Assembly: GCA_039811685.1 (NCBI GenBank)
Contig: JBDHZC010000002.1
Span: 288,001-352,000, forward strand
Direction: 5' to 3'
Source of the DNA: Armatimonadota bacterium
GTDB lineage: Bacteria; Armatimonadota; UBA5829; DSUL01
Length of the DNA: 64,000 nt
The translations under genes were made by a program, and so were the position numbers. The notes under the pieces are model-generated. The model saw only the letters and a program-made list of their open reading frames with translations, was not told the origin of the DNA and made no database searches. Positions 1 through 64,000 of this stretch are shown here, one piece after another (the stretch's first letter is position 1; each line of letters opens with the position of its first letter).

Positions 1-138
1 TCCGTCTGCGGTGGCGCGGACATCGGCCTCAGGAACGGTTCCCATTTCCCATGCCAGGCGGAACGATTCCAGAGTGTTCTCCGGTCCCAGGTCTCCAGCG
101 CCCCGGTGAGACTGAATCAGCACGACATGCCGGCCCAT
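1..138 (-). CDS. Glycerophosphodiester phosphodiesterase family protein (N-terminal part; continues beyond the window start)
   Basis: Hand translation of the minus strand from ATG at 138: MGRHVVLIQSHRGAGDLGPENTLESFRLAWEMGTVPEADVRATADG, matching the GDPD motif HRG..PENT..F..A..E.DV..T.DG. Confidence 0.85.
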   Translation of the reverse strand, partial: MGRHVVLIQSHRGAGDLGPENTLESFRLAWEMGTVPEADVRATADG

Positions 139-186
139 TTCAGCGTCCCGGCCGCGGGAAGGCCGGGACGCCAGAGGTTGCGGTGC

Positions 187-1356
187 CTAGATCTCGGACG
201 TGCTGACCCAGCGGCGCTCGCGAGATGAGCGCGTGACAGCTTCCAGCACTATCTGGCACTTCAGGCCATCCTCAAAGTCTGCGTGCGGGTTCTTCCGGGT
301 CGCGATGCCCGTCATAAGCTCATACACCTGATGCGTGAACGTCTGCGCCCAGCCGATTATGTGCGCAGGCGGCCACCACGCGTGCATCCACGGATGAGAG
401 CCTTCCGTCGTCTGAATTACCCGGAAGCCCTGGCGGTCGCCGGGGTCGCTGCGGTCAAAGTACTCCAGCTCGTTCAGACGCTCAACATTGAAACGGATCG
501 AACCTTTGTCCCCGTTGATCTCGAAAGTGTTGCCATTGCGATGACCGGCGGCGAAGCGCGTCGCTTCAAACGTGCCCACAGCGCCATTCTTGAACTTCAC
601 GAGGAAAAGGCTGGCGTCGTCAACGGTCACTTCGCCCTTCTCTGACGACCCGGCCGCCGTCAGGCCGCCGGTCGTTGCCGCCAGCTTCGGACGCTCTTTG
701 ACGAAAGTCTCCTGATGCCCGACAACCTCGTCAATATCCCCCACGAGATAGTGTGCCAGATCGATCGAATGCGCCGCAAGGTCGCCGTGCGCTCCTGACC
801 CGGCGACATCGCCCTGCAAACGCCAGACAAGCGGAAAGTCCGGGTCAATGATCCAGTCCTGAAGATAGAACCCTCGCCAGTGGAATATGCGCCCGATCTT
901 TCCTTCGTCAATGAGCTGCTTTGCAAAGCGGATAGCGGGCACAGCGCGGTAGTTGAAGTTGACCATGTTGATAACGCCGGCCTTCTTGACGGCATTTACC
1001 ATTTCACGAGCCTGGGCAACATTCATCGCCAGGGGTTTTTCGCAGAAGATATGTTTGCCTGCCTCCGCTGCGGCTATGGCCATTTCGTGATGAACGTTGT
1101 TACCGGTTGCAATGTCAACCAGACCGATGTCGCTTCGCTGTACCAGGTTGCGCCAGTTTGTCTCGTACTCGTCCCAGCCAAATTGCTTCTGCGCCTCGGT
1201 GACACCCTTCTCATCGCGACCACAGATGACTTTCATGCGGGGTCTGGGCTTAACATCCGGAAAGTAGAAGGCGACATCCCGGAAGCCTTGACTGTGAGCC
1301 TTTCCCATGAACTTGTAACCTATCAGACCGACATTGATCTCTTCAGCCAATTCCAT
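187..1356 (-). CDS. Gfo/Idh/MocA family oxidoreductase
   Basis: Rossmann GLIGYKFMG, CEKPLA and GAHGDLAAHSID motifs; GAGGAGG RBS upstream. Confidence 0.92.
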   Translation of the reverse strand: MELAEEINVGLIGYKFMGKAHSQGFRDVAFYFPDVKPRPRMKVICGRDEKGVTEAQKQFGWDEYETNWRNLVQRSDIGLVDIATGNNVHHEMAIAAAEAGKHIFCEKPLAMNVAQAREMVNAVKKAGVINMVNFNYRAVPAIRFAKQLIDEGKIGRIFHWRGFYLQDWIIDPDFPLVWRLQGDVAGSGAHGDLAAHSIDLAHYLVGDIDEVVGHQETFVKERPKLAATTGGLTAAGSSEKGEVTVDDASLFLVKFKNGAVGTFEATRFAAGHRNGNTFEINGDKGSIRFNVERLNELEYFDRSDPGDRQGFRVIQTTEGSHPWMHAWWPPAHIIGWAQTFTHQVYELMTGIATRKNPHADFEDGLKCQIVLEAVTRSSRERRWVSTSEI

Positions 1357-1504
1357 ACCTCCTCACTCCGGCCACACCGGAGACGCATAACCTCAAGTCT
1401 TTGGAATCCAACCACACCAGCGCCCTGTCAGCGCTGGCGCCGTGGAGAACTCTGTTGCACCTATTCCGACACAAAAGCCGCGACATCCTCCCTTGCCACA
1501 CGAA

Positions 1505-1536
1505 GAAGCCCGGCGTCAACGCGACCGCCGGGCTTC
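1505..1536 (-). terminator. Probable intrinsic terminator after the PPIase gene
   Basis: 11-bp inverted repeat GAAGCCCGGCG/CGCCGGGCTTC just past the stop; only a short U-rich tail. Confidence 0.55.
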
Positions 1537-1560
1537 CTCCAGAACTTATCTGCCTGCGCT

Positions 1561-2784
1561 CTACTTGGTGGGAGCAGGCGGCGGTGGCGGCGGAGCCTCT
1601 GTCCCGCCGGAGCCGTTGCCAGTGGCCGGTTTGGGTTTTGGCGCTGGCGCAGGCTTGGGCGCGGGTGGCGGTGTGGGCGTCATAGCAGGCGCGGGCTTCG
1701 GGTTTTCTCCGACGTAGCGCGTTGTCTTCTTGACGCAGTCCTCTTTCACACGCAGATACCAGGCCGTCATCTCCGGACGCAGTTTTTCGTCTGTAATCCG
1801 CTTCGTCAACTCGGCCTTTTCGGCAGGCGTCGCGTCTTTGCCCAGCTTCTCCACCTGAATCAGGTGGTAGCCGTAGTTGGTCTTGACCGGTTCAGAGATA
1901 TCGCCGGGTTTCAGAGCAAACGCCGCGTTGTCAAAATCCGCAACCATAGTGCCGCGCTTGAACCACCCCAGGTCGCCGCCCTGCTGCTTACTGCCCGGAT
2001 CGTCCGAGTGCTCCTTGGCAAGCTCGTCAAACTTCGCTTTACCGGCCAGAATCTCCGCTTTCCAGTCCTCGAGCTTCTTCTTGTTGTCTTCTTCGCTCTT
2101 GGCTTTTTCTTCAGGCGTGTTGCCGGAAGTGCTGAGCAGAATGTGGCGCGCCTTGATGTACTGAGCCAGGTCCTGATCAGTCACCTTGATACTCTTGGCG
2201 GCAGCTTTTTCGACGTAGATATTTGTCTTCAGCTCATCCCGAAGCTGCTGATCTGTCAGGTTGTACTGGCTCTTGAACTGGTCGAAGGTCATGCCCTGCT
2301 GAGCCACACGGCCTTTCAGCTCATTCACCTTCTCGTCAATGTCAGCCTTGGTAATCTGCACACCCTGAGCCTGCGCGGCCTGCTGCACACAGGCCTTGTC
2401 AATGAGCTCGCTGGTGAGACTGACCGCGTAGCGCTGCCACGCGGCATTGTCCACCTGACCCTTGGTAATCTTCTGAGACCCGACTATCGCCACGACGGTC
2501 GAGGCAGGCGCGCTGGCTGTAATCGGCTTCTTCGGCGCAGGTGTAGCCGGTTTCGCTGCAGGCTTGGCGGCGGACTTTGCAGCCGGTTTTGCCGCAGGTT
2601 TGGCCTTCGGCTTGGCAGCAGGCTTGGAAGCTGCAGGTTTGGTGGTGGACTTGGCCGCCGGTTTGGCGGTTGTGGTCTTGGTCGCAGGCGTAGATGCCGC
2701 AGCCCAGACAGCGGTTTTAGTGGCTGGTAGCGAGGCGAGCCCCAGTGTCAACGCGGTCGCCATCCATAGAGATGCCCTACACAT
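1561..2784 (-). CDS. Exported parvulin-type peptidylprolyl isomerase (PrsA/SurA-like foldase) with Ala/Lys/Pro-rich N-terminus and Pro-rich C-terminus
   Basis: [42 protein letters not shown] rotamase motifs; signal peptide after ATG 2784 (start chosen by me; ORF extends to 3012). Confidence 0.88.
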
Positions 2785-3123
2785 AGGCGTAAACGTGCTC
2801 CTCTCTGAAGCAGACTTCAGGACTTTGTTGCGTAAGTCGCATAGTAGCTGATCAGTTGCGCATAGCGCGCAAAAGGCATAGGCTAGCCGCCCAACGCCAG
2901 ACAGCCGGACAGTATTATGCCCCACAAACCCGCCTTGTGCATAGTCTATAGCGGAATTTGGGATAATTCCTCGTGAAACCAGAGTCTGCTGATCGCGACG
3001 TGAGCGACACAAGCATTACGAACAGATATCCCGCGCCGGTTCCGGCAACCGCCAGCTTTGCGCTGGTGCTACAATACAGGCAGCTTCGAGTCCGTGGCCT
3101 CACTGCATAACACACCAGCCATC

Positions 3124-4272
3124 ATGAAAAAACGGGACAAAGCCATCATAGACAACTGGCGCGAGGAGATGCGGGCTGCGCAGACGTACGAGACTCTCGG
3201 TAAGGTAGAAAAGGACCCACACCGCAAAGCGCTCTTTCAAGAGCTGGCTGAGATGGAGAAGAAGCACGCCGGGATGTGGGCCCAGAGGATGGCGCAGCTT
3301 GGCATTCGCCAGCCGCCTCCGCCACCGGGACGCCGGGCCAAAGTGTACCGGCTCATGGCAAAGCATCTGGGACCGGTACGCATGCTGGAGCGCATTGAGA
3401 AGGATGAGCGCCATCACGCGCACGAGTTTCAGCGGCAACTCAAAGAGATTCACGAGGACGACGCCGTCATCCTAAGAGAGATCGCCCACGATGAGAAAGA
3501 CCTGACCAGACGGCTGCACCACGCTGTCTCGGAATCCAGGGAACAGGGCGAGCTCAACTACCTTCTTCACCGGGAGAAGTGGCACGTCAAAGGCGGAAGC
3601 TGGGTGGCGGACGCTATCTACGGAGTCAATGATGGGCTTGGCGCGGTGTTTGGCATCGTGAGCGGAATGGCCGGCTACACGGGAGGCAGCGGACTTGTGC
3701 TGGTTGCCGGTCTGGCCGGTATGCTGGCAAGCGCCCTCTCAATGGGCTCAAGCGCGTATCTGGCGGCCAAATCCGAAAAGGAAGTCATCGAGTCAGAGCT
3801 TGCTCGCGAGCGCGAGGAGATCCTCGAAGAACCCGAAGAAGAGCGCCGGGAACTGGAGCTGATCTACAAGCTGAAGGGTTTCTCAGATGAAGAGGTCGAT
3901 ATCCTCGTTGACCGCCTGAGCAAGAATCCCGAAGACATGCTCAGCACTCTGGCGCACGAGGAGCTGGGTATCTCCCACTCTTCCGCGCCGAATCCCTGGA
4001 CCAGCATGTTCTCATCTATGATCTCCACCGCTATTGGCGCCTCTGTCCCACTGATCCCGTTCTTCTTCACGACGGGCATGCCGGCTGTCGTCGCCGCTCT
4101 GGTAATCAGCCTGATGGCTCATTTCGCCGTAGGCGCGCTCAAGAGCCTCCTTACCACGCGCCACTGGTTTACCTCAGGCCTCGAGATGACCTCTGTCGGA
4201 GTCATTGTCTCAGTCGCCACCTACATCCTGGGAAGGCTGCTTGGACAGGCGGGGCTCCCTGGCGCAGGCTAG
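3124..4272 (+). CDS. Rubrerythrin/ferritin-like domain fused to a VIT1/CCC1 iron transporter (MbfA-like)
   Basis: N-terminal E..(x)..EKKH and DERHH di-iron motifs; DAIYGVNDGL and SALSMGSSAYL VIT1 motifs; ATG at 3124. Confidence 0.88.
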   Translation: MKKRDKAIIDNWREEMRAAQTYETLGKVEKDPHRKALFQELAEMEKKHAGMWAQRMAQLGIRQPPPPPGRRAKVYRLMAKHLGPVRMLERIEKDERHHAHEFQRQLKEIHEDDAVILREIAHDEKDLTRRLHHAVSESREQGELNYLLHREKWHVKGGSWVADAIYGVNDGLGAVFGIVSGMAGYTGGSGLVLVAGLAGMLASALSMGSSAYLAAKSEKEVIESELAREREEILEEPEEERRELELIYKLKGFSDEEVDILVDRLSKNPEDMLSTLAHEELGISHSSAPNPWTSMFSSMISTAIGASVPLIPFFFTTGMPAVVAALVISLMAHFAVGALKSLLTTRHWFTSGLEMTSVGVIVSVATYILGRLLGQAGLPGAG

Positions 4273-4451
4273 GGCAAAAGCCACGCAAATCTCTCACCGC
4301 CCTGTCCGGACCCGCTCCGAGCCTGTCACGCCGCTGCATCGAAACTACACCACTAACCTCACATCCCCACGAGAGAGGGAAAAATTCTTTTATCTTTTTT
4401 CACAGGTCTGTTGCACTGACAGGAATTGACAGTGTCAGCGCCTACACTGGA

Positions 4452-5026
4452 GACGTGGGGGAAACAATCGGGCCAAACGACGCGCCTGGACCAGCCCATC
4501 GTGTCAGTTGTGGCCCCTGGCAGAAAGCCTCGACCTGCGCAACCCGTCTGCCACGTATGCAGATGGGACTCCCCCCACGCACGCAGCGGAGAGCCTCTGC
4601 GACTGGCGTCAGTCGTAAGCGTTACGGCCGAAGAGGAGCCGCAGCCTTTACCACTGAGTGTTGGAGGTGGAGCCTGGCACTGAGCGCAAGGGCTGCTCTT
4701 TATTCTTCGGCTCAGAGGTAGCGGGCTGACTGGCCGCGGCGCTGCCCGGATTCACAGCAGCGCACACGAGTGAGCGCCAGAGGCACAGCCTGAGATGTCC
4801 GGCAGGACGGTTGTCGCGCGGCAGGGGGCGGCGCCGCCCGCCGGGCGGCGGGGACGTGAAGCCGCCTGCGATGCGCTGAACGCCTGAAGTGTGCAGCCGC
4901 TATTTCGTGACTGGGCAAATGGCGCCACGAGCGCGTCTTGACCTGAGCGCGCGTTCACGTGTGGCACACCCGGCGATGCAACCGCACTCTGGAATGTCAC
5001 CAACGAGCGAGAGACGTTGCGGTGGG
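4452..5026 (+). ncRNA. Candidate large multi-domain structured RNA, family unknown
   Basis: About 765-bp gap between convergent genes with no convincing ORF; many nested stems whose G-U pairs work on the + strand (see findings); boundaries approximate. Confidence 0.5.
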
Positions 5027-5037
5027 AGAAGAAAAGT

Positions 5038-6144
<1,107 letters not shown>

Positions 6145-6267
6145 TTGTTAAGCGATTCCTCCCATGATGGGCAGCGCTCCCGGCCTGGCAAGACGCCTCC
6201 GGGCCATCAAGAAGCGAGCAAAACGTACAACGCAGCGCAGTTTATCCGCGCAAGCGGCTTTCCGGGA

Positions 6268-6297
6268 ATTATACGAAGCAGGCGCGCCTCGCGTCAA
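6268..6297 (-). promoter_or_regulatory. Sigma70-type promoter of the ABC ATPase gene
   Basis: Minus strand TTGACG-N18-TATAAT about 125 nt upstream of the start. Confidence 0.7.
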
Positions 6298-6443
6298 TGG
6301 GCAGATTCCCATCCGCTCCCGCGCGTTGGGTTTGGACACCCTGGAGGCGCCCGCTATCACAGGTTCTGACACACTGCCATGGCTGACCGCGACACCTGCG
6401 CTTGAGCCGCGCCCGTGGAAGCCTGATGCATGGCGCCTGCTCC

Positions 6444-9164
6444 TCATCTCTCTGCACTGATATGAAAGCTGTATGAGCCGGAACCCACTTCCAGCCTGAC
6501 CCACTCCCCTGCGTCCTGTGCAGACGTAACTCCGGTTACAGCGTTGAAAGAGCTGTTTTTCCACACCGGGCGCCCGCCTTCAGTCACTGTGGCTGCGCCT
6601 GGCGCTGTCTTGGGCGCCCACACCCGAGCCTGGGCATTGGCGGGCACGGTCACATTCAGTGTAACGCCCGAGGAGTCGCGCTTCCAGTGAGACGCAACTC
6701 GTCCGCGCGCAGTATCCACCGACGCCTGCGCCTCGTTGAGATCGCCCATCAGATAGGGCTTTACGTCAAAGCGCTCGTAGCCGGGATAGCGCCAGTCTGG
6801 AACGATACCGGCCATATGTGAGTAGAACCAGCCACTGATAAAGCCGAAGGCAGGGTGGTTGTGCGAGTTCATCCCAGGTCCTGTCTCGCGCTTCCACAAC
6901 TCCCAGATCGTCGTTGCGCCGTTGGCAATCATGTATCCGTATCCGGGATAGTCAGGTTGGGTGGCGACTGTATAGGCGACGTCGGGGCGACCTTCATTGC
7001 ACAGCGCTTCAAAGAGATAGCGTGTACCCGGGAAGCCAGTACTCAGATGTCCCTTGTGTGTGACCATAATGTCGTGCACAAGGTTGTCCACTACAGCCGC
7101 ACGATGGGCTTGCGGCACAATCTGGAGATACAGCGGCCAGATGTACGAAAACTGACTTCCGTTGCCGTAAACATTCGTCTGAGGGTCGAAAAACTTGCTG
7201 TTGAAGGCTTCAGCAATCTTCCCGCACAACTCCGCGTACGTGCGCTGATCGTCGAGCCTGCCGAGTTGCTGCGCCATCTCACTCACCAGCTTCGATACAA
7301 AATAAAAGCAACCCGTTGAGATGAGGTCTTTGGGCGTTTCGACCAAACCCACCCAGTCACCGTAGTTGTTATGGGTGTAGATGTAGCCGGGCGACCCACT
7401 CTTGACAAAATCCACATAGCGCTTCAGTCCGTCGTAGTGCTTCTCCAGCAGGGCTCTGTCACCGTCATGGCGGTAAACATTCCAGACAATGAGATGATAA
7501 GCCACGGACCACATCGGGTCGCCCACGTCTGTACCCCAGACGTGCGGGACAGTGTCCGGAATACGCCCGTCCGCCCCTTGAGAGTCCTGAATGTCCTGCG
7601 CAAACTTGGTGAACGCCGCGCCCATATTGAAGTTGTAGCATCCCGCGTCACACGTCATTCCCGCGTCACCCATCCATCCCTGCCGCTCATCCCTTTGAGG
7701 GCAGTCTGTTGGGATCGAGTGGAAATTCGTCTTAAATCCCCAGACGGAGTTGTGCTGTATCTGGTTGATCAGTTCGTTGGAACAAGAGAACTCCCCGCGC
7801 GGCGAGAAGTCTGTGTGGACCAGTCTTCCCTTCACAACATCCGAGCCTTCCGGGCGTCCCGGATAACCTTCTATCTGCACGTAACGAAAACCGTGGTAGG
7901 TGAATCTGGGCTCGTAGATTTCCTGCCCGGAGCCTTTCAGAATGTAGGTGTCCGTGGCTTTTGCTGACCGGAGATTTTCCTGATTCACTGAACCATCCGG
8001 ATGCAGTATCTCTGCGTAGCGCAACTTGACTTCCTGCCCCGCCGGTCCGGCCACCCGTAGCTGGCACCACCCCGAAAAGTTTTGCCCAAAATCGAACACC
8101 CACACGCCGGGCTTGACTTCCTTCATGCTCTTGAAAGGCAGTGTTTCGGTTACCCGAACGGGCTGAATCTCCTGTGCGGACAGCAACTTTGTGGGAGAAT
8201 CACAGAGAACAACTCCTCTCCACGCCGAGTCGTCGAATCCCGGCATGTCCCAGCCAGACTGCTCAAGCCGGGCGTCATAGGTCTCGCCGTTGTAAAGGGA
8301 GTTCATCAGAATCGGACTGGTGGACCACTTCCACGACTCATCCGTCGCAAAACTGGCGTGCGTTCCATCGGTGTAATCGACATTTATCTGAAGGAGAAGA
8401 CACAGATTCTGCGAGAACCAGCCCTTGCCGAGAATGGCTCCGACGGCGTTCTTTCCCTCTCGCAGAGCGTCTGTGACGTCGTAGGCGCTGTAAAGGGCGC
8501 GCCGGTCAAAGTTGGTGTAAGACGGGTCGAGCACCCTGTCCCCAACTTTCTCCCCGTTAATCCGCAGCTCGTAGTATCCGAGCCCGCAGACGTAGGCGCG
8601 GGCCCGGCGGATAGGTTTGTCCAAAACTATCTCAGTGCGCAGTTGCGGCGCGATCTGGGACTCTGCCGCCGCGGCGGGGCCGTCACCTTTGCCGCCCGGC
8701 GGGGCGCCAATCCATTTGCCCCGCCAGTCACCCGGGCGCAGAAGCCCCATCTCAAAGCTCGCCGGAGACGACCACTCACTCTCGCGCCCATGGCCGTCCC
8801 AGATTTTCACGCGCCACCAGTAAGCCTGAGCGCTCAGAAGCGCAGAAGCTTCACAGGGCACGCTCAGTGAATTGGCAGACTCGACTTTCCCGCTGTCCCA
8901 GACGACAGATTTCCCCGCAACGAGCGACTGCGGACCGGTGGCCACCTGAATGCGATAGGCAGATTGAAGCGCGCCGCGCTCTGTCTCCTGCATCTGCCAC
9001 GACAGGAGCGGGCGCTTCGCGTCGATACCAAGTGGACTCACGCGATGCTCGCACGTCAGATTGACAGCGGACGGCCTAGCCGCCTGAACAGGTGAAACGG
9101 AGACACAAGACGCAGCCATCAACAAGAGAGCACAGGCGGAGACAGAAAAGAGGTCGTGATACAT
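6444..9164 (-). CDS. Secreted alpha-L-rhamnosidase family protein (GH78)
   Basis: Signal peptide; DFGQNFSGW, PRFTYHGFRY, PTDCPQRDERQGWMGD, GATTIWELW, MNSHNHP motifs. Confidence 0.92.
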   Translation of the reverse strand: MYHDLFSVSACALLLMAASCVSVSPVQAARPSAVNLTCEHRVSPLGIDAKRPLLSWQMQETERGALQSAYRIQVATGPQSLVAGKSVVWDSGKVESANSLSVPCEASALLSAQAYWWRVKIWDGHGRESEWSSPASFEMGLLRPGDWRGKWIGAPPGGKGDGPAAAAESQIAPQLRTEIVLDKPIRRARAYVCGLGYYELRINGEKVGDRVLDPSYTNFDRRALYSAYDVTDALREGKNAVGAILGKGWFSQNLCLLLQINVDYTDGTHASFATDESWKWSTSPILMNSLYNGETYDARLEQSGWDMPGFDDSAWRGVVLCDSPTKLLSAQEIQPVRVTETLPFKSMKEVKPGVWVFDFGQNFSGWCQLRVAGPAGQEVKLRYAEILHPDGSVNQENLRSAKATDTYILKGSGQEIYEPRFTYHGFRYVQIEGYPGRPEGSDVVKGRLVHTDFSPRGEFSCSNELINQIQHNSVWGFKTNFHSIPTDCPQRDERQGWMGDAGMTCDAGCYNFNMGAAFTKFAQDIQDSQGADGRIPDTVPHVWGTDVGDPMWSVAYHLIVWNVYRHDGDRALLEKHYDGLKRYVDFVKSGSPGYIYTHNNYGDWVGLVETPKDLISTGCFYFVSKLVSEMAQQLGRLDDQRTYAELCGKIAEAFNSKFFDPQTNVYGNGSQFSYIWPLYLQIVPQAHRAAVVDNLVHDIMVTHKGHLSTGFPGTRYLFEALCNEGRPDVAYTVATQPDYPGYGYMIANGATTIWELWKRETGPGMNSHNHPAFGFISGWFYSHMAGIVPDWRYPGYERFDVKPYLMGDLNEAQASVDTARGRVASHWKRDSSGVTLNVTVPANAQARVWAPKTAPGAATVTEGGRPVWKNSSFNAVTGVTSAQDAGEWVRLEVGSGSYSFHISAER

Positions 9165-9283
9165 AGAAATGGTCAGTGAGTCCCTTGACGCAGGCCTCTC
9201 ACCGCGTCCCTTTCAGGTAGTCTGAATGTGTATTCGTGAACCGCGGCCCCTAATCCTACCACCCACCAGATCAGAAGACTGCG

Positions 9284-10129
9284 CTAGCTTCCGCTTGACG
9301 GTTGAGCCGAGGGTACGTTCAAGTCTTCCGGCCGAAGAGCGCCCTCACCAAAGATGACAGGGAAGCTGTGGTCCCGGTGCTGACGCGTCCGCGCATCCAG
9401 ATAGCACACGCTGAAAGCCCGTCTGGGAGTATCCGTGTGGTTGACGTCCGATCTGTGCAACACCATGTTGTGAAGTAGAACCGCCTCTCCGGGCTCCAGT
9501 TCGAGGTAGGCGATCTTGTCCGGCGGGCAATACTGACGCTCCTGCTCCTGCGTAATGGTGTGTCCAAGCTTGCTGAGAAGCCCAAGCCGGTGAGTGCCAG
9601 AGACAACCTGCACACAGCCATTCGCTCTCGTCGCCGGGTCCAGAGCCAGCCACACCGTCACGAGTGGATCGCGATCCAGAGACCACTGGTCGCCCGCGTC
9701 CTGGTGCCAGGGAAGAAATGTGCCTTTCCGGGCCGGTTTGTTCATGAACATGGCGCGGTAGCACGAGATGGACGCGTGCCTTCCATAGACTTCACCGCAA
9801 ATTTCGCGGAACAGCGGCTTTTGCATGTACGAAAGAAACAGCGGATCGTATTCGAGGTCCTGTATTTTCCGGTACGCGAGGGTGGCGCCTTTGTGTCCGC
9901 TGGTCTGGCTTGACAGCTCGGAGTACGACCCTGTCTCAGAGTCCAGTTGCATGAGCATCCGGCTGTAGTTCACCGGAGCGCGGCCAAGCATAATGTCGTC
10001 TATACGCTGCTGCAACGCGCTCAACTCCTGCGGTGTAATCACCGTGCCCAGCCGCAGATAGCCTTCTCGCCAGTACTGAATCCACTGATCGTCGCTGATT
10101 GTGCCTGTCACCATTGTCCGTCTCCCCAC
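9284..10129 (-). CDS. Phytanoyl-CoA dioxygenase (PhyH) family 2-oxoglutarate/Fe(II) dioxygenase
   Basis: PWHQD, VWLALD..T..NGC..V..GTH, LHRSDVN..RRA motifs. Confidence 0.9.
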   Translation of the reverse strand: MGRRTMVTGTISDDQWIQYWREGYLRLGTVITPQELSALQQRIDDIMLGRAPVNYSRMLMQLDSETGSYSELSSQTSGHKGATLAYRKIQDLEYDPLFLSYMQKPLFREICGEVYGRHASISCYRAMFMNKPARKGTFLPWHQDAGDQWSLDRDPLVTVWLALDPATRANGCVQVVSGTHRLGLLSKLGHTITQEQERQYCPPDKIAYLELEPGEAVLLHNMVLHRSDVNHTDTPRRAFSVCYLDARTRQHRDHSFPVIFGEGALRPEDLNVPSAQPSSGS

Positions 10130-10192
10130 ACTGTGATAACATACTGAGCGCGGGTCTGCAAGTCCGTTCAGGCATCCACCTTTTCAGTCCAC

Positions 10193-10963
10193 ATGCAGTA
10201 CATTCTGCTTTTCATCGCGGCGTTCATCGCAGGCGCCATTAACTCGGTTGCCGGTGGTGGAACGCTTATCACGTTCCCATCGCTTCTGTCCGCCGGTGTC
10301 AGCCCGATAGCGGCTAATACCACGAGCACAGTGGCGCTCGTGCCAGGCTCTTTCAGCGCGTACTGGGGCTACCGGGATGAGCTGGAGCACGGCTGGAAGG
10401 AGCTGGCGTGGATCGGGCTTCCGAGCCTCATCGGCGGCTACCTCGGCGCAGTTCTGCTGGTGCACACCGGAGACAAACTGTTTGCGAAGATGATTCCGTG
10501 GCTGATTCTGGGAGCGACAGCGTTGTTCGCCATTCAGGAGCCCTTCAGACGCATTGTCAACAGAAACGCCTCAGGCGATCCGTCTCACCACGCATTCAAA
10601 GGACGGCGACTGGCGCTCACGATGGCTTATCAGTTTGTAGTGGCGCTGTACGGAGGGTTCTTTGGCGCAGGCATCGGGATCCTTATGCTGGCGGCGCTGG
10701 GCATGCTGGGACTGTCGAATATTCACCGGATGAACGCCCTGAAAGCCTTTGCGGCCGTCTGCATAAACGGAGTCGCTGCTGTCACGTTCATCATTGAGCG
10801 CAATGTCGTTTGGCACTTCGCCATCTTGATGGCTGTGGGCTCGGTGGCCGGAGGCTACGGAGGAGCGGGGCTTGCCAGACGTATCGGCCAGCGCAATGTC
10901 CGGCTGTCCGTTATTGTCATCGGTGTAGCGATCGGTCTTTACACTCTGCTGAAGCGATCTTAG
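10193..10963 (+). CDS. TauE/SafE family membrane transporter
   Basis: AGAINSVAGGG and YGGFFGAGIG motifs; multiple hydrophobic helices. Confidence 0.9.
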   Translation: MQYILLFIAAFIAGAINSVAGGGTLITFPSLLSAGVSPIAANTTSTVALVPGSFSAYWGYRDELEHGWKELAWIGLPSLIGGYLGAVLLVHTGDKLFAKMIPWLILGATALFAIQEPFRRIVNRNASGDPSHHAFKGRRLALTMAYQFVVALYGGFFGAGIGILMLAALGMLGLSNIHRMNALKAFAAVCINGVAAVTFIIERNVVWHFAILMAVGSVAGGYGGAGLARRIGQRNVRLSVIVIGVAIGLYTLLKRS

Positions 10964-10989
10964 CGAGCTTCTGCCGCCAAGCCTGCACG

Positions 10990-12141
10990 CTAGATTCCGG
11001 CTGAAGAAGGCGCCTCTTTTAACGCCAGCTCCCGTGTGATCTTTCGGCCGTCCCTCCAGAGCACTATCTTCATCGTCCCGCCGACTCTCGCCTGAAGAAA
11101 GGCACCCACTACGTCGTCTGAAGAGTCAATAGCCCGGTCATCAAGCTGAACGACCACGTCACCAGCCTCTATCCCGGCACCTGCCGCAGGACTTCCCGGG
11201 TCAACCTGAACGATGAGCGCACCGGCGCTGGAGGGCAATTTCAGACGCTGGGCAAGGCTGCCGCCGATGTCCCGAACGTAGAAGCCAGGCCACGGATGGC
11301 GCACTCGGCCGTATTGCTGAATCTCCTCTACCGCCCAGCGGATGGTTGCCGACGGCGTCGCAAAGCCTATTCCCTGCGCTTCTGAGATGATCGCGGTATT
11401 CAGGCCGATCACTTCCCCGCCCATGTCGCACAAAGGGCCTCCCGAGTTACCAGGGTTGATAGCGGCGTCTGTCTGTATCATGTTCTCAAGTGTGGACCCG
11501 CGGGGAGAGCGCAGCGTGCGTCCCATCGCGCTAATCACCCCAACTGTGACCGTGTTCTTGAAGCCGAAGGGATTTCCTATCGCTATAGCCCAGGAACCGA
11601 TGGGTGGCGTTGGCGCCTGCGAGATACGCGCCTGTGGCAGATTCTTCCCGTCAATTTTGAGCAGCGCGAGGTCACTGCTCGCGTCACTGCCCAGAACCCT
11701 GGCCTGAAACGTCTGCTTATCGGGAAGGGACACTGTGATGCGCTCGGCGCGGTCGATGACGTGGTGGTTAGTCAGAACGAGCCCTTTTGCGCCGTCAATG
11801 ATAACGCCGGAGCCTTCTCCGGTCTGCACTTCCTGTGACCTGGGTTCCCCGAAAAAATCTCCGAACATCCCGCCGAACATATACCGGTAGCGGCGTGCGG
11901 TGGTGTCAATGTTGACAACAGCGGGGCCGACTTTTCGGATAGCGGCGATGACCGGGCCGCCACCGCCCGAGTCTCCGGTGATACCTGGAGCCTGTACGAG
12001 CTTTGGGGTCAGAACCGTCCAGCCGCTATCGCGACCAGAGCGTACCGCCGCCTGCCGGGAACCGATGTACCCTCCCGCTGCGGACGTCACAAACACTGTT
12101 CCGATCAGCCAGACAACACCGAATCTCCTCATATCTCTCAA
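10990..12141 (-). CDS. HtrA/DegQ-family serine protease with PDZ domain
   Basis: LTNHHV, SDLALL, IQTDAAINPGNSGGPL catalytic triad motifs and a C-terminal PDZ. Confidence 0.93.
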   Translation of the reverse strand: MRDMRRFGVVWLIGTVFVTSAAGGYIGSRQAAVRSGRDSGWTVLTPKLVQAPGITGDSGGGGPVIAAIRKVGPAVVNIDTTARRYRYMFGGMFGDFFGEPRSQEVQTGEGSGVIIDGAKGLVLTNHHVIDRAERITVSLPDKQTFQARVLGSDASSDLALLKIDGKNLPQARISQAPTPPIGSWAIAIGNPFGFKNTVTVGVISAMGRTLRSPRGSTLENMIQTDAAINPGNSGGPLCDMGGEVIGLNTAIISEAQGIGFATPSATIRWAVEEIQQYGRVRHPWPGFYVRDIGGSLAQRLKLPSSAGALIVQVDPGSPAAGAGIEAGDVVVQLDDRAIDSSDDVVGAFLQARVGGTMKIVLWRDGRKITRELALKEAPSSAGI

Positions 12142-12243
12142 TCTCCATCAGCGCCTTTTTCTCGCTCATGTGAGCCCGTTGCGGTGCAAAGAGTCACGCA
12201 AACAGAGGCGAACGAAAGGCAGAAGAGGTTCCGCCAGTCCGCA

Positions 12244-14142
12244 TCAAATCCACCCGACTCCGGGACGCAGGATGCTGCGGCTGATGCGACCGCGCACGGC
12301 TTGCTTCGGATGCAGGACGGGAGGCTCCACGTAAGCTTCGAGCGCCCGAACCAGCGCATAGCACAGATAGCCCGCAAGAGCACACTCCGTGTTAGCGGTG
12401 TCGCCGGTCTCACCGGACGGCTCCAGAGGCCCCGCCGGCGCTTCCCTGAGAGACTCCAGAGGACCCAGATCGCCGCTCAACAGCCGATTGGCCATTGTAA
12501 GCAGACTCTGCCCGGCAGTTGAGTCGTCGGAGCGCTGAGCGCGCAGACGCGCGACCGTGTTAGCGAATACAGGCAAAGTCGGGCGGCAAAACTCAAGGTG
12601 TGTGGCCAGCTCCAGGCTGCCCTCTGGCTCATCGCCCATCTGGGTCTGGCCGTCCAGATCGCTGGCCCAGCAGAACACCGGGCCCCCGTCCTGGCGCACG
12701 ACGAGATGACGCAGAATAGCCGCCTGAACATCCCGCGCCCACTGGTCTGTATCGGCAGAGCGCTCCACATCGCGTATCCGCCGGTAGAGGTCGGACAGAT
12801 CAACCAGCGCCCTCCACACCACCATATTGCTGTAGGTCAGGTACTCAAGCGGCGCAATGCGTTCCCCAGGGGTCAGGCGCGTGCGGTACAGGGCAATCTG
12901 CGGGTGCGAGGCGCCCTCCAGCGTCTCCAGAATCCGGTTCAGACCAGACTGCACGCTCTGGTCAAAGAGTACGGTGAGGTCATCCGTCAGGTCCACGTAC
13001 ATCCACAGCGCGCGTATGGGAGCGACAAGGCCATCCAGTGAAAACCCGGGCTGGAGCAGGGAGCCGTCCAGACCTCGGCTGCGAGCGCCAATATTGCGCA
13101 TCTGAACGCCGAAGACATAGTGCAGAATCTCGCGCGCTTCGACAGGATCAATCAGAAGGACGGCGGGAAAGCTGTACAGACACACGTCGCGGTCGTGATA
13201 GGAGGCGGTCAAAGCGCTGCCCGGGGAGCGGGACGAGACGGTGACACGCCGCTCGGTGTCTATGGCTGTGGCGCGAGAATAGAAGAAGTTGTAGAACGCG
13301 TTTCTGTTCAACAACTCCTCAAAAGGCTCGGCGATGTCTTTGCAGTGAATGTGGCGGGCGTCGAGAAACGCTTCTGAAACCCGCTTTATCGAATCCCAGC
13401 CCTGGTCGCGCAAATCAATGGCGCAGGCTACACTGCTGGCTGGCTCAATACCAACACCTACGTCAAGCTCCAGAGTGAGAGATTCTCCGGCCTGGAGATC
13501 TGCTGAGCGCGATACCGAGAACTCCACTGGCAGCCGCTCGGTTGAATAGACGTCTTCAATGGCCGAGCCCGCGCGGCATTCTTCCGTCGCCCCCTGCCAC
13601 TGGCTGCCCGGTGAAGCGGCCAGCCCGATCGAAAAGATCGGGTGTGCCCATCGCAGTGAAAGATGACGAGCATCGCCCGTACTGTGACCGCCGACCATGC
13701 GCTGGCCGTTCATCTGGCACGTCATCGCCCCGACATGCCGGGTATCCTGCCAGCACACGCAAAATGAGAGCTTTGCCGTCGCCGGGACGTCTGTGCGCAA
13801 AACAGCCCGCACCGCTGCGCCCCGCTTGCCTGGTGGTGTCAGATAGGTGCACTCCACAGAGCCCTCCGGGACCTGCGCGTGAAAATGTGGAATCCAGTTC
13901 CCCAACCGGCTCCACCGGATGTCCCCCAGCGGCACGGGCGTAGAGTCCAACTCGACAACTAATGCAATAAAGGGCTTGGACGATCCGGTCACAACGATAG
14001 CGCCCCGCGCTGTCTCGTGGATCAGGGAAAGCGCGCGTACAGCACCCGTAGAATTGTCAATCTCATCCAGACTCAGAAAATCGTTTGCTGTTTGCAGCCT
14101 GAGGGGCTGGATGGGCGCAGGGCCGGGTTCTTCAGCAGGCAA
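12244..14142 (-). CDS. Glycoside hydrolase family 125-like (alpha/alpha)6-barrel protein, divergent
   Basis: YHDRD..LYSFPAVLLID...RNIG..SR..DG..LQPGFSLD segment resembles GH125-type proteins; TTG start at 14142 overlaps the upstream stop. Confidence 0.55.
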   Translation of the reverse strand: MPAEEPGPAPIQPLRLQTANDFLSLDEIDNSTGAVRALSLIHETARGAIVVTGSSKPFIALVVELDSTPVPLGDIRWSRLGNWIPHFHAQVPEGSVECTYLTPPGKRGAAVRAVLRTDVPATAKLSFCVCWQDTRHVGAMTCQMNGQRMVGGHSTGDARHLSLRWAHPIFSIGLAASPGSQWQGATEECRAGSAIEDVYSTERLPVEFSVSRSADLQAGESLTLELDVGVGIEPASSVACAIDLRDQGWDSIKRVSEAFLDARHIHCKDIAEPFEELLNRNAFYNFFYSRATAIDTERRVTVSSRSPGSALTASYHDRDVCLYSFPAVLLIDPVEAREILHYVFGVQMRNIGARSRGLDGSLLQPGFSLDGLVAPIRALWMYVDLTDDLTVLFDQSVQSGLNRILETLEGASHPQIALYRTRLTPGERIAPLEYLTYSNMVVWRALVDLSDLYRRIRDVERSADTDQWARDVQAAILRHLVVRQDGGPVFCWASDLDGQTQMGDEPEGSLELATHLEFCRPTLPVFANTVARLRAQRSDDSTAGQSLLTMANRLLSGDLGPLESLREAPAGPLEPSGETGDTANTECALAGYLCYALVRALEAYVEPPVLHPKQAVRGRISRSILRPGVGWI

Positions 14143-15406
14143 CAGGCGCGTCCTGAATAATGCGCAGTACCAGCCCGCTGGCAAGCTTGGGATAGAAGTA
14201 GGTGGACTTCTGTGGCATAGGGCGCCCCTGGCGAGCATAGCGCGTAATTGTGCGCACAGGTATGGGATTGAGCAGTATGGCCGCCTGCCAATCCCCGGAT
14301 GACACCATCCCAAACGCTTCTGATGCCTCTTCGACATAGGCAAGACGTGGGTCGGTCTTCAGATGGGCAACGTCGAAACCAAAAGCCTCAGCCAGCACGC
14401 TCTGCTGTGAAAGCTCCGCTCCGAGCAGATCTACATCCTCGCGCGGCACAATCACCCAGCCTTTCTGCCCGTCCCACAGGCCAAACGCGGACTCACCAGC
14501 CTGCGCCAGACGAGACTCCAGTTCACCTTGCCGACATGCCTGCAGCTCATAGTCCCTGCCCAACTGCTCGGCGAGTCTGTCCAAGAGCACAGAGTCCAGA
14601 TCGCGCAACACGCGATGCGTTGGCAGCACCGTCAGGCCAGGATCATCAGTCCAGACCAGCGTAGCCATCACCCAGTCCCACGGCCCCGCACCGCACTCCT
14701 CACGCTTCTTCCGGGCGTACGCCAGCGCCGTCTCATAGCGGTGGTGGCCGTCGGCTATCGTCAGAACTTCAGAGCCAAGAGCCTGTGAAATCGCCTGAAC
14801 GTCCCCCGCGCCGTCGCAGACATCCAGACTGTAGCCAACGCCTGTTTCATCCCTTGCGTTCTCGATCGCCTCACGCCAATGGGCATTCTGTAAAGCCTTT
14901 CGCACCACGCCGGAGTTGTCCTCGAACATCATCCAGACGCTGTCAAGATTGGCGCTGGTGGCGTCCATAAGTCGCTCCAGGTCCTCCTTGGGCCCACGCA
15001 GCGTCTTTTCGTGCGGAAGAATGATCCCTCGAGCGTAGTCCTCCAGACGCACCAGGGCAGTAAGGCCGCACAGAGTCTTCGCGTGCCCGCGAATCTGGTA
15101 GTCAATGCGTTGCCGGTAGAAGCCCGGCATCGGATCTCTGAGCAGGATCCCCTTTTCCAGCCACTCAACCAGCAGGCTTCCCGCTCGCGTGAATCTGTTG
15201 TGATCGGCGGAATCCAGCGGCTGCTCTTCACCCAGCACCAGGCGCACATAATTGTAGTCGCTGCGCTCATACAGGCGTCGGCGTTGTTGAGAGTCGATTA
15301 CGTCATAGGGTGGAGAGATCAGACTGCCGGGTGTTCCGGCCTTTGCCACATTGAACCGCACGCCCTGAAAAGGGGAGATATCAGCCACTGCTACTGCCAT
15401 CCTCAC
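14132..15406 (-). CDS. DUF1015 family protein
   Basis: SPPYDVI, ILPHEKT, IADGHHRYETA, VLPTHR, MPQKSTYFYPKL motifs. Confidence 0.92.
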   Translation of the reverse strand: MRMAVAVADISPFQGVRFNVAKAGTPGSLISPPYDVIDSQQRRRLYERSDYNYVRLVLGEEQPLDSADHNRFTRAGSLLVEWLEKGILLRDPMPGFYRQRIDYQIRGHAKTLCGLTALVRLEDYARGIILPHEKTLRGPKEDLERLMDATSANLDSVWMMFEDNSGVVRKALQNAHWREAIENARDETGVGYSLDVCDGAGDVQAISQALGSEVLTIADGHHRYETALAYARKKREECGAGPWDWVMATLVWTDDPGLTVLPTHRVLRDLDSVLLDRLAEQLGRDYELQACRQGELESRLAQAGESAFGLWDGQKGWVIVPREDVDLLGAELSQQSVLAEAFGFDVAHLKTDPRLAYVEEASEAFGMVSSGDWQAAILLNPIPVRTITRYARQGRPMPQKSTYFYPKLASGLVLRIIQDAPVAC

Positions 15407-15602
15407 TGGTGAGAGTTCTGTCGGGACAGATTATATCATGGCGCACTGCCGTGACGCGGACGGCGTCGGCCAGAGCGAAGTCCCTGTCGCATAGAGGCGG
15501 CCGAATACAGAGAAGAAAAGCAAGAGAACTGCGCTGCCCACTCAGCGTCCTGGCGTTGTATAATTGAGATGAGTTTTCGCGGGTATTCTACTGATAGAGA
15601 CG

Positions 15603-16133
15603 ATGTATTCCAAAGACTGGGAAGTCCTGGCTCTGGAGCCGGGCGCTTCCGTTGCACAAATCAAATCAGCGTTTCGAAGAAAGGTGCGTGAGTCGCACCC
15701 GGACGTCTGTCCGGGTGATGACACCGCCGAGGCTCGGCTGGAAGCCGTGGTCCAGGCCTACCAGAGGCTGCTTCGAGAGCAGGAGACGGTCGATCTTGCG
15801 CACAGGCTGTTTCCGGATGGTCCGGCCCCCGGCGAAGCGCTTTTACGCAATGCGCGGCCTGCGCCACAGAAACCAGACTGGCGCTATGGTGCACTCCTGC
15901 GCAATTTGCGGCGAGGCGCGCAAACACTTGCGCTGATAGCGCTGCTTGCCACACCTGTCGTCTCCGCGGTCCTCGGTGGCATGATCGCGCACCCCTGGAT
16001 CGTCCACACCGCCGAGCAACACTGGGAATCACACAAAGATCCGATCAGCCCGGACGAGCGCTATGCGCAGGCGCTGCTGTATGGAAAACAAAACGAGCGT
16101 CCTGCGCCGATCCGAGTGTCTGAAGAGCGCTGA
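15603..16133 (+). CDS. Membrane-anchored DnaJ-domain protein
   Basis: J-domain with HPD (IKSAFRRKVRESHPD) and one C-terminal hydrophobic helix; TATAAT at 15559-15564. Confidence 0.8.
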   Translation: MYSKDWEVLALEPGASVAQIKSAFRRKVRESHPDVCPGDDTAEARLEAVVQAYQRLLREQETVDLAHRLFPDGPAPGEALLRNARPAPQKPDWRYGALLRNLRRGAQTLALIALLATPVVSAVLGGMIAHPWIVHTAEQHWESHKDPISPDERYAQALLYGKQNERPAPIRVSEER

Positions 16134-16287
16134 ATTCAGGTTGCGGCTCTGTGTCCGATAGATCTCCCCATGCGGGGATTGGTCGAATCGCCCAGCGCCT
16201 CGCACTCCCGAACAGTCCCAGACACAACGCTTCAGATCTGCTGGAGAAGTGGATAGACTCTCAGTAAAGCCACGTAAGGAGTCTCAG

Positions 16288-16833
16288 TTGAAAACACAGA
16301 GAAGGAAAATCGGAATTCTGGTGGAGCAGGACTATCAGGACCTGGAAGTATGGTATCCGGCTTTGCGGCTCAGAGAAGAGGGCTGGGAGACATGTTTTGT
16401 GGGAAGCGGGACGACTGATGGCTACACAGGTAAGTATGGCTACCCCGTAGAGGTTGACAGAGCCATCCACGACGCCAGAGTAGATGACTTCGACGCTATC
16501 GTCATACCGGGTGGCTGGGCGCCGGATTTGATGCGCCGGGAGCCACGTTTTGCCCAGTTCGTTCGGGAGTTTTCCGGCTCCGGTAAGCCTGTGGCCTGCA
16601 TCTGTCACGGTGGGTGGATACTCATTTCCGCGGGCATTCTGAAGGGCCGTCGCGCCACATCGTTCTCGGGAATTCAGGATGACATGATCAACGCGGGCTG
16701 CCACTGGCGCGATGAAGAGGTGGTGGTGGATGGCAATCTCATCACCAGCCGAAAGCCAGAAGACCTGCCCGCGTTCTGTCGTGAGTTGATTACTATGCTC
16801 AAAAGTCAGCCAGGCGCTGGAGTCGCGCGCTAA
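16288..16833 (+). CDS. PfpI/DJ-1 family type 1 glutamine amidotransferase-like protein
   Basis: IVIPGGWAPD, CICHG, VVVDGNLITSR.P.DLP; AAGGAG RBS before TTG 16288. Confidence 0.92.
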   Translation: MKTQRRKIGILVEQDYQDLEVWYPALRLREEGWETCFVGSGTTDGYTGKYGYPVEVDRAIHDARVDDFDAIVIPGGWAPDLMRREPRFAQFVREFSGSGKPVACICHGGWILISAGILKGRRATSFSGIQDDMINAGCHWRDEEVVVDGNLITSRKPEDLPAFCRELITMLKSQPGAGVAR

Positions 16834-16939
16834 CCGCACATCAGTCACGTCGTTTGGCGCGCCACGCAAATATGGAACAAAAACTGTAGACGGGGGAATG
16901 TATAGACCCGTTTCTGAGCGCGAGCAAGAGCGCGCAAAC

Positions 16940-16968
16940 TTGACACAGGCTCGGGGGAGCGGTACAAT
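16940..16968 (+). promoter_or_regulatory. Near-consensus sigma70 promoter about 350 nt upstream of rpoN
   Basis: TTGACA-N17-TACAAT. Confidence 0.8.
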
Positions 16969-16974
16969 TCCGAT

Positions 16975-17270
16975 AAGCTCCTGCGCCGACTCTACGCTGA
17001 GACCATGTGGTAAGCAGGACATCTTGAGCCGGAAAGACGGCGCGTAACAGGGGCATTCGCTGGGACTGCAGTCATAACTGGGATAATGACTGCTTCTGAG
17101 TGCCTCTCCAGACACGACTGCCGCTTCGGTTGCCCGCTCGCGAGACCGGTGTCATTCGTCCCCGCTTACCAGCCGTTGAAAAGGCTGTTTCCGGCTGAGC
17201 CTGCCTCTGTGTGCAGACTTGGCGTTCTGTCTTGCGGACTGCGGCCGTAGAGACTGGGTCGACTTTTTTG
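16975..17270 (+). ncRNA. Candidate ~290-nt structured RNA or leader upstream of rpoN
   Basis: Starts after a consensus promoter, 5' and 3' ends pair, ends in a T6 run; several 8-10-bp helices including a crossing pair. Confidence 0.55.
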
Positions 17271-17317
17271 AAATCCGCACACTGCTGTCCGGAGTATCAA
17301 GTGAAGAGGCTGGCACC

Positions 17318-18745
17318 TTGCTACTGAGACAAGGCCTTAGGCAAACTCTAAGTCAAAAGATTGATCCGAAGATCATTCTGGCCAACAACGTTCTGGCGTG
17401 CTCTACGCTGGAGCTGACGGAGATGATCGAGCAGGAGTTAGCTGACAACCCCGCTATCGAACGCCCTGATGACGATATCTGCAGCGCGTGCGGAGTGCCA
17501 CGCGAGCTGTGCGTCAACTGTCCGTACAAGCAGGAGCAGCAGAAGGCAGACGCATCAGAGGACATTGACTGGCGGGACTGGCTGGCTCCGGACGTGGAGT
17601 ATGTGGGCGTTGTCGGTCATGCGGACGATGAGTTTGACCCCATCGCGAATCTGCGCTCACAACATACGCTCCACGACCACCTGCTGGATCAACTCCGCGC
17701 GACGGGCGACAAAGAGAGCTTCCCGATTGGTGAGGCTATTATCGACAGCATCACCGGCACGGGCTACTTCGAAGGTTCGCTGGAGGAAATAGCGGCGGAC
17801 CTCAAGGTAACAGCGGCCGAGGCCAGGCTGGTGCTGAACCTGATTCAGACTTTTGACCCCGCTGGAGTCGGGGCGACTTCGGTGCAGGAGTGTCTGGCGA
17901 TTCAGCTCCGGGCTTTGGATGAGCAGACTCCGCTCAGCCGCCTGGCTCTGCGTATGGTTGAAGACTACTGGGCCGACACCCACTCACGGAAAATCACCCG
18001 GCTGGCGCATCATCTGAAAGTGCACAAGCAGACGGTCCAGAGCGCATTGAAGTTCATCCGGGAAGAGTTGTCCCCGCATCCGGGCGAATGCTTCCGCCTG
18101 CCCTGGGACACAAACCCCGAGAACGCGCAGTCCGTGCAGCCGGATATAATCGTGCGCCGGACGATGGCGGGGTACGAGATCGATGTGCTCATCACAGAAA
18201 ACCAGTCTCTCGCCCTCAACAACAAATATCGCGAAGCCTACGCCAATATTCGCAACGGCGGCTCCAGAAACTATTCGTCCGATGAGCGCAGGCACATTGT
18301 GGAGTACGTGGAGCGGGCTGATGCGTTTATCCGCAGCATTCTCCAGCGGCGCAAGACTCTGCGGGCTATCACGAAATACGTCGTTGAATACCAGCAGGGT
18401 TACATCGAGACATCCCAGAAAAACTTCCTGCGCCCGTTGACGCGAACACAGGTGGCCAAAGCCCTGGGCTTGCACGAGTCCACCGTCAGCCGAGCGACCG
18501 CCAACAAATGGATGCAACTCCCCAGTGAGGAGGTGGTCAGCTTCGATCCCTTCTTTGACGGGTCCATTTCCATCAAAGACCTCATTGAGGAGATTATTGC
18601 GCAGGAAGACAAGCGGCGGCCGTTGTCCGATCAGGAGATAGCCGAGATTTTGCAGGAGCGCGGACTGAATGTTGCTCGCCGGACTGTGGTCAAGTACCGC
18701 GAAGCTCAAAACATCCTCTCGAGCCGTCAGCGCCGTGCGAGCTGA
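17318..18745 (+). CDS. rpoN: RNA polymerase sigma-54 factor
   Basis: FDPAGVGA...ECL, LRPLT..VA..LGLHESTVSRA, RpoN box ARRTVVKYRE; TTG 17318 with GAAGAGG RBS. Confidence 0.96.
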   Translation: MLLRQGLRQTLSQKIDPKIILANNVLACSTLELTEMIEQELADNPAIERPDDDICSACGVPRELCVNCPYKQEQQKADASEDIDWRDWLAPDVEYVGVVGHADDEFDPIANLRSQHTLHDHLLDQLRATGDKESFPIGEAIIDSITGTGYFEGSLEEIAADLKVTAAEARLVLNLIQTFDPAGVGATSVQECLAIQLRALDEQTPLSRLALRMVEDYWADTHSRKITRLAHHLKVHKQTVQSALKFIREELSPHPGECFRLPWDTNPENAQSVQPDIIVRRTMAGYEIDVLITENQSLALNNKYREAYANIRNGGSRNYSSDERRHIVEYVERADAFIRSILQRRKTLRAITKYVVEYQQGYIETSQKNFLRPLTRTQVAKALGLHESTVSRATANKWMQLPSEEVVSFDPFFDGSISIKDLIEEIIAQEDKRRPLSDQEIAEILQERGLNVARRTVVKYREAQNILSSRQRRAS

Positions 18746-18802
18746 GCTTATCAGACGCCGGCTGTCACAGACAGCGGCTTTTGTCCAGACATAGCCCGGT
18801 AC

Positions 18803-18836
18803 AAAAAAGAACCGGCCGAGAACTCATCTCGACCGG
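18803..18836 (-). terminator. Intrinsic terminator on the minus strand
   Basis: CCGGTCGAGA-loop-TCTCGGCCGG followed by TTCTTTTTT on the minus strand. Confidence 0.8.
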
Positions 18837-18970
18837 AGCCTCTCAGAAGCTAGTCTACCGCGTAAAACATCCGTCTCAGCAAGACTTCGCAAACTCACGC
18901 AACCGCAATGCTGTGTCGCAAGAGGACGTGAGTCTTCTGAGCAGGCGATTTGCTCTGCGCTGTGTGCTAT
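18803..18970 (-). ncRNA. Candidate ~165-nt sRNA
   Basis: ECF-like GGAAC-N17-CGTT upstream, a long imperfect hairpin and a terminator. Confidence 0.4.
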
Positions 18971-18976
18971 ATATCT

Positions 18977-19002
18977 AACGATTCACCCAACTCGAATGTT
19001 CC
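18977..19002 (-). promoter_or_regulatory. ECF-sigma-like promoter
   Basis: Minus strand GGAAC-attcgagttgggtgaat-CGTT (17-nt spacer). Confidence 0.45.
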
Positions 19003-19089
19003 GCCGTACTCCTGAGCCGCGCGCATAACGGATAAATCGGGGTCCTACAGGTCAGCTCACCACAAAACCCGCACTTGTCAGCGCCGCCA

Positions 19090-19380
19090 TCACGCTTCGA
19101 TATCTATGGCGAACTCCCGAAACTCTCCCGTCGCCTCACTCCACTGCTCGCGCACCCGGTCCACGACAGCCGAGCGCGGCCCCTGCCACAAGGCAGAGAT
19201 CAACTGCTCCAGGGTGTCCGCATCTCCCTCCGCGACGATCTTCACCTTGCCGTCCGGCAGATTTGAGACACGCCCATTGACATGCAGTCCTATGGCCGCC
19301 ATCTGGACGAAATACCGGTAGCCCACGTCCTGCACGCGGCCTTCGACTACCGCTTCAAGCCTCTTCAGCTGTCCACTCAT
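19090..19380 (-). CDS. acyP: Acylphosphatase
   Basis: GRVQDVGYR, GRVSNLPDGKV, QGPRSAVV motifs. Confidence 0.92.
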   Translation of the reverse strand: MSGQLKRLEAVVEGRVQDVGYRYFVQMAAIGLHVNGRVSNLPDGKVKIVAEGDADTLEQLISALWQGPRSAVVDRVREQWSEATGEFREFAIDIEA

Positions 19381-19753
19381 CTTCTGAGTTTCTCCCCCAG
19401 GGGTGTTTGCGCGTTTTGCGTCCGGGATTGCGCAGATTTGGCGCAGTAGCGTCGCGGCCCTCTTCTGCTATCTTCACGCAGTCCAGCAACGCAGCCGCTC
19501 GCCTGATCATCTCTTTTTCAGCGTTAAGCACTGATACCGCCGCGAGCGAGTCGTGTTCGATCTCTCGCGCCTGCTGAAGCGCTCTGGCCGCCTTTTCCAG
19601 CTTATGCCACTGATAAAGACATGGCAACTCGCTCTCGTCGCTATCGAGATGGGCGGCGAAATTGACGGCACACTGACTGAGCGCGGTTACAGTCTCGTCC
19701 AGCAGACGCAGCACGTCTTCCACCGGCATAAGACGCTTCTGTGGGTGTGGCAT
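19355..19753 (-). CDS. Hypothetical helical protein, probably co-transcribed with acyP
   Basis: AGGAG RBS before ATG; overlaps the acyP start; no recognised motif. Confidence 0.6.
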   Translation of the reverse strand: MPHPQKRLMPVEDVLRLLDETVTALSQCAVNFAAHLDSDESELPCLYQWHKLEKAARALQQAREIEHDSLAAVSVLNAEKEMIRRAAALLDCVKIAEEGRDATAPNLRNPGRKTRKHPWGRNSEDEWTAEEA

Positions 19754-19890
19754 GTCTCCTGCTTTCCCGATTTTTCCGATAGAATACCACGCACTGCGGG
19801 AAAAGTCCTTGTGACTGGCTGGCGCCTGGGCCTTGTGCTTTCATACCCAGAGCGTAGCCTGCAAACGCAGACGAAGGAGACAACGAGCTT

Positions 19891-20277
19891 ATGGCAATTG
19901 AAGAAAAAGTGTTCAACGAGCAGGACTTCCGCTCCGAGATCAAGGAAGACCACCGCCCCTGGGGCAAGTTTCGAGAGTATCCCGTCGAAGGTGTCGGTGC
20001 GGTGAAGATCATCACGGTAGACCCGGGAGGAATCCTTTCGCTTCAGTACCACCACCACCGCGCGGAGTACTGGGTTGCGCTGGATGAGGGGCTGGAAGTG
20101 GAAGTGGACGACAAAACCATCCGCCCCGCTCCCAACGAAGAGATTTTTATTCCTCGGGGCGCGCATCACCGCCTGAAAGGGGTCGGGGACAAACCCGCCC
20201 GTATTATGGAGCTGTGGCTGGGCAACTCGGATGAGTCTGACATCGTGCGGCTTGAAGACAAATACGGGCGCAGCTAG
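19891..20277 (+). CDS. Cupin protein, mannose-6-phosphate isomerase type II C-terminal domain
   Basis: RPWG, LSLQYHHHRAEYW, DESDIVRLEDKYGR. Confidence 0.9.
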   Translation: MAIEEKVFNEQDFRSEIKEDHRPWGKFREYPVEGVGAVKIITVDPGGILSLQYHHHRAEYWVALDEGLEVEVDDKTIRPAPNEEIFIPRGAHHRLKGVGDKPARIMELWLGNSDESDIVRLEDKYGRS

Positions 20278-20410
20278 AACACCAGACAAGCAGTAGTAAT
20301 AGTTCCTATTGCTAAGCCCTGATATTTCGGATAAAGTCCCGTTTGGCGGCGTCGAACGGGACGTTGCGTTATACCGAGTTGATAGAGAGCTGTAAGAGAG
20401 GAAGATTCCT

Positions 20411-20968
20411 ATGAGCGACGAGAGACATTGCGCGAAAGTGGGTGAGCCTGCGCCCTGTTTCAATATGCCCAGCACCAAGAACATGGAGAAGCTCAACGAC
20501 AACGTGTCGCTTGACGACTACAAAGGGCAGTGGTTGATCCTGTTCTTCTACCCGCTGGATTTTACTTTTGTCTGCCCGACTGAAATCACAGCGCTTTCTG
20601 ACCGCTACGAGGAGTTCAAGGAGCTGGGATGCGAAGTCATTGGCTGCTCAACCGACAGCGTCTACAGCCACCGCGCCTGGATCAACACTCCCCGCAGCCA
20701 CAACGGGATTGCCGATCTGAAGTACCCGCTGGCTTCTGACATCACGAAGAGTGTCTCACGGGACTACGGCGTGCTTATTGAAAATGAGGGGATTGCCCTG
20801 CGCGGGTTGTTCATCATCGACCCCAATGGTGTCCTGCGCTACTCAGTCATTCAGGATCTGAACATCGGACGAAGCGTGGATGAGACCCTGCGCGTTCTGC
20901 AGGCGCTTCAGACGGGTGGTCTGTGCCCGAGCGACTGGAAGCCTGGAAAGGCCCTGTTGCAGGCGTAG
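20411..20968 (+). CDS. 2-Cys peroxiredoxin (AhpC/YkuU-like)
   Basis: [35 protein letters not shown]. Confidence 0.95.
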
Positions 20969-21052
20969 TGTCCTGCATTTTTCCGCGGGGAGCGCTCTTG
21001 AAGCCTCCCCCACTTTTTACTTTTCGTTTTCATTGATAGAGGAGTCGCCATC

Positions 21053-21514
21053 ATGCCTTTGAAGATCGGAGCTGACCTGCCGCCTCTTGAGGACGCGACG
21101 GAATGGATAAACGGGGAGTTGGGCTCCGGTGACCTGATTGGGGCGCCGTCTCTGGTCTATTTCTGGGCTGTTTCCTGCCACATCTGCAAAGACAATCTGC
21201 CCAAGCTGGCGCAGTGGCGTGAGAAGTACGGGGACGATCTGCAAATGGTGGGGATCCACATGCCACGCCAGGAAGAAGACATGGATGTTGAGGCGGTCCG
21301 CAAAGCCATCGCAAACTTCAGCATTCCGGACCCGATTGGCATTGACAATACGCACGAAGTCGGGGACGTCTTCGAGAACAAGTTCTGGCCAGCCTACTTC
21401 CTGTTTGACGCAGACGGCAAACTGCGGGCTCGCACTGCGGGTGACGTGGGGCTGGAGATGCTGGAAAAGAGTCTGGAAAAAGTCATGTCGGAGGCTGCGC
21501 AAAGCAGTCAGTAG
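21053..21514 (+). CDS. Thioredoxin-like redoxin (YkuV-like)
   Basis: FWAVSCHICK CxxC, IHMPRQEED, WPAYFLFD. Confidence 0.88.
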   Translation: MPLKIGADLPPLEDATEWINGELGSGDLIGAPSLVYFWAVSCHICKDNLPKLAQWREKYGDDLQMVGIHMPRQEEDMDVEAVRKAIANFSIPDPIGIDNTHEVGDVFENKFWPAYFLFDADGKLRARTAGDVGLEMLEKSLEKVMSEAAQSSQ

Positions 21515-21627
21515 TGCTTCGCAGCCTCTGAGACAAAGCTCCAGAAGTGGACATGGACTCCGGACACAGGCTAAAATCGCGCCTGCGGCACAGGCTGTTT
21601 CCTAGCGCCGCAACCGGAGAAACCGCC

Positions 21628-22671
21628 ATGCTCACGAAGCTCTCTGCTGTCCTGTTAGCCGTTTGCGCCACCCTCGCTCTGCCCCGGGGGGCGGCGGCGG
21701 ACTTTGCCAGCGGCGCCTATGCCCGCCAGCTCGGGATGGGCGGCGCAGGGCTGGCGCTGATAGACCAGGCCTCCTCTACGCAGTATCTCAACCCCGCAGC
21801 GCTTGCCTTCACGAAGAAAAAGCTTGGCTTCAATTTTCCAAGCGGCACGATCCGCTTTGACGGAGTGAGCTTCTCGACAGCCTCGGATCTGCGCCGGGCA
21901 GTTCTGGATCAGGACCAGGATGACATTATCGAAAGCGCCCGCAGAATGGCCAGACGGGAAGCCACAGTTGACGCCAGCTTCGTCTCCGGGCTCACCTTTT
22001 ACAAGGCCAATCTCGGCTATGAGGGACAGGGGCGCGTGCAGGCTACTCCAGATTCAGCGTTGATGAGCTGGGCCAATGGTCCCCAGACGACTCCTCCAAC
22101 AGGCACATCGCGTATCCGGGCGGCCTCTGTTGTCTCCGCGCCGTCAATCGCTGTCGGCAGCAACGTTCCCTGGTACAAAGGCGGACGGCTGGCGGTAGGC
22201 GCGCGAGTGCGTTTTCAGCAGCTTTCGGGGCAAACCCGGGAAGTGACCTTTGACAACGGAAATGCGAGCGTGGCCGACCTTGCCAGCGAACACAGAAACG
22301 GTGTCGCGGCCGATGTCGGCTTTGTCCTGCGACCACAGGAAAACAAAGGCATTGCGTACGGCCTTGTCGTCAATGACCTGATTCACCCGCACTTTCAGTC
22401 GTACGAGCAAAGGACGATGATCAGCGGAGGTATCGCGAAGCATTTCCGACCCGGACTGGTCGCGGCTGCGGACGCTGTGAACATCACCAATGCGTACGGC
22501 GACGGCGTGGATCTGCGGGCTGGCATTGAATACAAGCCCCTCAAGTTTTTTGCCCTCAGGACAGGGTTGTCCACCCACCGCGGATGGACGGTCGGTGTGC
22601 AGTTGGCGGGGTTCAACTTCGCGTGGGCTGCTGACGCTCCGATGGTGCTGTCTCAGACACTGCGGTTCTAG
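21628..22671 (+). CDS. Probable outer-membrane beta-barrel protein (FadL/TraF/PorV-like N-terminus)
   Basis: Signal peptide; ARQLGMGGAGLA...YLNPAALA; alternating beta-strands; terminal Phe. Confidence 0.65.
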   Translation: MLTKLSAVLLAVCATLALPRGAAADFASGAYARQLGMGGAGLALIDQASSTQYLNPAALAFTKKKLGFNFPSGTIRFDGVSFSTASDLRRAVLDQDQDDIIESARRMARREATVDASFVSGLTFYKANLGYEGQGRVQATPDSALMSWANGPQTTPPTGTSRIRAASVVSAPSIAVGSNVPWYKGGRLAVGARVRFQQLSGQTREVTFDNGNASVADLASEHRNGVAADVGFVLRPQENKGIAYGLVVNDLIHPHFQSYEQRTMISGGIAKHFRPGLVAAADAVNITNAYGDGVDLRAGIEYKPLKFFALRTGLSTHRGWTVGVQLAGFNFAWAADAPMVLSQTLRF

Positions 22672-22768
22672 CGCGGCAGACTGCGCGCATCCGGTTCAGG
22701 TAGAATAGTAGGCACAGACACACTCTCGCAGATCTGATTTCAGAATCTGAGAATGGAGCCTTCAGCGC

Positions 22769-23533
22769 GTGGCTCTTTACCGCGCAAACGCAATCGTCCT
22801 GAGACGCCGCAGCTTTGAAGAAACTGACAAGCTGCTGGTGCTCTACACCCGCGAATACGGCAAGCTCTCCGCCGTAGCCAAAGGAGCGCGCCGCTCCCAA
22901 AGCCGCCTGGTAGGCGCGACGGAGCCACTCGTATATGCCCGGATGCAGCTCGCCGAGGGACGCAACCTGGATATTGTCAGCGAGGCCACTCCGCGCCACT
23001 CTTTCTCCGGGATTCGCTCCTCCCAGCGCAAAATCGAGTACGGTCTCTACCTTCTGGAGTTGACGGAGGCTCTGGTGGAGGAGCGCCAGCCTTCACACGA
23101 GCTGTTTGACCTGCTCCTGTCGTCGCTTTATCTGCTGGAGTCTCGCTCGTCGCTCAGCGCAGTTGTCCGCCGCTTCGAGCTTCAAGCGCTGGACGCTGTT
23201 GGATACACTCCGGAAATGGACAGGTGCGTGGTGTGCCAGGCCCGGCGTCCACCGGCGCGCGCAGCGGCGTTTTCCGCCTCTCACGGGGGAATTGTTTGCA
23301 CACGTTGCCGGGCGGGCGTTGAGGACGTTGTCCTGGCCTCCGGCGCTGTGCTGGACGGGATGAAGTCTCTTGCCCGGCTTCCAGCGCATCAGGTAGGCGC
23401 ACTTGATCTCACGGTTGAAAACTTGCGTGACGTGGCGAAGCTGACTCGCAAACACATCAGCTTTCACGTTGGGCGCGATCTCAAGGCCGGCAGCGTTGTT
23501 GCGACCTCTGAAGCCCACCCCTCAGCGGATTGA
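22769..23533 (+). CDS. recO: DNA repair protein RecO
   Basis: IVLRRR.FEETDK...GKLSAVAKGARR; CxxC...CxxC zinc motif. Confidence 0.93.
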   Translation: MALYRANAIVLRRRSFEETDKLLVLYTREYGKLSAVAKGARRSQSRLVGATEPLVYARMQLAEGRNLDIVSEATPRHSFSGIRSSQRKIEYGLYLLELTEALVEERQPSHELFDLLLSSLYLLESRSSLSAVVRRFELQALDAVGYTPEMDRCVVCQARRPPARAAAFSASHGGIVCTRCRAGVEDVVLASGAVLDGMKSLARLPAHQVGALDLTVENLRDVAKLTRKHISFHVGRDLKAGSVVATSEAHPSAD

Positions 23534-23562
23534 GCGCCGGAGCGGACTCCAGATTTAGCGCT

Positions 23563-25365
23563 CTACCGGGTCTCCACAATCTCATAGGGTGGGACCGAAA
23601 CCCTCTTGCCGCTTAGCGCAACTTCTACTGCGCCTTCTGTCGTGTTGAACAGCAGCGCACTTCTACCGCGATGTGTCACCCAGACGCCATCTCTGGGGTC
23701 AGCATCCGGCAGCAATCCAGCCAGAAGATCGGCAGTTGTGGTGGAATCCTGACTCACGGCGACGGTGTGCGCTGCGCCCGGGTCCCACGGCTTTCCCTCA
23801 ACGCTTTGCACGCGGATATCCCGCATAATCACTGCTCCACCAGCTTTCTGCCATGCGCTGATCCTCTCCAGCGTGTCCTTCTCTACAATGTCCGCTTGAA
23901 CGACAATAAGCGTCTTGTAGCGCTTCAGCGCTCCATCCTGAATCAGCAACTCATCCAGCACATCGTAGTCCACCCGGTCACGCAGAGCATCCGCCACTCT
24001 CACCGTGAAAGACAGATCACCACCCAGCCGGTAGAAAGTGGTGGGCATCAAGATTGCGACCGAGGTGCCGGACGGCTGGCCGGTGTAGAGATGAACGTAC
24101 TTGCGAATGTCTTCAGCGTGCTGATCAAATTCGTACGTAAACAGCTGAGACGCGCCGCAGGAAGCGTCCGAAAACATCCGCCGCACGAAGCTGTTCCGGT
24201 CCAGACCTCCGGCTGGCTCAGTGGAGAGCCGGACGCCGTAGAAGTTGTACGCCGTCGCCAGCCACTTATCCCCAAAGTATGCGCCGTGACAGTCGGCGGG
24301 CTGCAGGACGATGCCGTAGGGCGCGGCCATTTTCGCGTAGCCGGGAGAGTAAGTGCCCCAGGCGATCGGGTTCACCCCACCGGCCGTACCGCCGGGCTTG
24401 GTGCGAACCTTTTCCGCAGGAAAGTACTTCAGAACTGTCTTGATGGACTGTTCTGTGAAGTCAATGATCGCCTGGTGATACCAGGTGATGAAATCCAGCC
24501 AGCGACGCCGCTGTTGCGCCGCGGCGAAAGCGCCAGGGTCTGCAACAAAACCCACCTTGCGCGAGGCGCCGTTGATACTTGGTTTATCTTGCTCGGCTGC
24601 AACTGGTTTGGCTATCTGCTCGGGAAACTCCAGCGCGGCAAAGCTGCGATAGGAGACGCCCCAGGCTTCGTTCAGACTCTCGACCGTGTGGTACTTGCGG
24701 CGCATGGCCTCACGAAAAGCCCGAACCGCATAGACATCCGCACACCAGTACCCCTCGTGGCAGTGGCCGATATTGACCCAGTCCGGGACATTGAGAGGGT
24801 AGTTTCCTTCCCCGTATGGGCCCAGAATGCACGCGTAAATACCGTCAATGCGCGAGCCAAAATGCTCCGCCAGCGCTTTGTAGAAGCGGTCGTACCAGCG
24901 GATGGTCTGAGGGTCGAAAATCGAGAGGTAGTTGGTCTCCTGGCGGTGCTCCAGGCACTTCATCAGCGTGCGCGGCTGAGACGCGTCACCGGGACCTGAC
25001 TCCCGCAGCCAGACGGGAGGAAAATGAGCCCAGTTGTAAACGACGTACTTCAGGCCTGCTCCGTGCAAAGCCTTCTCCACCGTATCGTGTTGAGAGAAAT
25101 CCCACGTTCCCTCGTCGCGCTCCACAGCTCCCCAGGCGATGTAGTCTTCGTAAGCTACCAGACCGGCCTCTTTCATCTTCTTGAGAGCCTCAACAGTCGG
25201 AGGCGGCTCGATGAAATTCGGCTGTGGGCGGGCGCCGATAGGTGAATGCAGAATGTAGAAAACGCTCAAGTTCCCGGTGGAGACGTTCCACTTCGATCCG
25301 TCAAACGCATGCGCCGCACAACTCAACAGCGTAAGAACGGCTGCGAGGATCAGAGCTTCTTTCAC
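23563..25365 (-). CDS. Secreted glycoside hydrolase, GH14/GH42-like
   Basis: Signal peptide after GTG 25365; WGAVE..GTWDFS, LGPYGEGNYP, KYHTVESLNEAWG, C-terminal GH42-trimerisation-like segment. Confidence 0.7.
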   Translation of the reverse strand: MKEALILAAVLTLLSCAAHAFDGSKWNVSTGNLSVFYILHSPIGARPQPNFIEPPPTVEALKKMKEAGLVAYEDYIAWGAVERDEGTWDFSQHDTVEKALHGAGLKYVVYNWAHFPPVWLRESGPGDASQPRTLMKCLEHRQETNYLSIFDPQTIRWYDRFYKALAEHFGSRIDGIYACILGPYGEGNYPLNVPDWVNIGHCHEGYWCADVYAVRAFREAMRRKYHTVESLNEAWGVSYRSFAALEFPEQIAKPVAAEQDKPSINGASRKVGFVADPGAFAAAQQRRRWLDFITWYHQAIIDFTEQSIKTVLKYFPAEKVRTKPGGTAGGVNPIAWGTYSPGYAKMAAPYGIVLQPADCHGAYFGDKWLATAYNFYGVRLSTEPAGGLDRNSFVRRMFSDASCGASQLFTYEFDQHAEDIRKYVHLYTGQPSGTSVAILMPTTFYRLGGDLSFTVRVADALRDRVDYDVLDELLIQDGALKRYKTLIVVQADIVEKDTLERISAWQKAGGAVIMRDIRVQSVEGKPWDPGAAHTVAVSQDSTTTADLLAGLLPDADPRDGVWVTHRGRSALLFNTTEGAVEVALSGKRVSVPPYEIVETR

Positions 25366-25421
25366 AATGGAACCTCTTTCACTTCCAGACACACCACACC
25401 TCAGAAGCTGCAGGCAACCGC

Positions 25422-28178
25422 TCAATCAAACTGCGTCCGTGTAATGACGAGGCTCTGCCCTCCACGCAACTCCACCCGCACATCTCCGGCTGCGTGCGAC
25501 ACCGGCCAGCGCACGGTTTTTGAGCCTCCGGCCGGAATGGTGGCCGCGCTTCCAGCCTCTGTATGATCCAGCAGCAAACGGAGGCTTTCAGAGCGCCTGG
25601 AGACGTTGCGCACCGTTGCAGAAAACGAACTGACCGGGCTGGGAAGTCTGCCAAAGAAGACTCCCCACGCTTCGGCCTTCGGGTCCGGAATTGGGCGCAG
25701 CCAGCCGTTACTTGTGAAGTGGTAGGTCCCGACGAGCGTGACACCGTCAATGCGGTGATCGCTTGCCAGACGCCCCTTGCTGGAGCCGTCGTGAGCGTAC
25801 GTCGGCGAGTAGGGCAGGAATCCTTGAAGGTTGGTTACTAGCGCACCTTCGCGAAAAGCGCTCAAGCCCCACTGAATGGGCTGCGACAAATCCAGCGACC
25901 CAGGGTCTGCATCGCCTAGCGCATACTCAATAAGATTGGCAAGCAGTTGTGAAGCTGCAGGGTCGAATCCGGCGCGATCTGCGCAGGCGAACTGGCTCAA
26001 CAGCACACTGCCACGCCCCTCATATATCTCCATCAGCGCCGCGCTCGTGAGCATCTGATCAGTCGCCGCCCAGACGCGCGTTGATCGCAAATCTTCCAGC
26101 TTCGTCAGCCGAAGGATTGAGCGGACAGGAAAGACATCCGGCACTTTGTTTTCGGAAACACCGGTCTGGTTCCAGAGGCGCAAATCGTCGTTCGTGAGTG
26201 TTTTCCACAGCGCTGCGTTGTCACCCGTCTGCTGAATATATGTGAAGCCTTTGTTGGCGCTCATATCCACGCTGCACGGCAGCCACTTACTGGTCCATAT
26301 CTCGGGGGACTGGCGCAGACAGACAATGCGGCCCCCACGCCTGAGAAACTCAACGACCTGTCCGGAGTCCGGCACTGATGTCCCGAGCGCATCCTCTCCA
26401 AGAACAAGCACGCCGGTCTCCGGCAGCTTTGTCAGGGAAGACACCTCCCGCGCCGCGATGCCCAGCGAAGCCAGGGCTTTCTTTGTCTTGCCGGACGGAT
26501 CGTACAGGGACAGGGCGCGGGTTCGGGAGAGAGCTTGCGTGGGCTGTGGGCGTGAATAGACCCGCACGGTAAATTCGTTGCCGGAGATGCTTTTCCCGTC
26601 GCGCGACAGAACGCAGCTTACCCTGTACTCACCAGGGCGCAGATTTTCGGGAAGCGCAACAGAGGCATCAAGAATCCGGTTGGAATAGTACGGGACGGAC
26701 GGCGCAGACATTGTGACAGGCTCTGTGATTTCATTTCCGCCTGAATCCGTGACAAAAGTGGAGACGCTGGCCGCTTCCAGCGTGCGGCCGTCGTCATCGT
26801 CATTGACAATGTGCAGGCGCAGGCGCAGTGTCGCGCCCGGGGAGAGGTTACGCGTCCAGCACTCCGGACTGATCAAGACGGGCTGGAATGCCACACGCAG
26901 GGCGTCGAACGCCGGTTTCTGGATGATGTCCCGCGGGTCCGTCGCGTGGGAGAGGCCGAGAAAGTATGTGAACGGCATCGTACTGGCTACGCCTGGATCG
27001 CTGTCCGTACGAAAGCGCCGCGTAATCTCCACAACCTGCTTCACCAACTCTGCCTGATACTCCATCGCCGCTCTGCGCGGATCGGGCTGCGCGCCCACCC
27101 AGCCGATCATGGTGCTGAGCTGCTTGGACATGGTAAGGAAGTCCCCGGCGTCAGAGGTGTACGCGCCGACGCACTCAGAGATCGTGAAAGGCTCCTTGAG
27201 TCTGCGAGCGGATTGGATCCACGTGCCCAGATCGTACCAATCCACCATTGTGCGCGAATACCATCCGGCGTAACGGTGAATGTCGAACACACCACCCGAG
27301 GGAAGCCCTTCCCCAAAGCCTGCGTTCGCGATTATCGGACGAGTCGGATCGAGTCCCTGGACGTCCTTCTGAATTTTCTCAAGAAATGGCAGATAGAGGC
27401 TCTTCTGATACGTTCTGGGAGAAGCGACTTCGTTGGTGAGGACGTAGATGACGACGCTTGGATGGTTGGCCAGATCGGCAAAAATCCGCCGGTACGCCGG
27501 AATAGCGGACGTAAGCGGCGGAGGGATGTCTCCACCCGTGTGAATTTCTGAGCTGCTCTTGCGCCCACCCGGCGCGCCGCCGTAGTTGCCCTGAAACACC
27601 AGCATCCCCAGCTCGTCACATGCATTCAGCCAGTCTTCTCCATCAGTGCGGATAAGATTTACATTGTGACTTTTCAGCAGGCGGATATAGCCGTCAATGT
27701 AGTTGCGGTCGTGATTGACACTTGCGGGCTCACCGCGCCCTGGCGGATTAATCGGCATCCCTCTAAGGTACAGCGCGCGCCCGTTCAGAAAAAAACTGCC
27801 ACCCCGAGCTTCGAATTTGCGAAATCCGATGCGCGCAGATCCGAGCGTATCAGAACCTCTGAAGATCGAGACCGTGTAAAGCTCCGGAGCGCTCGGCCAC
27901 CAGAGCTTCGGTTTGAGATTGGTAAGTGTCAGCATGCGGTGACCCTGGGCATCAGAGCGCATGTCGGCGACTGAAAATGTGCCACTGGTCAGCCGAGCGC
28001 CATCTGGCCAATGCGCGATAGTGTAGCGCAGAGGCTCGCCAGAGGCAGGCATCGCAGGGGCATTCAATAACTTCAGTGTCAGAGTATCTGTGGAAGGAAG
28101 CGCCAGAAACGCTGGGGACGCAGAAGTGTAAGCGGCGCTCAACGCCAGTATCAAAGCACTCAGAAAACGCACTATCAT
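25422..28178 (-). CDS. Secreted GH2-family glycoside hydrolase
   Basis: PKLWWP..PELY, IGFRKFE..FFLNG..LYLRG, CDELGMLV, NHPSVVIYVLTNE, FTISEC. Confidence 0.85.
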   Translation of the reverse strand: MIVRFLSALILALSAAYTSASPAFLALPSTDTLTLKLLNAPAMPASGEPLRYTIAHWPDGARLTSGTFSVADMRSDAQGHRMLTLTNLKPKLWWPSAPELYTVSIFRGSDTLGSARIGFRKFEARGGSFFLNGRALYLRGMPINPPGRGEPASVNHDRNYIDGYIRLLKSHNVNLIRTDGEDWLNACDELGMLVFQGNYGGAPGGRKSSSEIHTGGDIPPPLTSAIPAYRRIFADLANHPSVVIYVLTNEVASPRTYQKSLYLPFLEKIQKDVQGLDPTRPIIANAGFGEGLPSGGVFDIHRYAGWYSRTMVDWYDLGTWIQSARRLKEPFTISECVGAYTSDAGDFLTMSKQLSTMIGWVGAQPDPRRAAMEYQAELVKQVVEITRRFRTDSDPGVASTMPFTYFLGLSHATDPRDIIQKPAFDALRVAFQPVLISPECWTRNLSPGATLRLRLHIVNDDDDGRTLEAASVSTFVTDSGGNEITEPVTMSAPSVPYYSNRILDASVALPENLRPGEYRVSCVLSRDGKSISGNEFTVRVYSRPQPTQALSRTRALSLYDPSGKTKKALASLGIAAREVSSLTKLPETGVLVLGEDALGTSVPDSGQVVEFLRRGGRIVCLRQSPEIWTSKWLPCSVDMSANKGFTYIQQTGDNAALWKTLTNDDLRLWNQTGVSENKVPDVFPVRSILRLTKLEDLRSTRVWAATDQMLTSAALMEIYEGRGSVLLSQFACADRAGFDPAASQLLANLIEYALGDADPGSLDLSQPIQWGLSAFREGALVTNLQGFLPYSPTYAHDGSSKGRLASDHRIDGVTLVGTYHFTSNGWLRPIPDPKAEAWGVFFGRLPSPVSSFSATVRNVSRRSESLRLLLDHTEAGSAATIPAGGSKTVRWPVSHAAGDVRVELRGGQSLVITRTQFD

Positions 28179-29476
28179 TGCGCCACCTCTTCAGATGAGC
28201 TCTTGCCCCGGACGGCCAGCCACGTAATCAGCGCGCCGGTCGGATGCAGAAGACCCACTATTGTGAACACCGGAAAATAGCCGAACTTGTCAATCACGCC
28301 GCCTACGTAGGCCTCACTGAGGACCCCGCCAAACACCCCCGCCATGCCGGTGAGCCCATACGCTGATGCGACGATCCTCTTCGGAAAGATGTCTGTCGGG
28401 AATGTCAGCAGGCTTGCCGACCAGCTCTGGTGCGCGAAGGCAGCGACACTCAGGCACAGAAGCGCAATCCGCCAGTCCTTCGTATGGACGACGACGATCG
28501 CCACCGGCATCAAAGCAGCCGACAGAGCCATGCCGAGCTTGCGGGCGCGCACGACATTGCCCGTAGTCCTCACAAAGAACGACGACACCGCGCCGCCAAA
28601 AAGACTCCCGAAGTCTGACATGACGAACGGAATCCAGGTGAAAATCGCAATTTTCTTGACGTCGAAATCGTAAACGTCTTTGAAGTACTTGGGAATCCAG
28701 AAGGAGAAAAACAGCCAGGCCGGATCGGCCAGAAACCGCGCGAACATCAACACCCAGAGGTCTCGCCGGACGATCGCCTCTTTCCAGGAACCTTCCGCAA
28801 TCGGTGCGCCAACAACTTCCTTCACCGCGGCAGGTTGCCCCTCGCGGATATAGGCGAGCTCTTCAGGGGTTATTCTGGGATGACGCTCAGGAGTATAGGA
28901 CAGAGCCAACCACGGAATAAGCCACAGGAACCCGATCAGTCCCGTGAAAATGAACGCCTCACGCCAGCCGGCGTGGTAGATAATGAGGCCGACCACCGGC
29001 ATCGCCAGAGCGCCACCAATACCGGCCCCCATGTTGAAAATACCGGTGGCAAGCGCGCGTTCTTTCGCCGGAAACCACTCGCCAACGGTCTTGACAGCGC
29101 CGGGGAAGTTGGCCGCCTCTCCCAGCCCCAGTGTAAATCGGAATACTTTCAGACTGAGGGCTCCTCGAGACAGAGCATGAAGCATGCTGGCAACCGACCA
29201 CCAGATAAACGCAAAGGTAAGGCCCTTGCGAGAGCCTAAGCGGTCAATAATGCGGCCCATAATCGGGTGCATAATGCCGTAGGCAATGAGGAAGAACGTG
29301 ACAATGTGACCGTAGTCCGCGTTCGTGAGATGGAACTCGTCCTCAATGACAGTCTGCGCCACTGCCAGCGCGTTGCGATCCAGATAGTTGATGATGGTCA
29401 TCAAGGTCAACAGCGCCACGATGATCCATCTCAAATGCGGGATTTTCTTCAAACGACCACTCCTTGCTGCCTGCAC
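28175..29476 (-). CDS. MFS transporter, ExuT-like (hexuronate/sugar acid) family
   Basis: RWIIVALL..INYLDRN, LGLGEAANFPGAVK..EWFP..ERALATGIFN, FWIPKYF. Confidence 0.9.
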   Translation of the reverse strand: MQAARSGRLKKIPHLRWIIVALLTLMTIINYLDRNALAVAQTVIEDEFHLTNADYGHIVTFFLIAYGIMHPIMGRIIDRLGSRKGLTFAFIWWSVASMLHALSRGALSLKVFRFTLGLGEAANFPGAVKTVGEWFPAKERALATGIFNMGAGIGGALAMPVVGLIIYHAGWREAFIFTGLIGFLWLIPWLALSYTPERHPRITPEELAYIREGQPAAVKEVVGAPIAEGSWKEAIVRRDLWVLMFARFLADPAWLFFSFWIPKYFKDVYDFDVKKIAIFTWIPFVMSDFGSLFGGAVSSFFVRTTGNVVRARKLGMALSAALMPVAIVVVHTKDWRIALLCLSVAAFAHQSWSASLLTFPTDIFPKRIVASAYGLTGMAGVFGGVLSEAYVGGVIDKFGYFPVFTIVGLLHPTGALITWLAVRGKSSSEEVAQ

Positions 29477-29503
29477 CAGGCCGCGATTGCCCCAGCGCCT
29501 AAG

Positions 29504-32338
29504 CTACGGCGGATTCACTTCGGTGACCATAGCGCGGTTGCCAAGCGCAGCGCCCTTTTCCAGACCTGTTAGCGCGATGGCGGCACTTCTGGTGTTTTTC
29601 CAGTAGCGCAGAACAAAGTCAACGGCCGCCGCCTCCACATCTTCCGCATTCTCACCCGTAACCTCAAGCACAACCGGCTGTCCCGGCCGAAGGCGCATAA
29701 CACCCTCGGCCTCGCCTTTCAGATCGTCTTTCAGATTCTTTCGGGTGGACTTGTTGGTCCGGGAGGCGACCTGGATTATCAGGCCGGCCGTCCTGAAACG
29801 GTCTGGCGTCTGGTCCGACTGGCACAGATACACACTTTGCCCTGTCGCTGTCTGCAGCGTGTTGCGAATCAGATAAGCCATCTCCAGCTCCAGTACCGGC
29901 GCATCCGGCGCAAACGTCACACACGTGGGCTTGACCCAGTTGATCTGGCTGACAATCTCGGCGCCGCCCTCGTACCTGACAAGGTCTGGAAGCACCGATT
30001 CCTTTTCAAAGCGCGGAGCGCCAGGGTTGGAAGCAATCAGCCAACCATACGCAGACTTGCCCGCGTAGTCTATCCGGACGAAAGCATGATAGGCGCCAGG
30101 CAGATTTTCAGAGAGCGTAAGCCTGACTGGCAGACGGATGCTTTGTCCCGGCTTCACAGACAGCACAGGCTTTCGCGTAAACACCATCTGAAGACCGTCA
30201 AAAGCCTCGGCTGTCAGGCCGATTTGCAGCGTGCGGGCGGTGAGGTTCTTCACGGTGAACTCCGCCGCTGCGGAACCTTTCTGCAACGTCACCTGCGGCA
30301 TGCTGATATCAAGCTCTTTGATCGGGGAATCCGCAGGGGCGTACTTTCTGATGAGTTTCAAGAACTCATAGGTTTCTGGCTTCGGGCAGCGGTCGAGATT
30401 GACGATTTCGTAGTGGCGCACGCCCTGACGGGACACGCGCGGATTTACAGACAGCGTCTCCTGAAAGTGAAACTCGAGAAACTCCGGGATGGCGCGTGGC
30501 TGAAGCATCTCGCCGTAGATGAGCGCAAACCTGCGCGCGCGCTCCTCCGGACTCAGGCGCGTCAACTCTTTCCAGTTGAACTCACCAAGCGTAACCGCTC
30601 TGTCCATCTGTGACGCGTGAGCGCCGACGCCCAACGCCAGAGAGCGGAAAGCCTGCTCATCCCCCGGACCGTGCTTGTACATGTGCAGCCCGACCCGATC
30701 GAAAGGCACTCCAAAGCGCTGAAGAGATTCCCAGACCGCCTGATTTGCCGTACCCGTCAGAAACACTTGAGTCTCCGGCGCCACCTGTTTGACGGCCTTA
30801 TACAGAGAGGTCCAGCGCTCCGGCGCGCCAGGCTGGATGCCTGGAATCAGAACCTCATTCTCCAGCTCTACTCGCTTGACTACGTCTTTGTAGCGTCCAA
30901 CAAGCGTCTGAAGCCAGCTTTGGGAGCCTGCCGTATCAATTAGAGCTCTGAGACCCAGACTCTTGCACTCGGATGTGTAGAAGTCGAGGAATGCCAGCGC
31001 GTTGGCGCGATCCATCTGCCCGAGAAGCTCCAGATGGTGCAGCCGCACCCACTGCATTCCCATCGCCTTGATGATTCGCAGGTCCGTGCGCATCTGTGGT
31101 TTGTAATCCCGCCAGCGCTCCCATTGCGCCGGGGAGAAGGGCCACCAGGTCTCCCGATCCAGCCCCTTTACGCGGTAGTAGTCAAAGTTTTCGGTGAACG
31201 TCGAATACGGAAAGTAGCTCGTGCCGAACTCCACACCGCGCACGCCGAGATCGACCGTGCAACCCATACTGTCCTGAGTCAGCGTCCTGACACCGGCGTA
31301 TCCGAGAAGCTGCGCATCCTGCCAGTTGCCAGACGCTTTCACAGGACGCGCCAGTCGCCACCGCAGAGTCAATGGTTGATCCGGGCGCGGCTGAGTGTAT
31401 TCACTGACGCGGATGAAGCTGGAGGTCGCCTGCTCCGGGTTGGGCCCAGCGATCTCGGAGACAAAGTACAGATCCTCACCGTGCCGGATGACTTTGTCCC
31501 AGACGTAGAAGTGGTTGGCGACAATCCAGTTGCCCTTTTCTGCCTGAGCCATGAACCCCGGAGTCACGCCGTTGATCATGGCGAAGCTCTCTGTGCCCTG
31601 CCGCCAGGAGCACCAGTCTACTCCTCTAACGTACCAGAACTCACGATCCCACTCAGGCGCCTTCAGGCTGTCAAAGTAGCTGCCGTTGTAGCGTGTCTTG
31701 AAAGCTTCAGGAGCCCTCAGGCGCACTCTGCGCACGAAGGCTACGTACGCGGGCTCCGCGGACTCTCTCGTATTTCTAATGCGCGCCGTATACTCAACTG
31801 CTGTCGCGAATGCATTGGCCGTCAAATTAATGCTGTAGCCGGAGACGGAGGCTTTCATCTCAGCCGATGCGCCTGATGCCGCGGGTTGGACTTCGATTGG
31901 GTGGTAGGCAGCAACGACGTCCGCGGTGTCCGCGGAGGTTCCCGGAAGAACAACAAACCCATAATCAACGCGAAGCCGCCCGGAGCCGAAGGGATCGCTG
32001 AGAGCTTGCGCGGGCGTCACCTTCGCGTGAGTCAGACCGGTGGACCGTGCGGACCGTGCAGACTTGATCAACCTTAGCGAGCGCTGAGCCGCCAGTGTAC
32101 CCTCAAAGCGAGCCACTCTGTCTGTAACGAGCGCGTGGGCCGCGGGCGCGGAATACAAGCCATCCGGCACGCTGACAGCAAACTCCAGAGACCCCTCAAT
32201 GGGAGTGTCATGGTTGTTGCGGATGGTGAGCACGGGCTCAGCAGTTGCCGAGTTCGCCGGTGGAAGCACGGCAGCGCCAGTTGCGCTGAACACAACAGCG
32301 GCGGCGAAGAGCTGTATAGAACGGTGTGAGAAAAGCAT
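29504..32338 (-). CDS. Large secreted protein with a probable clan GH-A TIM-barrel domain
   Basis: Signal peptide; DLRIIKAMGMQWVRLH, ELENE (acid/base-like), GLHMY, TLGEF (nucleophile-like). Confidence 0.6.
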   Translation of the reverse strand: MLFSHRSIQLFAAAVVFSATGAAVLPPANSATAEPVLTIRNNHDTPIEGSLEFAVSVPDGLYSAPAAHALVTDRVARFEGTLAAQRSLRLIKSARSARSTGLTHAKVTPAQALSDPFGSGRLRVDYGFVVLPGTSADTADVVAAYHPIEVQPAASGASAEMKASVSGYSINLTANAFATAVEYTARIRNTRESAEPAYVAFVRRVRLRAPEAFKTRYNGSYFDSLKAPEWDREFWYVRGVDWCSWRQGTESFAMINGVTPGFMAQAEKGNWIVANHFYVWDKVIRHGEDLYFVSEIAGPNPEQATSSFIRVSEYTQPRPDQPLTLRWRLARPVKASGNWQDAQLLGYAGVRTLTQDSMGCTVDLGVRGVEFGTSYFPYSTFTENFDYYRVKGLDRETWWPFSPAQWERWRDYKPQMRTDLRIIKAMGMQWVRLHHLELLGQMDRANALAFLDFYTSECKSLGLRALIDTAGSQSWLQTLVGRYKDVVKRVELENEVLIPGIQPGAPERWTSLYKAVKQVAPETQVFLTGTANQAVWESLQRFGVPFDRVGLHMYKHGPGDEQAFRSLALGVGAHASQMDRAVTLGEFNWKELTRLSPEERARRFALIYGEMLQPRAIPEFLEFHFQETLSVNPRVSRQGVRHYEIVNLDRCPKPETYEFLKLIRKYAPADSPIKELDISMPQVTLQKGSAAAEFTVKNLTARTLQIGLTAEAFDGLQMVFTRKPVLSVKPGQSIRLPVRLTLSENLPGAYHAFVRIDYAGKSAYGWLIASNPGAPRFEKESVLPDLVRYEGGAEIVSQINWVKPTCVTFAPDAPVLELEMAYLIRNTLQTATGQSVYLCQSDQTPDRFRTAGLIIQVASRTNKSTRKNLKDDLKGEAEGVMRLRPGQPVVLEVTGENAEDVEAAAVDFVLRYWKNTRSAAIALTGLEKGAALGNRAMVTEVNPP

Positions 32339-32339
32339 G

Positions 32340-32353
32340 GTTGCTCGTGTAAC
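32340..32353. promoter_or_regulatory. Palindromic operator 1 (putative LacI-family site)
   Basis: GTTACACGAGCAAC on the minus strand, between the promoter and ATG 32338. Confidence 0.7.
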
Positions 32354-32364
32354 CTCGTGCGCTC

Positions 32365-32393
32365 ATCGTAATGGTTGGGAGCCAAACTGTCAA
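32365..32393 (-). promoter_or_regulatory. Sigma70 promoter of the GH/MFS operon
   Basis: Minus strand TTGACA-N17-TACGAT. Confidence 0.75.
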
Positions 32394-32458
32394 GGGTTTC
32401 TGCGCTGCGCTCGGAGCTTCCTTGTTCAAAGATGAATCTGTGTCGCCTCTGACAGACA

Positions 32459-32491
32459 CGAGGCCCTCCGAGATGAACTCGGAGGGCCTCG
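32459..32491 (-). terminator. Hairpin after the PEP-CTERM gene (terminator or RNA-stabilising stem)
   Basis: Perfect 14-bp inverted repeat CGAGGCCCTCCGAG/CTCGGAGGGCCTCG; weak U-tract. Confidence 0.6.
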
Positions 32492-32554
32492 CATTAGTGT
32501 AGCTCAACTGCGGCACGCAGTCTCACTGTTCTCGAAGGAGTATGAGAAGCAACA

Positions 32555-33433
32555 CTACTTTCGCCTGACGCGCAGCCTCAAGAGACCGCCAAGGCCGAGC
32601 GCCAGGACTGTGAGAGAAGTCGGCTCCGGTACGATGGTGTTGCTCCACTCAGGATGCTCACCAGGGCCGTAGCCGATCCAGTCAAGATAAAACTCGCCCA
32701 TCGACAACCGCGGAGACGAACCGATGGTGAGCCCATCCAGTCCGGGAGTGCCACCCAGAGCGCTTTCCGTCGCAGAGTTGTTGGACGCGTTGTTGATGAT
32801 CAACGTACCGTCGCGATAGACGTCGAATTTGTATCCGTAGTCGCGCGCAACGATAGTGTAGATATGGTAACCGGTATTATCCAGTCCGGTGACTTCCGCT
32901 CCTGGTCCGGTGACCAGGCCGACGGTCGTCGTGACAACCGCGAGTTTGTCTGGCCTAATGGCAAAACCAATACCGCGGCGTGCGCGAGAGCCGTCCTGCG
33001 CGAAGCTGAGGATGACACTGCGCGTATATTTGGTGTCCGCAAAGCCGGGTGCGCTGGCATCTCCTGTGCGCATACGAAACACAGCAGTCGCAGTTCCAGC
33101 GGTCTCGTTGGGATCAGAGCGAAAGTCACCCGCAGCCGTCGTTGTGCGCAGCCAGGCGCTATTGCCGACAGAATCGTCAGTAGGATCCTCATCAAGAATC
33201 TGAAGCGCCTGCCCCATGCTGGCGCTGGCATCCGCCACGGGGCCGGATGCTGCGTCCACCACCGTGCCGGAGCCCGTTTTGTCCACCCAGTCAGACGAGG
33301 CTTTGATGTCTTCACCCTGAATGACGTACGGCGCAGCTTGGACACGCGAAGAAAGCAGTACACCGCTAAAAGCAGTGTAGAGCAGCCCGAGACTCATCAG
33401 GCCGCGGAAAACTCCTTTGTTCATCTTTTTCAC
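32555..33433 (-). CDS. PEP-CTERM surface protein with a possible lectin/beta-sandwich domain
   Basis: Signal peptide; C-terminal IVPEPTSLTVLALGLGGLLRLRVRRK (PEP, TM helix, basic tail). Confidence 0.9.
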   Translation of the reverse strand: MKKMNKGVFRGLMSLGLLYTAFSGVLLSSRVQAAPYVIQGEDIKASSDWVDKTGSGTVVDAASGPVADASASMGQALQILDEDPTDDSVGNSAWLRTTTAAGDFRSDPNETAGTATAVFRMRTGDASAPGFADTKYTRSVILSFAQDGSRARRGIGFAIRPDKLAVVTTTVGLVTGPGAEVTGLDNTGYHIYTIVARDYGYKFDVYRDGTLIINNASNNSATESALGGTPGLDGLTIGSSPRLSMGEFYLDWIGYGPGEHPEWSNTIVPEPTSLTVLALGLGGLLRLRVRRK

Positions 33434-33558
33434 CTTCCAGAATAGATTGGCATTGCACTCCTCTTTAGCCGGGAGCCTGACAACACCGCGACAGTGTGGA
33501 TCGAGCCTACCTCACAGCGGCCTTCCAGCATCGCGTGCAACCGGGAGCAGAGCGCCAA

Positions 33559-33572
33559 GTTACACGTGTCAC
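33559..33572. promoter_or_regulatory. Palindromic operator 2, at the predicted start site of a minus-strand promoter for the PEP-CTERM gene
   Basis: GTTACACGTGTCAC; minus strand TTGTAG-N17-TATTCT (with TG extension) ends 6 nt before it. Confidence 0.7.
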
Positions 33573-33667
33573 TGAATTAGAATAACACGTCGAGTAAAAT
33601 TCTACAACTGGTAATTTTGCTAAAACGAAAATCTGAAGCCAGACACTTTGCCTGTGAAAGAAGATGC

Positions 33668-33714
33668 TTGACATGGCCCTCATCTGAATGGCACTATTGG
33701 CTTACACGAGTAAC
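33668..33714 (+). promoter_or_regulatory. Promoter and operator 3 for the rightward GH operon
   Basis: TTGACA(33668)-N18-CACTAT with TG extension, then CTTACACGAGTAAC at 33701-33714. Confidence 0.7.
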
Positions 33715-33917
33715 CTGCAAGGCAGGCGAACACCGCTGCGCCGATTGTAGAGGTCGGCTTATGGCGTCGGTAGCGCCACGCAATCCTGACCACGGCGACA
33801 CTGTTGGAAATCTGGCCGCAGGTTGGTGATGGGAAGGCAGGGGCAAATGGTGGAGGAATTGTGTTTGCCCAGGCGCATAAGCGCTCTGAGGGAGATGGTC
33901 TTGACAGAGAGGGAGAC

Positions 33918-35738
33918 GTGCAAATGATGACGTGGAGCGCACTGGTTGTGCTGGGGGTTTTGCTCATGAGTTCTGCCGCGCTGGGGCTACCCGAGATTGA
34001 CGGCTACCCGGGCATGTTGCCGGACGGGCGTCCGTTCATCGCGACGATGTATTACGAGCGCTTCTACGACTACCCTGCCGAGGACGACCTGCTGGATAGA
34101 GACATTGCGGACGTCGCAGACAGGGGATGGACAGTAGCCTTCACTGACTACATTCACCTGTCGCTGGGACCGGTCTGGGACCGCTACTATCAGCAGGCTG
34201 GCAAGAATCACCTCTACGTCCTGCCCAATCAATGGAACGCCGCCTTCCACGCCGGAGGAGACTTCTTCTCACGTGTCACCCTGCCAGTGACGGAGACCGG
34301 AGAAGGGCCCACCGGTTTTTGTATCGGCTGCAATCTGCGCTACAACGACTCCACGTTCTCGCGTGTCATGGTCGAGTACCAGTCGCAGGTGCTGGATCGC
34401 TATATCAAAGATCCGGCCTACACGCGCATTATGGGACGCGATGGCAAGCTGCATCCGGTGATGATCGTTATTTATGAAACGGGGATGACAGACTACGATG
34501 GGCACTGGATAGACTACTCCGAAGGCTCAAAAGAGGCCTGGCGGCGCTACCAGAAGGACACTCTCGGGGAAGTCAAGTGGCAGGAACCGCCAAAGAGTAC
34601 GGACACGGGCCAGCTCGACGCGCTGATAAGCTGGAACGATTTCCGGGCTGAAGACCTGAGCACCGGTTGGAGCCGCGTGTCGCGCGGCCTGAAACAGCGC
34701 TACCCGGACCTCTATACTATGGTCATCTTCCGCCAGCATGGCCTGCTGGAAGGATCAAAAAGCGGCGTGGATGCGGGCGGCATCGGACACAGAGCCATTC
34801 GCCCGGAGCTGTGGGACTCTTTTGACATCATTGGGAGCGAGCACGACGGCGACGACGGCATAGAATACGTGCTGGCCGAAGCCGACCTCATCAAGTCCGC
34901 TGCGGGGGGCCGGATGGGCGCACTGGATTACTACCTGGACTCCGGCTACAAGGCTTACACGGCCAGGCCCGTTGAGTTCCACCGTCCGTGGGGGCAGTCT
35001 GAGATGTTGGGCGTTGTGGCGCTGCGGGGGCTTCTCGCGATGCATTACGGATATAACGAGCGCGACGACCGGGCGGGAATTGCCGCAACTGGAAGGCGTG
35101 AAAGAGGCGCGGAGTTGTGGCAGAAGGCAGCCTGCGAAGAAGCCAAAGAGGCCAACTTCGAGTTTCAGAAGGTCGCCTCATACGTGTACGCCGCTTCGCC
35201 TGCCCCGAGAAAAGCCGCTATCGTTATGCCTTATGAAGCCTACTCTGTGTGCGCTAACGACGAGTTGCCCCTCGACAAAAAGCTGGTAGCGCTGCACCAG
35301 ATCTTTCAGAAGGCAGATGTGCCGGTGGACTGGGTTTTTTCCAGCGCAAAAAAGCTGGAGGATTACAAGCTTCTGATTGTCCCGCAGGCCCGCTATTCGC
35401 CCCGGTTCCAAGGGCTGTTAGAACAGGCAAAGGCGGGCGGAATGAAAATAGTCACAGTTCCGTTTCCCGCACAGCCCGAGGACGGTCTGGCACAGGTGCG
35501 AAAGGCCGTGCAGAGCCTGTGTGGCCAGCTGCGCACGAGTGAGTTTGCCCCCACAGCAGACGTGGAAAGCGGTACACTGGAAGGGATAGACTACACGGTT
35601 ACGGTAGTTGTCAACCACGGTGCGAAACCGGTTAGCTACGATGTGGACAATGCGACAGTCTTTCCTGCGCACTGGCTGAAGGGCAGGCAGCTGTCGGTTC
35701 CGGCGCATCGAAGCGCCTATTTGATTCGACGAAAGTGA
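33918..35738 (+). CDS. Secreted GH42-like glycoside hydrolase
   Basis: Signal peptide after GTG 33918 (GAGGGAG RBS); IYETG...IDYS...W..Y...WNDFRAE; C-terminal KLEDYKLLIVP trimerisation-type segment. Confidence 0.6.
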   Translation: MQMMTWSALVVLGVLLMSSAALGLPEIDGYPGMLPDGRPFIATMYYERFYDYPAEDDLLDRDIADVADRGWTVAFTDYIHLSLGPVWDRYYQQAGKNHLYVLPNQWNAAFHAGGDFFSRVTLPVTETGEGPTGFCIGCNLRYNDSTFSRVMVEYQSQVLDRYIKDPAYTRIMGRDGKLHPVMIVIYETGMTDYDGHWIDYSEGSKEAWRRYQKDTLGEVKWQEPPKSTDTGQLDALISWNDFRAEDLSTGWSRVSRGLKQRYPDLYTMVIFRQHGLLEGSKSGVDAGGIGHRAIRPELWDSFDIIGSEHDGDDGIEYVLAEADLIKSAAGGRMGALDYYLDSGYKAYTARPVEFHRPWGQSEMLGVVALRGLLAMHYGYNERDDRAGIAATGRRERGAELWQKAACEEAKEANFEFQKVASYVYAASPAPRKAAIVMPYEAYSVCANDELPLDKKLVALHQIFQKADVPVDWVFSSAKKLEDYKLLIVPQARYSPRFQGLLEQAKAGGMKIVTVPFPAQPEDGLAQVRKAVQSLCGQLRTSEFAPTADVESGTLEGIDYTVTVVVNHGAKPVSYDVDNATVFPAHWLKGRQLSVPAHRSAYLIRRK

Positions 35739-35745
35739 GACGGGA

Positions 35746-37299
35746 ATGAAGACGGTTTTTCGAACAGCGCTGCTAGGTCTGGCAACACTGGTTATAGCCA
35801 CGGCCTCCGGCGTGGCTCTGGCCGCGCCTCAACCGCTCCGAATCAACCTGACGGATAGCGACGGCAATCCCATCTCGAAGGAAAACATCCGCCGATTTCA
35901 CTGTCGCGACATGTCCGATGAACCGATCGTCACGCGTGTGACACTCAAAAATGGACAGGCTGTCATCGAGTTACCTGCTGAGCCGATACAGGTGTGCACG
36001 CTGTTCGTGGTCCCTGGCTTTGGCGAAGTGGACGTCTATGCAGACAACAGCGGCAAAGGATTCTCCACAGCCAACACAGTGGATTTTGTCGCAGAGGCGG
36101 CAAAGACACGGCGAGAACGAGTCATCAAAGCGGTAAAGGAGGCGAAGCGGGAGCTGTGTCCCATCCCTTCGGCGGTAGAGAAGGCGATCAGCGAATCTGA
36201 AAAACTGGAGCCGTACCCGGCGCTGGCCAGACTGCTCACTGCGGGGGAAGAGATGACGCTTGCCCGGGCCAGATATCGGATTTCGAGGTACGATGGGCCG
36301 AGACAGGGCTTTCTCTTCGGGGCAAACGCTTTCGGCTATCCGGGGCGCGGCCCTGAATATGAGCGGCGGTTCAAAGAGCTGTTCAACTACGGCACTGCCA
36401 ATCTCTACCTCACCGACTACGCTCCCAGCCCGGATAAGCGCAACTTCTCGCTGGCCGACGCGCAGGTTGAGTGGCTCAGATCGAACGCAATGGCAGCCAA
36501 GACCTGTCCGCCGCTTTACTTCGCCCGCTCAGTCAGCCCGGAGTGGATGAAAAACAAGCAGTGGGCCCAGACTGAGAAAACGTGTCACGATCTGATGCTG
36601 GAGGTTACAGAGCGCTACAAAGGCAGGGTTGTGACGTGTGAGATCGTGAATGAGGCCCACGACCTTTCAAATGGTTTGAACCTGACGCAGGACCAGCTTG
36701 TGCGTCTTGCAGACGTGTCCGCCAGAGCGGTTCGTGAAGCCGATCCGAACGTATTGCGCGTCATCAACTGCACCCATCTCTGGGCGGACTACGCATCGAG
36801 GCTTACGAGCGCAGGGCTGAAACGCCGGTCCCCGTACCGCTATCTCAAGGAGTGCATAGACGCAGGCGTGAAATTTGAGATCGTCGGGTTGCAGATGTAC
36901 TATCCACAGTTTGATCTACTGGAGATCGACAGGATGCTGGAGCGCTACGCCTCACTGGGCAAACCCATTCACATCACAGAGATGGCGTGCTCCTCAGCGC
37001 CAGGACTGGACCCGAACGCCCAGCGCCAGGCGGCGACTGCCGGCTGGCACGGGCCGTGGACGGAGGACATGCAGGCAGACTGGATTGTCGCGGCCTACAC
37101 TCTTTTCTACAGCAAGCCCTATATCGGCGCGGTCTCTTACTGGGATCTGCCGGACATCGGCTGCTTCTGGCCTTACGGCGGCATGCTCAGAGGCGATCTC
37201 TCGCCAAAGCCGTCCTATACGCGGCTTCAGAGCTTAATCCGCAGTTGGGGCTATCATTACCTCGACCCGAAGAAAAGCACCTCGACTCCGGCGCAATAA
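35746..37299 (+). CDS. Secreted GH10-like glycoside hydrolase
   Basis: FLFGAN, FKELFNYGT, EIVNEAH (acid/base), GLQMY, KPIHITEM (nucleophile), SPKPSY. Confidence 0.8.
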   Translation: MKTVFRTALLGLATLVIATASGVALAAPQPLRINLTDSDGNPISKENIRRFHCRDMSDEPIVTRVTLKNGQAVIELPAEPIQVCTLFVVPGFGEVDVYADNSGKGFSTANTVDFVAEAAKTRRERVIKAVKEAKRELCPIPSAVEKAISESEKLEPYPALARLLTAGEEMTLARARYRISRYDGPRQGFLFGANAFGYPGRGPEYERRFKELFNYGTANLYLTDYAPSPDKRNFSLADAQVEWLRSNAMAAKTCPPLYFARSVSPEWMKNKQWAQTEKTCHDLMLEVTERYKGRVVTCEIVNEAHDLSNGLNLTQDQLVRLADVSARAVREADPNVLRVINCTHLWADYASRLTSAGLKRRSPYRYLKECIDAGVKFEIVGLQMYYPQFDLLEIDRMLERYASLGKPIHITEMACSSAPGLDPNAQRQAATAGWHGPWTEDMQADWIVAAYTLFYSKPYIGAVSYWDLPDIGCFWPYGGMLRGDLSPKPSYTRLQSLIRSWGYHYLDPKKSTSTPAQ

Positions 37300-37323
37300 C
37301 AGTCAGAAAAATTGCGATTTTGA

Positions 37324-37352
37324 TTGACAATCAGCGGGGCGAATGGTATAAA
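37324..37352 (+). promoter_or_regulatory. Sigma70 promoter upstream of the 900-aa surface protein
   Basis: TTGACA-N17-TATAAA with extended TG. Confidence 0.75.
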
Positions 37353-37475
37353 ATGGATAAGGCTAGGTGCCAGCGCGGGCGATGACAGAGACGTTAGTCC
37401 TCTGCTCCCGCGAAACCCACAAGACTGTTGAGACCATCGACGAAAACTTGGACGATTTTCTGGTTTGTCTCGTAA

Positions 37476-37489
37476 GTTACACGAGTAAC
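37476..37489. promoter_or_regulatory. Palindromic operator 4
   Basis: GTTACACGAGTAAC in the leader of the 37633 gene. Confidence 0.72.
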
Positions 37490-37632
37490 CATAGAGTTGA
37501 CTAAGCTGGAAGCTAGCTAAATTGTGGCTCGAAGGTTCCTGGCGTCGTGAATATAACTGAGATCGGAGCGCCACCGCAGAGTGTGCGTCCGCAGCCTGGT
37601 GACAAATGTTGGCCTCGAGAGGAGGATTCGCT

Positions 37633-40308
37633 TTGAAAAGGAGATTTGTTGGAGCAATGACCGCAGCGCTCGTTACAGGCGCTGTTGTCGGAAGCGCAGG
37701 CGTCAGCTTTGCGCTGGGAACTGCAAATTTGGAGTGGTTCGCACAGCTCAATTTGCAGGGTGACACCGGCTCTTACGTGACAAGAGGCATGGACGTGGAT
37801 CAGACCAACGGTGACGTCTATGCGACCATCGAGATGGGGACGACGCGCCAGATCGTGAAGATCCCGTGGACCGGAAATCCCGGCGGGTCACTGGCGCCGG
37901 AGCAACTTACGCGCTTTGGTCCTAACTTCAAGGACAGCGGAGGCAATACGCAGCTCAGCCTCAGCGGCGGACTCTGGGGCGTCGCTATTGACCCGAAGAC
38001 CAAGAACATGTACGTGTCCTGCAGCATCGGCTCTCCCGCTGTGGGGGAAGTTCATGTTGTGAGTCCGTCAGGAGTCTGGCTGAGCAAGTTTGTCACAGAC
38101 GGCATTACAGCGCGTGGCTGCGCTTTCAGTGACGACGGAATGAAATTTGCGGTATCGTGGAACAAAGCTGCGCACCCTTATGATAGCGGCGCCAAGCTCT
38201 ACACTCGGAACCTCAATGGAACCCCCTCTGATTTCAGCGACGACACATGGGACTTCGCGGCTGACCTGGTGGGATTTGGCGATTACGCAGGGATTGGAGA
38301 CAACTACGAGTTTACGTCATCTCCGCGCGATGTCGCATTCGACCGAAACGGAGATGTACTCGTCTGCGGAGCGGACTACTGGATACTGCGCTACTCCGGA
38401 AGCGCGCCGTACAAACTCGCCGCACAGTACAACATCTCAGACAAGCGCGTCACCAGCCGCTACGCTGTGGACACAGACTCCCAGAACCGCATGTTTGTCG
38501 TAGCTAATACGGATGGAGACGGCGTGCGCCGCGTGTGGGCAGTGAACCGGGACAGCGTGCCCGAGCTGAAGTTTTCTACTGTCGATCTCGGCAGCAATAT
38601 TGATACCGGCTACAGCCTTGCCTACGACAGGCTGCATGACCGGGTGATTGTCACTGGCAAAGACTCCACAAGTCTCTATGCGGTGGCCGCAAGCTTCTCC
38701 TTTACCCTGGAGACTCCACAGCTCACACATATCACTGGCAGAATCACTGACGCTTCGACAGGCAACCCGATTGCGGGCGCGGGCGTTGGCTACATTGAGT
38801 ACAACCTGCCCAGCACTTATCTGACGCGGATATTCCGGGGCGCCAAGGAGTTCTCCGGTGTGACCAATGCCAATGGTGAGTATTCACTCGCAGTGCCCCC
38901 GCTTGACACCAGCGGCGCGGACATTCCTGAGGCGTGCATCGTCAGCGTCAACGCAAACGGTTATCTTTCGAAGCGCGTACACCTGCAACCTCTCGCTGGC
39001 GATACAGTTGTCAATGCGACGTTGAGCGCGATTGGATCGAACACCCTCACATGGAACAGCCTGGCGCCGATGCCTGGGGACACGACCGGCCGGTACAGAG
39101 TCGGTGAAGAGAGTGGCCTGTTCAACCAGTTCAACCGCTACGGCGGGCGCGTGACACCTATGCCCGACCCTAATGGCGGAGCTTTCAATGTTACGCAGAT
39201 TGGCGCCAGCAACAACACGAGTGTCTCGGGCCCCAGCGGCAACAATATGCGCAGCGCAGACCGGTCGCTGGACAACTATCTGAACTTCAATGTGGATGAC
39301 AACTGGCTCTACCGCGGGTCACCTACCGACACGGTCTGGATCACTGTTGAGTATCTGGACACCTCCACCGCCGCGGCGGGATGGGACGCGCTCGGTGTGC
39401 ATGGAGATTTCACCTTGCAGGATGCGTCACTGTGGGCAAGCCCTATCGGTGACATCTACAAGAGCGCTCCGCAGTCCAACAGCTACAAGACGCGCACTTT
39501 CAAAGCGACAAAGGTCAGCTTCGCAAATGCGATGGGTGACAGTCTGCTTGGTAAGTCCGACATTGATGCTGATTTCCGAGTCACTGCCTACAAGCAGTAT
39601 GACTATACGAACAATCTCTACCCGCCGGAAGTCGGTCCTGACTGGATCAAGAGCGTAAAAGTCTCCAAGACAGAGCCTGCGCCGGAAGCCGGAAGCTACA
39701 GCAGCATTGCAGCCGCCAAAGCGGCGTCCGGGGACGTGATTCTGAGCGGAAAGGTCATTACAGCTCAGTGGGGCGCCGATACACCAAACAAAATCCAGAA
39801 TGGCAACCGGCTGTACCTTGAAGAGCAGGATCGCAGCTCCGGTGTGCAGGTGAGGCTCTTCCAGCCCTGGACGTCACTGGATCTCCGCGTGAACCGCTTT
39901 GCCAAGATCTACGGATCGATGATGACGGACCCTGCAACGGGAGAAAAGTACATCCAGGCGAACTCCTGGAGTGACGACCCGTTCACACTTCCAGATCCGC
40001 TGATGGCGCTGTGGGCTAACGGACGAGACGCAAGCCGTGTGGATGTGGGACTGAGTATGACAGCCCACAAAGTGGCCATTGCAGGCACGGTGAGACAGGT
40101 TGACAGTGGATCCTTCACTGTCGATGACGGATCTGACATCGTCAAAGTGGTGATTGACCCGTCCCTGACCGTTATCTACCCCGGAGTGGGAGACGTGGTA
40201 TCGGTAGAAGGCATCGCCACACTTGAAGGCTCTTCGCCGGCCAACGCGGTTCGCATAGTCAAACCGTGGAGCGCCAGCAACATCGTTACAATCGTGGACA
40301 ACCCGTAA
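37633..40308 (+). CDS. Large secreted multidomain protein: beta-propeller, carboxypeptidase-regulatory-like domain, beta-sandwich and C-terminal tandem OB-like module
   Basis: TTG 37633 with GGAGG; signal peptide; RGMDVD/WGVAIDP/RDVAFD propeller repeats; ITGRITDASTGNPIAGA...TNANGEYSL; C-terminal YLEEQDRSSGVQV and GDVVSVEG. Confidence 0.8.
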   Translation: MKRRFVGAMTAALVTGAVVGSAGVSFALGTANLEWFAQLNLQGDTGSYVTRGMDVDQTNGDVYATIEMGTTRQIVKIPWTGNPGGSLAPEQLTRFGPNFKDSGGNTQLSLSGGLWGVAIDPKTKNMYVSCSIGSPAVGEVHVVSPSGVWLSKFVTDGITARGCAFSDDGMKFAVSWNKAAHPYDSGAKLYTRNLNGTPSDFSDDTWDFAADLVGFGDYAGIGDNYEFTSSPRDVAFDRNGDVLVCGADYWILRYSGSAPYKLAAQYNISDKRVTSRYAVDTDSQNRMFVVANTDGDGVRRVWAVNRDSVPELKFSTVDLGSNIDTGYSLAYDRLHDRVIVTGKDSTSLYAVAASFSFTLETPQLTHITGRITDASTGNPIAGAGVGYIEYNLPSTYLTRIFRGAKEFSGVTNANGEYSLAVPPLDTSGADIPEACIVSVNANGYLSKRVHLQPLAGDTVVNATLSAIGSNTLTWNSLAPMPGDTTGRYRVGEESGLFNQFNRYGGRVTPMPDPNGGAFNVTQIGASNNTSVSGPSGNNMRSADRSLDNYLNFNVDDNWLYRGSPTDTVWITVEYLDTSTAAAGWDALGVHGDFTLQDASLWASPIGDIYKSAPQSNSYKTRTFKATKVSFANAMGDSLLGKSDIDADFRVTAYKQYDYTNNLYPPEVGPDWIKSVKVSKTEPAPEAGSYSSIAAAKAASGDVILSGKVITAQWGADTPNKIQNGNRLYLEEQDRSSGVQVRLFQPWTSLDLRVNRFAKIYGSMMTDPATGEKYIQANSWSDDPFTLPDPLMALWANGRDASRVDVGLSMTAHKVAIAGTVRQVDSGSFTVDDGSDIVKVVIDPSLTVIYPGVGDVVSVEGIATLEGSSPANAVRIVKPWSASNIVTIVDNP

Positions 40309-40321
40309 ACGCCAGAGCAAA

Positions 40322-40361
40322 GGAGGGAGACACTGCGTGGCGGTGTCTCCCTCCACCTTTT
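40322..40361 (+). terminator. Intrinsic terminator
   Basis: GGAGGGAGACACTGC-gtg-GCGGTGTCTCCCTCC followed by ACCTTTT. Confidence 0.75.
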
Positions 40362-40614
40362 GCATTACGGAAGTAAAACACCAGGCCTTAGTTGAATTGC
40401 TACGAATAGACTGAAACGGGCACATTGACCTGAGTTTTTTGAATTTTGAGAACTCGACCAATGCAGATTGGAGTTCTATTGGCGACGTGGTGGACGCAGT
40501 GCGTGAAAGCTCACCCGTCGGAAGTTCTTCGGCAACAAAACTGGTGAGGTTATTGCGAAAATGATACGGTCAATCCAAAGTCGGATCGCCTCCACAGAAG
40601 GAGACGAACACACA

Positions 40615-41364
40615 GTGAGAAAGCAGTCAGGCTTTACCCTGATCGAGCTTCTGGTCGTCATTGCGATCATTGCCATTCTTGCGGCTATTCTCTTTCCAGT
40701 CTTTGCGATGGCCAGAAACAAGGCCAAAGAAACCCGCTGCATCAACAATCTCAAACAGATTGGTCTGGCAATGGGGATGTACACGGACGACTACAAAGGT
40801 AAGTATCCGGATGCGCCCGGATGCCAGCCCTACGTCGGTACTCCGCCGCTTGGAGTACAACTTGAATCCTACTCCACTGAGGCCTCTGGAAACGCATCCA
40901 TCGCAGGTCTGATTGTGCTTCTTGGACCCTATACAAAGAACGACCAGATATTCACCTGTCCGCTCGGTGCGAAAAGAGCGCTAAACCAGGCTAAGTGCTC
41001 TTATCCCGGGAAGGGCAACGGCACTATCGTGGGCTGGGTCAAGAACTCCAGTGGGCAGTGGGTGTCCAGCAACTACGTGTCTTACGCGCTGCAGGTTGGC
41101 AAGAACGCTGACGGGACAGTCGGCCTGGGGTATGTGCGCGGTTGGACTCCAGAGCAGGCAATGGATGCGTGGGGACAGCTTTATACCCCGCCAAATGGAC
41201 AGATGTGGCTGCAGGGCCATCACCAGCCCCTGTGGAACAACCGCTTCATTTACGATGGGTACTTGCCGGGCAGCTCCTGGCACGCACATCGCGGCGGAAT
41301 GACGATCCTGTATTTTGACCTGCACGTGAAATACGTTAAGGACTACAGACCAGAGCCGGGTTAA
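40615..41364 (+). CDS. Prepilin-type N-terminal cleavage/methylation protein (DUF1559 type), copy 1
   Basis: GTG with AAGGAG RBS; G^[39 protein letters not shown]-terminal H-X9-DL. Confidence 0.92.
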
Positions 41365-41473
41365 AGGCCGCTAAGAGTGCCAGCTGCGCGATGACGAACA
41401 GTACAGTGCGTCGGCGTTTTCTTTTTCACGTACCGCAAAGGCACGGAAACTGTCGGAATGGAAAGGTAATGTT

Positions 41474-42355
41474 GTGAGGATGGTTCGTTTGACTCAAGGT
41501 TGGACTTCGTCACGAAGACGGACTCTATCTGCGGCGCGTGAGTTTGACGTGCCCTCTGAGCTTCGCCCGGGCGACGGTGTCACCAGAAAGCCTTCAGCAA
41601 GTCTGCCAGAGACCACTGCCGGGTTCACCCTTATAGAGCTTCTGGTCGTCATCGCGATTATTGCGATTCTGGCGGCCATTCTCTTCCCCGTCTTCGTAAC
41701 AGCAAGAAACAAAGCCAAAGAGAGCCAGTGCATCAACAATCTGAAGCAGATTGGCACCGCAATGGCGCTGTACACAGACGACTACAAGGGCAAGTATCCG
41801 GACGCGCCAGGCTGCCAGCCGTTCGTTGGCACGCCGCCACTTGGCACACAGCAGGAGACCTACTCGACGTACGCATCCGGCAACGTTACGGTCGCGGGGT
41901 TGATCGTCCTGCTGAATCCCTACACCAAGAACGACCGCATTTTTACCTGCCCTCTCGGCGCGAAAAGAACATTGAACCAGGCGAAATGCTCTTTTCCAGG
42001 CAATGGGAATCCAGGGATTGTAGGCTGGGTCAAGAACACCAGTGGCCAGTGGGTCTCCAGCAACTATGTGTCCTACCCGCTGCAGATGGGCAAGAACGCC
42101 GACGGCTCCCCCGGACTGGAATATGTGCGCGGCTGGACGCAGGAGCAGGCGATAGACGCCTGGGGCAATGTATTCTCGCCACCCGATGGCGCTATGTGGC
42201 TAAAGGGCTACCACCAGCCAGAGTGGAACAACCGCTTCATTCAGGATGGATATCTGGTGAGTCAGTCGTGGCGGCCGCACCGCAACGCAACAGTCATCCT
42301 GTTCTACGATTTGCACGTCAAGTACGTGAAAGACTACAGGCCTGAAGGGAGCTAG
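41474..42355 (+). CDS. Prepilin-type DUF1559 protein, copy 2 (start uncertain)
   Basis: Same motifs; colinear with copy 1. Confidence 0.9.
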
Positions 42356-42392
42356 ACTAAGAATCGAATCAGGCTTGAATAGTTGTGCCGGA

Positions 42393-43151
42393 ATGAGTCT
42401 GCGAGTGGATAGATCACGAGCTGGGTTTACTCTTATAGAGTTGCTGGTTGTCATCGCGATTATTGCTATTCTGGCAGCCATTCTCTTTCCAGTGTTTGCG
42501 CGGGCCAAGGCAAAAGCCCTGGAGTCGTCCTGCCTGTCCAATCTGAAGCAGATTGGCACAGCGATGGAGATGTATACTCAGGACAGCAAGGACAAATACC
42601 CGCCGTACATGGCCTATCGCGGCAAACCCGCAAACCAGCTCAAGCTCGGTGAGCTCGACTCTGCGCCCTATAGCGTTGCGGGACTCATTCCTGTTCTCCA
42701 GCCCTACACCAAGGACGCGCGCATCTGGATGTGTCCCGCCGGGGCCAAACGCGACAGGAACAAAAACCCGGCGCCTGGCACCTATCCCAAAGCTATCGTT
42801 GGATGGGTGCGAATGGAAGATGGCAGCTATGCCAGCACCAACTACATATCCTTTCCGCTGAACCCAACGGGCACAGCACCGGGTGTTGATTATCCTCAGG
42901 AGCAATCAGACAACAGCGCTCTTGGACGCACCGCAGCGCAGTGTATGGATATGATGGGTGGCTTCTTCTCACCAGGCGGCCGGATGTACGATGAATACCC
43001 GAACCCGAAGTGGAACAACCGCTTTATTCAGGATGGATACACAAAGCACTACGGACCCAGCAAAGATGGAGTCTGGCAACCTCACAGCGAGTCCAACGTT
43101 ATCCTCTATTTCGACTGCCACGCCGCGATTGTAAGAGATCCGAGAGCTTAG
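42393..43151 (+). CDS. Prepilin-type DUF1559 protein, copy 3
   Basis: G^FTLIELLVV..., [26 protein letters not shown]9-DC. Confidence 0.9.
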
Positions 43152-43238
43152 CGCAGGAAACAACGCCTCGCGGACGACACGCCCGGCTCCACATCGCGCA
43201 GCATGTACGCGGGTGTGAAAGCTGGCAGAAGTGGCGCT

Positions 43239-44276
43239 TTACAGAGACCTGAGCGCAGGCGCTGTGGACCCGCGAATGATCAGCTCCCCGGGGATAAGAA
43301 TAACTTCGGGCGGGGCGGCCGGGTCGCGCCGCCGCCGAACGATCAGATCAAGCGCCTGCGTTGCGACGCGGTCCGGTGAGAGGGCGAAGGTTGTGATAGG
43401 AGGCTGCCAGTACGCGGACTCCGGAAAAGCGCCGTAGCCAACAATGGAGATGTCTTCCGGGCAACGCCGGCCACACTCGCGCGCCGCGGTAATAGCGCCG
43501 ATGGCCATGGGGTCGTTTATGCAGAAGATCGCCGTGGTCTCAGGCTGCTTCTCCAGCAGAAGCGGCAGCGCATGGTACCCGGCGTCAAACCCAAACTCGG
43601 AAACGCTCTCAATGTCTTCATCCGTGACAGACAGGCCTGCCGACTCAAGAGCCCTCCTGCAACCGGCCAGCTTGCTCATAGAAGTCTTTGCGCGGGAGGC
43701 AAAATCTCCAATGAACCCGATGTGGCGATGCCCCAGGCTCAGTAAGTACGACGCAATCTGAAAACCTGCGTCTTCCCTGTCGGTCGCCACAAGGGATATG
43801 CCTTCAGGGCTGCCTGGCAACAGGTCCACTACGGGCAGACCTTCGGAGGCGAGCTGCGCCAGGGAGCTGTCACTCATAGCCGGAGAATCCCACAATACAA
43901 GAATGCCGCCAGTGTTGTGCAGCATTCTCCGCCGGAGGAATGCGTCCGCATCGTGATCTGTATCCGCAACATGCACGGTGGCCTCAAGTTCGCGGTCCGC
44001 GGCCGCGCGGCTGATGGCCATAGCCGTAGCGGCGTGGGAGATCGCCAGATTCCACGTGACTACCAGGACCGTGACCTGATTCGTGTAGCCGCGCTTCAGA
44101 TCCCGACCGACAGAGTTGAACTTGTAGCCAAGCTTGTGGACGGCGCTCCAGACACGGGCTTTGGTCTCGTCGGAGATGCGCTCAGCGTGCCAGTTGTTAT
44201 TCAGAATATACGAGACAGTCGCGTGAGAGACTTTGGCTTCTCGCGCAACATCCTTGATGGTTGGCCTGGGCGCCAT
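43239..44276 (-). CDS. LacI-family transcriptional regulator
   Basis: PTIKDVAREAKVSHATVSYILN HTH; LGHRHIGFI, TAIFCIND..AIG, PEDISIVGY, LIIRGST; ATG 44276. Confidence 0.95.
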   Translation of the reverse strand: MAPRPTIKDVAREAKVSHATVSYILNNNWHAERISDETKARVWSAVHKLGYKFNSVGRDLKRGYTNQVTVLVVTWNLAISHAATAMAISRAAADRELEATVHVADTDHDADAFLRRRMLHNTGGILVLWDSPAMSDSSLAQLASEGLPVVDLLPGSPEGISLVATDREDAGFQIASYLLSLGHRHIGFIGDFASRAKTSMSKLAGCRRALESAGLSVTDEDIESVSEFGFDAGYHALPLLLEKQPETTAIFCINDPMAIGAITAARECGRRCPEDISIVGYGAFPESAYWQPPITTFALSPDRVATQALDLIVRRRRDPAAPPEVILIPGELIIRGSTAPALRSL

Positions 44277-44628
44277 AGAATCCTCCGAGACCTGCGTTGC
44301 CGGGACGAAGTGCGATGGAATACCGCCACTTTCGAATGCTGGAGCAGCAGATGACCTGTCCACAGCCGCTGTCTGTTTTCCCGATTACGCGCAGAATGAG
44401 TCCATTTTTCGGGAAAGTACGCCAGAGAGTGAGACAGCGCTCTGCAGCCGGCTGCAGGTAGTCTCTTCTTCTGGCCTGCCAATTATTCCTGCTACCAGAA
44501 GAAAGCAGGCCAGAGGCTCGGACATGGAATGACTGCATGAGTGCACCAGCACATCACGTGCGTCCCGGCGGGCCGCCAGGGCAACTGGTATGGCCCGCAC
44601 CGCCTATGCTAGAATACCTGCTACGCCT

Positions 44629-46116
44629 GTGACAAAGTATGTACCCGACAAACCTGAATTTATTGAGCGCGCGCGCCGTGGGAATCTGATCCCGGTTTAT
44701 CGCGAGATTCTAGCAGACATGGAGACCCCGGTCTCGGCTTTCCGCAAAGTTGGGCCCGGACACGCCTCTTTTCTGCTGGAGTCTGTGGAAGGCGGCGAGC
44801 GAATCGCGCGTTACTCCTTCATCGGAAGCGATCCCTTCTGCATCCTCAAGACTAAGGGGAAAGAAGCTTTCATCACAGAAGATGGCATCGAGCGGCAGGT
44901 GGGAATGGGAGCAGGTAGTGATCCACTGCACCTGCTCAAGGACCTTCTCAGCAGATATACGTGGGTTGGCGGAGAAGAGCTGCCCCCTTTCAGTGGGGGA
45001 GCAGTCGGCTATATCGGCTACGACACTATCCGTTTCTTTGAAGACATTCCGGATACAGTAACAGACGATCAGCGGTTCTACGACTGTGTATTTCTACTCA
45101 CGGATTCTCTGTTGATTTTCGACCACGTCCAGCACCGGCTGAAGGTACTGGTCAATGCGCGAGTAGATGGAGACCCTGAAGAAGCCTACGCGAGAGCGAC
45201 TGCGAAGATTGAGGAGATTATCGCCCTGCTGAAGCGTCCCGCGCCGCTTTCGGATTCAACTTCAGGTTCACAGCGAGACATTCAGATGACCCCGAATGTG
45301 CCCAGACACGAGTTTGAGGCGGCAGTCGAGCGTTGCAAGGAGTACATCAGGGCGGGGGACGTCATTCAGGTGGTGTTGTCTCAGCGGTTGTCGGCGCCAG
45401 TTAAGGCGCACCCCTTCGACATTTATCGCGCCCTGCGTTCTCTCAACCCCTCGCCTTACATGTATTATCTGTCGCTGGGTGATATGGACATCGTTGGGAG
45501 CTCCCCGGAAATTCTGGTGCGTGAGCAGCAGGGCACGGTCACTGTGCGCCCGATTGCCGGAACGCGCCCGCGCGGCCGCAGCACGGAAGAAGACCACGCC
45601 CTGGAGACAGAGTTGCTGGCGGATGAGAAAGAGCTCGCTGAGCATATCATGCTCGTTGATCTCGGGCGCAACGACATTGGGCGAGTGTGTCACTTCGGCA
45701 GCGTACAGGTTGACAATCTGATGACGATTGAGCGCTACTCTCACGTTATGCATATTGTCAGCAATGTCATTGGGCAGCTCCGATCCAGCAATGACAGCTT
45801 TGATGTTCTGCGCGCCACGTTCCCTGCGGGTACGGTGTCCGGAGCGCCAAAAATCCGTGCGATGGAGATCATAGACGAACTCGAAACTACGCGGCGCGGC
45901 CCCTACGCGGGCGCGCTGGGGTACATCAGCTTTTCGGGTGATATGGACATGGCCATTACAATCCGAACAATATTAATCAAAGACGGTGTGGCTACTGTCC
46001 AGGCTGGCGCGGGTATCGTGGCGGACTCCGTGCCGGAGCGCGAACATCAGGAATGCATGAACAAAGCTCGTGCGCTTCTAAGAGCGCTGGAGGTGGCGGA
46101 AGCGGGACTGGAATAG
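44629..46116 (+). CDS. trpE: Anthranilate synthase component I
   Basis: FLLESVEGGERIARYSFIG, NPSPYM, RPIAGTRPRG, EHIMLVDLGRND, PAGTVSGAPK. Confidence 0.96.
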   Translation: MTKYVPDKPEFIERARRGNLIPVYREILADMETPVSAFRKVGPGHASFLLESVEGGERIARYSFIGSDPFCILKTKGKEAFITEDGIERQVGMGAGSDPLHLLKDLLSRYTWVGGEELPPFSGGAVGYIGYDTIRFFEDIPDTVTDDQRFYDCVFLLTDSLLIFDHVQHRLKVLVNARVDGDPEEAYARATAKIEEIIALLKRPAPLSDSTSGSQRDIQMTPNVPRHEFEAAVERCKEYIRAGDVIQVVLSQRLSAPVKAHPFDIYRALRSLNPSPYMYYLSLGDMDIVGSSPEILVREQQGTVTVRPIAGTRPRGRSTEEDHALETELLADEKELAEHIMLVDLGRNDIGRVCHFGSVQVDNLMTIERYSHVMHIVSNVIGQLRSSNDSFDVLRATFPAGTVSGAPKIRAMEIIDELETTRRGPYAGALGYISFSGDMDMAITIRTILIKDGVATVQAGAGIVADSVPEREHQECMNKARALLRALEVAEAGLE

Positions 46117-46246
46117 ACGCCTCTCTGAGCAGGCGCTGCCCCGAGCATCTCAGCGGCGCGCAGGGCGTGACGGGCTGCCAGACTTTCACATTCAGCAAAC
46201 CTGACTCATCCGGAGCAGGCTCGACAAACTCCGCGGACTGACAACA

Positions 46247-46834
46247 ATGATACTTGTCATCGACAACTACGACAGCTTCACATACAACCTCGTGCAGTAT
46301 CTCGGCGAAATGGGCGAACAGCTTGTTGTCAAGCGCAACGACGAGATTGGCGTGGCGGACATTCACGATCTGAAGCCGGACCGAATCGTCATCTCGCCCG
46401 GGCCCTGTACGCCGAAGGAGGCTGGCATATCCGTGGACACGGTTCAAGAGTTTGCCGGGAAGATTCCGCTGCTGGGAGTGTGTCTGGGTCATCAGTCCAT
46501 CGGGGCTGCTTTCGGTGCGCAGATCGTCCGGGCGGCCAGGCCAATGCACGGGAAAACATCTCTGATCTATCACGACGGAAAGGGGCTGTTCAAGTCTCTG
46601 GACAACCCTTTCGTAGCGACGCGCTACCATTCTCTGATCATTCAGCGTGACAGCCTGCCGGACTGCCTGACCGTAAGCGCCTGGACGGAAGAAGGCGAGA
46701 TCATGGGGCTGCGGCACAAGACGCTGCAACTGGAAGGCGTGCAGTTTCATCCGGAGTCTATCCTCACGCGCGACGGAAAGACCTTGCTGCGCAACTTTGT
46801 TACGGGTGAGTGGGCGCCTGAGGAAGCCGCTTAG
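46247..46834 (+). CDS. trpG: Anthranilate synthase component II (glutamine amidotransferase)
   Basis: [31 protein letters not shown]. Confidence 0.95.
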
Positions 46835-46862
46835 TGCGCACTCTGAAACGGAATCTCCGCCA

Positions 46863-47891
46863 ATGGTGACCGAAGCCATAAAGAAAGTGCTCTCCCGGGA
46901 GAACCTCACAGAGCGGGAATCGGCGGCTGTGATGGCTTCGATTATGGAGGGCGAAGTCTCACCGGCGCAGTTCGGCGCTCTGGTCGTAGGTTTGAGGATG
47001 AAGGGGGAGACGAGTGAGGAGATCACCGGTTTCGCCCGAGCCATGCGTGAGAAATCCATCAAAGTCCGCACGAATCGCCCGATCGTCGTAGATACGTGCG
47101 GCACAGGTGGCGACCGGCTGAACACTTTTAACATCTCCACAACTGCGGCCTTCATTGTCGCCGGAGCAGGCGCGGCGGTGGCCAAGCACGGCAACCGCGC
47201 CGCCAGCAGCAAGTGCGGCAGCGCTGACGTTCTTGAAGCTCTCGGTGTTAACATTTCGCTCTCAGCGGAACAGGTAGGCAGCCTCATTGACGAGGTGGGT
47301 ATCGGATTTCTCTTCGCCGCCTCACTGCATCCCGCTATGAAGCATGCCGCGATTCCACGCCGTGAGATTGGCGTTCGCACAGTGTTCAACATACTTGGCC
47401 CCCTCACAAATCCCGCCGGAGCGAGGAGGCAGGTGCTGGGAGTCTTTGAGGACTGGGGATGTGAGCTGCTGGCGGGAGCGCTGGCAAGGCTCGGCAGTGA
47501 ACGGGCAATGGTCGTTCACGGTCTGCGGGGGATTGATGAGCTGGCGACATTTGGCGAAACGCACGTGTGTGAGGTGAGGGACGCAGAGGTGAGCCAGTGG
47601 GTGTTCCGGCCGCAGGACGTCGGACTGAGGGCGTGCAGTCCAGAAGATATCGCTGGCGGAGAAGCAGCCCACAACGCGGAGGTCTTTATGCAGGTATTGT
47701 CCGGCGGGGCGCCTCGCGCGCGTGAAATAGCAGCTCTCAACGCTGGCGCGGCACTCTTTGTGTCCGGCCTGGCGGAGTCTTTGCAGCACGGACTGGAATT
47801 AGCGGATGCCACCATTGCGGAAGGCGCGGCGCTGGACGTTTTCCGGCGCTACAAAGACAGGTCACAGGCTCTTGGAGCGCAGCAGACGTAG
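46863..47891 (+). CDS. trpD: Anthranilate phosphoribosyltransferase
   Basis: DTCGTGGD..TFNIST, AKHGNR..SSKCGSADVLEALG, RTVFNILGPLTNP. Confidence 0.96.
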   Translation: MVTEAIKKVLSRENLTERESAAVMASIMEGEVSPAQFGALVVGLRMKGETSEEITGFARAMREKSIKVRTNRPIVVDTCGTGGDRLNTFNISTTAAFIVAGAGAAVAKHGNRAASSKCGSADVLEALGVNISLSAEQVGSLIDEVGIGFLFAASLHPAMKHAAIPRREIGVRTVFNILGPLTNPAGARRQVLGVFEDWGCELLAGALARLGSERAMVVHGLRGIDELATFGETHVCEVRDAEVSQWVFRPQDVGLRACSPEDIAGGEAAHNAEVFMQVLSGGAPRAREIAALNAGAALFVSGLAESLQHGLELADATIAEGAALDVFRRYKDRSQALGAQQT

Positions 47892-47932
47892 CGAATGTGC
47901 CCCGCAAACCGGGCACACTCCCTGATAAAATC

Positions 47933-48772
47933 ATGATACTGGATGAAATAATCGAGTACAAGCGAACGGAGATTGACGGGCGCAAGCAGACTGTGCCGCT
48001 TGCTGAGATGCAGGAGAGGATACAGCAAGCGCCCCCAGCGCGTCCTTTCGCCGAGACCCTGCGCCGTAGCAGTCAGGGAAAGCGCCGGGCAGCGCGCGCG
48101 GCAGGCGAGCAGGCCCTCCCCCGCCCTGCACCTCCTGCGCTTATCGCGGAGATCAAGGGCAAGTCTCCAAGCAAAGGCTCCATCCGGGAGAACGTCAATG
48201 CGCTGGAGATTGCGAAAGTCTATGAAGCTGGTGGAGCGGCGTGTCTTTCCATCCTCACAGACTCGCGTTTTTTTGGCGGCGCGCTTGAACGCATTCCAAC
48301 AGTGCGGGAGCATGTCCGGCTGCCAATTCTCCAGAAGGACTTCATCGTGGAGCCCTATCAGGTGTTTGAAGCGCGGGCACACGGCGCGGACTGCGTTCTG
48401 CTGATTGTTGCGGCGCTGGAGGCGGATGTTTTGAAGAGCCTCTACGGCCAGGCGCGAGAGCTGGGAATGGATGCGCTGGTGGAGGCGCACACGATGGCTG
48501 AGCTGGACTTTGCCGTAGCCAGCGGCTTTGAGCTGATCGGCATTAACAATCGCAACCTTGCCACCTTCGATGTGACGCTGGAGACAACTGAGAAGCTGGC
48601 GGCGTCGGTTCCCTCTGAGCGCATCCTGGTCGGAGAGAGCGGGATATTCGAAAAATGCGACGTTGACAGGCTGGCGCAAGCGGGAGTTGACGCTGTGCTG
48701 GTGGGTGAGGCGCTGATGGCTTCTGAGGATATCGAAGCCAAGGTGCGCGAGCTTGCCGGAGTGTCTGGTTGA
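47933..48772 (+). CDS. trpC: Indole-3-glycerol phosphate synthase
   Basis: IAEIKGKSPSKG, LSILTD, KDFI, IGINNRNL, GESGI, VLVGEALM. Confidence 0.96.
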   Translation: MILDEIIEYKRTEIDGRKQTVPLAEMQERIQQAPPARPFAETLRRSSQGKRRAARAAGEQALPRPAPPALIAEIKGKSPSKGSIRENVNALEIAKVYEAGGAACLSILTDSRFFGGALERIPTVREHVRLPILQKDFIVEPYQVFEARAHGADCVLLIVAALEADVLKSLYGQARELGMDALVEAHTMAELDFAVASGFELIGINNRNLATFDVTLETTEKLAASVPSERILVGESGIFEKCDVDRLAQAGVDAVLVGEALMASEDIEAKVRELAGVSG

Positions 48773-49392
48773 CCCGTGTAAAGATTTGTGGTATCACGAA
48801 TCTACAGGACGCTCAGGCGGCTGTTGAGGCTGGAGCGGACGCCCTGGGGTTTGTTTTCGCGGAGAGCCCTCGCCGTATCTCCCCCGAAAGCGCCCGCGAT
48901 ATCATCCGCCGGCTGCCTCCATTTGTGCAGGCCGTGGGTGTGTTTGTGGGCGAGGACCCGGACGCTTCCACGATTGCGGCTGCATGCTCTCTGGATGCTG
49001 TTCAGCTTCACTCGGGCTACTCACTGCCGTATGTCCGGAGAATCGCGGACAGGCGCATTGTCCTTGGGATTCGCGTGAAAAACGAAGCGTCTCTGCAGGA
49101 CGTGCCAGGTGTGGAGCATGCGTGTGCGATTCTGCTGGACGCTTTTGTGCCGGAGGCTGCCGGAGGAAGTGGAAAAACCTTCGACTGGGAGCTTGCCAGG
49201 CAGGCGGATAGACTGGGAAAGCCGGTTATCGTCTCCGGTGGACTTACGGTGGACAACGTCGAGTCTGCCGTGAGACAAATGCGCCCCTACGCGGTGGACG
49301 TCTCCAGCGGTGTCGAATCCAGGCCGGGCGTGAAAGATCCGGAAAAGGTCAGGCTATTTATTGAGCGCGCAAAAGCTACACCAGATTTCTGA
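48769..49392 (+). CDS. trpF: Phosphoribosylanthranilate isomerase
   Basis: [30 protein letters not shown]. Confidence 0.96.
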
Positions 49393-50599
49393 ACCCCCCT
49401 CACGGTGGCATTTTGGCCCGTACGGCGGCCGCTTTGTGCCAGAGACACTGATCCCCGCGCTGGATGAGTTGGCGGCGATTTACGAAGACAGCCGGGAGTC
49501 CAAAGAGTTCCAGGAAGAGCTGAACCACTACCTGCGGACCTACGTCGGACGCCCGACGGGTCTGTACTTCGCCCGGCGTCTAACGGAAAAGCTCGGAGGC
49601 GCCCGGATTTACCTGAAGCGGGAAGACCTCTGTCACACGGGCGCCCACAAACTCAACAACGTCATGGGGCAGATTTTGCTGGCCCGCAAGATGGGCAAGC
49701 CCCGAATCATTGCCGAGACTGGCGCGGGGCAGCATGGCGTTGCGACCGCAACCGTGTGCGCACTGTTTGGCTTTAAGTGTGACGTTTATATGGGCGAAGA
49801 GGACATCCATCGGCAGGCTCTCAATGTCTTCCGGATGGAGCTGCTGGGGGCGCGCGTCATTCCGGTCACATCGGGTACGCGCACTCTCAAGGACGCCACC
49901 AACGAGGCGCTGCGCGACTGGGTCACAAATGTCGCCGATACCCATTACGTGATTGGCTCGGTCGTCGGCCCCTACCCCTATCCGCTGATGGTGCGGGACT
50001 TCCAGTCAGTCATCGGAAAAGAGGCGCGCCAGCAGATTCTGGAGCTTGAGGGACGCCTGCCGGACTACGTGATGGCCTGCGTCGGCGGTGGTTCAAACGC
50101 CATTGGCATCTTCTATCCGTTCATTGAAGACAAAGAGGTAAAGCTGATAGGCGTGGAGGCAGCGGGCCACGGCATTGAAAGCAAGGACACGGCAGCCACG
50201 CTTGTAGCGGGAAGGCCGGGAGTCCTGCATGGCTCCTACAGCTATCTCTTGCAGGATGAGAGCGGGCAGGTTGCGCAGACGCACTCGGTGTCCGCGGGGC
50301 TGGACTATCCGGGCGTCGGGCCGGAACATAGCTGGCTGCGGGACAGTGGCCGGGCGCAGTATGTGGGTATTACTGATTCAGAAGCTCTGCAGGGATTTGA
50401 GGAGTTGACGCGACTGGAGGGCATTATTCCAGCGCTTGAGCCGTCACACGCAATCGCGCAGTGTATCAAGCTGGCGCCGACGCTTTCGAAGGATAGAATT
50501 GTTATTGTCAACCTCTCGGGCAGGGGAGACAAGGATGTGGAGACTGTTGCCCGCCTGATGGAGAAGCAAAGTGAGCCGGATCAGCCGTCGCTTTTCTGA
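49361..50599 (+). CDS. trpB: Tryptophan synthase beta chain
   Basis: [55 protein letters not shown]. Confidence 0.97.
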
Positions 50600-51383
50600 G
50601 TTACGACAAACGGGCGGGCACGCGCTGGTGCCTTTTATCGCTGGCGGAGACCCCGGGATTTTCGCAACCGATCCGCTGGTGCTGGAGCTGGAAGCTGCGG
50701 GCGCGGACGTTGTCGAGATCGGTGTGCCTTTCTCCGACCCGATGGCGGACGGCCCCAGCAATCAGGCGGCTTTTTTCCGGGCGCTCCAGCGTGGCGTGAG
50801 CCTGCAGGATGTGCTGGACGCTGTCGAACGGATTCGTCAGGTCTCCCAGACGCCAATTGTGCTGATGACCTACAGCAACCCCGTATTCAGCTTCGGGTTG
50901 GAGAAATTTGCAACGGAAGCAGAGCGCGCCGGAGTGGACGGCGTGATTATGACCGATCTGACGCCTGAAGAATCCGGAAAGTGGATTAGCTCGGCGCGTG
51001 AGCACAATCTGGACACTATTTTTCTGCTTGCCCCAACAAGCACAGATGAGCGAATTGAACTCGTTGCCAGCATCAGCACTGGCTTTATTTACTGCGTCTC
51101 CCGCACTGGAATCACCGGAGCGCGCCAGGCGCTGCCGCCGGAGTTAGGTGATTTACTGCGGAAAATACGGAATCATACCGATAAGCCTGTTGTTGTCGGG
51201 TTTGGAATTTCAACCCGGGAGCACGTGCAGGAGGTTTGCCGGATTGCCGACGGAGCCGTTGTCGGCAGCGCGCTTGTGGATTTTATTCACGCGAAACACC
51301 GGCAGGACGATTTCCTGCCCAGGGTTCGGGAGTTTGTGCGAGATTTGAAAGAGGGGACGGGCGTTCTCGCTCCATCCCACTGA
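50571..51383 (+). CDS. trpA: Tryptophan synthase alpha chain
   Basis: [36 protein letters not shown]. Confidence 0.96.
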
Positions 51384-51536
51384 CCTTTTCCGGGTCTGAC
51401 ACATTCCCCCGCAGCGAAGCAGCAGCCGCAGCTAAAATGCCAGTAGCGCCTGCGCTGATGGGCTCTGTCATCGAAAATTGATGCACAGACCTCGCAGGGC
51501 GGCACTTCAGTGCGCAGCTTCGAACGAAGGCGTGCG

Positions 51537-52271
51537 ATGTACACCAGAGAACAGTTCGCGAAAATGATGGACTACACGCTCTTGCGGGCGACCTCAACCC
51601 GCGATGACGTGATCCGGATCTGCTCCGAAGCAAGAGACTACCATTTTGCAAGCGTATGCGTGCTCCCGTGCTGGGTCAATACGGCGGCGCGCCAGCTCGA
51701 AGGCTCGGATGTCAAAGTTGGAACGGTTGTCAGCTTCCCCTACGGAGCTACCAGCCGCGCTGTTAAGGTGGCCGAGGCCAAAGCTGCCCTTGCGAAAGGG
51801 GCTGAAGAGCTGGATGTGGTGATGAATATCTCCGCTTTCAAGAGCGGGGAATACGAGATTGTCGAGCGCGAAGTGAACGATCTGGTTGACGTCCTGCGCA
51901 TGAACGAGATGATCTCTGATGACAAGCGCGCCCAGATTAAGTTTATCATCGAGACTTGCTTCCTCACAGACCCGGAGAAAAAGCTCGCCTGCGAGATTAT
52001 CCGCGACGCGGGAGCGGACTTCATAAAGACTTCCACCGGCACCGCGCAGCGTGGGGCGACAGTGGATGACATTCGCTTCATCCGGCGCATTGTTGGTCCG
52101 GGAATGGGCGTGAAAGCGGCCGGAGGTATCCGCACCGTTCAACAGACGCTTGAGCTTCTGGACGCTGGAGCAAACCGCATCGGCACCAGCGCAGCGGTCT
52201 ATCTGTATCAGAACTACAATCCCGAACAGATAGCCCGGGAGAGTCACGCTGCAGTGGACAAAGCCAGCTAG
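51537..52271 (+). CDS. deoC: Deoxyribose-phosphate aldolase
   Basis: VSFPYGA, ELDVVMN, KFIIET, DFIKTSTG, VKAAGGIRT, RIGTS. Confidence 0.95.
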   Translation: MYTREQFAKMMDYTLLRATSTRDDVIRICSEARDYHFASVCVLPCWVNTAARQLEGSDVKVGTVVSFPYGATSRAVKVAEAKAALAKGAEELDVVMNISAFKSGEYEIVEREVNDLVDVLRMNEMISDDKRAQIKFIIETCFLTDPEKKLACEIIRDAGADFIKTSTGTAQRGATVDDIRFIRRIVGPGMGVKAAGGIRTVQQTLELLDAGANRIGTSAAVYLYQNYNPEQIARESHAAVDKAS

Positions 52272-52335
52272 CCCCGTCCTTTGCGCGCGTGACATACCGC
52301 GCCCTTTCTGACAGGACGCCCAGAGGCGTGGAACC

Positions 52336-53427
52336 CTATTTCACGAGAATATCTGCCCGCTGACGCCACCCGGAAGGAGTCTGCACATCCACGATCGGCC
52401 ACTCCGGCGTCACAGTCAGCACATCTGGCCACGGTTCACTTGCCAGCACCGTATCCTCTGACTTTGCGCCCGTGATGGAGGGATTCCAGGCAAACGGCTG
52501 AAGTGGAGCGATGCGCTGCGGACTGCTCTGAGTGGCCCGGAACTCGCGCCCCTTGTAGCCGGTTGGCCCACCCTGGTGGTGCAGCTTCCACTCTTCAGGA
52601 TAGCCTCTGGCCGCATAAGCCTCAAAGCCTGCCTTCACGGCGTCTCCGATTGTCTCACCAGGAAGGGTGTGTGATAGAAAAGCCGCATCAACTTCGCAGA
52701 CGGCCTGATGCTTTCTTGCCAACTCCTCCGGCAGCTTTCCAAAGTGGACAATGCGGGTGCATGAGCAGATCAGGCCTTTCCAGCGCGCGCCGACAACCAG
52801 CATGCAGGCCTTTTCGATGCGTTTGGCGGTGGGAACAGGATGGCGGTAGAGACTTATGCGCTCATCGGCAGCCACGAGAATGACACTTGCGATGACGCCT
52901 TTGGAGTAAAGAGCGCCTGCGAGCTTTCCCGCGATTTCATGCTCGGACTGGCCAACCTCAACACTTTCCCCAACACGCTGCAGAGCAAGACCCGTTATCC
53001 GCCCGAGCTCCCGGTACGACTGCACCTCCTGCACGGTCAGCTCCGCGCGCAACCGATACATGAGAGGCTCCACGTCCGGCTGTCCCGGTGTGTGCATGTC
53101 TGAAGCCCACCTTTGACTTTGAAGCCTCTGTGTGACAGCACCGGTCAGATCCGGCTCCCACCAGGGAAACTCCACCACTTCAAGCCCCAGACTCACTGTC
53201 TCTTCATCACGCAATCTCGGCGCTTCGATGTTGTCGGTCACGACAAAGACTTCTGAGGGAGTCACGACTGCCGCCGCGTTGCCGTTGTCCGAGGTTATCC
53301 CAACGTGGTTGTCCGCACCGCCGGTAAGCCAGGCGAAGTTGGCCACTGTGCCGAACACCGCGCCATCCAACCCCTGCTCCTGCAGCAGCGCCCTGACGCG
53401 AGCCAGCTTCTGCTCGAAGTCCGTCAC
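52336..53427 (-). CDS. M24 family (Xaa-Pro-like) peptidase
   Basis: Creatinase-type N-terminal domain; HHQGGPTGY..RE, WNPSITGAKSEDT. Confidence 0.85.
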   Translation of the reverse strand: MTDFEQKLARVRALLQEQGLDGAVFGTVANFAWLTGGADNHVGITSDNGNAAAVVTPSEVFVVTDNIEAPRLRDEETVSLGLEVVEFPWWEPDLTGAVTQRLQSQRWASDMHTPGQPDVEPLMYRLRAELTVQEVQSYRELGRITGLALQRVGESVEVGQSEHEIAGKLAGALYSKGVIASVILVAADERISLYRHPVPTAKRIEKACMLVVGARWKGLICSCTRIVHFGKLPEELARKHQAVCEVDAAFLSHTLPGETIGDAVKAGFEAYAARGYPEEWKLHHQGGPTGYKGREFRATQSSPQRIAPLQPFAWNPSITGAKSEDTVLASEPWPDVLTVTPEWPIVDVQTPSGWRQRADILVK

Positions 53428-54350
53428 GGCTTGTCTGAGCTCGGACTCTGACGTTTCATTTCATACAGAGGCGCGGGAAGCTGCTCTGAAGTCAGCAGCA
53501 GCGCATCGCCATCACTTGAGTAACAGATCGCTTCAGCCTGCCGCATCACCGGCCCGGCGATTGGCTGCGGCTTGCTCTTCCAGATATCGTCAAAGCTCTT
53601 TGCCCCGTCCGGCAGGGTGAACTCAAGAATTCCGAGATATGTCTTGACAGCTACGTGTTTGCCGTCCGGAGAAATGTCAGCGCCAGTTATCAGGTCTGGA
53701 GCGACGTCAATCTGACCCACCCGTGTGAGCACCTTCGCCTCCCACCAGTGCTCCGTCTCTCGTGGAAGCTTATAGACTGTCGAGGGGTCCTTTGGCTCTT
53801 TTGTGATGATGTAGATGTCTCCTGTCTGGGGATGCACGGCCATGGCTTCGGAGTTGTGCGGATGATCCGGGTAAGAAAAGGTGCGATAGATGGTGGGTTC
53901 CTGGCTGAGATGAGGCGCTTCTTTGGTACCGGGGTCCGAAAGCAGCTTCGGTTCAGGAATCCGATAGACCGTCCGCTGGCAGCGATCCAGATCGTTGTTG
54001 CCAATATCTCCCAGATAAAGATAGCTTCCCTTCCCGTCCGGCCCCGGCCCCCAGGCGATGTCCTCCCAGTCCACAGCTCCCGCTGAGCGAACGAGGAACA
54101 CGCCCTTGACCTCGCCACTCGTGGAAATGGCGTAGACATAGGCGCCGTCTCCCGAATCGTTATGGACCCAGTAGATGCCCGGGTTGTTCCGGGATGCGGC
54201 GATGCCTGAAATCTCTGCGAGGAAGGGAGCGGTGATATCCGCCAGCTTTTTGGAGTCGCCGTATGGTTGGCTGAAAACTGCCTGAGCGCCCGGCAAACCT
54301 ATCAGCACACATAAGACAAAGCTCTTCAAAATACGTTGCGGCAATCTCAT
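53424..54350 (-). CDS. Secreted beta-propeller protein of unknown function
   Basis: Signal peptide; EISGIAAS..WVHNDSG, DWEDIA, YLGDIGNN, ITGADISPDG, QAEAICY. Confidence 0.75.
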   Translation of the reverse strand: MRLPQRILKSFVLCVLIGLPGAQAVFSQPYGDSKKLADITAPFLAEISGIAASRNNPGIYWVHNDSGDGAYVYAISTSGEVKGVFLVRSAGAVDWEDIAWGPGPDGKGSYLYLGDIGNNDLDRCQRTVYRIPEPKLLSDPGTKEAPHLSQEPTIYRTFSYPDHPHNSEAMAVHPQTGDIYIITKEPKDPSTVYKLPRETEHWWEAKVLTRVGQIDVAPDLITGADISPDGKHVAVKTYLGILEFTLPDGAKSFDDIWKSKPQPIAGPVMRQAEAICYSSDGDALLLTSEQLPAPLYEMKRQSPSSDKP

Positions 54351-54503
54351 ATCAGACCCTTTCGGCGCTCACCAGCGTCCGTCCTGCTCTCGGCCAGGCG
54401 GGAAATGCGCCTTCGCGTTGACGCCACAGCCATCCAGCGTCTATGATTGGGAAGCTGGCTTCGCGCAGGCAGCCGGCTTCCACGGAGGGAATCGCCCGAG
54501 CAC

Positions 54504-54980
54504 ATGTCAGAAAGCATGAAACGCTGGCTTGCAGTCGTCCGGATTGTCACCGGCGCGCTTTTCATCAACAACGCGCTGCCAAAGCTGGCGGCGCCGTATC
54601 TGCTGCACTTTCATCAGGAAGTCGCAGCGTGGGCGAAAGACAACCCGTTCCCCTGGTTCAAAGCGTTCTTACAGCAGGTTATCCTGCCCCACAGCCAGAC
54701 AGCGGCGCTGTCCATCGGAGTGGCAGAGTTTCTGGTGGGAGTCTGTCTTTTAGCCGGCTTTCTCAGCGGGCTGGCCGCACTCATCGGTACAGTTCACGGC
54801 GTGGCTATGATGCTGGCGACTTCCCACCTGACGCACGCGCCTGCGCCCGGCATCTCGCATGTCTTAGACGCAAACAATGTATTCGCAGTGCTCGTGCTGA
54901 TTTTACTGTTTGCGGGCCGCGCAGGGCGAACGTGGGGGTTCGGAGCAAAACTGGGAGGGTCCAGGAGTATCCTGTGGTAA
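54504..54980 (+). CDS. DoxX/DoxD-like membrane protein
   Basis: LAVVRIVTG, AEFLVGVCLLAG, AGRTWG pattern; four hydrophobic segments. Confidence 0.75.
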   Translation: MSESMKRWLAVVRIVTGALFINNALPKLAAPYLLHFHQEVAAWAKDNPFPWFKAFLQQVILPHSQTAALSIGVAEFLVGVCLLAGFLSGLAALIGTVHGVAMMLATSHLTHAPAPGISHVLDANNVFAVLVLILLFAGRAGRTWGFGAKLGGSRSILW

Positions 54981-54982
54981 AG

Positions 54983-55450
54983 ATGAGAAGATTTTGGCTG
55001 ACGAGCTGTCCGGATGAGGGCGCTGCGGCCTTCGAGGCTGTGGCGACGCGCATGTCCCGCGAGATGCCACGTGTAGTGTTCTGCAGCGAACACCCGCACA
55101 GCTATCACCTTGCGAGTGAGATAGCGAAGACACAGGATGTCCGTCTTCGCGCGCGCAGACGCTTGAACCTGCCGACGGTGGAAGGCGAACAGCCAGAAAC
55201 GGCTATGGCTGAAATAGACTCCATCGCCCGGCAGCCTGGGCCCCGCACGGTTGCTGTTGTGGTGGAGACTGCGCTCATCCAGATGATTCTGTGTCACCTG
55301 CTCAGCCTGCCGGCTTCCCAGCGCCACCGGATGGGACAGCAGCCCGGAGCCGTAAACCTCCTGCTCAATGAGAGCGGATTGTGGATGATTGACAGTGTGA
55401 ACGACATCGGACACCTGCAGGCGCGGTGTGCGGGCTCCGCCCAGCCATAA
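54983..55450 (+). CDS. Histidine-phosphatase-fold protein lacking catalytic histidines
   Basis: C-terminal half (TVAVVV..LIQMILCHLLSLP...GAVN...W.IDSVNDIGHL) matches the family; no RHG motif. Confidence 0.65.
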   Translation: MRRFWLTSCPDEGAAAFEAVATRMSREMPRVVFCSEHPHSYHLASEIAKTQDVRLRARRRLNLPTVEGEQPETAMAEIDSIARQPGPRTVAVVVETALIQMILCHLLSLPASQRHRMGQQPGAVNLLLNESGLWMIDSVNDIGHLQARCAGSAQP

Positions 55451-55488
55451 ACGAGCTGCGATGTCGCAAATAACCCGATAAGCTGAAT

Positions 55489-56526
55489 ATGGACATTACA
55501 TCGAGTCAACTCTTCGACAGAATTCTCGGCTGCTTTGCGGGTCTGGCTGCGGGTGATGCGCTGGGGCAGACCTACCGCGGGCTCACATGGCAGCAAGTCG
55601 CTGAGCTGTTCGAGCGAGTCGAGAGCTTTCAGAAATGGAGCGACAGCGACGGACACAGACATCCGGCCGGCGAGGTTTCAGAAACCCTCAGGCTGGCCGC
55701 TGACGCCGCGCTGCTGGGGCTTTCACACGAGAATGTGCCCGCATCCGGGGACATTCTGACGGCTGCTGAGAAGATGGGAAATATCTCAAGTCTGGCGCTG
55801 AGACTTGCCGTCGAAAGGTCGCACGCGCGCCCGGTGACGCCTGTTCGGGGACTTCCGGAGGTGCCCGGGGCAGAACCGCTGTACCTGGGAGCGGTACTCG
55901 GAGCCTTAAGCCCGGGGGATCCGGAAGCGGCATTCCTGCGGACAGGTGCGGCATGCGGGTTTCTGGCGGAGGGTCCCTCCCTGGAAGCAGGACAGACTCT
56001 GGCCGCTGCCGTAGCGTCGGCGTTTTTTCCTGAGAGCGAGCCTTCCACAGTGCTTGACACGGCGCTGGAATACGCTCCCCCGGCAGTTTCCCGCGTCCTG
56101 CAGCGGGCGGCTCTGTTTGCGCGCGAGCATCTCGCGCACCCGCTCTCGCTCATTACTCCGGCCATTGACAGCCATCTGACAGCGTCGCCCGGCGTGCGAA
56201 ACTCACCACTGGAAGCCCTGGCGGTCGGTCTGGTGTGCGTCTATGCCAGCGATGGACGCCCACAGGCGGCCATAACGGCTGCAGCGGCGTATGGAGGATT
56301 GAGTCACGCGACCGCAGCCGCCTCTGGCGCACTCACAGGCGCGCTTCGGGGGGCATCAGCGTTGCCGGCGCAGTGGACTCAGGCTCTGAAGCAGTCCAAC
56401 CCGAACCTGCAGCTTGAGAAGATTGCGAGCGCAGTCTGCAAGCTTGTTCTCAATCAAGTGGACGAGGCGACCAGAAGAACTCAGATGTTGAACGCGATGA
56501 CATCGGCCCCTGTTTCGCCGGACTAG
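55489..56526 (+). CDS. ADP-ribosylglycohydrolase-family protein, degenerate active site
   Basis: RILGCFAGLAAGDALG and ATAAASGALTGALRGASALPAQW; TDD and DxD motifs replaced. Confidence 0.8.
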   Translation: MDITSSQLFDRILGCFAGLAAGDALGQTYRGLTWQQVAELFERVESFQKWSDSDGHRHPAGEVSETLRLAADAALLGLSHENVPASGDILTAAEKMGNISSLALRLAVERSHARPVTPVRGLPEVPGAEPLYLGAVLGALSPGDPEAAFLRTGAACGFLAEGPSLEAGQTLAAAVASAFFPESEPSTVLDTALEYAPPAVSRVLQRAALFAREHLAHPLSLITPAIDSHLTASPGVRNSPLEALAVGLVCVYASDGRPQAAITAAAAYGGLSHATAAASGALTGALRGASALPAQWTQALKQSNPNLQLEKIASAVCKLVLNQVDEATRRTQMLNAMTSAPVSPD

Positions 56527-56656
56527 AGAACGCGTATCCGGAAAGAACCCATTGGCTGCCGCCCAGTTTGCATGTGAGCGGCCTCTTCAGAGCGGCGAAT
56601 CACTTCGAGCTGACAAACATGCTAGAATACCGCCGTTGCAGCAGGAGGCTTGAGTA

Positions 56657-57727
56657 TTGCAGGTTCATAGCGTCGCCGAAAGTGACCGGGGCGCATTCCA
56701 CGAATTTATCCGCCAGAGCCCTTACGGCGATGTTCTTCAGACGGCGGCCTGGGCGCGCCTGAAATCCGCGTCCGGCTGGAAAGCTCACTATCTGCGCGTC
56801 GGAGACGAAGCAGACACGGTGGCGGCGTGTGTTGCTCTGGAGCGACGGCTCCCCAGAGTGCCTTTTACTCTCCTGTACTGTCCGCGAGGACCCGTGCTGA
56901 ACTGGAATACGCCGGATGCGCTTGTTGCGCTGACAGACGCACTGAAAGGCCTGGCCCGCAAGCGGCGCGCTATCCTGGTGAAGATTGACCCGCCTGTTCC
57001 TGCGGACACTCCCGGAGTGCGTGAGGCGCTGAGGAGGGCTGGTTTCAGGCATATTGAGTCCGCGGGATTCGGCGGGACACAGCCACGATGCGTGATGAAG
57101 CTGGATCTTTCTGCGGGGCTGGATCAAGTCTTCGAATCCTTCAAACCGAAGTGGCGCTACAACGTGCGCCTGGCGGAGCGCAAGGGGGTTGTTGTTCGCG
57201 AGGGCGGCGCACAGGACGTGGACACGTTCTATGACATCCTGCTGGAGACCGCAAAGCGAGACCGCTTTCTGGTGCGTGGGCGCGAGTATTTTCACTCTAT
57301 GTGGAGAGAGCTCAGCGCCGACCGCCTCATCCGTGTCTTCCTCGCAGAGTACGAGGGCCAGACAATTTCCGGCGCGTTGCTGTACGTGCTTGGAAAACAG
57401 GCGTGGTACACCTACGGCGCCAGCTCCAACGAACACCGCAACGTCATGCCAAACCACCTCATGCAGTGGCGTATGATGCAGGCGGCGGCCGAGGCGGGAT
57501 GCGCGGTTTATGATTTCCGGGGCGTATCGTGCAATCAGGAAGCCGCCGAAGACGATCATCTTCAGGGCCTCAACCGATTCAAGGCAGGCTTTAACGCCCA
57601 GTTTGTCGAGTACGTCGGCGAGTATGATTTGCCTGTCTCACGCGCAATGTACACGGCCTGGACTAAAGTGGCGCCCGTAGCGCTTGGAATGCTGAAGAAA
57701 CGGGCAGCCGCGTCGGAGATAGAATAA
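56657..57727 (+). CDS. FemABX-family tRNA-dependent peptidoglycan aminoacyltransferase (FemX/MurM-like)
   Basis: YCPRGP, KIDPP, KWRYNVRLAERKGV, WYTYGASS..RNVMPNHLMQW, YDFRG, GLNRFKAGF..EYVGEYD. Confidence 0.92.
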   Translation: MQVHSVAESDRGAFHEFIRQSPYGDVLQTAAWARLKSASGWKAHYLRVGDEADTVAACVALERRLPRVPFTLLYCPRGPVLNWNTPDALVALTDALKGLARKRRAILVKIDPPVPADTPGVREALRRAGFRHIESAGFGGTQPRCVMKLDLSAGLDQVFESFKPKWRYNVRLAERKGVVVREGGAQDVDTFYDILLETAKRDRFLVRGREYFHSMWRELSADRLIRVFLAEYEGQTISGALLYVLGKQAWYTYGASSNEHRNVMPNHLMQWRMMQAAAEAGCAVYDFRGVSCNQEAAEDDHLQGLNRFKAGFNAQFVEYVGEYDLPVSRAMYTAWTKVAPVALGMLKKRAAASEIE

Positions 57728-57730
57728 GCC

Positions 57731-58834
57731 GTGTCTCATGCCTGGATTGAAGTCGATCTCAGCGCGCTGAAAGACAACTTCCGGCAGTTGTCCACGGCCT
57801 TCGGAAATTGCCGAGTGATCCCTGTAGTCAAGAGCGATGCGTACGGCCACGGCGCGAACGCAACCGCACTGGCCCTGCAGCAGGTGGGAGCAGATACGCT
57901 GGCGGTCACCTTTGTGGAAGAAGCCGCGGCGCTGCGCGAAGCCGGGTACTCCGGAAGAATCTGGCTGCTGGCGCCTGTGCGCGGCGCTGACATCCAGCAC
58001 GCCGTAGAGCTTGATCTGACAGCCTGTATCACAGACATCCAGGCGGCTCAGGAGTTGAGCGACGCGGCAAGCCAGCAGCAAAAACTCATCGAAGCTCAGA
58101 TCAAGATTGACTCGGGTATGGGCAGGCTGGGAGTGCGTCCGGATGAAGCAGTGGAGTTGGCAAAGGCTTTGATGGCGCAACAGTCTCTGAGATTGGTGGG
58201 AGTGTATTCTCACTGCGCCAATGGGGCCAGCGCAGCGGCCGTCGCAAGGCAACTGCAGCTGTTTCAACGCTGCTGCGCCGAGATTGAAGCCGAAGGCATC
58301 GCTATTCCTATGCGCCACATCGCGGCCAGCGCCGCCTCCCTTGCTCTGCCGGAATCGAGACTGGACGCCGTACGCATCGGCACGCTACTGTACGGTCAGT
58401 TTCCGGCGGCTCACCTGCGGCAGACTCCGGCCGGCAGAGAGCTCAATCTAAAGCAGACCTGGGCATTCAAAGCGCGCATTCTGCAGATTCGCTCTATGCC
58501 GCCCGGCGCCTCAATTGGTTACAGCTCCGAGTATCAGACGTCGCGTGTGTCGCGCATCGCGGTCGTCAGTGCAGGGTTGGCAGAAGGGCTTGGCATGCAG
58601 CCAGCCAGCCTTTCACGCGCGGGCTTGAAAGGTATCGTGCGCTCGTTAGCGCCGAAGCATCTCTATGCGACAGTGCGCAATCAGAAGGCGCCCATTGTAG
58701 GTCGCGTAGGAATGCAGCTTTGCTCGATAGATGTAACAGACATTCAGGAAGCGCAGATCGGCGATGAAGTCCTCTTACCCGTTCGGCGTATCGCTTCCAA
58801 CGCTGCCCTTCCCCGCGTTTACCTCTCCAGTTAG
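57731..58834 (+). CDS. alr: Alanine racemase
   Basis: AWIEVDL, VVKSDAYGHG (PLP Lys), KIDSGMGRLG, VRIGTLLYG, IGY, VGRVGM. Confidence 0.93.
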   Translation: MSHAWIEVDLSALKDNFRQLSTAFGNCRVIPVVKSDAYGHGANATALALQQVGADTLAVTFVEEAAALREAGYSGRIWLLAPVRGADIQHAVELDLTACITDIQAAQELSDAASQQQKLIEAQIKIDSGMGRLGVRPDEAVELAKALMAQQSLRLVGVYSHCANGASAAAVARQLQLFQRCCAEIEAEGIAIPMRHIAASAASLALPESRLDAVRIGTLLYGQFPAAHLRQTPAGRELNLKQTWAFKARILQIRSMPPGASIGYSSEYQTSRVSRIAVVSAGLAEGLGMQPASLSRAGLKGIVRSLAPKHLYATVRNQKAPIVGRVGMQLCSIDVTDIQEAQIGDEVLLPVRRIASNAALPRVYLSS

Positions 58835-60013
58835 CGGCTCGCCGGTCGCCGGCGTAGCATCGGCCAGCTTCTCCTCATGGCCGAGTTTGGTTTCAGATTG
58901 CGCCGCTCGCTTCTCCGGGGGCACGTGGGCGTAGTCTGGAATAGGCTCGGAAAGGCGAGGATATAGCGTGGAGGCGACAATGGCGATGCTGGCCGCTACA
59001 GGCACACCGATGATGAAACCAACCAGCCCGAAAAGCTGGCTTCCCGCCATCAGAGCGAACAGACTGATCAGCGGATGCAGGCCAGTGGATTTCCCCAGAA
59101 TCTTTGGAGTGAGAAAGCTGTCAAACACCTGATTGAGAGCCAGCACAACCAGCATCACGACGCCAGCAAACTGCAGATCCCCGCCAGACCCAACCAGAGC
59201 CACCGTACCTGAGAGGACGATAAGACTGATAGAACCAACGTACGGGACTGCGTACAGCAGAGAAGCCGCAAGCCCAAGCACCAGCACATACTGCACACCA
59301 AGCAGTGACAATGCGACGGTAATGGAAATGCCATAGAGCCCGCAAAGTGTCACCAGCCCTCGCAAGTACCCCAGAAACACCGCGCCTACACGATCCATCA
59401 CGTCAACGACCTGATCGCGAAACTGCGGCGGGATTACGTAGTGAACACGCCTGCGCAGCTTCGGCCAGTCGTTGAGCAGATAGAAGGTGGCCAGGAGGAT
59501 AATGACAATGTTGACCAGGTATCCGGCTGTGCCTATTACCCCGCCAAGTGTGTTCTGGAGCGCGCGCGGGCCAACCGTGTTGATGTAGTGTGAAAGCTGC
59601 GATGTGAGCTCGGTGTAAGTCTGAGGAACCTCCAGCGGCAGCCGGCGAATCAGCGGGCTGTGGGACAAATGCGTCCATGAGTCTTTGAACTGAGCCAGAT
59701 AGCCGGGCCAGTTGGACACCAGCGACTGCACCTCTCCCCACGTCAACGGCACAATCCACGTCAGGAATGCGCCAAATGCGACAAAAAAGAGGAGATAGAC
59801 GATTATCACACTCCAGACACGGCGCAGCCCCCGAACCTGGAGCCTCTCCATAAGCGGGTCCAGAAGCGCCGCAATGGCTACCGCAATCAGAAACGGCGCC
59901 AGTACGCGGCGCACCAGATACAACAGGAGCAAAAACAGCAGAAGAAGAAGGGCCGCGGCAGCCAGCCCCCGGCCTCTGACAGGAAGCTCATCCTGCGTTG
60001 GCGTCAGACTCAC
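58775..60013 (-). CDS. AI-2E family transporter
   Basis: LAPFLIAVAIAALLDP, YLRG, VPYVG, LTPKILGKSTGLHPL, GFIIGVP. Confidence 0.92.
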   Translation of the reverse strand: MSLTPTQDELPVRGRGLAAAALLLLLFLLLLYLVRRVLAPFLIAVAIAALLDPLMERLQVRGLRRVWSVIIVYLLFFVAFGAFLTWIVPLTWGEVQSLVSNWPGYLAQFKDSWTHLSHSPLIRRLPLEVPQTYTELTSQLSHYINTVGPRALQNTLGGVIGTAGYLVNIVIILLATFYLLNDWPKLRRRVHYVIPPQFRDQVVDVMDRVGAVFLGYLRGLVTLCGLYGISITVALSLLGVQYVLVLGLAASLLYAVPYVGSISLIVLSGTVALVGSGGDLQFAGVVMLVVLALNQVFDSFLTPKILGKSTGLHPLISLFALMAGSQLFGLVGFIIGVPVAASIAIVASTLYPRLSEPIPDYAHVPPEKRAAQSETKLGHEEKLADATPATGEPLTGEVNAGKGSVGSDTPNG

Positions 60014-60777
60014 TTTGTCAGAAGTTGCTTGAGCCGTTTGAGCGCCTTGCTTTGCAGACGCGACACGTGCATCTGAGAGATGTTCAGCCGTTTCGCCACC
60101 TCAGTCTGTGACATATCGTTAAAGAATCTGTAATACAGAATACTTCTCTCGCGATCACCGAGACTCTCCAGCGCTCGCGTCAGATCGTCGTAGGCTTCGA
60201 GCTTCCCAAGCGACTCATCCTCCGATCCGATCGTGTCCCCGGGAGTGGTTGAGGAACCGTCAGCGCCAGACTGCGGCGCGTCTATGGACACTGTTTCATA
60301 GGCGTTGGCCAGTTCAAGAGCCGCTAGAGTATCCTCTTCAGATGCTTGAATTTCCTGCGCCAGCTCAGCAATGGTTGGAGCGCGTCCCAGCTTTTGCAGA
60401 AGCCGCGCGGAGGCGCGCGAGGCCGTCTGGTTCAGCTCCTGCAGCCGCCGAGGAACCTTCAGGCTCCAGGCTTTGTCGCGGAAGTAGCGGCGGATCTCAC
60501 CGACAATAGTGGGCGTGGCAAAAGTGGAAAATTTGATCCCACGATTCGGATCAAATCGATCAACGGCGTTAACCAGCCCTATGTTGCCCACGGAGATGAG
60601 GTCTTCCAGCGGCTCTCCCCGGTTGGCAAATTTTGCGGCCAGATAGTGCACAAGATTCTGGTGAGCGTTGACCAGCTCCGCGCGCAGCTCCGGGTCTTTA
60701 GTCTGTGCGAACTGCTTGAAGAGATACTCAGAATGCTCACGCACTCTCGACGCCGCGGGTTTACCGCTTTCGCTCAT
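60010..60777 (-). CDS. SigB/SigF-type RNA polymerase sigma factor
   Basis: EDLISVGNIGLVNAVDRFDP, FSTFATPTIVGEIRRYFRDK.W..KVPRRL, SQMHVSRL. Confidence 0.93.
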   Translation of the reverse strand: MSESGKPAASRVREHSEYLFKQFAQTKDPELRAELVNAHQNLVHYLAAKFANRGEPLEDLISVGNIGLVNAVDRFDPNRGIKFSTFATPTIVGEIRRYFRDKAWSLKVPRRLQELNQTASRASARLLQKLGRAPTIAELAQEIQASEEDTLAALELANAYETVSIDAPQSGADGSSTTPGDTIGSEDESLGKLEAYDDLTRALESLGDRERSILYYRFFNDMSQTEVAKRLNISQMHVSRLQSKALKRLKQLLTK

Positions 60778-61214
60778 CCATTCAACTCACAGTTTTTGAC
60801 GAGGCGCACAATCTGACCGCCGCCTTCAGCCTCACCAATCTCAACAGAATCTACCAGAAGCTGCATCAAAGAGACGCGAAACTGCTGGTTGTCGAAATCC
60901 GCTTCCAGCCCGCTGTCTTCCTCCGTTGATTCGGTCTCCGGCGCCAGCGGCACATCGTCCCGTATCTCCAGCACAATACGTGCGGAATCTACTGCGCCCA
61001 CAACCTGAATGTGAGCATTGTTGCTGTCCACCTGCGACGCTCTGTACACGGATGACGCGCACGCCTCGCCAACCGCCAGCCGCAGATCCTCAACCTCGTC
61101 GTACGACAGCGGAATACGTCCGCAAAGCCCCAGCACGGCCAGGCGAACCACTGAAACGTATTCGGGGCTGCACGGGACCCTAAGCTCAATAATTGGAGTG
61201 GTCATCACCTGCAA
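60774..61214 (-). CDS. RsbW/SpoIIAB-like anti-sigma factor, ATP-binding motifs degenerate
   Basis: IELRVPCSPEYVSVVRL, VEDLRLAVGEAC, LMQLLVDSV; lies between the STAS and sigma genes. Confidence 0.88.
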   Translation of the reverse strand: MQVMTTPIIELRVPCSPEYVSVVRLAVLGLCGRIPLSYDEVEDLRLAVGEACASSVYRASQVDSNNAHIQVVGAVDSARIVLEIRDDVPLAPETESTEEDSGLEADFDNQQFRVSLMQLLVDSVEIGEAEGGGQIVRLVKNCELNG

Positions 61215-61220
61215 GCCGGC

Positions 61221-61625
61221 CTACTTCCTTTCGGTTTTTTGTAGCGCTTCATCCATTGTCGCGGAAATGTTGAACACTTTGTCCAGCCCCGTGACCTCAA
61301 GAACACGCATAATACGAGGTTTGGTCGTCACCAGAAGCACCTCGCCACCGAGTTCGCGCGCCCGCTTGAGACCCGCAACAAGAATCCCCAGGCCGCTGGA
61401 ATCGAGATAGTCCACACTGGACAGATCTACGACCAGCGATGTACAACCGGCCTCAAAGTGCTCCAGCATTGCCGAGCGCACGCGCGGGGACGTGTAGACG
61501 TCAATCTCTCCCGTCACGGAGACAAGCCCAATCGCCGGAGAGGGGCGCTCCGAGGAAACCCCAAAGTCCATCGTCGTCCCGCCCCTGGATGCCTGTGTTT
61601 CGTCCATAATTTCTGACTCTTTCAC
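61221..61625 (-). CDS. RsbV/SpoIIAA-like STAS anti-anti-sigma factor (true start may be ATG 61571)
   Basis: GEIDVYTSP, VDYLDSSGLG, RVLEVTGL. Confidence 0.92.
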   Translation of the reverse strand: MKESEIMDETQASRGGTTMDFGVSSERPSPAIGLVSVTGEIDVYTSPRVRSAMLEHFEAGCTSLVVDLSSVDYLDSSGLGILVAGLKRARELGGEVLLVTTKPRIMRVLEVTGLDKVFNISATMDEALQKTERK

Positions 61626-61777
61626 CAGTGATAGAAATGCCCGCCGATGGATTACGACGGGCAGTTGTGAATTCTTGCAGACGAGCCTCTACAGCTTGAT
61701 GACAGCGCAACGCTGACGGAAGGAACCGCCGGCTAATTCACAGCGCAAGCTGGCTGGCAGAGTCGAGTCGTCTACCC

Positions 61778-62107
61778 TCAGCCGACCTCTTCCAGATTCT
61801 GATCAGCTTCGTTGCGCGCCTGATCCATCGCTTCTCGGCCTGCACTGATAGCTTCGCTGAGTCGTCCCTTTGTAGTATCCACAATCTCCCGGCCTTTTGA
61901 AACCATCTCCTCGCCCTTGACCGCCAGGTCGCCGGCGACTTTCTCAGCCTTGGCCTTGAGGTCGTCCAGAGTACTCTTGAGGTCGTCGCGCATCTCCGAA
62001 CCGGTTTTGGGGGCAAGCACCAGCGCTACCGCCGCCCCAACAATGGCGCCAAGACCGATCCCTGCAAGCAGATTTAACAGCGTATTTTGATCGTTGCGAT
62101 CATCCAT
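61778..62107 (-). CDS. YtxH-domain protein
   Basis: LLAGIGLGAIVGAAVALVLAPKTGSEMR; ATG 62107 with GAGG RBS. Confidence 0.9.
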   Translation of the reverse strand: MDDRNDQNTLLNLLAGIGLGAIVGAAVALVLAPKTGSEMRDDLKSTLDDLKAKAEKVAGDLAVKGEEMVSKGREIVDTTKGRLSEAISAGREAMDQARNEADQNLEEVG

Positions 62108-62507
62108 CTTTGTTACCTCTTCCGTTAGTCCGGGGACGGAGCAGTGTGTCCATCCCTGCCCGGATGCCCAGCAGAACAGAGCCGGCAATATCCGCAGAGT
62201 TTTTGGCTAAGCTTCGGGCTGAGTGAGCGACCCGCGCGCCAACAAGCGCGCTGCCCACGCCCGAAACAATCTTCTCAACCTGTTCAATCTTTCCGGTGAC
62301 GCTGCCTACCGTCTTCTGAGTCTGGTCGATGACGGCGTGCGCCTTGTCACAGACTTCCTTGACCTGCGTCTGAATCTGCGTGCCGACGGCGCCGACCTTC
62401 TTGGCCACTACGATCGCCGCCACAGCTATGGCAATGGCCATCACGCCGAACAAAACGGCGATAATTGTCAGATCAATCGCTATCCACAAACCCTGGCCTG
62501 CTGTCAC
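62100..62507 (-). CDS. DUF948/YtxG-like membrane protein
   Basis: N-terminal TM helix then an amphipathic helical region; directly upstream of ytxH. Confidence 0.65.
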   Translation of the reverse strand: MTAGQGLWIAIDLTIIAVLFGVMAIAIAVAAIVVAKKVGAVGTQIQTQVKEVCDKAHAVIDQTQKTVGSVTGKIEQVEKIVSGVGSALVGARVAHSARSLAKNSADIAGSVLLGIRAGMDTLLRPRTNGRGNKDG

Positions 62508-62533
62508 GCCACTTACCCCTCTGCGCCGAAGAT

Positions 62534-63643
62534 CTAATCACGTAAGACGCTGTCGATAGTGCCACCGCCGATGACCTGGTCCACATCGTAAAAGACTGCC
62601 GCCTGCCCCGGAGTGGGCGCTCGCTCCGGCGTCTGAAACTCCAACTCCCAAAGGGAATCACCCTCGCCAGCGCTCTCTGAGACGTGCGGGCGAATGACGG
62701 CCGGAATGGCTGGCATATTGTACCTGACTTTGCAGGTGACAGCCATTTCAGCGGGCGGCGGTGACCCCGCTACCCAGTGCAGCTTGTTTACCATGACCGA
62801 CCGGATCATAAGCGCTGCCGACGGGCCAAGCACAACGCGATTAGCTGCCGGATCCACATCCACCACATAAAGCGGCTCAGCTGCGGCTACCCCCAGCCCT
62901 TTTCGCTGCCCGATGGTGTAGCCGGCCGCTCCAGTGTGCGCACCCAGCACCTTGCCATCCATATCCACAATTTCGCCTTCACGAGCAAGCTCCGGACGCC
63001 GCTCAGCCAGAAAGGCCCGGTGACCGAGCTTGCCGATAAAACAGATTTCCTGGCTATCCGGCTTCTTCCACACCTTCAGGCCTAACTCACGCGCTGTCTC
63101 CCGGGTCGCGTCTTTCGTGAAACCTCCAAGTGGAAAGATCGTGTGCGCCAGTTCATGCTGGCCAAGCATGTACAACACATATGACTGGTCTTTGATGACA
63201 TTCGGCGATCTCTTCAGCCGAAACACTCCGTCTTCTGAGCGATCAATCAAGGCGTAGTGCCCTGTGGCGAGATAGTCCGCGCCGATAGCCATTGCCCGCT
63301 CCATCAGCGTGTGAAACTTGACGCGCTCATTGCACTTTACGCATGGGTTTGGCGTGCGTCCCTGAGCATATTCATTGATGAAATCCTCAATAACCGCATG
63401 CTCAAACTCTTCACGCATGTTCATCACATAGTGTGGGATATCCAGCTCGTTGGCGACGCGGCGGGCGTCTTCAACGGCGTCCAGCGAGCAGCAGCCCTGA
63501 CCGTCGGACTCAGCCCCTTCAGGCCACACTTGAAGGGTAATACCGATAACGTTGTAACCCTGCTGCTTCAGCAGAGCAGCCGCGACAGAGGAATCAACAC
63601 CCCCTGACATTGCAGCGACGACTGTTTTTGATGTAGATGACAA
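62534..63643 (-). CDS. mnmA: tRNA-specific 2-thiouridylase
   Basis: AMSGGVDSSVAA, GRTPNPCVKCN, ATGHYA, KDQSYVL, DSQEICF, TIGQRKG, TPGQAAVFY. Confidence 0.97.
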   Translation of the reverse strand: MSSTSKTVVAAMSGGVDSSVAAALLKQQGYNVIGITLQVWPEGAESDGQGCCSLDAVEDARRVANELDIPHYVMNMREEFEHAVIEDFINEYAQGRTPNPCVKCNERVKFHTLMERAMAIGADYLATGHYALIDRSEDGVFRLKRSPNVIKDQSYVLYMLGQHELAHTIFPLGGFTKDATRETARELGLKVWKKPDSQEICFIGKLGHRAFLAERRPELAREGEIVDMDGKVLGAHTGAAGYTIGQRKGLGVAAAEPLYVVDVDPAANRVVLGPSAALMIRSVMVNKLHWVAGSPPPAEMAVTCKVRYNMPAIPAVIRPHVSESAGEGDSLWELEFQTPERAPTPGQAAVFYDVDQVIGGGTIDSVLRD

Positions 63644-63815
63644 GAGTAACTCAATCAGCCTTTCAGAAACTTTACCTGGAGATTAAAGGGTTTCAGGCGG
63701 ACGAGATAAACCGCCACGCCAATCAATACCTGACGAGTGAGAGTCCCTGCGTTATTTCAGATTGCGCGGACGATACAGCGCAGGCGGAAGGCATCGCATC
63801 GCGTCTGTGATGCTC

Positions 63816-64000
63816 TTATCCGGCGTCCTCTGGCTTTGCGGGCACACTCTTTGAGCCCTTGCTCCCGGAGCGCCTGCTTCGGGCATTTAGCTCCTGCCGC
63901 CACGCCGCCAGCCTCTCTGCTATCTTCTTTTCATACCCGTTCTGAGTCGGCGTGTAGTACTGACTAGATTTTGCTCCAGGCGGAAGGTAGTCTTGCTCGG
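63816..64000 (-). CDS. rarA: Replication-associated recombination protein A, C-terminal fragment (gene starts beyond the window end)
   Basis: Hand translation EQDYLPPGAKSSQYYTPTQNGYEKKIAERL...* resembles the MgsA/RarA C-terminus; rarA near mnmA is a familiar neighbourhood. Confidence 0.75.
   Translation of the reverse strand, partial: EQDYLPPGAKSSQYYTPTQNGYEKKIAERLAAWRQELNARSRRSGSKGSKSVPAKPEDAG

Follow-up and report, generated by a model that had tools for sequence, protein, structure and literature searches.

A transcribed and folded non-coding RNA gene behind a conserved direct-repeat promoter in an Armatimonadota bacterium

What can be encoded in a long intergenic gap on which both flanking genes converge? 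The window analyzed here, i.e., the whole 64,000-nt stretch of DNA from an Armatimonadota bacterium, contains such a gap of 765 bp (4273–5037); the host genome has a size of 3.42 Mb and a G+C content of 57.8%. On one side lies a VIT1 gene encoding a protein with ferritin-like and VIT1 domains (3058–4272, + strand), on the other a malK-like gene encoding an ABC ATPase (5038–6144, − strand), the last of a gene run that includes an alpha-L-rhamnosidase gene. Since both genes converge, neither of them needs a promoter in the gap. A first-pass annotation proposed that the gap encodes a + strand structured RNA of about 570 nt, possibly representing an undescribed class of large non-coding RNAs. We find that the gap harbors a genuine gene of at least 380 nt for a non-coding RNA which is folded and abundantly transcribed, and that the most informative feature of the locus is one that the annotation missed, namely its promoter.

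The gap had been described as lacking a credible open reading frame, and our searches are in agreement with this. ORFs of 85–129 aa exist, none of them having a Pfam match, and neither the 88-aa ORF of the + strand nor the 129-aa ORF of the − strand has a homologue among 5.8 billion protein clusters. Reading of the sequence revealed no ribosome-binding site in front of any ATG of the gap. Searches against the syntenic loci of relatives with blastn and tblastx returned the promoter motif only. It is conceivable that the transcript represents the mRNA of a small protein, or the remnant of a decayed gene or mobile element, as ORFs of this length are present and the area has been rearranged, the VIT1 gene being absent from relatives. 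However, we regard this as highly improbable: besides the lack of any recognizable protein homologue, BLAST of the gap against its own genome yields no second copy, the repeats found in the gap are short chance pairs only, phages give no match to the RNA, and plasmids give a single 41-nt G+C-rich match.

No known RNA family accounts for the locus either, as the annotation had anticipated. Rfam 15 (4227 models) produces no match in the whole window at the gathering score; relaxing the threshold to E-values up to 10 for the region 4200–5100 yields two chance-level matches of 15 bits each. Neither the corresponding loci of relatives nor 20 loci of other phyla sharing the promoter motif contain a relevant family. 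The annotation saw no signature of RNase P, tmRNA or SRP RNA, and these were indeed located elsewhere in the genome above the cut-off (C4:238335, C2:702184 and C9:4218, respectively), together with 6S RNA (C4:98721); the locus is therefore rejected as a source of any of the four. A CRISPR-repeat-derived RNA was considered as well and rejected. An 11-mer matching the 3′ end of the repeat is present at 4972–4982, but the match is not significant (p about 0.05; 5% of 1494 random 765-nt segments of the genome reach the same gapped score), and the “spacer-like” sequence following it matches nothing.

The MFE fold of the + strand comprises two domains and a tail. Domain 1 (4455–4578) possesses a 7-bp closing stem (4455–4461/4572–4578) around three arms (4470–4516, 4518–4541 and 4543–4567). 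Domain 2 (4603–4780) is held by a long-range stem (4603–4616/4766–4780), enclosing an 87-nt rod (4626–4712) and two small hairpins (4721–4737 and 4739–4763). The remaining + strand sequence (4781–5034) is a G+C-rich 3′ tail without excess structure, which may constitute the 3′ part of the RNA or overlap the malK 3′ UTR.

Stability was evaluated against dinucleotide shuffles. The segment 4452–4581, covering Domain 1, has a z-score of −4.20 on the + strand (1 of 200 shuffles as good) and −2.34 on the − strand, while 161 random 130-nt windows of the genome have a mean of −0.05 (sd 1.10, minimum −3.67), none reaching −4.2. For 4455–4792 the values are −3.60 on the + strand (0 of 100 shuffles as good) versus −0.97 on the − strand, and 4455–4720 scores −3.04 on the + strand (0 of 200). 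A sliding 120-nt scan places the + strand signal at 4460–4579 and 4610–4729 (z −2.71 on + and −1.66 on − for the latter) and detects a third signal, present on both strands, at 4820–4939.

The structured RNA of about 570 nt thus stands only in part. The MFE fold recovers the helices that had been drawn by eye in the 5′ junction and the rod, whose stability exceeds chance on the + strand only, and the asymmetry between the strands over 4455–4792 agrees with the proposed orientation. Helices drawn further downstream, in a long-range stem and near the 3′ end, are present in the sequence, but the stability of the 3′ 320 nt (4715–5034; 72–75% G+C) does not exceed that of shuffles (z +0.21, 59 of 100 as good), and the full 591 nt reach a z-score of only −1.75. 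Of the 570 nt proposed, approximately 340 nt have more structure on the + strand than expected by chance, and the 3′ part of about 240 nt shows no excess structure. Sequence variants among the RNA contigs described below occur at two positions only: G4636A converts a G-U pair into A-U and keeps it, and C4628A converts C-G into A-G and breaks it.

The transcript that the annotation led one to expect was found. Six metatranscriptome runs from five studies contain 39–63% of the sampled words of the stretch, and the contigs of four runs from four studies were compared with the region 2500–7500. At 99–100% identity, they cover 4466–4789 in run X15 (depth 8.4), 4462–4839 in X17 (depth 40.1), 4471–4792 in X18 (depth 4.9) and 4474–4773 in X19 (depth 12.6). 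The minimal transcript accordingly spans 4462–4839; it is assigned to the + strand on the basis of the promoter and the fold asymmetry, not of the contigs, which give neither strand, ends nor level. RNA libraries can contain DNA; however, DNA contamination cannot explain the signal, because the VIT1 gene, which serves as the silent control, has zero cover in all four runs, and pieces matching malK at the host's own identity occur in X15 and X17 only (2 of 4 runs), at a depth of 2.4–2.9. The RNA is several-fold deeper than its neighbor genes in the four studies and is abundant in wastewater metatranscriptomes.

The ends of the RNA are less sharply defined. Contigs start between 4462 and 4474 in the four runs, and an adapter directly abuts position 4462 in X17, hinting at a common fragment end there. 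This position lies 14 nt past the −10 box discussed below, more than the usual distance of a start, and a transcript beginning there would lack the closing stem of Domain 1. At the other side, breaks of the contigs near 4790–4850 are located in the part richest in G+C and may be technical; an extra contig of X15 (4850–5034, depth 2) covers the sequence beyond them in 1 of 4 runs. No intrinsic terminator was found at the RNA 3′ end. One weak terminator-like site is present at 4682–4698 (shuffles average 1.0), and the contigs of all four runs read through it.

The promoter is located just upstream of the RNA and has the composition TGACAG-N4-TGACAG-N10-TACACT (4417–4448). Its distal TGACAG (4417–4422, + strand; about −38 to −33) is directly preceded by CAC (4414–4416), the proximal TGACAG(TG) occupies 4427–4434 on the same strand, with TGACAG at 4427–4432 corresponding to −28 to −23 of the predicted start, and the −10 box TACACT follows at 4443–4448. 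The two direct repeats are 10 bp apart. An A/T-rich tract further upstream (4380–4400, + strand), resembling the GAAAAA...AATTCTT tract of sister genera, may act in an UP-like manner. The predicted start, G4455, is 7 nt past the −10 box and forms the first base of the closing stem; a G(A/U)GGG run is found at the predicted start in all three genera of the family compared here. A sigma-70 scan of 4100–5300 yields no site, and reading of the sequence shows no −35 box at 16–18 nt, as TTGACA and CTGACA lie 11 nt and 21 nt from the −10 box, respectively.

The host genome contains exactly three occurrences of the pattern TGACAG-N4-TGACAG-N10-TAnnnT. In addition to the RNA locus, the pattern is found approximately 85 nt before the ATG of the gene for Cas3 (HD and helicase domains) and approximately 190 nt before a gene for a 94-aa DUF3276 protein, itself upstream of an rRNA operon. 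A single TGACAG combined with the −10 box is not enriched in the genome (14 matches versus 18 in the control). A search of 61 genomes from the class and phylum yields 16 matches to the full pattern, in nine genomes, and none to the reversed control; the proximal repeat is fixed at 10 nt from the −10 box in all 16 sites.

Six of these sites, one in each of the five family relatives and one in the host, converge on malK or its orthologue, making the malK-like gene the promoter's kept neighbor in 6 of 6 family genomes from three genera. Four relatives have a full-length malK orthologue, with an amino-acid identity of 83–84%; the copy in G005 is split. At the other 10 sites, an ORF oriented like the motif begins 0–78 nt past the −10 box, so that the direction of the motif is fixed, and most of these ORFs are preceded, by eye, by a purine-rich stretch resembling a ribosome-binding site. 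Those tested with Pfam encode Cas3-like helicases (G032 and G018), ARPP-1, an ankyrin membrane protein and a lipoprotein. Near-identical copies occur in G012, G001 and G005.

The surroundings of the promoter have been rearranged. VIT1 was not found in any of the five family relatives, in which the PPIase/SurA-like gene (1561–2784 in the window) directly adjoins the promoter region; the VIT1 gene was therefore either inserted upstream of the promoter or lost elsewhere. In either case, the promoter has been retained.

The RNA body behaves differently from its promoter. BLAST against 60 relatives recovers the promoter and a G+C-rich 23–27-mer but no match to the body. A covariance model of Domain 1 (R2) has one match in its own genome and no credible one in the 52 other genomes of the class, including the syntenic loci; an extra match in G019 was rejected as coding-like DNA without the motif. 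The reverse search, with a model built from the pair G002/G004 of a sister genus (R1), finds neither the window RNA nor the RNA type of G001, and a MAFFT alignment of the six family RNAs is uninformative. The motif was also absent from 80 metagenome loci with malK relatives of at most 75% identity.

What follows the promoter in the sister genera is much shorter. In one of them (G002 and G004), approximately 70 nt separate the −10 box from the malK stop. The G004 RNA folds into a closing stem around two hairpins (z −2.28 on +, −2.41 on −), and the 3′ strand of this stem overlaps the complement of the malK stop codon; the MFE fold of G002 differs (z −1.38). The other sister genus (G001, G003 and G005) has approximately 150 nt at the locus with z-scores of about −3.5 (G001: −3.56 on +, −3.29 on −). 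As opposite strands score similarly in both sister genera, the hairpins found there may also act as the malK terminator region. When compared visually, the last arm of Domain 1 and its closing strand look similar to the G002/G004 RNA; in local alignments, the RNA of the window has a p-value of 0.0035 (2000 shuffles) against G002 and of 0.20 against G004, and G001 has one of 0.011 against G004. Homology of the RNA bodies across genera is possible on these data but weak.

These results bear on two readings of the locus. Large ornate bacterial RNAs, such as OLE, GOLLD, ROOL, HEARO and raiA, are classes defined by conservation and covariation. The window RNA resembles them, as well as the abundant RNAs 6S and Ms1, in being intergenic, several hundred nucleotides long, multi-domain, abundant and of unknown biochemical role; unlike the ornate classes, it matches no Rfam model and has no conserved homologues. 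The possibility raised by the annotation, that an RNA of about 570 nt with a functional tertiary fold is the first member of a conserved large class, has in its favor the significant + strand fold over 4455–4792, the abundance in RNA data and the empty Rfam result. It nevertheless appears very unlikely, as the body has no homologue among the 60 relatives compared by BLAST or the 52 other class genomes scanned with the Domain 1 model, the RNAs at the same locus in sister genera are much shorter and barely alignable, and the 3′ 320 nt fold like shuffled sequence. Judging by the genomes compared, the RNA is restricted to a single bacterial lineage and does not represent a widespread new class.

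The second reading holds that the transcript is a by-product without a function of its own: a promoter kept for another reason, or a relic, would fire into a fast-evolving spacer, and G+C-rich hairpins, partly belonging to the malK terminator region, would stabilize the resulting RNA. Such an origin would fit the unconserved body, the variation in length from about 70 to more than 380 nt, the lack of a terminator and the sister-genus hairpins scoring on both strands, as a shared terminator region would. On the other hand, the promoter is intact in 6 of 6 genomes of three genera, is the sole perfect site in the two genomes with the shortest RNA, and survived the insertion of VIT1 alongside; moreover, the fold is strongly strand-specific in the host, and the excess over neighbor genes is seen in the contigs of four studies. 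We consider this reading unlikely, though it is the one among the rivals to which we would give most weight.

The arrangement of the motif recalls a mycobacterial promoter type responding to DNA damage independently of RecA, described as tTGTCRgtg-8nt-TAnnnT (PMC5656591). According to PMC8635444, the WYL-domain activator PafBC reads a “−26 element” located at −23 to −28 in combination with a canonical −10 and no −35 element; this mode of promoter recognition is known as “sigma adaptation”. At the Armatimonadota locus, TGACAGTG (4427–4434, −28 to −21) is followed by 8 nt and TACACT, and 7 of its 8 core letters agree with the mycobacterial consensus TGTCRGTG. The likeness to PafBC-dependent (RecA-NDp) promoters therefore includes the −10 box TAnnnT, the element TGACAGTG ending 8 nt before it and the occupied positions −28 to −23; likewise shared with the PafBC system are the lack of a −35 box at usable distance and an HTH-WYL-WCX regulator encoded in the genome. 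The differences concern one core letter, the second TGACAG repeat 10 bp upstream, a single WYL gene instead of the pafB/pafC pair, three perfect sites instead of approximately 150 DNA-repair genes, and a host belonging to Armatimonadota, not Actinobacteria.

The sole WYL protein of the host genome (G000:C2:659429-660394) contains HTH_11, WYL and WCX domains. Its gene maps about 13 kb away from cas3 and 21 kb away from a CRISPR array, and orthologues are encoded in 5 of 5 family relatives and in 45 of 53 genomes of the class, the host included.

A scan of genomes from 185,579 species for ACTGACAG-N4-TGACAG-N10-TAnnnT revealed at least 118 stretches, where approximately 70 are expected by chance according to an arithmetic estimate based on 17 fixed letters. 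The matches listed cluster in Oxalobacteraceae, Pseudomonas, Devosia, Zixibacteria, Ignavibacteriales, Acidobacteriota and Armatimonadota. Among 80 loci examined, 56 have an ORF within 260 nt that is preceded by a purine-rich stretch; motif sites without a downstream ORF were observed in Zixibacteria and Ignavibacteriales. Thirty-eight of the 56 ORFs, mostly with a short leader and a few with one of up to 100 nt, were picked by eye for Pfam analysis, which identified 18 glyoxalase/VOC proteins, four GSTs, two GyrI-like proteins, four HTH_11 regulators (one with a WYL domain within the tested fragment), two DEAD helicases and four other proteins, with four remaining without a match. Divergent genes were checked at 26 loci; an ORF of at least 120 aa was present at 16 of them and encoded an HTH_11-WYL protein at four. 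In total, the motif adjoins HTH_11/WYL genes at eight loci of other phyla, and as ORF picking was crude, these counts of WYL neighbors are lower bounds. In other phyla, the genes following the motif include WYL-regulator genes as well as genes commonly located beside them. Layout and gene neighborhood together support an association of the motif with WYL regulators.

Considering the above, we propose that the locus is a stand-alone + strand non-coding RNA gene, activated by the WYL regulator together with cas3 and acting in cis at the malK 3′ end, an explanation to which we assign an even chance. Transcription would start near G4455, as predicted from the promoter comparison, and would be activated by the single HTH-WYL-WCX regulator of the genome; the trigger is probably DNA damage or foreign DNA, which would make the RNA a member of a small damage/defense regulon. 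In this model, the conserved core that stabilizes the RNA would be the stable 5′ junction domain, and the extra 3′ sequence of the host genus may be a lineage-specific extension. The RNA would act mainly where it is made, pairing or colliding with the transcript of the malK operon at its 3′ end. This local action is suggested by the promoter, which keeps its place and direction in six genomes while the body behind it changes (approximately 70, 150 and at least 380 nt). In the sister genera, the geometry forces an overlap between the RNA and the malK mRNA. In the host, however, a cis-antisense role is weakened, because the abundant part of the RNA ends at 4773–4839, at least 200 nt short of malK, and no contig runs into malK as antisense.

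Alternatively, the RNA could act in trans or bind a protein as a member of the WYL regulon, for instance by targeting distant mRNAs, or by binding the Sm-like WYL domain or a Cas component. The promoter type shared with cas3, the stable 5′ domain and the abundance of the RNA are compatible with this, and WYL domains have been likened to RNA-binding Sm folds (PMC6789036). Yet the three genera have no conserved seed or loop sequence in common, a search of the host genome for segments complementary or similar to the RNA returned only 15–17-mers at the level of chance, and the ligand of PafBC has since been given as single-stranded DNA (PMC11804915). We therefore view action in trans as rather improbable and keep to the cis-acting gene as the preferred explanation.

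Characterized RNAs of Escherichia coli offer partial parallels to such a gene. IstR-2 is a small RNA of a stress regulon controlled by LexA, and the RNA described here would similarly belong to a DNA-damage-type regulon through its promoter, provided that its membership in the WYL regulon, deduced from the motif, is correct. It differs from IstR-2 in its size of at least 380 nt, its multi-domain fold, the lack of any adjacent toxin gene seen, and a WYL-type regulator in place of LexA. GadY is a convergent, 3′-overlapping cis-antisense RNA; the present gene also converges on a protein gene, and its counterpart in a sister genus overlaps the complement of the malK stop codon, whereas the abundant part of the host RNA ends well before malK.

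The locus provides a newly described and experimentally approachable RNA gene in Armatimonadota, a barely studied phylum, and a PafBC “−26/−10”-type promoter outside Actinobacteria which is tied to HTH-WYL regulators across many phyla and which in this genome would drive both cas3 and a non-coding RNA. If this link holds, the motif would supply a sequence rule for finding WYL regulons, and the RNA would be the first WYL-controlled non-coding RNA, as far as we have found. We further speculate, while considering it improbable as a whole, that the most conserved target of the WYL regulator in this family is not a protein gene but a fast-evolving structured RNA locus, co-regulated with cas3 and working in a DNA-damage or anti-phage response, where the RNA may provide feedback to the regulator through its Sm-like WYL domain or switch off a sugar-import operon during the response; WYL-driven non-coding RNAs may then exist in other phyla. 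More generally, the locus illustrates that the promoter and the position of a regulated RNA gene can persist while the transcribed sequence itself is replaced; RNA screens based on conservation would miss such genes.

The two-repeat promoter at window 4417–4448 (TGACAG-N4-TGACAG-N10-TAnnnT), which precedes the non-coding RNA gene, recurs elsewhere in the window's own genome (G000). One copy lies on the minus strand of contig C2 (G000:C2:646462–646493; L019/L033), where a Cas3 gene encoding HD and helicase domains has its ATG about 85 nt downstream. In three genomes from other families of the class (G032, G018 and G012) the motif is likewise located 5′ of Cas3-like helicase genes. The third copy (G000:C13:26257–26288) stands 5′ of a gene for a 94-aa, PUR-like DUF3276 protein (L020:2480–2761), itself directly upstream of an rRNA operon that possesses canonical −35/−10 promoters of its own. 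The start codon of the only WYL regulator gene in G000 is overlapped by a degenerate form of the motif with 2–3 mismatches (L121:2118–2141, minus strand), through which this gene may be autoregulated.

Within the RNA gene, two linked variants, C>A at window 4628 and G>A at 4636, occur in RNA contigs of two studies; both fall in the 5′ arm of the predicted rod (4626–4712) and are probably strain differences. The eleven letters at 4972–4982 agree without mismatch with the 3′ end of the 37-nt CRISPR repeat that this genome carries in arrays at C2:636.9–638.3 kb and C13:11.0–11.7 kb; this match was rejected as not significant against the genome background (p about 0.05).

The neighbouring VIT1 gene (3058–4272) has no match in the five family relatives, where a PPIase/SurA-like gene directly adjoins the promoter region, and no RNA cover in the four metatranscriptomes. 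Own-identity RNA contigs with a depth of 2–7 in three of the four runs cover window 2538–2999, comprising the 5′ end of the window's PPIase/SurA-like gene (1561–2784, minus strand) and about 200 nt upstream, which suggests either a long leader of this gene or a separate transcript.

At Zixibacteria and Ignavibacteriales loci (L158, L130 and L134; L158 carries two motif sites in tandem), the stretch 3′ of the motif is kept between records. No ORF with a ribosome site was found within 260 nt past the motif, and no Rfam family matched there; these sites may represent further WYL-driven non-coding RNAs.

Among 80 loci of the matches listed (L122–L201), ACTGACAG-N4-TGACAG-N10-TAnnnT is found in many phyla, mostly with glyoxalase/VOC, GST or GyrI-like genes 25–75 nt downstream, and HTH_11-WYL regulator genes adjoin the motif or stand downstream of it. 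The motif has the appearance of a general operator-promoter for the HTH_11-WYL regulator family.
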